Assembly: GCA_976226885.1 (NCBI GenBank) | Contig: OZ320322.1 | Coordinates: 63,984,001-64,048,000, forward strand | Origin: Iphione sp. A-MEVVRFRX5 | Taxonomy: Eukaryota | Direction of reading: 5' to 3' | DNA: 64,000 nucleotides | In this document: positions 1 through 64,000 of the stretch, in pieces | How the letters are laid out: each line of letters starts with the position of its first letter | Numbering within the stretch: the stretch's first letter is position 1 | Made by a program: the position numbers and the translations under genes | Notes under the pieces: model-generated | What the model saw: only the letters and a program-made list of their open reading frames with translations | Told to the model about the DNA's origin: nothing | Databases searched by the model: none

Positions 1-129
1 CACTCATTAAAGGAACACAAAGAGACGTTCTAATACATCTTCATCAATCGTAACTGTGTTACAATGTGTACGTACCTGTGTATGTCTATGTTTATATCCA
101 TGTGTTAACCTTGTCATCAGCTTTAATGA

Positions 130-1090
130 TTGTTCAACTCTGCCTCTCCCTTACCTGACCTTCCTCATGTATACTGCTACTACCTCCTGTCCCTTACCAG
201 CCTTTCTTATGTGTAAGACTATTCCCTTCTCTTCCTTACTTTGCCCTTCTCATGTGTACCACCACTCTCTGCTCTCCCTTACCCAGCCCTCCTCATGTGT
301 ATAACTATTCTCTTTTCTCCCCGCTTCTCTCCCTTACCTGGCTCTTCTCATGTGTACCACTACTCTCTTCTCTCCCTTACCCAGCCCTCCTCATGTGTAT
401 AACTATTCTCTTCTCTCCCCGCTTCTCTCTCTTACCGGGCTCTTCTCATGTGTACCACTACTCTCTTCTCTCCCTTACCCAGCCCTCCTCATGTGTATGA
501 CTATTCTCTTCTCTCTCCGCTTCTCTCCCTTACCAGGCTCTTCTCATGTTTACCACTACTCTCTTCTCTTTCTTACCCAGCCCTCCTCGTGTATACCGGT
601 ACTCTCTTCTCTCCCTTACCCGGCTCTCCTCATATGTACAACTACTCTCTTCTCTCCCTTACCTGGCCCTCCTCGTGTATACCACTATTCTCTTCTCTCC
701 CTTGCCCAGCTCTCCTCATGTGTACCGCTACTCTCTTCTCTCCCTTGCCCAGCTCTCCTCATGTGTACCACTACTCTCTTCTCTCCCTTACCCGCCCTCC
801 TCATGTGTACAGCTTTTCCCTTCTCTGCCTTATATACCCAGCTCTTCTCATGTGTACGACTATTCCCTTCTCTCCCTTATTCATCCCTCATCATGTATAC
901 TGGTACTACCTTCTTTCCTTTACCCGGCCCTCCTCATGTGTACCACTACTATCTTCTCTCTATTACCCGGCCCTTGTCATGTGTACAACTATTCTGTTCT
1001 CTCCCTTACCCAACCCTTTTCATGTGTACCACTATTCCCTTTCTCTGCCTTATATACCGAACCCTCCTTGTGTGTACCACTACTCTCTTC
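130..1090. repeat. Pyrimidine-rich minisatellite, about 43-bp monomer with 98-bp higher-order unit
   Basis: Recurring ctcatgtgtaccactactctcttctctcccttaccc; ORF-track starts at 252/350/448/546 are spaced 98 bp. Confidence 0.9.
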
Positions 1091-1133
1091 TTTTTAATTA
1101 ATATCTCCTTACTTATTTGCACCACCATTGTAG

Positions 1134-1222
1134 AGGTCTGCATGTCATCCCTCTCCCAGTCGCACGACCCCAGCGCCACCTGCCGCATCTCCGGCGGATC
1201 CTGGACACCATAACGCTACCTG
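1134..1222 (+). CDS. Possible coding exon of an unidentified gene
   Basis: CpG-rich 90-bp island between two minisatellites; ttgtag acceptor; open frame GLHVIPLPVARPQRHLPHLRRILDTITLP. Donor weak and strand uncertain. Confidence 0.25.
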
Positions 1223-1469
1223 GTGTTCACGTCAGTACTTAATTCCCCCTTTTGCTGACTTGTTTTGATAACTATCCATAGGAACGCGAGTAATTCCAAA
1301 AGTTTGGCTTATGGATCAAATATTCAGCATATTTTCCAAACCGATTATACCCACTACCCGCTACGAGACCATCCTAGTCTCAGTGGGAGGAAAACTTTGG
1401 ACATTACCAGGGAAGTCACATTATCTTACCAAGGATACAGGATGATTTATTCCATAATTACCAACTCAC

Positions 1470-2100
1470 TCCAAAACCGACTCATATCATTACTATCTCA
1501 CTCCATAACCGACTCATATTGTTACCATCCTACTCCACAACCGACTCATATCGTTACAATCTCACTAACTGACTCATATCATTACTATCTCACTCCATAA
1601 CCGACTCATATCATTAATATCCCACTCCCTAACCGACTCATTGCATTACCATCCAACTCCACAACCGACTCATATCATTACCGTCTCATTCCCTAACCGA
1701 CTCATATCATTACAATCCCACTCCCTAACCGACTCATATCATTCCCATCTTACTCCATAACTGACTAATATCATTACCATCCCACTCCCTAACCGACTCA
1801 TTACCTTATCATCTCACTCCATAACCGACTCATATCATTACCGTCCCACTCCATAACTGACTCATATCATTACCGTCCCACTCCATAACTGACTCATATC
1901 ATTACCGTCCCACTCCATAACCAACTCATATCATTACAATCCCACTCCCTAACTGACTCATATTGTTACCATCGCACTCCATAACTGACTCATTACCTTA
2001 TCATCTCACTCCATAACCGACTCATATCATTACGATCCCACTCCATAACCGACTCATATCATTACCATCCTACTCCATTACCAACTCATATCAGTACCAT
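1470..2100. repeat. About 32-bp minisatellite (ccataaccgactcatatcattacc...)
   Basis: Roughly 20 visible copies. Confidence 0.9.
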
Positions 2101-3384
2101 CTCACACCATCACTGCCTGGCATCACTCACCCCCATAACCACCTGTTATCACTTTCAACTTACACCATAAACACCTGGCATCACTGTCAACTCACTCCTG
2201 CCTACAGCAACATGGTCTGCTCACTCGATAACGTTGTAGGGTCTCTATATGCAGTTTGTATCCCTAGTCTGGGCCACAGATAAAGAAATTTAGTTTCGGT
2301 CTTGATTCCAAGTTCCCCGCGCTATAGGTTAGCCATGGAGATTACAAGTGACCCTGTGTGTTTGTCGAAGAGAAACAAAAGGTTTTGTAGAGGAGTTCCA
2401 GGATAACCTCTGCGTGACATGAACTTTCCATCAATCTATCAACTCCACATGCAGTTTCAATCTTGTCGTTCCACATGCGGCATTGAAGACCCGGATCTTT
2501 CCACTTCCAACGTGATCCGAGCAGTCTGGGTTTTGTGGATTTCTCTTTTCACTGCTGATGTCTTGTCCACCTTTTCCTGATGTTCTGAATCCTAGGTGAC
2601 TTGGTGTGTTGCATTCCTCAATGGCCGAATTCCTGCAGATATTTCACAGATTTCTTGGACCACGTGACTGGGGAGGGAGGAAGGCGGCCGTTGGCGACGA
2701 GGCGGAGCATTGTCTAGATGACCCGGGGCTAGCTCAATGGGGAACCGCTAAAAGACGGGTATTGTGGGCGTTTATCACGTTAAATGTTGCCACTGGAATC
2801 CAGATACATCTCGTAAAGACGATAGGAGGGCAGTTTTTACTGGTCTGAAATGGGCAGAGAGTTGCCGCAAACTGGAGGTCTTCTGAAGGGTAGTTTTTGG
2901 TAGTTGAGTGTCTTGTCTCTTTGTGAAAGGCAGTTAGTTGTTCGAGGGTAAGTGTCTTTCATCTCTCTTCTGAAGGGGAGTTGTTAGATTGTCAGTGTTT
3001 CTCATCTCTCTTGTGAAACCGAGTTGTTGGGGGGGGGGGGCTGGGTGTCTCATCCTTTTTGTGAAAGGCAGTTGTTAGAGGGTGTGTCTCGTCTCTCTTG
3101 TGAAGGGGAGTTGTTGGGGTTAAGTGTGTCTTGTAAAGGGGACTTGTTGGTAGTTGAGTGTGTCTTGTGAAGGGGAGTTGTTAGATTCTGAGCGTTTTTC
3201 GTCTCTCTTGTGAAACGGAGTTGTTACCTCGTCTCTTTTCCTCTCAGTTCGTCTGTCCAGTACAGCTTTCAATGTGAACTACACTTGGTATGCACCATTT
3301 CCTGCTATACCTACAGATTATGTTCAATGTTTTTTTTTATTAAAAACTCTGCATACATTATATTAAATTTTGTTTTATATTTCA

Positions 3385-3558
3385 GGTTTGTCACGAAAAC
3401 AATATGTGGGACCATCACTAGACCAAGTGCTTGTCAAAATTATCCTCAGATTTAGAGCAAACCTTGACGTTCTCATAGAATATCTCCCCTTTTATCACCT
3501 ATTCCTCCCTCCACAGTATTCCTGCAAAATATACAACTATAGAAAGGATTTACATTAA
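3385..3558 (+). CDS. Possible terminal coding exon of an unidentified gene
   Basis: Strong ttttgttttatatttcag acceptor, then open frame LSRKQYVGPSLDQVLVKIILRFRANLDVLIEY...DLH*. No recognised homology. Confidence 0.3.
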   Translation, partial: GLSRKQYVGPSLDQVLVKIILRFRANLDVLIEYLPFYHLFLPPQYSCKIYNYRKDLH

Positions 3559-3824
3559 CGGCTTAAAAGGTTCTTTTTTGTGAATGGATACATGAAATAA
3601 GAGATGAAAGATTCACATCCCTTTGTTTGAGACAGGAAATGGTGCATACCAAGTAGTACTATATATTTACGACCGTACCGACCAAATTGGAGAATTTTGC
3701 TCCTCTGTCCCCGTCCTCCTCCCTCCCACCCCATGTGCAAGTGTCAGATCCCTGCCTTGAAACCGTCAGCACTATTGAACACCCAACTGAGGTATTCTAC
3801 ATAATAATCTACTTTCAACCAATT

Positions 3825-4256
3825 ATGATCTCCATACACCGTACATATCTCGTACTGTATTATATATTAAGTTACATCCTCGTGTTACTGTAACTTTATC
3901 CTGGCAGAGCTTCTCACTCTCGTCTCTGTAGTTATGGTCGCCATACACTGTACATATCGCGTACTGTATTATATATTAACAGTTACATCCTCATGTTAGT
4001 TACTTTATCCCAGCAGAGCTTCTCACTCTCGTCTCTGTAGTTATGGTCGCCATACACTGTACATCTCATAGTGTATTATATATTAAGTTACATCCTCGTA
4101 TTACTGTAACTTTATCCCAGCAGAACTCCTGGCTCTTATCTCTATAGTTATGGTCATCATATACTGTACATATCGTGTACTGTATTATATATTAACAGTT
4201 ACATCCTCATATTACTGTTACTTTATCCCAGCAGAGCTTCTCACTCTCGTCTCTGA
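3825..4256. repeat. About 109-bp tandem repeat, about 4 copies
   Basis: catacactg at 3942 and 4051; cagagcttctcactctcgtctctg recurs. Confidence 0.9.
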
Positions 4257-5520
4257 GGTTAAACCTGTACTCTGTATGTTAAGCATATATTTGATGTTAA
4301 CTGTGCACAACTGTCAGAGAAAATGAATCACATTGTTTGCATCTTGTGCTTATTAGCTATACACATTTTGTATGTATTATACTTTTATTATACAACATTG
4401 CAGTCATAAAACCATTTACAATAAAGAGGATGCAATAAAATGTTGAGATCTTGAGAGACAAGAGACCAATTGGAAAGTAGTTAGGAAGCGATTTACTATG
4501 TTTTCCTATCATCTGATTTACGATGATGATGGGGATGATATTTATTCTCTTTTCAATGAATCAGTACAAGGAGTTTCTCCAGTGAACTGAAATTAACATT
4601 TAATAGTTTAGGCAGAATATGATACAAACACAAACGTTTAAGCGGGAACATGATACATGTTAATTACACAATAGATATATTACAGTCTGCCTTTAAATTT
4701 ACAACTCTTAGTTCTCTTCAAAGTTTTTATTTTCAATATACAATGGTGCCTTTTCTCAGGAAATATATTACCTGTTCTCTAATACCTTAAATTGACAAAC
4801 ACTTATCCAATGACTGCGCATTCATGACTCAGTGCATCCAACCATTCCCTATACAACAATAAATTTATTTTCAAATATGTTTTTATAGATACTTTGCCCC
4901 TGTATTTACACTAGTTTCTTGCTAATTACCTGAGGCAGATTATTCTATTCATCGACTCGCGTGTACAGATAGCTGCATGCAAACTGCCTCTTGGCCTTGC
5001 TTGTTCTAGCACTGGGCCTCTACATGCCTGGTTTTCCTACCCTCTTTCTCCGTTTATACGAGTCCAGGATGATGTAGCCTATGTATCGGCGGAATAAGAT
5101 GACAGTATGGTGCACCCTCCGGGGAGGCTAGCCTATAAATAGGCGGAATAAGATGACAGTATGGTGCACCCTCCGGGGAGGCTATTTGTAATCACTAGCA
5201 GATTCGGGGCTTCCCGCCACTTTTCTAGTAAGGTAAGAGTTTTAAAAGCTTTTGAAAACAATATACTATCTCTCATGTCAAATTCACAACTGCTTGTAAA
5301 TTTAAAGTTGCGATGAATGCTTGTCACAAGTGGGTGATATGAAAACTGGCCCGAGGCCACGTTTCCATGGAAAACAATTACTTCATAAATACGTGGATAA
5401 AAACACGAGGTCCCTTCCCCCCCCCCCCTTTATAATAATGTGTCTGATGGTGACCGGGGCCACGCCTGCCCTAGTCACCTCTCATGGGCAGCCCCCCTCC
5501 CCCTCCCCCCTCCACCTCAC

Positions 5521-5832
5521 NNNNNNNNNNNNNNNNNNNNNNNNNNNNNNNNNNNNNNNNNNNNNNNNNNNNNNNNNNNNNNNNNNNNNNNNNNNNNNNN
5601 NNNNNNNNNNNNNNNNNNNNNNNNNNNNNNNNNNNNNNNNNNNNNNNNNNNNNNNNNNNNNNNNNNNNNNNNNNNNNNNNNNNNNNNNNNNNNNNNNNNN
5701 NNNNNNNNNNNNNNNNNNNNNNNNNNNNNNNNNNNNNNNNNNNNNNNNNNNNNNNNNNNNNNNNNNNNNNNNNNNNNNNNNNNNNNNNNNNNNNNNNNNN
5801 NNNNNNNNNNNNNNNNNNNNNNNNNNNNNNNN
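5521..5832. other. Assembly gap flanked by a duplicated sequence of about 55 bp
   Basis: N run; gggccacgcctgccctagtcacctctcatgggca on both sides. Confidence 0.98.
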
Positions 5833-6029
5833 CTGATGGGGACAGGGGGCCACGCCTGCCCTAGTCACCTCTCATGGGCAGCTCCCTCCCCCTCTTCCCT
5901 CCCCCTCCCCCCTTTCCCATCCCCTGAATGCATGAATGAGTGGAACAGGACAGAGGTCCCTGATGTCTGCTCCACTCATCCCCTGAACAAGTGGCTTTTA
6001 TTCCCTGTTGATAGAAACCTCCGCTCACT

Positions 6030-6332
6030 AGATGAGAGTTGTCGGAGTTTCCATGGAGACGTAATGTGCTGATGCAGGTTGGATATGATGGAGTGGCTGC
6101 CCTCATGCGTCTGGCTCTGTGCGGAGAGATGTGATGGCCTGGCGCAGGTCAGCGATGACAAGGTCAATGTCAGCAGTTGAGATGAGAGTTGTTGGAGTTT
6201 CCATGGAGACGCAATGCGCTGATGCAGGAGGTTGGACATGACGGAGTGGCTGCCCTCATGCGTCTGGCTCTGTGCGGAGAGATGTGATGGCCTGGCGCAG
6301 GTCAGCGATGACAAGGTCAATGTCAGCAGTTG
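6030..6332. repeat. Tandem duplication (150 + 153 bp) of the SCLY stop-codon region
   Basis: 6030-6179 repeats 6180-6332. Confidence 0.95.
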
Positions 6333-6415
6333 TCGTATGTCGCCCAACACTTAGTCGTATGGCATTGATGGCCACTTCAGGGCTGATCCCAATTGCGAGG
6401 AGAATGGCCGATGGT
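6256..6415 (-). CDS. SCLY: SCLY last coding exon (PSAILLAIG...NAIRLSVGRHTTTADIDLVIADLRQAITSLRTEPDA*)
   Basis: ttttctttcag acceptor; RLSVGR motif; TGA at 6258-6256. Confidence 0.95.
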
Positions 6416-6504
6416 CTGAAAGAAAACCATTGACTCAGACCACAATGACGATGGACAACAAAGTACCAGAGAAAGAACTACAACTGCATACCAATTAAAC
6501 TGAC

Positions 6505-7094
6505 GAGTGTGGACCTGTGAGGTCTACTGTCCCCCGCCATCAACTGCCCATAAAGATGGGGGGGGGAGAAGGGGAGAGAAAGAGAGAGAAAATGAGTGTG
6601 TGTGTGTGTGTGTGTAGTGTCTCTCTCTCCTTACAACCATCTTGATTGGCAGCTTGTTTTGGAGGTAGTTGGCTAGACTTGTTTAAGTCCTTCAGGTTTA
6701 CAACTCTCAGTTCTGCCTGACCGGACACAGCCCCCTCGGTTCTGCCTCACTGAGCACCAGACTGCTACAAACCCTCGGTTCTGCATAACTGAGCACTGAG
6801 TGTTTATACATGTAAATTGTCAGACCTAGGAACCCCTGAACCATGTATGTATGTTTGTAGCTGTGTTAGGAAAAGAGTAAAATTGACATAATTTCACCTT
6901 CAAAATACTTGAATTACTACCAAAATTACCCAGTGCCATGGGGCCATATATACTAATATCATATATTAAAATCAGTTTTTTTGAGAGAAGGGTTTAATAA
7001 GACTTATAAGACCCACAAGAGTGTGACGGATGGTCGGGACACCAGCCAGCAGCATTCCTTATGTCCCCCCCCCCTATGAGGCAGGGGACAAAAA
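6505..7094 (-). mobile_element. Non-autonomous interspersed element, Helentron-associated (HINE/DINE-1/pearl-like), copy 1
   Basis: Minus strand starts tttttgtcccc and ends ggggacag followed by the hairpin gtagacct-cac-aggtccac; internal GA/GT microsatellite; homologous to 9969-10627. Confidence 0.65.
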
Positions 7095-7319
7095 TATTGT
7101 GAAACAACCATAAACTACAACCATCAACAGAAGACTGAAAGAAGTTCAGATTACAGGAAAGGGCACACTGTGGCGCCCGCTGACGACAGGAAAGGGCACA
7201 CTGTGGCGCCCCTGACGGCAGGAAAAAGGCACACTGTAGCCCCAACCCCCACCCCTGGCGGCATGGTCTGCAAGTAGTTAGCACATCCAGCACATGTATG
7301 CTGCTGGTAACTGGCGTAC

Positions 7320-7525
7320 CTGCTGCTGGTGCCGGTGTGGCAGGCAGCCCCGACACTGGCCTGCAGACAGCGGGCCCGGCCCAGCACCTGCCGGCCCGAC
7401 AGGCCCGCTCCCAGCACAGATATGTTGCTCGTGTTCGGCAGACGCTGGCTACCTGCAAGGCGGCCATTTACATGCAGCCTCTCACCAAACGCGGCATGCA
7501 GCTCGTCCTCCAGATAATCCCGCAC
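7320..7525 (-). CDS. SCLY: SCLY exon 11 (VRDYLEDEL...QRLPNTSNIS...LQASVGAACHTGTSS)
   Basis: tttgcag acceptor, gtacgc donor; contains the catalytic Cys motif SVGAACH. Confidence 0.95.
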
Positions 7526-7679
7526 CTGCAAACATGTCACACACAGTCTCAGTACAGCCTCACTCGACACAGCACCACACACAGGGAAATGAGGTCTCTC
7601 TCCAATACAGCACCACACACAGAGTGAGGTTCTCCCTCCAACACAGGTAAAGGAATCTCATCTAAGCTCTCACATTACA

Positions 7680-7960
7680 TACATACCCACATCATACTTA
7701 GTTCTGACACCTCCCCCATTGTGGCTCGAGAACCTCATATAAGGTCATAAATTACATGCATACCCACATCGTACTTAGTTCTGACACCTCCCCCATGGTG
7801 GCCTGAGAAGCTTATGTAAGGTCATAAATTACATGCATACCCACATCGTACTTAGTTCTGACACCTCCCCCATGGTGGCCTGAGAAGCTTATGTAAGGTC
7901 ATAAATTACATGCATACCCACATCATACTTAGTTCTGACACCTCCCCCATGGTGGCCTCA
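7680..7960. repeat. 77-bp tandem repeat, about 3.6 copies (SCLY intron)
   Basis: tacccacatc at 7761, 7838, 7915. Confidence 0.92.
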
Positions 7961-8199
7961 GAGCCCCATCTTGGATCAGGCAGGTTAAGGTGCCCTCTTT
8001 GCGATCTTGTCTTTACCTAGTTTCGTAACGGAGATGTGTCCTCCTTAGAGGTTTGGTGTACTATTATGTACGGTGGGAGAGAGGCAGAGGGGGAAAGAAT
8101 AACTGGAAATAAAGGAAAACTCGCACACTGTAAAGGTATCAAGAATTAATCTTACATAGATCACCTTAAATAATTAAATAATATATGAAAAGTGCGTAC

Positions 8200-8253
8200 C
8201 TTTCTCATGTGGGCTTCATATGATGAAATGTTCTTTACAACCAGCTGTGCTGC
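8200..8253 (-). CDS. SCLY: SCLY exon 10 (AAQLVVKNISSYEAHMRK)
   Basis: ttttgtttcag acceptor, gtacgc donor; in phase with neighbouring exons. Confidence 0.9.
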
Positions 8254-8309
8254 CTGAAACAAAAAAGATGTTCATTATGAACATATTTTCCATAAGAAGA
8301 GCAATAAAG

Positions 8310-8720
8310 TGCACAGACTCTACACCCTCCCTCCACGGAGTGTGGAGAGATGGTGGTAGGTATAGTATTCAGGCTCCACACCCTCCCTCCACCAAGTGTG
8401 GCGAGATGGTGGTAGATATAGGATACAGACTTGACACCCTCCCTCCACCGAGTGTGGTGAGATGGTGGTAGATATAGTATACAGACTCTACACCATCCCT
8501 CCACCGAGTGTGGCGAGATGGTGGTAGGTATAGTATACAGGCTCAGCACCATCCCTCCACCGAGTGTGGCGAGATGGTGGTAGGTATAGTATACAGACTC
8601 TATACCCTCCCTCCACTGAGTGTGGCGAGATGGTGGTAGATATAGTATAAAGACTCTACACCCTCCCTTCACCGAGTGTGGCGAGATGGTGGTAGATATA
8701 GGATACAGGCTCAGCACCTG
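8310..8720. repeat. 56-bp minisatellite, about 7 copies (SCLY intron)
   Basis: gatggtggtag at 8349, 8405 and onward. Confidence 0.92.
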
Positions 8721-8795
8721 CTGATCCTGTTGCAGACATACTTCATACTAAGGCCCGTTCCAAGATACTTCCCAGGTCCTTCAGGAGGCACTGAC

Positions 8796-8832
8796 CTTGC
8801 CAAGACCGGCGATCATCCCGGTGTTCTCCGTT
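8796..8832 (-). CDS. SCLY: SCLY 37-nt exon 9 (TENTGMIAGLGK)
   Basis: ttcttctgcag acceptor, gtcagt donor; completes the RPGTEN motif. Confidence 0.93.
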
Positions 8833-8867
8833 CTGCAGAAGAAACAAGTGAACCATATAGAGATATA

Positions 8868-9240
8868 TCTCCAGAGACAAACACGCCCAGAGTGTAGTGC
8901 TTGGGACATCAATACAGATGTATCTCCAGAGACCAACACGCTCAGAGTGTAGTGCCTGGGACATCTATACAGCTAAATCGCCAGAGACCAACACGCCCAC
9001 AGTGTAGTGCCTGGGACATCTATACAGCTATATCTCCAGAGACCAACACGCCCAGAGTGTAGTGCCTGGGACATCAATACAGATGTATCTCCAGAGACCA
9101 ACACGCCCAGAGTGTAGTGCCTGGGACATCAATACAGATGAATCTCCAGAGACCAACACGCCCAGAGTGTAGTGCCTGGGACATCTATACAGCTATATCT
9201 CCAGAGACTAACACGCCCAGAGAGTACCTGGGACATCAAA
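8868..9240. repeat. 55-bp minisatellite, about 6.5 copies (SCLY intron)
   Basis: ccagagaccaacacgcccagagtgtagtgcctgggacatc recurs. Confidence 0.92.
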
Positions 9241-9401
9241 AGTGGCATTATGCGAGCATTCATCTATACACCATGATAGTATCTACCTTGACCTGACCTG
9301 ACCTGACCTGGTCATCTCTCAGTTTTACTAACCCATGTACGGATACCAGTATGCTTCACTTCACAATACACTATTTACAGAGATTCTCCATTCTCTCCTA
9401 C

Positions 9402-9508
9402 CCTGGCCTAAAGTTGCGTTCTTGACCTCCACCATAGAAGAGCGGGTCAAGCGGCGTCCCTGTTTCCAGGCCTTGCACATAGACAGCACCGATGCGGGGG
9501 CCATAGAA
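9402..9508 (-). CDS. SCLY: SCLY exon 8 ([36 protein letters not shown])
   Basis: ctctgcag acceptor, gtagg donor; FYGP and GGGQE motifs. Confidence 0.96.
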
Positions 9509-9968
9509 CTGCAGAGAACAACCAAATGTGTAAAAGACATTTGTATTACAGAATTAATCATAATCATAGAGAAGTCATTATCCTTAGTGAGAACTTATTA
9601 TCATAACAGACAAGCGCCTTTGGCGTCCGCACTGGTTGGTTACAGTGTATATGTAGCCAGAGGATGGGGGAGGGGTCAAAGTACAGACTGATATGGCCTT
9701 TTACAACCCCGGTTCTGCTCCATTGAATACAGGTGTGTAGGAATACACCACTCTGTGTAGAAAGTAGGGCCACATATGTCATACGCTTTTTAGTAATTTC
9801 AGCATTTTAGATATACAATAGATGATCATCCTTCTTTTGTCCTACAATATCATTATGCATGAAGTCCTAACAAAAATAATGTATTTTGGGATAGTCACAT
9901 CATAAGGAGATGTCAGCCCCCATGGCCGGACTACTTTTGGGCAACGTTTTATATAGGTAGTGTAACAA

Positions 9969-10627
9969 GAGTGTGGACCTGCGAGGTCTATTGTCCCCCA
10001 CCATCAACTGCAAAGAGAGAGAGGGAAAGAGAGGGAGGGACAGAGAGGGAGAGAGAGAGACTGTGTGTGTGTCTGTGTGTGTATGTGGTGTCTCTCTCTC
10101 TTTACAACCACCTTCATTGGCACCTTGTTTTGGGGTTGGTTGGCTAGACTTGTTTAAGTCCTTCAGGTTTACAACTCTCGGTTCTGCATGACTGAGCACA
10201 GCCCCCTCGGTTCTGCCTCACTGAGCACCAGACATTTACAAACCCTCGGTTCTGCATGAGTGAGCACAGTCCCCTCGGTTCTGCCTCACTGAGCACCAGA
10301 CTGCTACAAGCTGATAGTGGTAGAGGGCAGATATTGGTGAGTGTGTATGTGCATGGTCAGACCTAGGAACCCCTGAACCAGGTATGTATGTTTGTAGGTG
10401 TGTTAGCAAAAGAGTAAAATTTGCATAATTTCACCTTCAAAATACTTGAATTACTACCAGAATTACCCAGTGCCATGGGGCCATATATACCAATATCATA
10501 TATTAAAATCAGTTCTTTTGATTGAAGGGTTTGAGACTTATAAGACCCACAAGAGTGTGACGGATGGTCGGGACACCAGCCCGTAGCATTCCTAATGTCC
10601 CCCCCTCTATGAGGCGGGGGACAAAAA
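9969..10627 (-). mobile_element. Same HINE-like element, copy 2
   Basis: Colinear with 6505-7094, same termini, one extra internal repeat unit. Confidence 0.65.
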
Positions 10628-10994
10628 GATATTATCATTACAGAGAGGACATTTTCATAACAGAGTATCATTACATATTGGTCATTATCATTACATATTA
10701 GTCATTATCATATCATTAACATGAGCAGCAGGGAGTCACCTCACCAGTGCGAAGCTATAGCCGTCACCTCGCCTACAGCAAAATGTTAGTGCCTATCAAA
10801 ACACTGATCACATATCTCCGAACTCTGAGGGGTTCTAGAGAACTCTGTAACACTCAATCAACAATAATTAACTTGAAAGAAAAGGGCTAATTGTGTCCTA
10901 GGCTAGAAGGCTGGACACTAAAGAGCCAACTGTCAAACAGAGGACACATGACTTATTTTCACCATGAGATGATATAATATCTTTCCAGCACCAC

Positions 10995-11345
10995 ATGCTC
11001 CATCATGGGAGGACCTACTACCAGCTCCATCACAGGCGGACCTACCACCAGCTCCATCGCAGACGGACCTATTACCAACTCCATCACAGGCAGACCTACT
11101 ACCAGCTCCATCACAGAAGGTACTACCACTAGCTCCATCGCAGGACGTCCTACCACCAGCTCCATCACAGGACGTCCTACCACCAGCTCCATCACAGGCG
11201 GACCTTCTACCAGGACCTACTACCAGCTCCATCACAAGCGGACCTACCACCAGCTCCATTACAGGAGGACCTACTACCAGCTCCATCACAGAAGATCCTA
11301 CCACTAGCTCCATCACAGGAGGTCCTACCACCAGCTCCATCACAG
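10995..11345. repeat. 27-bp minisatellite (ggacctaccaccagctccatcac), about 13 copies
   Basis: cctac at 11014, 11041 and onward. Confidence 0.92.
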
Positions 11346-11524
11346 GGGGACCACGGTAGCTAACCACTTTGGGCAACATGTGATAAAACATCAGGGAACT
11401 ACACCTCAACCTGCAGCAGCCTAGGGTCACAACTACTGCAAGATAGAGTTAGTCCACTAAGGTTACCATTTACACTATAAACAATACACCCAGGAAGAGC
11501 AAGTCGGTCATCACCGTGTTCTAC

Positions 11525-11686
11525 CTTATGTCCAACTATAGTCAGATAGTCCACACCCAGGTCCTCCACGCTGACTGGGATCTTGCCGATGGCCTGAGCA
11601 GCATCTGTGTGAAGCAGGATGCGGGGGGTCCCGTGAAGTTTGTCTCGCCGCAGCGCCCTCAGACGTTCACTTATCTCCCGTATGGG
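11525..11686 (-). CDS. SCLY: SCLY exon 7 (PIREISER...[11 protein letters not shown]...DYLTIVGHK)
   Basis: ctttcag acceptor, gtaga donor; HTDAAQ and the PLP-binding lysine. Confidence 0.96.
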
Positions 11687-12611
11687 CTGAAAGCAATGAT
11701 CACAAGTACTAGAGTGTCTTGCTACAAAATGACAATGTGTATCTTCGATTTGCTGGACAGCTTTATCAAGACATTACCCATCCAGCATGCACAGGTGGGA
11801 ACCCAAGTGGCAAACCAGACAGGAACCCACATGGGGAACCAGGGGGGAACCCGGGTAGGAGGCCAGGTGGGAACCCAAGTGTGGAACTAGATATGAAACC
11901 AGGTAAGAACCCAGGTTGGAAACAAGTTAGAAAGCACAATGGAACACAGGCGGGAACACAGGCGGGAAACCAGGCAGGGAAACAGGTGGGTCTTAGGTGG
12001 GTTAGCTGGGTTCATTCACGCCTGAGCTCTACCTGGATCTCATGTTTTATAGAACTAAGCTTGCATGAAAGACAAAGAAAAAAAGAAGGAAAAAAGTATT
12101 TAGGCAAATGGGTTGCTCACAAGGGCCATTGTAGACCTACTGGATGGGTAACGTTAACACCAACATGTTTCAAGTTTCAAGTTTCAAGTTTTCAAGTTTT
12201 CATTGTCATCTCCGTCATGGGTACAGAGCTAGCCTTGACAACATTCAGATCACGTCAACATATGTACATCTTACAAGTTATGCAACTGTTTTGTCCAACA
12301 ATACAACCGTTCAGATTTCTAGTTTAATTATCTTGTCCTACATGCATACATATGCGGCTGAAGCAGCTACCTAGTGATACAACATGTCTTTATCACAGCA
12401 TGAGTCACTCACTACTTATCCTCAGTAAACACCATCATGGCACATTATCACAGTCATACAAACTCATAGTCCACCACTAGGTGTATATTCATCCTTGCTC
12501 ACTCTATACGTTATGTCTATGCACAGCTATTACCAGAACATGTATCTACTCTGAAGACACCTAACACCTTAACACCCCATGGCTTCCATCCCTAGCGTCA
12601 GTCGGTCGGCA

Positions 12612-13013
12612 ACCATGGCCTCTTGATTCCGAATGATTCCTAATCTTGTCCAAACTCAGTCTCCCTATAACTTCCCTTACACTGATAGATAGGCTGCACC
12701 ACTTGGTTACCCAGCTGTACCTGATCGAGTTCCTATACCTGGTTGACCATGGCCTCTTGATTCCGAATGATTCCTAATCTTGTCCAAACTTAGTCTCCCT
12801 ATAACTTCCCTTACACTGATAGATAGGCTGCACCACTTGGTTACCCAGCTGTACCTGATCGAGTTCCAATACCTGGTTGACCATGGCCTCTTGATTCCGA
12901 ATGATTCCTAATCTTGTCCAAACTTAGTCTCCCTATAACTTCCCTTACACTGATAGATAGGCTGCACCACTTGGTTACCCAGCTGTACCTGTTCGAGTTC
13001 CTATACCTGGTTG
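12612..13013. repeat. 134-bp tandem repeat, 3 near-identical copies
   Basis: accatggcctcttgattccg at 12612, 12746, 12880. Confidence 0.95.
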
Positions 13014-13113
13014 TACTCCTATCCCCTTCCTTGTCTTCGACGTTGGTTCAAGGGGTAACAAACCTAGATGTACTAGCTTATGGACCACATTGATTCCTCT
13101 CACTTCTAGCCAT

Positions 13114-25464: not shown

Positions 25465-26170
25465 AGAATGCATGCGCGACAGTGAGGAGGGGGACCCCCC
25501 CTCACCTTCCCCCTGCATCCGCGACAGTGAGGAGGGGGACCCCCCCACTCTTCCCCTCCCCCCGCCCTGCATGCATGACAGTGAGGAGGGGGACCGCCCC
25601 TCACCTTCCCCTCCCCCCCCGCCCTACATGCGCGACAGAGAGGAGGGAGACTGCCCTCCACCTTCCCCTCCCCCCCGCCCTACATGCGCGACAGTGAGGA
25701 GGGGGACCGCTCCCCACCTTCCCCTCCCCCCTGCCCTACATGCACGACAGTGAGGAGGGGGACCCTCCCTCGCTGAGGAGGGGGACCCCCTACCTTCCCC
25801 TCCCCCCGCCCTACATGCACGACAGTGAGGCAGGGGACAGCTCCCCACCTTCCCCTCCCCCCGCTCTGCATGCACGACAGTGAGGAGGGGGCCCCTCACC
25901 TTCCCCTCCCCCCCTGCCCTGCATGCACGACAGTGAGGAGGGGGACCTCCCCCCACCTTCCCCTCCCCCCCTCCCTACATGCACGACAGTGAGGGAGGGT
26001 CCCCCTCCTCACTGTCGGAGGGGGACCTCCCCCCACCTTCCCCTCCCCCCCGCCCTACATGCACGACAGTGAGGAGGGGGACCCCCCACTCTCCCCCCCA
26101 CCACCTTGCATGCACGACAGTGAGGAGAGGGACCCCCCTCACTGAGGAGGGGGGGGTACCCACTCTCCCC
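25465..26170. repeat. GC-rich 40-50 bp minisatellite (tgcatgcacgacagtgaggagggggacc + C runs) inside the element
   Basis: About 15 variant copies; counterpart at 45050-45720. Confidence 0.9.
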
Positions 26171-27629
26171 TCACTCTGCTCCTCGTTGCCGTTGAAGACC
26201 TCTAGACCTCCCCTGTAGCTCTGAGATGGCTCAAAATGCTATCCAGCTCCTACAGCCAGCTCCAACACGGGGATGTCCCCAAGTGGATGGCACCTCCACA
26301 TCAAGTCAGGACATAGTCTCAATTCCGGCCTCCTTCATGGACAACCTTACACATGAGGAATGTCACCTTCCTAGTGGAGAGCATGGACACCAACAACCCC
26401 CACGTGGCGACTCTGTAGGAGCTAGTAAAGTGAGCCTCAGAGGCAGCCCAGGCCAGTGCAGCTGTGGTGGCAGAGGTCGCCAAACGAACCATGGCCAACA
26501 GCTCCGGAGACAGGTCATCCAGAAGATGTAGCTGCTCCAAAGGAAGGAGCCGCCAATGGTTGGTCTGCCTCACAGCACTCCTCCTCCTAGAGCACCTTGC
26601 CACTTCATACTGGAAGAAATTGAATCCGGGGGTGACCTCAAGCTCCTCGTGGAGCATGCCAAGGACATATGCATTGATGCCACCAGGTCACTGGAGATAA
26701 ACACCAATGTGAACCTGAGCTGCCACCCCTGGACAGATGCCAACGCCATACAGAACCTCCAAGGGGACGTTAAGGGCTCGGGTGCCCTTCAACCGGCTGA
26801 CCGGACTGCCCCATGCTCCAGGTTCAACTCTAGTGAATGCTTCGAGGTCCTGGGCACCTGTAAGATGCTCCATCGCTCCATCTGCCGGAGAGGGGCAAAT
26901 AACAAAGACTGTAACCACTCAGCAGTCGATTGCCTCCGTAAAGCATGCCTCACAAACAAGCACAGCCCACAGTGCCAGGAGAACCCCAAAAAGAAGGACA
27001 AGGAGGCCAAGAAGGACTCTCCAAAAACGAGTCGGGGCCCCTACGCCGGCGACCAGGGCCCCCACCCCACGGTCTCCCCCCCATTCCCAGGCCGTCTGCC
27101 CTACAAACAATCCATGAAGCCCCCCACCTTAGAGCGGGGCACAAGCAAGGATGCCACACAGACAAAGGGAGGCGACTGCCTCCCCCTCCACAAACACCAT
27201 GGTCGCTGGCCAAGATGACACCACCGACACCGCCCGCCACAAATGCAGGATGCCCTCCTTGTGGCCCAACAACCCGTCCGCTGCCTGGGCAGACAACGCA
27301 GTCATGTCTCCACAGGACCTGGCTACTCTCACAACATGGGGGTCCCCACTGGTTGAGGATAATCCCCTCCAGGATGAGCAACCCCCACACCTAGTCCTGG
27401 AGACAAAGCCGCCCCTGGTGCTCACCCCATGGTATACAGCCTCCCTGGCTCCACATAAAGCAGCAACCTGGCCTGCCCCCTCCGAGGAGTGGGGATACCG
27501 TGCTACCATGTACACCAACGTCCAGCGGACAGGACACCTGAACCTCCTCTCTGCTAGGATCCCCCTGGGTCCTCCCCACTCCGCACTGGTGGGCGGCGGC
27601 CACAGGCCACCCATCTCCCCCTGGCACCA

Positions 27630-28049
27630 ATGTCAACTCCTGCATCCAGAAGAATGTCTCATTCAGAGCACCTCACTGGCCTCCCCTGTGGCGCCTACCT
27701 GGCAGTGGTTGACCTGCGGTGGGCCTACCGCCGCTTCCCGGTCTGCCCCCTGGACTGGCCCCTCCTGGCCGTCAGCCTGCCTAACGCCACCTATGTGGAC
27801 CTGGCCCTCCAGTTTGGCGCTCTTGCAGGTGCCTTTTTCATGCAACGTGTCGCTGAGTTCATCATCAGGCGACTCAAGAAGGAGGGCGTCCACGCATACA
27901 TGTACCTCAACAACATCACCCTTCCGGCCTCATCGGAGCGGGATGTCAATGCCGCAGTCGATACCACCATCGCCGTCCTCCGTTCCCTGGGGTTAGCAGT
28001 GGCGGAGGACAAGGTCCAGTGGCCCTCCACCACTGCCATGTTTCTATAG
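27630..28049 (+). pseudogene. DIRS-type reverse transcriptase fragment with catalytic DD replaced by NN
   Basis: ORF-track 139 aa; motif order typical of RT_DIRS1. Confidence 0.85.
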
Positions 28050-28585
28050 GGCGCCTAAGCTCACGCGAGTTCCACTTCCTGTTGGTGATGGGCTGGGCAC
28101 AGGCAGTCATTTCTCACAATGCTTTATGTATGGGACCAGATCTATGAATGTCTCTAAAAGTTGAACCATTGTTCTGTTTTCTTTGAAATTTTCAGTGATT
28201 ATACACCTACTCCATATCTATAGAAAAAATTTCACTGTAATCTTCTATTTTATTTTTTAATAAATTATTTTCAGATCAAAATATTCTTTATCCTTAAACC
28301 TATACACATATCAAATTTTTAGGCAAAAATAACAAAAACTTATTGCTGTATAAATAGAAAATGATTCTGGGATAGGCTTTTCCTATAGTACTGACTGCAG
28401 CCCTGTGCCCAAGCTGTTTGAATTTCCTGGGGATTCCCCACTTATTGCGCAGAGAAGGTGATTTACTCCGGCCCCTATAGCTATCCAACTAGCTATAGCA
28501 AGTGTCCTGTAGAGCCGAAAACGTAACGCAAAAACGTCCCGCAACCATCACATTGCAGGCTATGAATGCGAGATGAGTCGGCCGC

Positions 28586-29400
28586 CGAGGGTCTTGGTCC
28601 AAACGTCAACTGGCGCAAATGTCAACAGGTCCAAACGTCAACACTTTAGTCCAAATGTCAACACCTACTGGTCCAAACATCAACTGCCTCTATCAACTCC
28701 CACTGTCCCTGCTACAAAATAGTTATTTTGGCCGTTGTGCGTAACATCATCAATGGCCGACTATAGTGACTGTCATTGTGCGTAAAAATCTTACTTGGTG
28801 AGTGTTGACCTGTCTGTAATTAATGTTTATTGTCAGTGATTGTCAGTGATTTAAACCTGAAATACGATGTCTGGGCTCCTCTCACCCAACATCATTCATT
28901 AGCCATTAAAAATTCTAAAGCCTGGCAATTCTCTAAGTTGAGTTGCTTCTTTGATTGTGAATCCAGAGATAGTCAGGAGTCAGAGCAAAAGCATATTAAT
29001 ATCAAATTTCAACAACAATGCATAGGTGTCATCACGCTGCATTAACCCTTTGACGGTGCGTAGTGCAATGACGCATTCCCGTGGTCCGGGCGGGTAGTAT
29101 GTGGTAGTGTGTCAACGCATTCCCATCCGGACGGCGAGTATTGCATTTATGCATTATATTGATCCTATACGGTCAGTGCTACGGTTGCGCCATGCCTGAG
29201 GATATACCTAGCTAACATGATTACCTTTTGCCATTTGACTTCTAGGGGGACATCTCCTCAGCACTCCCTGCCCTGGCTGTTGCAAAGGAACTCAGCACTA
29301 CCCAGTTGATGTTTAGACCAGTAACCATTGACGTTTGGACCAAATAGTTGATGTTTAGACCAGTTGACGTTTGGACTAGTTGACATTTGGACCTACACTC
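28586..29400. mobile_element. Non-autonomous element with inverted arrays of ggtccaaacgtcaac at both ends (MITE/foldback-like)
   Basis: Left arm has ggtccaaa(c/t)gtcaac repeats (28596-28690); right arm has gttga(c/t)gtttggacc repeats (29305-29393); tcggccgc occurs at 28578 and 29414. Confidence 0.6.
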
Positions 29401-29712
29401 ACCACCGACATACTCGGCCGCTAATCAAGTCGGCTGCCCCTCTCTATTTCTCTCACCCTCCTTCTCACACAGGGGGAGCCAGGGACTACCCAATAACCTA
29501 TAACTACTATTTAATTTCCATCTTTCACATACAAGCTGACAATATGATGTTTTTTGTTATAAAAAGAGTATTTATGTTCATTTTAAAGCTTTTCCACTGT
29601 ATTTCAAGTAAACAATAATGAATTATACAGAGTAAATAAAATGTCTTCTTATAGTTAGAACTACATGTACGTTTAATTTCAGTTTCTGGTGTTTTTCGGC
29701 TGGACTAAACCC

Positions 29713-29775
<63 letters not shown>
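29713..29775. repeat. (CT)n microsatellite
   Basis: About 30 CT units. Confidence 0.97.
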
Positions 29776-29778
<3 letters not shown>

Positions 29779-30577
29779 CAAATAAGTACTTTAATGCATA
29801 TTATATGCAAGGTCGGCCATCTTTCTCTCTGTCTCTCTCTCTCTCCGACCATATGCATTATTATTATAATCTTTATTTCGACTGGTAAAAAGTTATACAA
29901 ACTTAATGTATTTGCTACCAGCATGTACGATTTGGCGAAGTATTTGAAGAGCTCACATGGGAATTTAACATTATCTGTACTCATTTTCATATAATATTAG
30001 CTTGAGTAATAAACATGGCTTATGTATGTACCAATGAAGTATTGGGAAAATGTCATTTGAGCACACCAAAACAGTGCTCAATGCGCAATCTGATGTCACT
30101 GAGGTGCTGGTTAAAATGGTGCTTGACGTGCTCTGCATCCTGTACATTCCAAAAAGGTGTTAACAATCAGTCTGTACAGGCATAGCCCATGTCACTGATG
30201 AGGTATGATGGTCTGGGAACTGAAATGAAAATGGTGTTTAAAGTGAATGTCTTGGATGTGTGATTGCATTCTGAGGGAAAAGTTTTTAATGTTACTGGAA
30301 TCCATTGCTTAAACTCATCTGTACCACCTGTTATGTGTACCTAAATACCATTAAGTAGTAGCCTCACTAGTATGTATTCCTAGAGATAGTAGCATACAGC
30401 ATTAAGGAAGCCAACTCACGATGGGGCATACAGTAATGGCAAACACTACTGTTCCAATATATCCACGAATCATGGGTACTGCCACACCACTGGGCATCAA
30501 CATCCAAGATTACCAAATTCGCGTCACATACCATCTAGTTATGATAAATGGGAACACAGACTACAAATTGTAACTAT

Positions 30578-30861
30578 ATATATATTATGAATAACTCACA
30601 CAGACAACGGAATGGAGAATACATGACGGTCTCTTTAATACAATAAAATTTCAAAACAAAAAATTTCGAAATCAGCAGCTAATGACGGTTTTGACAATGG
30701 AATGATGATGTCATACACCATGGAGATCCATAGTTACTAACTTAGGAACATATCTGTTGATGGTTACCAAATATATATTGTCATAAATATGCTATTTATA
30801 AGTGCATATATATTATGAATAACTCACACAGACAACGGAATGGAGAATACATGACGGTCTC
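30578..30861 (-). repeat. Ngaro 3' B1-A2-B2 block (B = 56 bp)
   Basis: atatatattatgaataactcacacagacaacggaatggagaatacatgacggtctc at 30578 and 30806. Confidence 0.95.
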
Positions 30862-30870
30862 CAAACCCAA

Positions 30871-31851
30871 TCAAACAAAAAGATTACAGTCAGATACAAA
30901 CAATTTGTCACTATCAACATCAATATACTTGAAAACACAGTTGGTTGACCAACCTCCTCTGTATTTGATCTCATGTAAGGTTACACCCCTTGATGCTAGA
31001 AAAGTTGCCCCTCCCCTACGAAAGGAGTGTGATGTAATGCCACTCAAACCAGCATTTTTACACGCCAAATTCAATCTCTCACGAAAACAATTATAATCTA
31101 GAACATGACACGTCGAGCCTACCCTGTACGAGAATACTAAGTCATCTCTAACACCACGACTCTTAATGCGCCAAGCTTTTAAAAGTGTGACCACACAAAA
31201 TATTCTTGAAGGACAAAAACCTATCGGAATTACAACACTTTTTGAAGGATCTGTGAACGTCTTACCACGAGATAAACAAAGTAGCAAGCCTTTATCAACA
31301 AACTTGATATCCTTCCAACGTACCCCCACATTGGTAGTGTACATCTCCTTCCTCAAAAGAAAACGAAAAGCACACAATGAGGCACACCAAACCATGAAAT
31401 CCTGAATGATTCCAAGATCAAAGCATCGACGCAACACCCTCAAATCGTTTAAACCTATGGCTTTGGCCTGCTTGGCGGGGAAATTCCTTGAACGCTTAAT
31501 CCCCCTCAAAACTTCCTCAACTAGAAAATTACCTTCCACCTTCAGTGGCTGACCAAAATATTTCGAAAAATAAACAACTGTTGATAAATACATCCTTATC
31601 GATGTGAAGCACTTGTCTCTTGCCAGAAAGGTGAGGTAAAGACACAGCTGGACGATGCCACATGGTAGAGGACTGTACCCGGCTTGCTTACAAAACCTCT
31701 TGTAGCATCTCCATTGGCACCAGCGAGTCTTCCAGGTATTCTCTGCTGCCGACCTCTGCCTGATCGCACTCATCTCCTGACCCAAGGCCCGACGTAAACC
31801 TGCAAACAACAGACAATGACTCACCACAACAGCAATCTCTAATCCACTCAT
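30871..31851 (-). CDS. Ngaro ORF3 tyrosine recombinase (true start probably the in-frame Met of MSAIRQRS)
   Basis: LLRKE (catalytic R), SRGKT (K), SHSFRRGGAT (HxxR), GGW, FKY (catalytic Y); overlaps the 3' end of ORF2. Confidence 0.95.
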   Translation of the reverse strand: MSGLEIAVVVSHCLLFAGLRRALGQEMSAIRQRSAAENTWKTRWCQWRCYKRFCKQAGYSPLPCGIVQLCLYLTFLARDKCFTSIRMYLSTVVYFSKYFGQPLKVEGNFLVEEVLRGIKRSRNFPAKQAKAIGLNDLRVLRRCFDLGIIQDFMVWCASLCAFRFLLRKEMYTTNVGVRWKDIKFVDKGLLLCLSRGKTFTDPSKSVVIPIGFCPSRIFCVVTLLKAWRIKSRGVRDDLVFSYRVGSTCHVLDYNCFRERLNLACKNAGLSGITSHSFRRGGATFLASRGVTLHEIKYRGGWSTNCVFKYIDVDSDKLFVSDCNLFV

Positions 31852-33733
31852 TCTGCCCTAAGGTGACTAAAGCCTTCCTACTATAACCTCTGGACAATGC
31901 ATCTGCCACCACGTTCTCTTCACTGGCAACATAGACCACCTTCAAATAAACATTATACACACTACATGTCCAAAATACCTCCTTCAGCCAATCCATGCAC
32001 AACAAATTCGAACTCTGACCGGAACGGAGCATGAACATCACACACATGTTGTCGGTCACCACCTTGATCATACGATTCCGTAGCAGACCACACCACCTTC
32101 TCAATGCCACCATCACCGCCCAGAGTTCTTTGACATTAATATGAAGATCACCCGTCACTAAAACTGGTCCAGGCTCCATATGATGATCGAAACGATCCAA
32201 CTCCCATGGCTCCTTCTTCCACTTCCCAAAAAACCAGTCATCCGCACACCAGCCGCCGAAGCCTTTGCTTGAGGAGTCAGTCGTGATACATGCACTTGCC
32301 TCCCGACTGTTGATAATCTTTTTCTTCCCATTGAAAAAGTCCATGAACACAATCCACCATCTAAGGTCTGCCCTAACATCATCGGGTACCTCTCTCTTCT
32401 GAGAACCGCTCCTGAACCCATTTAACCAACTATAAGCCCTCCTGGAGTACGTCCTCCCACCTTTGACTACAGTTGCACAATGAGCAAGTAGACCACAAAG
32501 CCTCTCAACCAACTTCTTCTTGACCTTGCTCATAGCCAACACCTCTGATATAGCTTCCTTACATTTCTGCACTTTATCCGGGGGCAACCTTAGCTCCATC
32601 TCCACCGAGTCAATATCTATCCCTAAGAACCTACAATTAGTGCTCGGTAGAGATACCTTGTTAAGAGCCACTCTAAATCCAAAGGACTCTATCACATCAA
32701 TCATGCATTCACCATAAGTTTTGCATTCATCATAACTATCACCCACCACGATGAAATCATCCAGATAATTTATCACTTTCGCTCCACAACGTCTAACACA
32801 CTCCAACCTCAAGCAGTCAGAAATCCTCGAGAATATGTAAGGGGCGCACCGCAACCCAAAACACAGGCTGTTGTTCACATAAAATTTCCTCATTTCACCT
32901 GCCCCCCATGCAAAACCTTGATAAGTACGATGCTCAGGCTTCACAGACACACTCCGATAAGCACTCCGAATATCAATCACCATCATGTGTTCGCCTCCTT
33001 TCAACATCTCCCCCACGTCATCTACTGTATTATAATGAAATGCTTGGTGAGTGGATGTCATATAATTATTAATGCCAGATCTCAATGGCATGGAGCAGTC
33101 GGTTATGGGCCTCAGAGACCCATCTGATTTCGCTACCCCTCCCAACGCATTAACACATTTAGGTCTACTCTTGCTCTCCGATATTACACCAGCACATAAC
33201 TCCTCTTCGACCCTCCTAGACATTTCGTCATAAAAAGACCCTTCTGTTATGGACTTGTAATTTTCACAGTCGTATTCTGTATCACAGTCTTCATCTACTA
33301 TAGAAAAACCTTCTGTAATACCATTCCACAAAAATCTTTTCTCACTCTCTTTCATCTCATTTACACATATAGCGTAAATACAACGACATGGGCGAAGATC
33401 TACAACAACACCGCCTAGTACATAACAGCACTCACAGATACCCTTTATACATCTTTCAAAAATTTTGATTTCAAATCTGGAAACTGGAGAGTAAATTGTT
33501 AATAAATAACCATCATCATTGTTCGACTCGACAACTACATCGTCCCTCAAAAACGAGTCAGTTAATACGTCAATGTACTTATCGTGTCCGCAGACTGTCT
33601 CTCCCTCTTGGACGTTGCTCTCACAAGAAGAACCAACAACAATCACATTTCCTGGGGTATCACTTTCCCGAGGTGAATCATCTGAGCTGACCGCCCCCAT
33701 GTTGTCATTAGATAAAACAAATCTATCTGACAA
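31688..33733 (-). CDS. Ngaro ORF2 reverse transcriptase / RNase H, 681 aa
   Basis: LRPITDCS, IDIRSAYRSV, LCFGLRCAPYIF, NYLDDF; RNase H residues TTDSS, INVKELWAV, TDN, NVVADALSR. Confidence 0.95.
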   Translation of the reverse strand: MSDRFVLSNDNMGAVSSDDSPRESDTPGNVIVVGSSCESNVQEGETVCGHDKYIDVLTDSFLRDDVVVESNNDDGYLLTIYSPVSRFEIKIFERCIKGICECCYVLGGVVVDLRPCRCIYAICVNEMKESEKRFLWNGITEGFSIVDEDCDTEYDCENYKSITEGSFYDEMSRRVEEELCAGVISESKSRPKCVNALGGVAKSDGSLRPITDCSMPLRSGINNYMTSTHQAFHYNTVDDVGEMLKGGEHMMVIDIRSAYRSVSVKPEHRTYQGFAWGAGEMRKFYVNNSLCFGLRCAPYIFSRISDCLRLECVRRCGAKVINYLDDFIVVGDSYDECKTYGECMIDVIESFGFRVALNKVSLPSTNCRFLGIDIDSVEMELRLPPDKVQKCKEAISEVLAMSKVKKKLVERLCGLLAHCATVVKGGRTYSRRAYSWLNGFRSGSQKREVPDDVRADLRWWIVFMDFFNGKKKIINSREASACITTDSSSKGFGGWCADDWFFGKWKKEPWELDRFDHHMEPGPVLVTGDLHINVKELWAVMVALRRWCGLLRNRMIKVVTDNMCVMFMLRSGQSSNLLCMDWLKEVFWTCSVYNVYLKVVYVASEENVVADALSRGYSRKALVTLGQNEWIRDCCCGESLSVVCRFTSGLGSGDECDQAEVGSREYLEDSLVPMEMLQEVL

Positions 33734-33787
33734 CTCGATTACAAATACGCCGTCAACGGCCCGCTCATCCTCACCTCTGACGTCATG

Positions 33788-34639
33788 TCACTGTTGTTTT
33801 GACGTATTTTTGGCCCTCGCTACTCTGTCGCCATCTGTAGACTTGGAACTGAAGCAATCGCTGGCTCTGTGCCCACCCACTCCACAGCTCATACAGGAGT
33901 GTTTGAACACACAATTCTCCACGTTACATTCACCTGCATTGTACTTGAAACACACACGATCAATTTTCTTAGTTTTCTTCACTTGCTTCTGCTTGCTTAC
34001 GCCATTCGTTGCATCCACGCCTAGGCACTTGTGAACCAATTCAGTATCCCCGTAGCAAAACGCTTTCTCACCCATCTTCGCTGCCTTCTTCCGAACCTCA
34101 CGATCGTACTTGATCAGCGCCTTCGGGGTGTAGACCTTGGTAGCCGCCTTTGACGACAAGAAAGACAAGTGATCCGCATACTCACTCACACTCTTGCCCT
34201 TCTCCAACAATCTCTTGAGCAGACCCATCGAGCCGACCATTAACTGCTCGAATGAGTCGACCTCCTCTGAATCACAAAAACGCAGGATATCATAACGTCT
34301 GAGCTTCTTACCCTGCTTCCTCTTTTGCCTCCTGCTCCTCCTTCTCTCCACGTCTTCAGCATCTGCCTCCGAATCTGAAGAATTCGAACTTGATTCGCTT
34401 GTGGAGTCCAAAATATCATCAGTGGCCTTAGGTTTCTTCTCCTCTGGTGCGCCAGCTTTCGCCACAATCAATGTCTCGATCAACCCTTCCAGCCGATCCA
34501 ACCTGCCACTGACGTCTTCATTCGCTGCTTTTCCGGAAATATCAAAATCTTCGTTTTCAGGCTTCTCAACCACCTCACGACAGTTCTTCCCCACTGGTGG
34601 GGGGTGGTTAACACCGCACTTTTTACAGTACTTGCCCAT
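33788..34639 (-). CDS. Ngaro ORF1 gag-like protein, 283 aa
   Basis: N-terminal CKKCGVNHPPPVGKNC; KYDREVRKK; C-terminal CFKYNAGEC..NCVFKHSCMSC..GHRASDC zinc fingers. Confidence 0.88.
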   Translation of the reverse strand: MGKYCKKCGVNHPPPVGKNCREVVEKPENEDFDISGKAANEDVSGRLDRLEGLIETLIVAKAGAPEEKKPKATDDILDSTSESSSNSSDSEADAEDVERRRSRRQKRKQGKKLRRYDILRFCDSEEVDSFEQLMVGSMGLLKRLLEKGKSVSEYADHLSFLSSKAATKVYTPKALIKYDREVRKKAAKMGEKAFCYGDTELVHKCLGVDATNGVSKQKQVKKTKKIDRVCFKYNAGECNVENCVFKHSCMSCGVGGHRASDCFSSKSTDGDRVARAKNTSKQQ

Positions 34640-34680
34640 AATGTCGAAAAAACCCTGAGCTGATAGGGAACGACCTGATC

Positions 34681-34829
34681 AATTTCGAAATCAGCAGCTA
34701 ATGACGGTTTTGACAATGGAATGATGATGTCATACACCATGGAGATCCATAGTTACTAACTTAGGAACATATCTGTTGATGGTTACCAAATATATATTGT
34801 CATAAATATGCTATTTATAAGTGCATATA
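34681..34829 (-). repeat. Ngaro repeat A1 (149 bp, same as 30662-30810), contains TATAAATA on the element strand
   Basis: aatttcgaaatcagcagc...ataagtgcatata at both positions; plus-strand tatttata. Confidence 0.95.
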
Positions 34830-36956
34830 CACATGTTGAGCAAGTATTCCATTCTATTACTCTATTACATTTACACCTGTTTCTATATTTACTGAAGACC
34901 AGAATCCGTTTCTCTGGATACAAAATAATAACTGAAGTTCATTTTATATGGATGTTACAGTTTTTAGTTTAGATCTTCATTACATTTTATGGATTCCATT
35001 CTAAGTTACTGACATAGCTGTAAATAGCATTACAAACTTGAACATTAAGTGAAGGGAAATTTTTCCGATTGTAGATTTTTTCCATCGGTGAGGGTGCAAG
35101 TTGGATTTTGATGTGGGTGCACCCACAATATTTGGAATTCCTAGAAAAAGGTAAATTTAACACACATTTAGATAGTGAGCTATGCATGTATATTTGAGTT
35201 TCTTTTCCAAACATGTCACTTCTGTTTACACCTATTTTAGCTTTTTAATGAACAAAGCAAGTATCCAGTATAAATCTGTACTACATTAAAAAGAACAGTG
35301 CAGTGATCAATTCATACCATTGCACCCCATGCATAATGTTGGAAGGTAGGACATGCACCCCCAGACATGTGAGAACAGAGGATCTCCAAACCCTAGTGGC
35401 CCCCACCTTGAATCAGCCAGTGGAAACAACTATAAGGCCTTATCTGGATTATCTACCAATGTTATCAGTTGGTGTATATCAAGGGAGGTCAGTCTTTAGG
35501 TTTTGCCTCTCTACTTATATACACCTGCTTACAGATGTGCCCTACAGGTGAATGGTAGACTTTGTTGCCCATCTCTTTTAATTGATGTCTCTCTCTATCA
35601 TTCAAGGTTTCAAGGTTTTATTCAACATCTTCAACAGATTGGTACAGAGTTATCAGTGTTGAATTGATGTATGAAAACATGTAAAAAATAAGAAAATAAA
35701 GGAAGAACAATATAGGATACACTTCCAGTTGCACTGAGATTCTGTGTCATAAAGTTGTGAATGTCATTGGCCAGGCAAAAAGTCTATCCCATGTTATGTA
35801 CAGTAAACCATAGCCTTGTAGTTTATAGCAAATATGTTGTTGCTCCTGAAATAGGTGATAGAGAAGTCGGCAATGTAACCTGTCTACCTTGGCAATGCAA
35901 TACTAAAGTAACAGAACTCTAAAACAACCATATAATCATGGACAATAGTGGTGACTAAGCAGTCACCCATGGATGGAGTCGGTTTGGTCTATGAACCCAA
36001 CAGTAATACACAGCGTATTGGATTCGCGAGAAGACTAATACAGGTCAATTGAAACATAATTTTGGCAAAACAGTAAGGTCTGAGATCAGTTATCAAAATG
36101 CAGCACGGTTAAAGGTACAGACCATATTTAATCAAGGGTGTTAAAGGGAATAAACCAGGTGTTGACACAAATATGGGAATTTCGGCATAGTTAAGAAAGA
36201 TAGTCAATATACACAGTAGATGAGCAAGAGTACAGTGTTACTATTTATGCACACTCAGTTCCACAGTACATAAGAAAATGATTGTTATACACATGGGTCA
36301 GCCTTGCACGTTCCACCTTGCATGAAGTATACCAAACGGAGTAAGCACCTTGCAGAACACAGCGAGCCCATGGTGGGCACAAACACGTCTGGTTGAATGA
36401 CACGATATAACAAATTAAGACCGTAGGTAGTTCAGTAGATTAGGTGTGTATCCTCTCGTGTCTCCCTGGCTGAGGTCTACCTCATGAAACTAACACCTGT
36501 GCAAATTAACCATACACTGACGGCCGCCATTATTTCACTAGCTGTATGGACCCAGGATGCATAAAGTCTATCAGAGCACTGAAACGCTACACGGCCTTGA
36601 CTCATCGTACGGCAAGGTTATGTAAGCTGCTAGTAGTGCGATGTGCCTCTTCAGTCCCAGCTAATGCATAGGATGTCATATGAGGGCAGGAGTATACGAT
36701 AAGAGAATCATGGTTACTCTAAATTTGGTTAAGTTGAATTTAATCAACGAAAGTGTTTGGCTTAGTAGTGGTTACCAATCAGCTGTCGATGATGTGGGTT
36801 AAGACAATTTGTCATGAGGAGAGTTGAAGGGGAAGAAATAGTAATTAGTGGGGTGGAGTTCAGAGGTTGAGTACCATGACATGGTTTGGAGAGCTGTGCG
36901 AATTTGACTACCTGAAACAAGAACATTTCTTCTCTAGGAAACACCTTCGTAGTCAG

Positions 36957-37663
36957 TCAGTTGGAGAGCCAGCGGTTGATGTTAATTGTGCCCTCTTTCA
37001 CTAACTGGGGCAGCTCATTCCATGCCAATGAGCCACTGTATCTCAGAGATGATCTGAACAGGGAACTTCTTGGCCTGTCCACCCCGACTCTCTTTGCAGT
37101 CCCTTGCCAGGTTCTGCCATGCTTCTCCATTGGAAGGAGACCAAGTGTCACCTGTTTGTCAACCGCCTTAAGCCCCCTTTTGTGTACCATCCCATCGACC
37201 CTTGGAATTCCATGGTTCCGCATCAAGGTCATAGCAGACAAGAAGTGCTTGTTCTGCAGGCACACTCGGGTGCATCTATTTAGATGGATCTGAAGTTTAA
37301 TGAGCTGCAAGGAAGGCAGTCCGAACCACAGGATGGACTGATAGAAATAGTGGGTCAAGACTAGAGTCTTGAATAGCAGGCGACAGGCATAGAGGGGTAG
37401 GAACAACTTCGATCTACCAATGCACAGGGAGATGCCCCAGGTTCGCTGCATCACAGCTTGACACTGTCGTGCATCTTTAGTTGACCATCAATCCTATACC
37501 CCAGCAATGATGTTGACTTCACACAGTCTAACTGAAGTCCATTGAGAGGCAGGTCTAGCGGTATGCCCACCAATGTACCCAAGGGACAGTAGCAGCATTT
37601 TGTACAGCTGAGTAATAGTTCCTCTGCATCACACCAGGCAGATACCCGCTGGAGAGTGTGCAT
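36957..37663 (-). mobile_element. Degenerate LINE (CR1/L2-group) RT 3' portion
   Basis: LQRVSAWC..ELLLS..K, LLGYRIDGQL, LLFKTLVL, KLQIHLNRCTRVCL, FRSSLRYSGSLAWNELP: typical non-LTR RT C-terminal motifs. Confidence 0.7.
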
Positions 37664-38060
37664 GGCGTTCCCTCGTAGTGCTAGGAGATCCTTTCCCCAG
37701 ACTACTGTGGAGAGATGGCCTTGCTACAGACATGGAACATTTACAGCAACATGTCTGACAGGCTACACCAGCAGCATTAATCCAGATAAAGGTTGCGCTG
37801 GATTAAAAAAGGTCATACAAACTGTGCACGAGTCAACTTTGCCATTTACTCTCTAAGGTTCAGAACAAGTTCCTAAACAGATTATTAGTGCTAGATAAAT
37901 ACACCATGACTGCTGCCATTTACATTTGAGTCCTCTTACTGTATAACGACAAAGAGCATTACATATATATTGGACTGTTGCCTACAGCCAATCCCACCAA
38001 GACAAGAATGGGACAAACGATGCAATGTGTGCTGCCTAGGGCAAAATCAGGGAAATATGC

Positions 38061-38738
38061 CCAGTAGGTGTTGACATTTGGACTAAAGTGTTGATGTTTG
38101 GACCTGTTGACATTTGCGCCAGTTGACGTTTGGACCAAGACCCTCGGCGAGTGTAGGTCCAAATGTCAACTAGTCCAAACGTCAACTGGTCTAAACATCA
38201 ACTATTTGGTCCAAACGTCAATGGTTACTGGTCTAAACGTCAACTGGGTAGTGCTGAGTTCCTTTGCAACAGCCAGGGCAGGGAGTGCTGAGGAGATGTC
38301 CCCCTAGAAGTCAAATGGCAAAAGGTAATCATGTTAGCTAGGTATATCCTCAGGCATGGCGCAACCGTAGCACTGACCGTATAGGATCAATATAATGCAT
38401 AAATGCAATACTCGCCGTCCGGATGGGAATGCGTTGACACACTACCACATACTACCCGCCCGGACCACGGGAATGCATCATTGCACTACGCACCGTCAAA
38501 GGGTTAATGCAGAGTGATGACACCTATGCATTGTTGTTGAAATTTGATATTAATATGCTTTTGCTCTGACTCCTGACTATCTCTGGATTCACAATCAAAG
38601 AAGCAACTCAACTTAGAGAATTGCCAGGCTTTAGAATTTTTAATGGCTAATGAATGATGTTGGGTGAGAGGAGCCCAGACATCGTATTTCAGGTTTAAAT
38701 CACTGACAATCACTGACAATAAACATTAATTACAGACA
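38061..38738. mobile_element. Inverted, circularly permuted copy of the 28.6-29.4 kb element
   Basis: 38061-38148 is the reverse complement of about 28584-28672; 38149-38738 is the reverse complement of 28811-29400; the two arms are joined directly. Confidence 0.85.
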
Positions 38739-39998
38739 TTACAGCCATTGACACTCAACCTGGCCTGTATTGCAACCATTACCACTCCCTCTCCAGTCAC
38801 ATAGCATAATTACAAATCAGAAAATACCACTTTACATTTACACATCACATATGTGCCAACAGTAACTCATCCCCCTGAAGTCCTGTACTAAAATTACATA
38901 AACTGGTACACTCTCTCCATCTCCACTCACACTTGGCTTGTATTACACAGTATCTGCATGTCATTAAAATCAAAAAACATTGTCACTCCATTGTACGTGT
39001 TGCTGAACCTATTTTACCAATGTGTGTATATCAACAGGGGACACGGTTCGACAAAAAGTTTAAATGCAGAAAACGCAGCACATATCCATATAGTAGTCCA
39101 TTTCAGGGGGAAAGCCAATTTGTATAATAGAAGTCAGTATGGCCCAACAGTTCACTTGGGGAGAGCCTGTGTGTGTAGGCTGGTCATGCTCACAAAATGG
39201 GTGTAGGTGCTCCTAAGACTGATACTGTCGGGACAGACACCTTGTATTACTCGCTAGGTACCACATTGGAAACTTGTGCCACCTCCCACTGGAGCACAGC
39301 ACTAGCCACTGCCACTTAGTGAGTGGCGCTGAAGTCACTAATATGTTCATCAACTCCCCAGTGAATGGCACCACATGATAACTGCCTAAGTGATTGGGAC
39401 TTGTTTGTATATTCCTTCCTGCAGCCCAGCAGCCATTTATAAGATGTCACAGGTGATACGTAAGCATTCACGATGGATTTACTTGCTGATGATGCAACCC
39501 TTGAAATGATACATAATCCTTTTTAATGAACAAAACTCATTCCACAACATTCAATATGCAATAAAATGTCCATCTAAAGAATATATACTGCACAATCAGG
39601 AAGGGCGGATGAATCAAACATTTAATAGTGGTGACTAAGGGCTAATCCCCAAAAAAAATTCAATCATGTTTAAGCAAATGTTTTTAAATTGTATGTGAAT
39701 GCACAGAATTGTCATACAAATATCCATTCAATTTCAAATTGTATTAAACTCTTCAGAATTTTATGTGAACCTCAAGAAATGAAAACCACTTACAACAATC
39801 ATACTTTTCAAAATATCTGTCAGCTTTGCTGAGTGGGAATGAGAGGTGATGAAATGGCAATGAGTATGGTGACAATGTTGCTAGACCTGATCAGAGAGAC
39901 ATACTAGAAGGTGAGTTTAGACTTTTATTGTTGAATAAAGATGAACACACCAACAAAGCACAAGAGTGGAGTTTAATGTAGGCTTTATTCATAATAAT

Positions 39999-40035
39999 CC
40001 CGACGTTTCGGCGCGTTGTTGGCCTTCTTCAGGGG
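39999..40035 (-). ncRNA. Minimal type I hammerhead ribozyme-like motif (Penelope LTR type)
   Basis: CCC-CUGAAGA-A-GGC-caacaacgc-GCC-GAAAC-GUC-GGG: core boxes, 3-bp stems I and II, palindromic ACGU stem III; AAUAAA about 10 nt downstream. Confidence 0.65.
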
Positions 40036-40422
40036 TAAATAGGATGACTATCTGTTTACTAAAGTACTCTTTTGGGCTGGCTGGGGCCCTCTGTTACTAT
40101 AAATAGAATTACCTAGGTTTGCTTTAGTTTAAAGTGGTTTCAAGGTTACATATACATGAAATAACAAGCCATCTCTGGTTTAAACGGGATAAGTGAATAT
40201 GTCTTTAAAAAATCGATCCATCGCTGGAAATACATAATTTCTAACGTCCTAAGAGTGTAAAGTCCTTGGTTAATATATATCACAGGAGCCAGAATCATGT
40301 AATTAATTTTAAAAAGTTCAATCACAGTTGGCGATCACGGTTGAGTATCACAGTTAAAATGAATCAATGGTGTATGGCAGTGGCTGATAGCTGCACTAGG
40401 ATATATACACACATAGAATAGA

Positions 40423-41647
40423 TTACTTTTTAGGCTTCATGAGGCCTAACCTAATCATCTCGTGCTTCATGACACGCCCGACATCCTGGTTCAATTTCTG
40501 AATAATAAGCCAGTGGTCGTATAGAATTTCAGCAGTTGGGATCATCCCAGAGATCGCAGGTATGTTTGCACGCACGTCAGTCCTGTGTTCCTGTCGATTA
40601 ACAGGGGTCGGCACGTACTCAGGCACCGAATGGTCCGGTCTCGTGGACCGGTTTGTAGGGACGTATTCCGCGACACGGTCAGTCTTTAGTTGCACGATGC
40701 GTTTACTATCCCCTGCGCCCCCATTCATGCAATATGTGGGGCGATGTGATGGTTGTGGTCGCTGGACTTGTGTTGTCTGGGAGGGTCGTTGGTTCATCAA
40801 AACACCAGGTTTTGTCACCCCCTGCCTATCCACGGGTGGCATGGGGCGACAGTTCTGGGTGTTCAGTCTTTTTGATATGCCACCCTTCGAGTTGAGTGGC
40901 AGGAGTGGGCGCGATGTTTGGTCCTTAACGTTTTTGAAACGAGCTGCACTAGTGCCTTCGTCATTGTCACTGGATGAATCAGAACTGACAGTTAAGTCCT
41001 CCTTCAGTTGTTTGTCAGTTTCAACCTCGCTGTCGGATGAATCAGAGATGATGATGCGTCGTCTCTTGGTCTTGTTAGCTGTCGTCAGCTGTTCGTCAGC
41101 CTGCGTGGTGGGTGCTCGGGGGTCCGAGGATGTGGTTAGTTGTGTGTCGGCCGGCTGGTCTGTTTTGTTGGCAGTCACTGAGTGTTCCTCGTCGGAACTA
41201 CGCTTCCTTTTCTTGAGTATCTGCACTAACGGGTGCAGATCCCTCTGCGTACGACGGGCCGTCGTGTCGATGAGTGGAAGTACAGGGTCTTGCATGGGTG
41301 CTGGTACTTGTGTTCTTGCCTCTGGTCTTGACTTCGATGGTGGGGTTGTCCTTTTGTTGGCCGCGGCGTTTGAGACGGCGACCGGCGTCCCTGTAATCAA
41401 GCGCCGAGCTTATAATACGGAATTTAACATTCTCTGGGGTTATCGTTGGATTGCGCCAGGGCTTCTTACATTTTGGTCGAGGCTTAGCTTTTACCATATG
41501 TTGAATGTTTTTAGTTACAGTGAATTCGAAACCATGTGAGTTTCTTTGGTGGCGTCGTAAATTGCGTTTGTTAACATAAGAGCGGTTACAAGAGCACACA
41601 TATTTACCGATGTACTTGCTGAGTTGGTCATCCGGATGGTTCGGGTG
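40423..41647 (-). pseudogene. Truncated, frame-split ORF: CxC-x12-H-x4-H zinc finger followed by a long Pro/Thr/Ser/acidic low-complexity region with basic NLS-like patches
   Basis: Frame A is open from the insertion edge 41647 (YVCSCNRSYVNKRNLRRHQRNSH) to 41198; frame B is open from about 41409 to 40423 (LKKRKRSS, KTKRRRII, ...MIRLGLMKPKK*). Confidence 0.55.
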
Positions 41648-42679
41648 TTAGACTTTTATTGCCAAAAACTAAATATAAAAATACACAAAACTCTATATGT
41701 GTTCTAGATTTTTATATTGGACCTTCTCCCTCTAGCTCGAAGCAATGTACATCACCCGAGCACAGATAGGAGCCAGCAAAGGCCATGCTCAAGCCCATCA
41801 ATTAAATGAGTATGGATGCTGCCCACAATGTCATATTGTTTGGTTCAATTTGGGAAGAGTTAATTGTCAAAGGGATATGCACACAATGGATTTGCTGCAT
41901 CACACAGCTCATGTAGAGGTCACAGTGGCTGCACAGTCTGAATGTGCTTCACATACACACAAACACACACAAATACTGTATCATTTTTTCTCTGTTTGTT
42001 ACACCTACTCCAACTTACACACACTAGTATACACCAAAATGTGCACATAGTTTTGCATGTATGTGAAAATATCATACTTGCATGTTTGCTCCAAGAAATG
42101 TAAACATGTTATGATGCAAGCATGAAGCTGCACTCTCTGGAGTTATGAGGAACACCGCCTTCTGAATGGAAGAAATACATGCCGTTGATTTATATATGTA
42201 CAACTGGTTGTTATATGTACATGTATACAAGACAATCAGAACAATTTTCAAAAAATACAATTACAATCAATAAACCAAAAAGACCAACTAACAAATTATG
42301 TTTGCAATAAACTCATAAATCCCATTAGAATGAAAAGTGATTCATGTTCTGAAACTACTCACTTAAATATAAATCCGTGATTTCATCGTATTTATTTCCG
42401 AAGAACACCTTTACATCACTGATTCACCTATGGGTGAGGTGTTCAATGCAAGTAAAGCAGCCCATGATACTGTTGTAGTTTTGTGCGAGTGGAGGAAGAA
42501 CTCTACAACACTGAATCACCTATGGTTCAGATGATCGATATGAGTACAGCAATCCTCGATTCCATTCTTTTTTTATTAGAGTAGATGGATAACTGTACAG
42601 TGCTGAATAAACAATGGTTCAGATGATCAACACATGGGAAGCAGCTCTACAAATTAACAACTAATTTCCAATGCACAAT

Positions 42680-42912
42680 TTCCAATGATACGCTTCAACC
42701 TCTATGAAAAACTGCACAATTTCCACTGATATGCTTCAACCTCCATGAAAAACTGCACAATTTCCACCTATATGTTTCAACCTCAATGGAAACCCACACC
42801 ATTTCCATAGATATTCCTCAACCTCCATGAAAAACTGCACAATTTCCACTGATATGCTTCAACCTCCATGAATAACTGCTCAATTTCCGATGACATGCCT
42901 CAACCTCCATAG
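42680..42912. repeat. About 41-bp minisatellite (aactgcacaatttccactgatatgcttcaacctccatgaa)
   Basis: About 5-6 copies. Confidence 0.85.
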
Positions 42913-44229
42913 CCTACATACATTTCTACTCTTTCTCACTCTTTCTCCTTCTCTCTCTTATTAATCCATGACACTAATATTAAAACAATTCTGTACATGA
43001 AAATAGAAAGAAAGAATTTATTCTTGAAATTTTGAAAAAGGGCGGGGGGGTATTTCAAGGGCCAAAAATCCATGTTTTCACACAAATAGAGGGGTTAAAT
43101 TGCCCTCAAAATTCTTTAATAGGGGGGTCTAAATTTTTTTTTAATGATCGGGTGCATCCACTTTTTCTGTGAGTGAGGGGATCGGGAGACACATTGATAA
43201 GTCAGAATGGCCCCAACGGTTGTACATGGCCATATACATGTAACTGGTAGGAAAAATCCATCAAAGTCATTTAAATCATCCTGCTAAAGTGTCTTTCTTT
43301 ATGTCCAATCATAGCGGAGGGGTATAGCATTATCTCTATAAGTTTACAAGTGTATATTTTCAATATGTAATTTGATATGACATGAAATCTATCTGGGAAG
43401 GTAGCCTATCAGTCATGCTTTGTTTTGAGGAATTTTTAGTTTTTAGGATGAGGGCAAAACGTCTTGAGGGTGAATTGGTTTAAGGTCGAACCGGCGAGGA
43501 CAAAGTGGTTAGAGTGTTTCAGAAGATTCCATAATACAGCGGGGTAGGGGAGAAAAGGCGTTCTTCCCCCTTGGTTCGCAGTAGTTAGCATGTGTATTTC
43601 TACTGCTTGTTTAATTACTAATATTTAAGACAGAGAAAATGTATTAGCACACATGTTCTTGAACACTTTAAATGAAATAAAAAGTGTGCAAAGTTTTCCT
43701 TTTATTAGAGAGATGGCTTTGAAAAGAGCCTACTTTTAGAGGGTGGACTATTTTACCCTTCTAAACCTGCTTGAAACTACTGAAATTCTTCCTGGATGAT
43801 AAAATCCTTTTAATGACATAGAAAAACGTATCAATAATCACGCCTGATTACTGTTTTGTTAACATTGGTCCGATTTTGATGGGGAATAAAGCACTCAAAA
43901 GCTAATAAAGTGACGAAGAGGATGAACACCCCTTCTTTGATTAATTTAAAAATTCAAGGCTGACGAAAAATAAAAAAACCGAGCGAAACGTCCAGTGCGA
44001 AGAGTCTAGTTGACGAAACATCGGGTAATCATTACGCTCGCGTAATTTTTGCCGCGACGGACATTTAAAATACGGATATTGCGGCAACCATGGCACAAAC
44101 AGACTAGTTCTTTACGTCACTGTAATCCTCACAATCTTGGCTTTCATTTGGCGGTTGTTGCATCAAAATCCGATCATTATTAGTGCCCAGAGCCAACATT
44201 CTAGAAGAGTCAACATCTTGGTCCATATG

Positions 44230-47144
44230 GGTTCTATGCCATGTCCAGCCTATAGGTGGCATTAGTGAGGTAGAGGGACTCCCAGAAGTTGGTTTTAGTT
44301 GTTTTAATCATTTATATTGTGAAGTATCTTCAACATTTATATATAATATCACAATACCATGTCTGATTCATTGCCTGGAAAGGTTTTTATCTAGAATTTC
44401 TGTGTTGCATGACTGTTGTGCTTTACAATTAGATGTTGACTAAGAAAACACCTTTTTTGTGTAAACATTACTCATGTAAGCTATATAAGTGCATCTGCAT
44501 GTTTAGTTTAGTGGATTCAGGACTGGGCTGGTAAAAGTCTGGCTGCCTTCAGTGTTCTGGCTATAGTGGCTCTTTCGCCCAGAGCTTGCGCTGACCCACG
44601 CTCACCCACAGGGGACGCGTGCGGGCGACCGGTGATTGTGTGTATGGCCATAGAGCATTCCACCACAGTTACCGTGTTGGTTATCTCGTATGTCTGTCCA
44701 CGCCAGGGCTTTGAGCGTTAGGGTGTGCAGAAAACAGAGCGGTGTCTCCTGCCAGGCCGACGTGTGTATGGTCAGGGAGCGGTTCGCCACTGTCACCTGT
44801 CCCAGGATGATTGGATCCAAAGGTTCTATATGCCGTCAGGCATTTGGCCCGTTGTTGTCCCGGCAATTCCGTTGCCACAAACGAAGGTTTCCTTGGAAAC
44901 CACGTTGGCCCGCTGTTGTCCTAGCAATTCCGTTGCCACAAACCAAGGTTTCCTTGGAAACCACACTGGCCCGTTGTTGTCCTCTCCTTTGTCAAATTCC
45001 CTGACAGAGAGAGTTGTCTCCTTCCTTCATTCCCGCCCCACGCTCAGAATGCATGCGCGACAGTGAGGAGGGGGACCCCCCACTCTCCCCCCAACCCTGC
45101 ATGCGCGACAGTGAGGAGGGGGACCCCCCTCACTGAGGAGGGGGACCCCCCACTCTCCCCCCCACCACCTTGCATGCGCAACAGTGAGGAGGGGGACCCC
45201 CCTCACTGAGGAGGGGGACCGGACCCCCCACTCTCCCCTCCACTCTGCATGCACGACAGTGAGGAGGGGGACCTCCCCCCGCCAAGGAGGGGGACCTCCC
45301 CCCACCTTCCCCTCCCCCCACCTTCCCCTCCCCCCCGCCCTGCATGCGCAACAGTGAGGAGGGGGACCCTCCCTCACTGAGGAGGGGGACCCCCCACTCT
45401 CCCCCCCACCCTGCATGCGCGACAGTGAGGAGGGGGACCCCCCTCCTCACCCCCCACTCTCCCCCCCACCACCTTGCATGCGCGACAGTGAGGAGGGGGA
45501 CCCCCCTCACTGAGGAGGGGGACCCCCCACTTTCCCCCCACTCTGCATGCACGACAGTGAGGAGGGCGACCTCCCCCCACCTTCCCCTCCCCCCCCACCC
45601 TGCATGCGCGACAGTGAGGAGGGGGACCCCCCTCACTGAGGAAGCCGACCCCCCACTCTCCCCCCCACCGCCTTGCATGCGCGACACAGAGGAGGGGGGG
45701 TACCCACTCTCCCCTCACTCTGCTCCTCGTTGCCGTTGAAGACCTCCCCTAATGTTGAAGACCTCTAGACCTCCCCTGCAGCTCTGAGATGGCTCAAAAT
45801 GCTATCCAGCTCCTACAGCCAGCTCTGACACGGGGATGTCCCCCAGTGGATGGCACCTCCACATCAAGTCAGGACATGGTCTCAATTCAGGCCTCCTTCA
45901 TGGATGACCTTACTAACACATGAGGAATGTCACCTTCCTAGGGGGAGCATGGACACCAACAACCCCCATGTGGCGACCCTGTAGGAGCTGGTAAAGTGAG
46001 CCTCAGAGGTGGCTCAGGCCAGTGCAGCTGTGGTGGCAGAGGTCGCCAAGTGAACCATGGCCAACAGCTCCGGAGACAGGTCATCCAGAAGATGTAACTG
46101 CTCCAAAGGAAGGAGCCGCCAATGGTCGCTCTGCCTCACAGCACTCCTCCTCCTACAGCACCTTGCCACTTCATACTGGAAGAAATTGAATCCAGGGGTG
46201 ACCCCAATCCCATCGTGGAGCATGCCAAGGACATATGCATCGATGCCACCAGGTCACTGGAGATAAACACCAATGTGAACCTGAGCTGCCACCCCTGGAC
46301 AGACGCCAATGCCATGCAGAACCTCCAAGGGGATGTCAAAGGCTCAGGTGCCCTCCAACCGGCTGACCAGACTGCCCCATGCTCAGGTTCAACTCTAGTG
46401 AATGCTTCAAGGTCCTGGGTACTTGCAAGATGCTCCATCACTGCTCCTTCTGCTGGAAAGGGGCAAATAACAAGGACTGTAACCACTCAGCAGTTGATTG
46501 CAACCGTAAAGCACGCCTCATGAACAAGCACAGCCCACAGTGTCAGAAGCCCAAAAAGAAGGACAAGGAAGCCAAGAAGGACTCTCAAAAAAATGAGTAA
46601 CCCACTGGCGACCAACGCCCCCATCCCATGGTCTCCCCCCAATCCCAGGCCATCTACCCTACGAACAACCCACAAAGCCCCCCACCTCGGAGTGCAGCAC
46701 AAGGGAGGACGCCAGACAGACAAAGGGAGACGACTGCCTCCCCCTCCACAAACACCATGGGCCTCTGCACAGAGGAAGCCCTCCAATGGTTGCCAGCCAA
46801 AACGACCCTACCAACACCACCCGCCAATGGCTCCACAAACACAGGATGCCCTCTTTGCGGGCCAACAAGTCTGCTGATCGGGCAGACCAGACAGTAGTTT
46901 CTCCACAGGACCTGACTACTCTCACAACATGGGGGTCCCCACTGGTTGAGGAAAACCCCCTCCAGGATGAGCAATCCCCACACAACGCCCTGGCAACAGA
47001 GCCCCTGGCACTCACCCCGTGGTATACAGCCTCCCTGGCTCCACATACAGCAGCAACCTGGCCTGCCCCCTCCGAGGAGTGGGGATACTGTGCTGCCATA
47101 TACAACAAGGTCCAGCAAACAGGACACCCAAACCTCCTCTCTGC
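44230..47144 (+). mobile_element. Second copy of the same degenerate element, truncated before the RT core
   Basis: Colinear with 24644-27554, from ggttctatgcc to aacctcctctctgc. Confidence 0.85.
45050..45720. repeat. Same GC-rich minisatellite in copy 2, different unit order
   Basis: Directly visible. Confidence 0.9.
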
Positions 47145-48296
47145 GGTAGCCAGAAGTCTTTCCAGCTCAGTGGTGTCATTGAAAGTCTACTGTCTAAGTA
47201 GCCATTGCTGCATTGATAGCTGAATGGTACAAATCTACCACTGTAAGTCATTCACATCTTCTCTGTCTACTTTCCATCTCTTACAGACAGACCCGTTCTC
47301 ATGCAACCCCCTCATAGCTTCCCCCTCTGATATGTACTATGTAGTGCATAGATATGGACAACCTTCACCAGTGTTACTGAATTGTCTGTCTTCCCCATGC
47401 CATTTTTGTAGCCCCGGCTCTGTGTCTTGGCACCAAATGTGGCATTGTCATTCCTCAGGCTCTGTCCTGGTTCTCTGTGACCACTAGTTGTCAGTGTCTG
47501 GGCTAAAAACATCCTCACCATCCCGCTGGAGGCAATATCATTATATGCACTTCCAGTTTCTCTCCATTAGCTGACTTCACCAAGGTTTCCTCTGTCCAAT
47601 TCCTGTCTCTCACAGACAGACCCTAAAGTGGCCCTCCTCTATGTAATTTCTCCCTCCCCCCCTAAAAAATGGTTGCATAAAGCTCTGCCCACCACATAGC
47701 TGTGGAAACCCCTTGACTTGCTTGTAGGTACTGAATGGTCCCTCTGCAGACCAAGCTCTGCCCCTTGGCAGACTAGCTCAGATGCACTTGTCCTCTGTGA
47801 CACATAACACAATGCTCTTAGCCATCAGCACCTGGACTAAGGAGCACCCTGCCCATTGAGTAGGCACAGTCCTTCATTCTTGAGTGCCTCCAGTTGCACT
47901 TTTCATACAACAATCAGCATCTGGACAGCAAGAAGTGACTAAACCTCATCCAGATAGACTCGATCATTTCCACCCATGACATCTAGCAGTGCATCAGTGC
48001 CACATGACAAAGGGGAGACATGACCAGATGGCATGCCTTGGGATGTGGGCACCCCACTGTCACATGGGGAAACCAGCAGCGCCCACATGATGAGCTGATG
48101 CGGCACTCACCGACTGAGTAAAGTGCCCATCACTAACAATCAGCAGGTGAGCAAGATCTCTTCTGAACCTTTATCTGCCAGTTTCCAGTAAGGGGTTGAA
48201 GAAAGGGGGGCCTAGAGCGATGGGGAACCCCTGGTCAACAAGTACTCTAGCAACTATTGGGGCAATTATGGGTCTAGAGGGTAAAAGGAAGAAATA

Positions 48297-49763
48297 CAGT
48301 GGAACCTCTTCACAGCGGACATCAATGGGACTATAGTAGTCGCCATCCATGACTTCTTGTTTGTCCTTCAGGTGACTGGTAGCTTTGCAGGGTCCAGGTT
48401 ATTGAAACACCTGGGCTTCAGGGCCTTGCCAATGACCAGGGTCTTTTCAAAGTCCCCAGTCATGTTGCAGCACAGACAGATGGTCAGCCTCTCCTTGGCT
48501 TTCCTTCCTCCTGTTGCATCAGAACCCTTCACAGAGAGGGTCCTGTCAGGCAAGGCCCTGAAGAACACCCCAGTTTCATCTACATCGTAGATGTCCCTTG
48601 GGTGGTAGGGCTCTAGGAGCTGAGGAAGTTTGTCCAGCCATTCCTCAACAACCTCATCCTGAACTGCTCCTCTTTCACCTGACACCCTCATCTCTGCAAT
48701 GTTGTGTCTTGCCTTGAAACAACAAAACCAGCCATTTAAAGCCTTGAAGTTTGCCAACTCCAGCTGGGCTACCTCCAGGGCCTCAGCCTGTATCATAGGC
48801 CCTTATACAGGGATGTTGAGTGACCTGAGCCTAGAAAACCATGTGAACATGATACAGCCCAGGGTGCTCTTCACAGGCTTCGGACATCTCTTCTTGGCAT
48901 GGGGGTTGGTTGTAGTCTCATACTCCTCCAAGATTTCTGCTTTTCTCTTCATTATGGATGCAACCTGTGTCTTTCCAATCTTCCAGATTTTTGCTATCTG
49001 TCTGCAATTTCTGCCCTCAGCAGACTGAATCAGCTTGACCTTGTCTCTTAAAGACAGCATCAACCTCTTGTCAGGCATGTTTGAAGGGTCCGGTGACAGG
49101 TGAAGTGGTAGAGTGAAGAGCAGGGGCAGACTGAAGGCAGGCAGCTGTAGAGGAAAGGGCTGGCAGCAGCAAACTGAAGGGGCCAACAGTAGAGGGAAGT
49201 GCAGCAGCGGCAGACTGAAGGATGGCAGGCAGCAGGAGACAGTACGGTGGCAGCGGGAGAAGGTACAATGGCAACGGGAGAAGGTACAATGGCAGCAGGA
49301 GAAGGTATGACGTGGTCAGCAGCAGAAGAGTGAATGGTGCCAGTGGCCTGCTGTAGGGATTTATGTATGCATCAGGGTGTGAGGGAAGCCTCCTCCAGGG
49401 TGTCGAGACGAGGTCACGTTTCTCCCAGGTGTGAGGGTGCATCAAAGAAGTGGATGAGAGCGGTTCCTCCAGGGTGTGGGGATAAGGTTGTGCTGTCCTG
49501 AGGTGAGGGTCCATCAAAGATAGAGGGAAGAGCGGCAGCAGCAGAGTGAAGGGCGCCAACGGGAGAGAGAGTGTCCGCTGTTGACCCAGTAAAATTTGGG
49601 TTAGGGACCATCCAGGGACTGTTCAGAGGCTGTCCCTGAGTATCCACTGTGTCTGAGCAGTATTAAACATGATAAAGAGGGTTTTTGTTTGGGACTATCC
49701 TTTAGGCATCCATTGTAGGGGTTGTCCGCTGTGCCTTGGCGTCTGTTGTCAAGGTCTCCACTG
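48297..49763 (-). mobile_element. Tigger/pogo (Tc1-mariner) DNA transposon, internally deleted, with dead transposase
   Basis: TA|CAGTGGA termini at both ends with a shared CACAGCGGACA motif; psq/CENP-B HTH and DDE_1 (IYDVDETGVFFRALP, KERLTICLCCN) with in-frame stops at 48803 and 48368; ORF cut just after KKSWM. Confidence 0.88.
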
Positions 49764-50339
49764 TAATGGTAATCTCTTAGTATGGAGCCTAGGGCTCTGG
49801 CCTTTGTGATAATTATGCTTATTATATTAATAGGGTTGATTATAGTTACTATTTATTAGGGTTACAAATGGTTACTGTGATCATTGCACCAGGAACTCAT
49901 CATGTGCACCACTATAGCATGACTCAACAGCAAGCCTAAAAATTTCCAAGCATGGATGAAATCCATTTCTTATGCCACCAATGGTTATGTTAGTAATCAA
50001 AGTTGCTGCTTTTAGGTTTAAGCAGAAGTTACTTCAGTAATTTGGTCATTAGGTATATTGAAGAACAAGATGCTACCTTAGGGAATCATCACCTTGTGGA
50101 GTATCTGCAACAAAAAGTTCCAAGAATACTTACTACTTTTAACACTATTTCAAGAGTGAATTGACCTGATGCTTCAGGGAAGGGATTGATCCTGATCCGG
50201 TGCATGCAACGGGGATCGTGTAGAAAACTAAACAGAAAGCAGATGAAGCTGAGTAATTGCTAGATTTAGCTCAAGAAGCATTCATGGAAGACAAACTTCA
50301 GCATGCTGCAGGGTAGTGGGAGCAAAAGCTGAAATGCAA

Positions 50340-51050
50340 AAGCAATTCTCCTTATGGAATAGGGAAGAACACATCCCCATAGAGGTAAGCACCATAGATG
50401 GTAAGTAGAAAAGGTTTCGAAAAAACTGTTACTGCTGTGGCAAGACAGACCACATGGCAAAGAATTGCTTTGCCGCTTAGGGAAACATCAAGGGCAAAAA
50501 GTCCACTTGTCAGGTTACTTGCTTCATTTGCACGAAAATAGGGCACTACCAGGTGCAGTGTCCTGAGACCAAGGCTATGTCTTCATAAAGGAGAGGCTAG
50601 AGGCTCTGTGTACTGGATGTCTGCAAAGGATAGGTAAACGGCTCAAATATAAGTGGGACAAAATGAGTATCGTGCCATGTATGATACAGGAGCAGATGTT
50701 TCTGTCATTTGAGAGGATAATTTTGGGGTCCTATTGCAAGGAAACCTCATGTATTAAGAGGAAGAGCCCACTACCATGCTGAAAAGTGTGGAAGGCACTG
50801 AGAGCAGATGGGTGTGGAACACCTCGAATGCTATATCAAGGGACAACCCTTTAAGATGGGGTTCCATGTGCTTTCTAGTGTACGACACACCTTAATATTG
50901 GGAGGGGATTGGTTAAGCCAGCACACAAATCAGCTTTTGCCTGACTAAGGCATAGTTCATTGTGGCAAACTCTCTGTGCCTATGATTTGTGAACAACAGA
51001 TCGGAGCTGTTAGTTGTGCCTTAGGTGGGGTTTTTGTTCCCACTGGAACT
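50340..51050 (+). mobile_element. Gypsy-type gag-protease remnant
   Basis: CCHC knuckle CYCCGKTDHMAKNC (50427-50468) and aspartic protease YDTGADVSVI (about 50683); stops and frameshifts. Confidence 0.75.
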
Positions 51051-51563
51051 TAAAGAGTGACAGAGGGAAAGTGGCAGATATCATGTGAACCGGACACTAC
51101 ATTAATAGTTAGGGGATCACAGCATGGCTCTTTATTGGAAGAACCTGGCATCATGATTGTTAATTGTCTCATATATGTGACTTGAAATCAGGTGCCTCAA
51201 TAACACATACATGCTAATGAGTAAATCAAGAAATGTAATTGCTGAAAGAGGGATGATAAATGAAGGCCGTTTGCTCGAAATTGGGGTGATCCAAATTACC
51301 CCAATGCCTTCTGAGAGGCTTATACCCAAAGTGGCAAACTCTTATGGAGTTGCTGGGATGGAACAAGAATCTGTTCACAGCCTCTGACATAGTACTGGGT
51401 CAGATGTACCTAATTATAATGGACATAGATACAAAAAATCATGAACCAATTGCATAAAAGCCTTATCGTACTCATTTTGTGACAAATGACACATTGCCGC
51501 ATCACAGGATGACATGTTTTATGGTTGTGATATCTGTCAATCAAAGGGTTCCATAGCCATTAA

Positions 51564-52770
51564 TGTTGACATGAGGCTGAGTTGTAGTTAACCTGTTTAC
51601 TGGTAGGCGGCAGTAGGGGTTGTACATAGGAGGGCCATAGTTGGCAGTAGTGAACAGATTAATACTACATCTCCCCTTTTAAGATAGAGATGGTAATATT
51701 AACAAAGAAAATAGGACAAGACTGGATAGGTAGTTCAATGTTTACAATAAGAGTTCGATTCTATTGTCTGTTGGCTAGAAACAGTCTGTTGTTGATGGAT
51801 TCTTTGGAGGACAAGGAGTTTGTCATCGGCAGACTACTTCAGAACTTTGGGGTTTATTCTACCTGGCACACGAGAGGTCAAGCCTCTGTCTTGGTTTACT
51901 GATACAACCATATTTTGATCCTTGATCCAGACTATGTCTCTATTGGCTAGGGAAAGCAGAGCCACAGTGTGATGATGTAGATCGTAATGGAGTGCAGACT
52001 TCTCCCTGTAAGTTTCCTCCTTGGAGCGCAACTTCTCTTGATCATCATTGGGTGTCTTTTCCAGCATCGTCCATGTTACTGGAAGTGTTGACTGAATATT
52101 TCATTTCCTTAGAAGCTTGCAGGGTGACTGTTCATTCTGGAGAGTGGTGGACTGATAGGCCAGGAATCCCAGATGTGGATCAGTGTTTTTCTTCAAGATG
52201 TTCTTGGCAGCTATTAGACTGTAGGTACAGTGGAGACAAGGTAATGTGAACAAAGTTGTACTCTTGTGAGAAGGCTTTGAAGCTCTCTGAAGCATACTGT
52301 GATCTGTTGCCAGACATGACATAGTCAGGGATGCCATGAACACTGAAGATAGATTTCAGAGCTTCAATGGTATGTGCTGATGTCATCTGAACCAGGCGTC
52401 AACAGTCAATCCACTGTGAGTAATAGTCTACAATGAAGATGTATGTCTTCTTGTCAAGTTTGAAGAGGTCAGTCCCAACTCGCTCCCAGGCATATTCACA
52501 GAATGACGATGCGAGGAGGGGCTCCTCCCTTTCTGGATGGTGAATTGCACAGTTAGGGCATCTGTTGCACATAGCCTCAATCTGCTTGCTTATGAGAGGC
52601 CATTAACAGCTGCCCATAGCCTGTGATCAGCATTTTGTGATGCCCAGATGACCTTGGTGAATCTGCTCAAGCACCTCTAGTGCCCAAAGGAATGATGATG
52701 TGATCAATGTACATCAGTAGGTCTTTCTGGGTGGTCAGGCCCTAGTATTCTTCCTGTTTACCACCACATG
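51564..52770 (-). mobile_element. Gypsy-type integrase remnant with polypurine tract and probable short 3' LTR
   Basis: IHQGHLGITKC..CNRC, WERVGTDLF, VDYYS, FSVHGIPD, LAYQST; AAAAGGGGAGA PPT then TG at 51669, possible CA end at 51564. Confidence 0.8.
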
Positions 52771-53269
52771 GAGTCATGTCTGGTCTTTCACCCCTCCTGA
52801 ATTAATCACAAATATAAAACAACTGGCGACGAGGATGTACCTGAAACGTCTCAGGAAGAGAGAGGATATTGGGATATCCATCCCCCTGAAGAGTCCACTG
52901 GGCCTAGTTTTTGTAGGAGAGGCGAGAGAAGTCTCCAGTGAGTCTGACGGCCGTTTCGGTGCCATTTTGCCGCGATTTCAGTGATGGCAGGAAGATTGCA
53001 GTGAGTACAACCACCAATTCCAGACTAGTCTTTATGATTTTGAGTGATATACACTCAGGGAGGGAGTAAGACTCATTTTGCTGGAATTTTGGTGATTTTA
53101 GTTGACATACAGTGTTAGAATGATAGCAGAATCCAGCAGAGACCACCGGCGCCCGTTTTGACGCCAATATACAACGATTTCGGTGAGGTACACATCACCG
53201 ATGATGTTGTGCAGCACCACATCACCATTTTGCCACGATACTGGTGATGTGGCGAGGTAAGGGACAAGC

Positions 53270-53505
53270 CTTCTGTGTTATAAAAGCCTTCTGTGCTGTA
53301 CAAGTCATCTATGCCGAACAAGCCATCTGTCCTGTGCAAGTCTACTATGCTGTAAAAGACCACTGAGCTGTACAAACCATCTATGCAGAACAAGTCTTCT
53401 GTGCCGTACAAGTCATCTATGCTGAACAAGCCTTCTGTGCTGTATAAGTCATCTTTGCTGGGCAAGTCTCCTGTGCTGTTAAGACCTCTGTACTGACAAG
53501 TCATC
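53270..53505. repeat. About 33-bp degenerate tandem repeat (ctgtgctgtacaagtcatctatg)
   Basis: About 7 copies. Confidence 0.8.
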
Positions 53506-53689
53506 TGTGCAGTCAAGAAATAAAAGAGACTTTTATGCCACTGTATTTGATGATGTATTTGATGATGATGACTGTTGTATAATACAAATTCTTTGCAGGA
53601 GAATGTTGTATTTACTGTTACATTAACTTGTGTACCGATGTTGATGGGGGTTGCTAAGTGTCACATAGACTATATTATCAGAGTCACAC

Positions 53690-54270
53690 TGGTGACATGT
53701 ATTAGTGTGGTATCAGTGTTGGTGTGTGGGGAGTCAGTCAGTGTCTATTACGGGTAGTACCAGGGAGGTTCTACAAATTTTGATCTCACCTCTGTTGTGG
53801 GAATACCTTTTCCCAAATTTGAGATGTCAGGGGACATTTCATCACCCGGTACCCGCTGGACGTCCTTGGTAGATAGGTTGGAAAACTATCTATTGGCCAT
53901 GAATATAGAGAATGCGGACTGGAAGAAAGCATTACTCCTACATTTTGCAGGAGAACAGGTGGGAAATTCACAATATGATCCCATAGGTAGTTCCTCAGAT
54001 GTAAGGGAACCAGGTCCCTCCATCATACCATATTGTGAAAAATATCTTGAAGAAGTGTTTTTCACCCAAGAGCAACCCTGATTATGAGCAGCACATTTTC
54101 AGGAAGATGATGCAGTCTACAGGTGAGACAATAAACACCTATTATGTACAACTACGTAAACAAGTATCGAAGTGTCAGTTTCTGGATGTCAATCGGGAGA
54201 TCTGCAAGCAGATCATTCATTGCTGCCGCTCTAATGCACTACGCCAGAAGGCATTAGAAAGAGCCTGATA
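53690..54270 (+). mobile_element. Gypsy-type PBS-like tggtgac and gag remnant
   Basis: RWTSLVDRLENYLLAMNI..KKALLLHFAG; YEQHIFRKMMQ..GETINTYYVQLRKQ..KCQF..QII..LRQKAL. Confidence 0.75.
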
Positions 54271-54360
54271 CAAAATCAATACTATTGTAGTTACAAATTA
54301 GAATTATAAATTTCAATAATCAAAAATATCATTATAAATGTTAATCATATGTGTTTGCAG

Positions 54361-54615
54361 ATTTAAGGCATTTAATGGGTATGCTTCACATCTGCCACCC
54401 CGACAAGGAAGTTGACGGTTCTGAGAGAACATTGACGTATATCAAGCCAGCATGCAAGGCGATGTATCAACCGAACCGTTATCTTTCCATAGATGAGAGA
54501 GAATGGTGGCCTCGGCACGTTCCCCTATCATGCAGTTCACGCCTAAGAAACCGTCACGTTTTGGTGGTAAACTATGCTGCAGATGGGCCACTAATGGCTA
54601 CACGTATGACTTCGA
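54361..54615 (+). pseudogene. piggyBac-like (PGBD-type) transposase fragment bounded by splice sites
   Basis: FKALMGMLH..YQPNRYLSIDER(frameshift)MV..KKPSRFG.K..NGYTYDF; begins after tttgcag and ends before gtaagt. Confidence 0.65.
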
Positions 54616-55099
54616 GTAAGTAGCGAGACTGTTTTGTTATAATAATATTTCAGATTTGTGTTTGAGTAGCATTTTGCTTTTGTTCAAACCAGAATCCCTG
54701 TGTATGGCCTTCACATGTGCATCTGAACTGCATTAGCAAGCCACTGATGAATTGATTGTGAAAACTGAACTGCAGCATTTATAGTGGGAAAAGAGCAGGA
54801 GCAAGCAAGAACGGTTTTGGATATAGAGGGGGTCACACTTATTTTGGTGATGCGTTATTGGGTATTTTAATTCACTGAGAATCGTGATTTGCTGTCTAAA
54901 TTGGGCGCAAAACATCACGAAACTGCTACCGGTGATGTGCAATCAAAGGACAAATTCTCGGTGACACATTATGTAGTCTTTCTTTAAGCACGTTATTGGA
55001 TACCCCCTGACTCCCCTGTGCCTTTACTGGCTGATCTTTCACGTATGGGCCTTCTTGCTTGAGGCACGATGAAAGCGACTCTACACGGATCTCCAAAGG

Positions 55100-55330
55100 T
55101 TAGAGTGAAGCAAATGGTTATGATTCAATATCTCTGTCTGAAGTAAACGCCGTTACATGAGATACAGTATATATTAGTTTTCTGGTAACTGATGTTGTAA
55201 TGTGTTGTATACTGGGTGTGAGATGGGGTGGGCGCCCATGCTGGGGCAGCCAGGTCCGTAACATCGTGGTCAGCGATCCCGTCATCCTCTTGTCTGGAAG
55301 CATCCCTCATGGATGGCACTATCTTTGGTA
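55100..55330 (-). mobile_element. Possible piggyBac C-terminal cysteine-rich remnant
   Basis: KTNIYCISC followed by a frameshifted AFTSDR. Confidence 0.35.
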
Positions 55331-57460
55331 GTGCCTAACATGTAGGTCAGTGCTAACTTGCCTGACTTGCCTCTCTGCTGCTCCACTATTTCCAACGGTT
55401 CGTTTTGGTTTTGGTTAGGGTTGAGTGTGCAGTGTACTTGGAACTTAACACAGTTTCCAATCTCCATTTATCATCCTAAATCACAAGCTCAAATGTGTAA
55501 TAAACTGTCCTAGCCCTGTTATCAATTCAATTTATAAAGCACATACCCTTTCTTTTCTCATCCTAGCTATCTAGTTCCATTGGACACATAAAGATATCAA
55601 ACTCAGATACGGTTTCCATTTCTGACTGACAATTTACCAGTCAAGTCCCCTTCCTCTGATGGTCTAGGCCCTTATCATATGTGTGCATGTGCAGTATGGA
55701 CGAAAATTATGTCTACAGGTCCAGGGACATTTAATGCGTCCTGCTGAGTGTGGTTTAAGAACATAAAGCAGATGTCTCTTCACCATTGCTTTCTATAGTC
55801 TATGCATCTGTGTCCATAGAAAACCCATCCCTGACTGGTTTGTCATCTACGTATACGACTCCGTTACTGTAGGTCTGTAGATATAGGTGTACATCCCAAT
55901 GGTCTACATTTCTATAGTACGAGTAAAATACGTCTGTTCGAGTTAAAAGGGCATCTCAGTGAAATTACATAGAATCCAACTGTCATTAAGTGGCATAGAA
56001 TAATCTGTTTTCATTTTAGGGAAGAAACCAGCACACTTCGTTTTAGGACGCAGCAAATAAGACGGCAACGAAACATGGACAAAGGGTGCTAGAATTGCTT
56101 TATTCAGTATATCATGACATCTCTGGCCTGTTTATTTTCATTAAATAGTATGAAGATTATTCAGCGCTGGACAGTAAATTGGAAGACTGCAGTGTGGACG
56201 AGGGCCGGTCTGTAATGATCATTCGGTATTAAAACCCTGCCACCTGGCGGTGAAACAAACAAACCTGGATGACCACTGAACTATTTGAGGAGCGGTACAC
56301 AAGAGGAAAAGACAGGCAGACAGGCAGACAGACAGGCAGACAGATAGACAGGCAGAGACAAACAGACAGACAGAGAGAGGGAGAGAGAGACACATAGACA
56401 CATTCAGACACTCACTTCCCTTCCTTGATATGCTATAAGGCCAAACACACGATAAATAGTACATGAATTTCGACACTCTCCCTACAGAGGCATATTTTCA
56501 GATTTGTTGTCGTGTAAGGTAGGTGTTGTAAATTGCAGTGCCGGTACAGCACAAAACAGAATGGCGAACTTCGAGAAGAAAAGGTATCATCCGATTCCTC
56601 ATCCAAACGACTACTATTTTAAAAGAACAGATGAACGAAAACGGATTTTCTGGGGGTATTATGTGATCATTTGTTTTATATATAAATTATTCATCTTCTG
56701 TGGGAAAGAACAACAATCCCTCCTGAAACCCTAGACTTGAGTAAGAGCTGTCAATTAGGATATTCTTTGTTCCTTAAGCACAATGTATCTATGAATGCTG
56801 CTTTGGAACATTGTAACAACTGAAGCAAGACCACCTCTCCATCCCATCTTCACACCAAGGCAGGCTCCCTCACTGTTCCTACTGCCTTCCTTATTCTTAA
56901 TATTGTTAGACATGTCCAGCATTTGTCTGGCCATATCCATTTTAAATGTCAGATTACACTTTTCTCTCTTGCTAATGCCTTCATTTACCTTAACATCACA
57001 TTACTTTCATTCGGCATCTACAACCTTCCCCTTAACGTCGAACATGTTCGTTTTGTAAACTAGCTTGGTAATACATAATATCGTTAATGGCCTAAAAGGT
57101 ACAGTAGCGAGAGCGACCACCTGATAATGTATAGAAAGGGCAACAGATAGAGTTGAACTTCATGTGTGTACATCAGGAAGTTTTTATTGTAACATCAGGA
57201 ATGATGGAAAAACAATCTGCATATTTTTAGAGGGAAATGCAACAGGAAACGAAACATCCTAGTTTCATGGCACACTCTACCAAACCAAGCTTTTAAACCC
57301 TTATAACGATAACAAAAATATAAATATGATAATGCACACATCCTGTTAATGTACATGACATACAGGGCTTTTATGTCCATTTTGTAAACGCACAGACAAG
57401 ATGGGAGGGATGCACAATGAAGCAACTTGAAATGTAGATGTACTCTGCTGGAGCGAAGCC

Positions 57461-58290
57461 ATGACTAGGAACTCCTGGTAGAGCAGTGCCGTGACTAGGA
57501 ACTCCTGGTAGAGCAGTGTCATGACTGTGGACTCCTGGTAGAGCAGCGTAATGACTAGGAAATCCTGCTAGAGCAGTGCCATGCTGATAACTCCTGGTAG
57601 AGCACTGCTGTGACTAGGAAATCCCAGTAGAGCACTGCCATGACTAGGAACTCCTGGTAGAGCAGTGTCATGACTGGGAAATCCTGGTAGAGCAGTGCCG
57701 TGACTGGGAACTCCTGGTAGAGCAGTGTCATGACTAGGAACTCCTGGTAGAGCACAGCTGTGACTAGGAAATCCCGGTAAAACAGTATCATGACTAGGAA
57801 CTCCTGGTAGAGCAGTGCCATGACTGGGAACTCCTGGGAGAGCACTGCCATGACTAGGATCTCCTGGTAGAGCAGTGTCATGACTAGGAACTCCTGGTAG
57901 AAAAGCGCTGTGTCTAGGAATGCCTGGGAGAGCACTGCCGTGACTAGGAACTCCTGGTAGAGCAGTGCCATGACTAGGAACTCCTGGGAGAGCACTGCCG
58001 TGACTAGGAACTCCTGGTAGAGCAGTGCCATGACTGGGAACTCCTGGGAGAGCACTGCCGTGACTAGGATCTCCTAGTAGAGCAGTGCCATGACTAGGAA
58101 CTCCTGGTAGAACAGTGCCGTGACTAGGAACTCCTGGTAGAAAAGCGCTGTGTCTAGGAACGCCTGGGAGAGCACTGTCGTGACCAGGAAATCCTGGGAA
58201 AGCACTGCCATGACTAGGAACTCCTGGAACAACAGTGCCGTGACTAGGAACCTCTGGTAGAGCAGTGCTACACCTGGGAAATCCTGGCAG
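57461..58290. repeat. 30-bp minisatellite (gagcagtgccatgactaggaactcctggta), about 28 copies
   Basis: Two units per 60-nt line. Confidence 0.95.
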
Positions 58291-59244
58291 AGCAGTGCTG
58301 TGGCTAAGGTCTACGTTGAGCTGAGACTGGGGTGCTGTCAGAGCACTTTCCCAACATTTCACAAGTTGTATACAAATCAAGTATCTCTTAATGTACCTAC
58401 TGTAGGTGTAGGCTGACCTCAATTCACACAATGGTAAAAAGACGCGTTACATACTCTGCATAATCAAGACTTGGCAAAGAAACAATCCAACTTTGCGTAA
58501 GGTGAAGTTGGTATGTCTGACAGAACTGATGCAGAAAATTACATGGCAGTCAAACATTCTTCTAAAAGATTTACACAATATCGGCAATACCTGCTTCAAT
58601 ATTGACAATAAGATTATATTCCTCTTTGAGAAGCATTCTCCAAGTTACAAAAACGTGGAGAAACCAGATCGTAGTAACGACTATGGAAAACAATAACCCA
58701 AACATTTTCCTTCTTTAGACTTCTTCCATAGACTGCAAATGTTGTGCCTTCTTGTATGTAAAACAAGCAACCTTGTCATGATTGAGAAAGAAGTGCGAAC
58801 CAAGGAGATTCATCAAAAGCAGATCATTCCGCAGCATTGTAGACCGGCGGCTGCCTTATAGGCAAAGAAAATAACGGGAGAAAAACTCTCTGACATGATG
58901 AAGATTCTGAAAAAATCGACATTATGGTGAAATAGTGTACCATTTTAGTGTACATATGGTCATTTCAAATAAGTGATAGTTTCCTGTTGCTTCTTGGCAC
59001 TCGCTCCAGGACAGGGACATAAAGCAGGCGCCTGTGGAGGTTAAGAATGGCTTGAAGAGCTTGACGTAATGCACAGAAAAAGCCCAATATATACGGACAT
59101 TTTATACTACAGGTAAAACAACACTATTAATTAACATTTTTACAATGGTTACATGGCCATGAAGTCAACCGTTTAATTTTTGGCATCTAAACTGAACTTC
59201 AGTTATAAACAAGTACAAAAACAGGACTTAAGTCAAATGAAACA

Positions 59245-60320
59245 CAGCAGGACTGGCTGACCTGCCCGTGCTGGAGCAACTCTCACAGCTATAGGACTGG
59301 CGGACCTGCTCATGCTGCAGCATCTCTCACAGCTACAGGACTGGCCGACCTGCCCGTGCTGGAGCACCTCTCACAGCTACAGGACTGGCGACTGTGCTGG
59401 AGCATCTCTCACAGCTACAGGACTGGCTGACCTACCCGTGCTGGAGCATCTCTCACAGCTATAGGACTGGCCGACCTACCCATGCTGGAGCATCTCACAG
59501 CTACAGGACTGGCCGACCTACCCGTGCTGGAGCATCTCTCACAGCTACAGGACTGGCCGACCTGCCCGTGCTGGAGCACCTCTCACAGCTACAGGACTGG
59601 CGACTGTGCTGTAGCATCTCTCACAGCTACAGGACTGGCTGACCTACCCGTGCTGGAGCATCTCTCACAGCTATAGGACTGGCCGACCTACCCATGCTGG
59701 AGCATCTCACAGCTACAGGACTGGCCGACCTACCCATGCTGGAGTATCTCTCACAGCTACAGGACTGGCGGACCTGCCCGTGCTGGAGCACCTCTCACAG
59801 CTACAGGACTGGCCGACCTGCCCGTGCTGGAGCATCCACAGCTACAGGACTGGCCGACCTACCCGTGCTGGAGCATCTCTCACAGCTACAGGACTGGTGG
59901 ACCTGCCCATGCTGGAGCACCTCTCACAGCTACAGGACTGGCCGACCTGCCCGTGCTGGAGCACCTCTCACAGCTACAGGACTGGCCGACCTGCCCGTGC
60001 TGGAGCATCCACAGCTACAGGACTGGCCGACCTACCCGTGCTGGAGCATCTCTCACAGCTACAGGACTGGTGGACCTGCCCGTGCTGGAGCATCTCTCAC
60101 AGCTACAGGACTGGCGGACCTGCCCGTGCTGGAGCATCTCTCACAGCTACAGGAGTGGCCGACCTGCCTATGCTGGAGCATCTCTCACAGCTACAGGATT
60201 GGCCAACCTGCCCGTGCTGGAGCATCTCACAGCTACAGGACTGGCCGACCTGCCCGTGCTGGAGCACCTCTCACAGCTACAGGACTGGTGGACCTGCCTG
60301 TGCTGGAGCATTTCTCAGCT
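59245..60320. repeat. 44-bp minisatellite with shorter variants (gctggagcatctctcacagctacaggactggccgacctgcccgt), about 25 copies
   Basis: cccgtg at 59521 and 59565. Confidence 0.95.
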
Positions 60321-60530
60321 ACAATTTTCATAGTCTTTTGGCTGAAATATGCATTAATCTGTACAGGTTCTTCCTTCCTCATGCAGCTTTTGAAATTTAT
60401 CAACAGTATTAAATGGAAGCTTGCAGCAAAATAGCAAAACATGACTTGGTTGTCTTGAGCACGTCACTTTTCTTGGTGGCCTACCTCTCTGAGATCAAAG
60501 GTGATTCATCCAGTAGAACTGTCCCATTAG

Positions 60531-60706
60531 NNNNNNNNNNNNNNNNNNNNNNNNNNNNNNNNNNNNNNNNNNNNNNNNNNNNNNNNNNNNNNNNNNNNNN
60601 NNNNNNNNNNNNNNNNNNNNNNNNNNNNNNNNNNNNNNNNNNNNNNNNNNNNNNNNNNNNNNNNNNNNNNNNNNNNNNNNNNNNNNNNNNNNNNNNNNNN
60701 NNNNNN
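60531..60706. other. Assembly gap
   Basis: N run. Confidence 1.
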
Positions 60707-61320
60707 TATGTACTTAGTCCCTTGTGACCACACACTACGTGCACTCACTCACTGTGTCCTCCTGTCCATACATATTACTTTATCGTCACTTCTTCCCTGC
60801 AGCCTCTCAGGTCCTGACCTACTTCTTCACAGTTACCTGTCATTTAAACTGACTGAATTCACCATAAATACACTCAGCTGATAAAAATTCCCACGAGTTG
60901 TCACTCAACTGAATGAAGTGTCACACACACACACATGCACGCACGCATGCACAAACCCACTCACTCACACACTGGTCCTGATCACTGAGTGCAGTGGCCA
61001 CACTTCTTAAAAATGGTCCCCACACCATAAATGGGTAGACATACACGTTAGCCAGTGTGGGTGGGGTGTCCTTGTGCAGTCCGCGGCCTGGACAGACATT
61101 ATTGGGCAAACCAAAGACAGGGCACCCGCTGAAGAGCAGGGACACTTTAAGCCAGATTTAAGCCATACAATGTATTGTCCAGGAACAGGGACACCCCCTA
61201 AATGGGGATACATCAACTAGGAAGCAGAGGTGTCCCCAGGCATAACACTCTCCTGTACCTTCCGCATACACCTTCACACGGATGCCCGTCATCAGGACAC
61301 TCCACCACAGAGCCTTTCAC

Positions 61321-61900
61321 CCACACTCTCATCATGACCACCTCTCTCTCAGTATAAGACCTTTCCCCCACACTCTCGTCATGACCACCTCTCTCTCAGT
61401 ATAAGACCTTTCCCCCACACTCTCATCACGACCACCTCTCTCTCAGTATAAGACCTTTCATCCACACTCTCGTCACGACCACCTCTCTCTCAGTATAAGA
61501 CCTTTCACCCACACTCTCGTCACGACCACCTCTCTCTCAGTATAAGACCTTTCCCCCACACTCTCGTCATGACCACCTCTCTCTCAGTATAAGACCTTTC
61601 ACCTATACTCTCGTCACGACCACCTCTCTCTCAGTATAAGACCTTTCACTCACACTCTCGTCATGACCACCTCTCTCTCAGTATAAGACCTTTCACCTAT
61701 ACTCTCGTCATGACCACCTCTCTCTCAGTATAAGACCTTTCACCTATACTCTCATCATGACCACCTCTCTCTCAGTATAAGACCTTTCGTCTATACTCTC
61801 GTCATGACCACCTCTCTCTCAGTATAAGACTTCCCACCCTCACTCTCGTCATGACCACCTCTCTCTCAGTATATGACCTTTCGCCCACACTCTCACTATG
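61321..61900. repeat. 47-bp minisatellite (gaccacctctctctcagtataagaccttt), about 12 copies
   Basis: agtataagac at 61351, 61398, 61445. Confidence 0.95.
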
Positions 61901-63300
61901 ACCACCTCTGTCCCACAGTAAAACCTTCCAATCACACGGATCACAGCATCCTCCTCACTGGTACACCTTCTGTTCATTTTGGGGTCATGGCCGTCTCTGG
62001 CTCACCGCACGTTTCGGTGTGGCTGGCAGCGCCTTATTTCTTTTTCCCTGAAGTGGCCCTGTTAGGAGGGCTCAGTCCATGTCTCGTATAAACATACGGC
62101 CTATACGAAATCGCCAAGCCTGAACACACAGGTTGTACGGCTGGCTGCACTGTGCTGGGGGTTTAGTGGAAGTTTTTAACAGCGGTAGAATTCTGTTGTG
62201 ATCTAAAGCGCATCTTCAAGCAAAATCTACATCCTGAAATCTTATAAAATCTCGGGACAAAGCAAGGGAAAAAACAGACATATTTTACCTAAATCCTGAC
62301 AACCAACCGACGTTTTCCAGTACTAACCAAATAGTTTCAACTCGTGTAACTTACATTCAAGGTGTATACAGAATGGTGGAGATAACACTCGGTAATCATT
62401 CTTCATGAGAAGTATTGTTCTTCATACTCTACTTATTTCTCATGAAAGCTAGTTGGTGGCATTTTTTGAAAATCAAGTATTGATGAGAAACATCAGCACG
62501 AGGAAAATAACGTCACAGTGAATATGTATAAACTATGTCAAGCGTGGATGGTGACTTACATATCAGTTGTACACAATAAATAATATTATCAAAATTATCC
62601 ATTTCTCACTGAATCCTGTGAACAAGTAAATGGAAACTTCAGTCAGGGAACGTAATGAGGTATTAAAACCATTAAGCAACTAAAATCCAACGAAGCCTAT
62701 AAATACTTTACAGACGTTCTTCTCACACAATCATGTAACGTTCTAGAATCTCAATGAAGACATGGTCAATATGCGGTAGACGTGACTATTAATTACATGT
62801 ACCATCAAGGAATCTGGACCGAACTATTCCATCTCTAATCTCACACTCTCTGCTTGATTTCAACTGAGAAAAATCGAACTCTAACTGCTCTTGACGTACC
62901 ACGATATTGTATAGAAACGAAAATTACAGAATTTGTGACAATGCTTCGATGAAAAATTGTTGTTTTTATAAAATTACTGATTACAAAACTTGAACGCTTG
63001 TGGAAGATCGACCCTTTGGAAGATGTCAAGTTTCTACAGGAGCTTGCGCAGAGTGTCACGTGACTTAAACAGTTGGAAGAACTTCCCGGAAAATTCAAAC
63101 ATTATTGAATATCTTTGTCATTAGCTCTTTGGAAGGTACGACACTGCATCTAGCAATACTGGAAGCGAATCAAGTAAGCGTTATCTCTCTATGTCTTCAA
63201 GTAGATACCTGTACACTCAACTCGTCAGCACGTCCATGACGCGGGCCGCTGGCAGCCGGCAGACACGGTAGGTCGCCTACATCAACAAGAGAAAAGCACC

Positions 63301-64000
63301 TTAGACAAATCGCTCCGCCCGACCCCTCACCCCTGACGACGAGGAGGAGGAGGCGGAGGCGGAGGCGGAGGAGGAGCCTCGCTCTGGGGCTGCTCGTCCA
63401 GCGCCGTCTGTCGGGACGCCGTGAACAGCCGCCATGACACCCAGCGGGTCCAGCACTAACTCACGCTTGCTACTTTTCACACCTCGGGCCTCAGCAGGCT
63501 GCTGCTGCTGCTGCCCTCTAGCGGCGGACCCCCGCACCTTCTGGGAGTTGTCCTGGCGGGGGAGGGCCTTACATCCGGGGTCTGTCTCCACGTCCGTCAC
63601 GGTGATGTGGACGCTGGCATCCCCTTCCTCGGAGCGAGGCGTCCTACTCCTCCCGTTCCCGACAGAGGGCGCCTCCTCCGTGCTGGAGGAGGAGCTTCTC
63701 ATGAGTTTCTCGAAGGCGGACAGCTCGCGGTAGACGCGCTGGAACTCCGTCTCCTCCTCGCCCGAGTAGGCGCGGGACAGGGCGGCGCCCGCAGCCCGGC
63801 ACGGCGGCCGCCCGCACTCACCGTCTGCCATTAGCCCACCTTTCTCAGTAGTTTCTGTAGCCGCCGTCTGCGGCGTTGGTGGTGGTTGGGAACTGCGCGA
63901 GATGTTCCCTTCCTTCGTCACAGGGTCCACTTCCTTATCTGTACACGTGACATCAGGCCTGCCGTCAATCTCAGCCTCACTCGCCACAAACTGCGGCTTG
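63301..64000 (-). CDS. Probable large terminal exon of an unidentified gene continuing beyond the window; disordered C-terminus ending ERFV*
   Basis: More than 230 codons open to the window edge, GC/CpG-rich, with natural-looking composition (poly-Q, poly-S, TEFQRVYRELSAFEKLM helix). Confidence 0.6.
   Translation of the reverse strand, partial: KPQFVASEAEIDGRPDVTCTDKEVDPVTKEGNISRSSQPPPTPQTAATETTEKGGLMADGECGRPPCRAAGAALSRAYSGEEETEFQRVYRELSAFEKLMRSSSSSTEEAPSVGNGRSRTPRSEEGDASVHITVTDVETDPGCKALPRQDNSQKVRGSAARGQQQQQPAEARGVKSSKRELVLDPLGVMAAVHGVPTDGAGRAAPERGSSSASASASSSSSSGVRGRAERFV

Follow-up and report, generated by a model that had tools for sequence, protein, structure and literature searches.

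The window, by which we mean the whole 64,000-nucleotide stretch analysed, contains an insertion of 1717 bp enclosed by an exact 14-bp direct repeat (Table 1). This repeat is the sole exact 14-mer pair at 1.5- to 2-kb spacing within the window, and by a rough estimate the chance of a 14-bp repeat lying at exactly the insertion borders is about 2e-5. Relatives of the insertion have AT-rich duplications resembling that of the window copy, and short sister stubs end in ...TTCAACA, so that about 2 bp of the repeat is probably microhomology with the 3' end of the element. The insert is rich in CpG, with an observed/expected ratio of 0.93 compared to 0.35 to 0.37 in the flanks. It also has an AATAAA downstream of a hammerhead motif on the minus strand, with no poly-A tail, and neither its open reading frames nor a Pfam domain search yielded an RT or endonuclease. 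In these respects we recovered what a sequence-only reading of the window had described. That reading had also seen a single open reading frame reaching the 5' edge of the insert; frame A (41647-41198, 149 amino acids) is indeed open to the edge and has a weak zf-C2H2 match (Pfam, E 0.007), but it is overlapped by a second frame, B (41409-40423, 328 amino acids), which has no Pfam match. An antisense frame of 345 amino acids (40502-41539), without a Pfam match and often broken in relatives, was treated as a shadow frame.

Table 1. Features of the insertion, in coordinates of the window
Feature	Position	Strand	Basis
Target-site duplication, element 3' side	39917..39930		exact 14-mer
5'-truncated Penelope-like insertion	39931..41647	-	aligned to full-length relatives
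3' tail, with AATAAA (39984-39989) in predicted terminal hairpin	39932..39991	-	fold prediction
Minimal type-I hammerhead motif of 3' pLTR, without helix III	39999..40035	-	conserved core and relatives
pLTR copy of motif GCCCAAA-N4-TACYTYAG	40059..40077	-	conserved; full-length elements repeat the motif upstream of ORF3
ORF4 (exon 2), spliced in frame onto finger 1	40423..41390	-	alignment, dN/dS, homologues
ORF3 remnant, unspliced frame, from about codon 37 of a two-C2H2-finger protein	41198..41647	-	relatives' alignment
217-nt coding intron (G|GTAAAT ... TTACAG|G), kept in window copy	41391..41607	-	invariant codons, exact loss in five relatives
Second C2H2 finger, C-x-C-x12-H-x4-H, within the intron	41534..41602	-	Pfam zf-C2H2 E 0.007, alignment, model
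Target-site duplication, element 5' side	41648..41661		exact 14-mer

A genome-wide search for longer masters, in the one assembly of the host genome that we compared, found full-length relatives with RT and GIY-YIG upstream and a second hammerhead, so the suggestion that the insertion is the 3' part of a larger ribozyme-bearing element held. Alignment to these relatives shows the insertion to be dead and 5'-truncated, a copy of an autonomous Penelope-like element (PLE) of about 5.1 kb. Missing from it are the 5' pLTR, ORF1, and RT-EN, along with the putative internal promoter, the ATG of ORF3, and the greater part of finger 1. The absence of RT is thus ordinary 5' truncation. With promoter and start codon gone, the copy is presumably silent.

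The order in full-length elements is pLTR, ORF1, RT/GIY-YIG, ORF3/ORF4, pLTR. We analysed 15 full-length copies, which are 5084 to 5203 bp long, with pLTRs of 215 to 323 bp that are 92 to 100% identical and are direct repeats in all 15; a flanking duplication of at least 10 bp is present in 10 of them. In one relative, L082, RVT_1 (E 1.5e-10) and GIY-YIG (E 7e-6) lie in one ORF, a pattern search found the CX2-5CxxC linker, and a CCHH motif was read by eye at the C terminus, where a strict pattern gave no match. ORF1 overlaps the RT in the -1 frame and is separate from it in 16 of 18 aligned junctions; inspection of the overlap by eye found no conserved splice site or canonical slippery heptamer. 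An apparent 5'-UTR intron was dropped because its donor is unconserved. Among 57 loci chosen by similarity to ORF3/ORF4, 43 have the end of RT-EN upstream. Conversely, among 50 loci chosen by the endonuclease (the best 30, and a further 20 taken lower in the ranking of 150, at identities down to 56%), ORF4 was found in 50 and ORF3 in 49, the single miss being an intron-less copy. On these counts the accessory cargo is fixed in the Penelope-like clade sampled.

In the comparisons that follow, each published system is taken as described in the available portions of the source cited. The elements share with Neptune/Nematis-type EN+ PLEs (PMC8557442) an RT with C-terminal GIY-YIG, a zinc-finger-like CX2-5CxxC linker, pLTRs, hammerheads near the 3' end, variable target duplication, and intron retention, and by this combination of sequence characters (RT with C-terminal GIY-YIG, linker, pLTRs, hammerheads, variable duplication) we assign them to that type. 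However, canonical EN+ PLEs are described there as single-ORF elements, which the four coding frames of the full-length relatives rule out here. The present clade departs from this in two ways: ORF1 is a separate frame, in -1 overlap with the RT, and the 3' part bears a spliced gene with two predicted products and a putative internal promoter. Terminons (PMC5408684) are also multi-ORF PLE relatives, of up to 40 kb with Athena-type RT and DEDDy, GDSL, coiled-coil, and transmembrane ORFs, and in bdelloids the same accessory ORF occurs in both PLE and LTR retroelements; in contrast, the element here is 5 kb, EN+, and interstitial, and carries a spliced C2H2 gene as its cargo. Since Athena is without an endonuclease domain (PMC8557442) and GIY-YIG lies here in the same ORF as RT, a Terminon or Athena assignment was rejected. 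The killifish Neptune "ORF2" is its RT (10.1101/2025.05.22.655539), and PMC5718144 mentions multi-ORF PLE relatives only as Terminons in the portion available. A search of main texts in the open-access literature found no EN+ PLE with 3' accessory ORFs; the sequence-only reading, which knew of no described family with this cargo, agrees with this search, and the cargo is more elaborate than had been seen.

ORF3 and ORF4 are connected through a GT-AG intron that is about 217 nt long. We compared 15 subfamily representatives, whose synonymous sites are saturated (pS 0.8 to 0.9). The codons Gly50 GGT, Lys51 AAA, and Arg121 AGG are each invariant (15/15), while Gly75 shows all four codons, and Tyr120 is TAC or TAT, which gives a CAG or TAG acceptor. 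Asn34 AAC is likewise invariant in 15/15, for which we have no explanation. Five relatives have lost the intron exactly from GT to AG: L102 compared to L084 (99.1% identical, 217 nt), L188 to L184 (92.1%, 217 nt), L197 to L203 (98.3%, 214 nt), L199 to L087 (88.2%, 211 nt), and L196 to L091 (217 nt). The first survey covered 86 distinct loci in which finger 1 and the end of ORF4 were both present, and 2 of them were exact losses; among eight additional candidates, five failed (L198 and L200-L203), L198 having an unrelated deletion of about 80 nt. Five genomic copies without exactly this intron show that splicing occurs, and ribosomal +1 frameshifting from ORF3 into ORF4, for which the FR codons vary, is needless given the exact loss. 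Thus, the intron is real and at times spliced out of RT-bearing RNA, although the majority of copies keep it. Such copies are rare genomic data on PLE intron retention and make this long-standing oddity measurable. Together with selection on the intron-encoded finger, they indicate a two-product layout, the products themselves being predicted. We regard the architecture and splicing of the clade as close to certain.

The ORF3 remnant has a dN/dS of 0.12 compared to L021, ORF4 has 0.17 overall and 0.05 across its last 45 amino acids, and in the 15 subfamily representatives each of the two fingers and the ORF4 C terminus has a pN/pS of about 0.25. By these ratios the ORF3/ORF4 cargo is evolving under purifying selection. 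The linker between the ORF3 fingers is long (about 13 amino acids) and finger 2 has C-x-C spacing, features in which canonical tandem DNA-binding fingers differ; a model of ORF3 gave weak matches to C2H2 arrays (E of at least 0.026) and there was one PDB sequence match. No activation domain is evident in the conserved 125 amino acids of ORF3, which, like the unusual linker and finger spacing, counts against the switch role proposed below. A DNA target derived from the C2H2 recognition code came only to GAn-Gnn and was set aside as too weak. ORF4 is predicted to be mostly disordered, with short conserved basic and acidic motifs and a C-terminal helical hairpin. It has 24 unnamed homologues outside the element, in other datasets, for which viral and metagenome scans confirmed no genomic locus. 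ORF4 had no match in Pfam or to PDB sequences, and its model had none in BFVD at E<=0.001 (best VIA Z 4.0, generic helical hairpins only). Word-indexed protein searches returned nothing for ORF4 alone or for the ORF3 alignment, and the ESM Atlas gave no usable match.

We also found a 20-bp motif that is common to the pLTR and the region upstream of ORF3, where TGACGTCA and TGACG are conserved downstream of the RT stop. When the elements were scored with a matrix of the pLTR motif, the intergenic site came 1st among about 9,200 positions in 14 elements and 2nd in the remaining one of the 15, and the motif has 314 exact matches in the genome compared to 4 for a reversed control. The near subclade has GCCCAA at the pLTR and intergenic sites alike, and the far subfamilies have GCTC at both sites (9/9 scored). 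The finger-2 helix differs between the same near and far groups; the shift in motif and finger is essentially one evolutionary contrast and so cannot by itself indicate co-evolution.

The ORF3/ORF4 cassette also lies inside an env-bearing LTR element of at least 27 kb, with gag, PR-RT-RH-IN, and a Baculo_F-type env, where its dN/dS is 0.09 to 0.29. Outside the cassette, LTRs included, the best motif score in this element is at most 12.1, compared to 20.7 to 21.7 at the cassette (7/8 copies). Since the LTR element keeps the cassette under selection without a strong motif elsewhere, its sequence points to a benefit other than turning on the host element through the motif. Retention suggests a generally useful function, possibly counter-silencing. 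In gag, PR-RT-RH-IN, and Baculo_F-type env this element is like the ancient errantiviruses, env-carrying Ty3/gypsy elements of non-insect animals (PMC13524379); the available main text of that paper mentions no zinc-finger or PLE-derived accessory cassette ("zinc finger" occurs 0 times).

Foamy viruses express their accessory genes tas and bet from a second promoter, which lies at the 3' end of the main coding region (PMC13220597). The clade resembles this system in its predicted intron-retained RNA for one protein and spliced RNA for another, and its putative internal promoter would be a further likeness. We treat the likeness as an analogy only, between different element classes, with C2H2 fingers here, promoter and transactivation putative, and no sequence or fold similarity found between tas/bet and ORF3/ORF4. 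In the open-access literature searched, we found no description of an accessory layout of this kind, known from foamy viruses, for Penelope-type elements. In the mechanism that we propose, CRE sites and the shared motif would form an internal promoter about 100 nt ahead of the ORF3 ATG. Unspliced RNA would give a two-finger protein that binds the shared motif at both promoters, while spliced RNA would yield a protein with one finger, the helical hairpin, and a long, disordered tail rich in motifs, which may either recruit host chromatin or transcription factors or block them. Activity of the element would then be set by the splice ratio, in the manner of Tas and Bet in foamy viruses. That the accessory gene works as such a tas/bet-like, self-encoded transcription switch has, by analogy, a little better than an even chance. 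We consider it somewhat more probable than not that the clade has a spliced zinc-finger accessory gene, likely with its own promoter and serving as a self-encoded switch, of which the window holds a truncated copy. Tentatively, and short of an even chance, the clade may be an undescribed and widespread "complex" PLE lineage that independently evolved a foamy-like unit (internal promoter, alternatively spliced zinc-finger gene reading a clade-specific motif in both promoters, and a spliced isoform engaging host silencing machinery), a portable unit captured and kept by the env-bearing LTR element.

The same architecture could serve accessory proteins that are general anti-silencing or host-manipulating factors, their finger or fingers tethering the disordered ORF4 tail to chromatin or RNA to counter host repression and help any carrier retroelement. 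Disorder with short conserved motifs is typical of adaptor proteins, and the adaptor-like make-up of ORF4, the presence of the cassette in every sampled member of a large active clade, and its purifying selection in an unrelated LTR element without the motif elsewhere all favor this explanation. It leaves the joint change of pLTR and intergenic motifs between subclades unexplained, however, and sequence and fold searches found no similarity to any known silencing antagonist; we rate it as unlikely, though with an appreciable chance. A duplicated core promoter read by host factors would give a similar motif pattern. C2H2 fingers can also bind RNA. The pLTR motif was located in 14 of the 15 elements and lies there 43 to 45 nt upstream of the hammerhead, as might be expected if the fingers bound element RNA or cDNA as a gag-like chaperone or targeting factor and the motif were an RNA/cDNA signal, not a promoter element. 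We consider this improbable: a conserved ORF1 is already present in the element as a separate frame, CRE sites and an ATG flank the second motif copy in a promoter-like layout, and the cassette is retained by an LTR element that has a gag of its own.

The sequence-only reading had also offered an RT-less coding retrozyme, or the capture of a host zinc-finger gene that a PLE then mobilised in trans. The window copy does lack an RT, no full-length member of its own subfamily was found in the assembly, the best of its long relatives are 75% identical, and the 92 to 99% identical matches examined are 3' stubs of about 100 nt. Both options nevertheless fall, since the ORFs belong integrally to an autonomous PLE clade and are conserved in it: relatives run unbroken 5' into the ORF3 start, the intergenic region, and RT-EN. 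There are also no tandem hammerhead units, and protein searches found no named host gene homologue; we now give these options hardly any chance. Published non-LTR retrozymes (bioRxiv 10.64898/2026.07.22.740005) likewise have a type-I hammerhead and are PLE-related, but they are noncoding tandem units, a class ruled out here by the one hammerhead, the coding sequence under selection, and the masters with RT.

That an entire active clade carries a fixed, spliced accessory gene on the 3' side of its elements alters the single-ORF picture of EN+ Penelope elements. The clade also brings in an unnamed protein family, homologues of which occur in other datasets. Motifs and finger helices differ between its two subclades, and exchanging them would be a ready experiment on self-encoded regulation, the switch that we favor.

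The hammerhead placed at the 3' end by the sequence-only reading is an ordinary part of the finding. An Rfam search of the insert gave no hammerhead at E<=1, and the call stands on the conserved core together with 59 distinct strings of hammerhead sequence from relatives, compared with the published minimal PLE hammerhead (PMC4209133). These strings fit the published form with nothing notable apart, their helices I and II being short, mostly 3 bp each. Lacking helix III, the window hammerhead is predicted to need a dimer. Among the 59 strings, all have an extra A ahead of helix II, 49 have a 3-bp helix I, and 45 have C-G at 15.2/16.2.

We found that the 14-bp direct repeat in the window encloses exactly 1717 bp, as the sequence-only reading had claimed and as chance is unlikely to produce, and that this insert is indeed CpG rich (0.93 inside versus about 0.36). 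On the minus strand, its 3' end carries a minimal hammerhead, AATAAA and a short hairpin, with poly(A) absent; the hammerhead lacks an Rfam match, but its features agree with the minimal form published for Penelope-like elements (PLEs) in the excerpted text of PMC4209133. What had been described as a single ORF is actually two overlapping frames (see the table). We also observed a donor-like AAG/GTGAGT directly before the target duplication (window 39908-39916, plus strand), so a host intron may begin where the insertion lies.

A search of the same genome with the insert returned 42 matches, the top long ones 75% identical, and the proposal that the window holds part of a larger element was borne out: relatives continue past the insert's 5' edge through the remainder of a C2H2 finger (finger 1), an ATG and about 150-190 nt of intergenic sequence into an ORF for reverse transcriptase (RT) and GIY-YIG endonuclease (RT-EN). 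Full-length copies (n = 15; 5084-5203 bp) have the order pLTR (the direct terminal repeat of a PLE), ORF1 (~180 aa), RT-EN (-1 frame), ORF3, ORF4, 3' UTR and pLTR. Their pLTRs are 215-323 bp long, 92-100% identical and contain the hammerhead, and 10 of the 15 copies have a flanking duplication of at least 10 bp. The short matches (10 examined) are mostly ~100-nt 3' stubs with 86-99% identity to the end of the window copy and 9-15-bp flanking repeats. From these signatures, we infer that the window copy arose in the ordinary way by target-primed reverse transcription and was truncated at its 5' end; no master of its own subfamily was found in this assembly.

Nine of 10 short sister insertions (L134-L143) start within a few bases of the hammerhead 5' arm and the tenth about 30 nt earlier, which suggests that reverse transcription often stalls there. 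Where ORF1 overlaps the RT in the -1 frame (oriented positions 2400-2650 of locus L082, and relatives), both frames are conserved in 16 of 18 copies and small deletions fuse them in two; neither a slippery site nor a splice site was seen to be conserved in the overlap. Two hairpin-like units, ATCCT...GGGAT and ATCCC...GGATCT, are conserved in the 5' UTR of full-length copies, in the stretch from the 5' pLTR to ORF1.

With the last 66 aa of ORF4 as the query, 150 scored loci matched among 783 candidates. Since these loci had been chosen for their cargo, we reversed the test and selected 50 loci by endonuclease similarity (the top 30, some overlapping the earlier loci, plus 20 from the lower ranks of 150). 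ORF4 was found downstream of the endonuclease in all 50 and ORF3 in 49, showing that in endonuclease-chosen loci the cargo is fixed. Across 15 subfamily representatives, pN/pS is about 0.25 in finger 1, finger 2 and the ORF4 C terminus, with synonymous sites saturated, and reaches 0.5-0.7 in linkers; between the window copy and locus L021, dN/dS is 0.12 for ORF3 and 0.17 for ORF4. The predicted ORF3 structure has two C2H2 fingers and a disordered tail, while that of ORF4 is disordered save for short motifs and a confident C-terminal two-helix hairpin. ORF4 gave no informative family or fold match in Pfam, PDB sequences or fold searches of the model. A profile search with it identified 24 unnamed homologues (E <= 0.001) sharing the motif order, and none of the 20 looked up, which come from assemblies in Logan and ENA, has a name.

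No start codon is conserved for ORF4. A donor, G/GTAAAT, lies in Gly-Lys codons past finger 1, with an acceptor, YTTAYAG/G, about 217 nt further 3', and splicing between them puts finger 1 in frame with ORF4. The splice-site codons do not vary where others do, and far subfamilies (those with motif GCTC; see below) have GTAAGC or GTAAGT at the same donor position. The exact GT-AG segment is missing from five genomic copies of five subfamilies (L102, L188, L196, L197 and L199), four of which were shown to have RT-EN sequence upstream, an arrangement indicating that the RT-bearing RNA is sometimes spliced before being copied. Most copies keep the intron, with exact losses at 2 of 86 loci in the first survey and three more among eight targeted candidates. 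Selection also acts on finger 2, which is encoded inside the intron, and both products are therefore likely to be important. ORF3 codon 34 (Asn) is AAC in all 15 representatives with no evident splice signal, possibly reflecting a splicing enhancer or chance.

Directly past the RT stop, two sequences are conserved: TGACGTCA, which we take to be a CREB/ATF site, and a second TGACG. Beyond them, about 100 nt upstream of the ORF3 ATG, lies GCCCAAA-N4-TACYTYAG, whose TYAG is presumably an initiator-like core; we regard this region as a putative internal promoter. The pLTR bears the same motif 43-45 nt 5' of the hammerhead. With a leave-one-out matrix built on pLTR copies, the intergenic site was the top-ranked one for 14 of 15 elements. 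Across the genome, the pattern matches 314 times, versus 4 for a control pattern. In the far subclade, GCTC occupies both sites in 9 of 9 scored loci (two others were not scorable), and the helix of finger 2 is different as well; being a single contrast, this joint change is only suggestive.

Eight of 40 loci fetched carry ORF3/ORF4 with neither a hammerhead nor a PLE RT within 5 kb upstream. Seven sit in an element that reaches at least 27 kb, has long direct repeats and gives Pfam matches to gag knuckle, protease, RT, RNase H, integrase and Baculo_F; the eighth, L112, has only internal segments in common with it. The LTR-borne cassette retains its splice sites, and the promoter motif in 7 of 8, with dN/dS of 0.09-0.29. 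In a midpoint-rooted ORF4 tree (22 rows), the four rows from the LTR element group in a single clade (100/99) whose sister is PLE subfamily L111 (100/99), and similarity to L111 begins near its RT stop. This nesting and starting point suggest capture of the cassette from a PLE by the LTR element. Loci L078-L081, L112-L115 and flanks L118-L133 represent an env-bearing element of Ty3/gypsy type, both large and young, that carries several additional ORFs. Apart from the Penelope-derived cassette, these include two without Pfam hits: an antisense ORF of ~239 aa that by eye looks SGNH-esterase-like, and a short one in which a recombinase-like motif can be read by eye.

On balance, we favor, with modest confidence, a self-encoded switch as the most likely role of the cassette. 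The two-finger isoform would bind the shared motif at both promoters (pLTR and intergenic), the spliced isoform would serve as an adaptor or an antagonist, and output would depend on the splice ratio, by analogy with foamy virus tas/bet as outlined in part of PMC13220597. General counter-silencing by the cassette proteins, the main rival, is favored by the finding that an LTR element without the motif in its other parts has retained the cassette, and we consider it possible though distinctly less probable; the two roles are compatible, and each isoform could do one job. A role as RNP chaperone seems improbable.

Nothing about the hammerhead, the pLTRs or the truncation is unusual for a PLE. 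The apparently new part is a 3' spliced accessory unit in a PLE with endonuclease (EN+), for which searches of an open-access library turned up no match. Canonical EN+ PLEs are single-ORF in the portion of PMC8557442 consulted, and multi-ORF relatives appear as Terminons in portions of PMC8557442, PMC5408684 and PMC5718144. Elsewhere in the window, the two inverted arms surround the candidate DIRS-like element.

Frames of the insertion and other features of the window
Feature	Window position	Strand	Description
Frame 1		-	149 aa, open to insert edge; C2H2 finger
Frame 2		-	328 aa, +1 shift relative to the 149-aa frame
DIRS-like element candidate	30871-34678	-	Three overlapping ORFs, by eye gag, RT/RNase H and tyrosine recombinase
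Inverted arms, 593 nt	28811-29403 and 38146-38738		99% complementary, 8.7 kb apart
Tigger/pogo transposase N-terminus-like fragment	48803-49315	-	By eye
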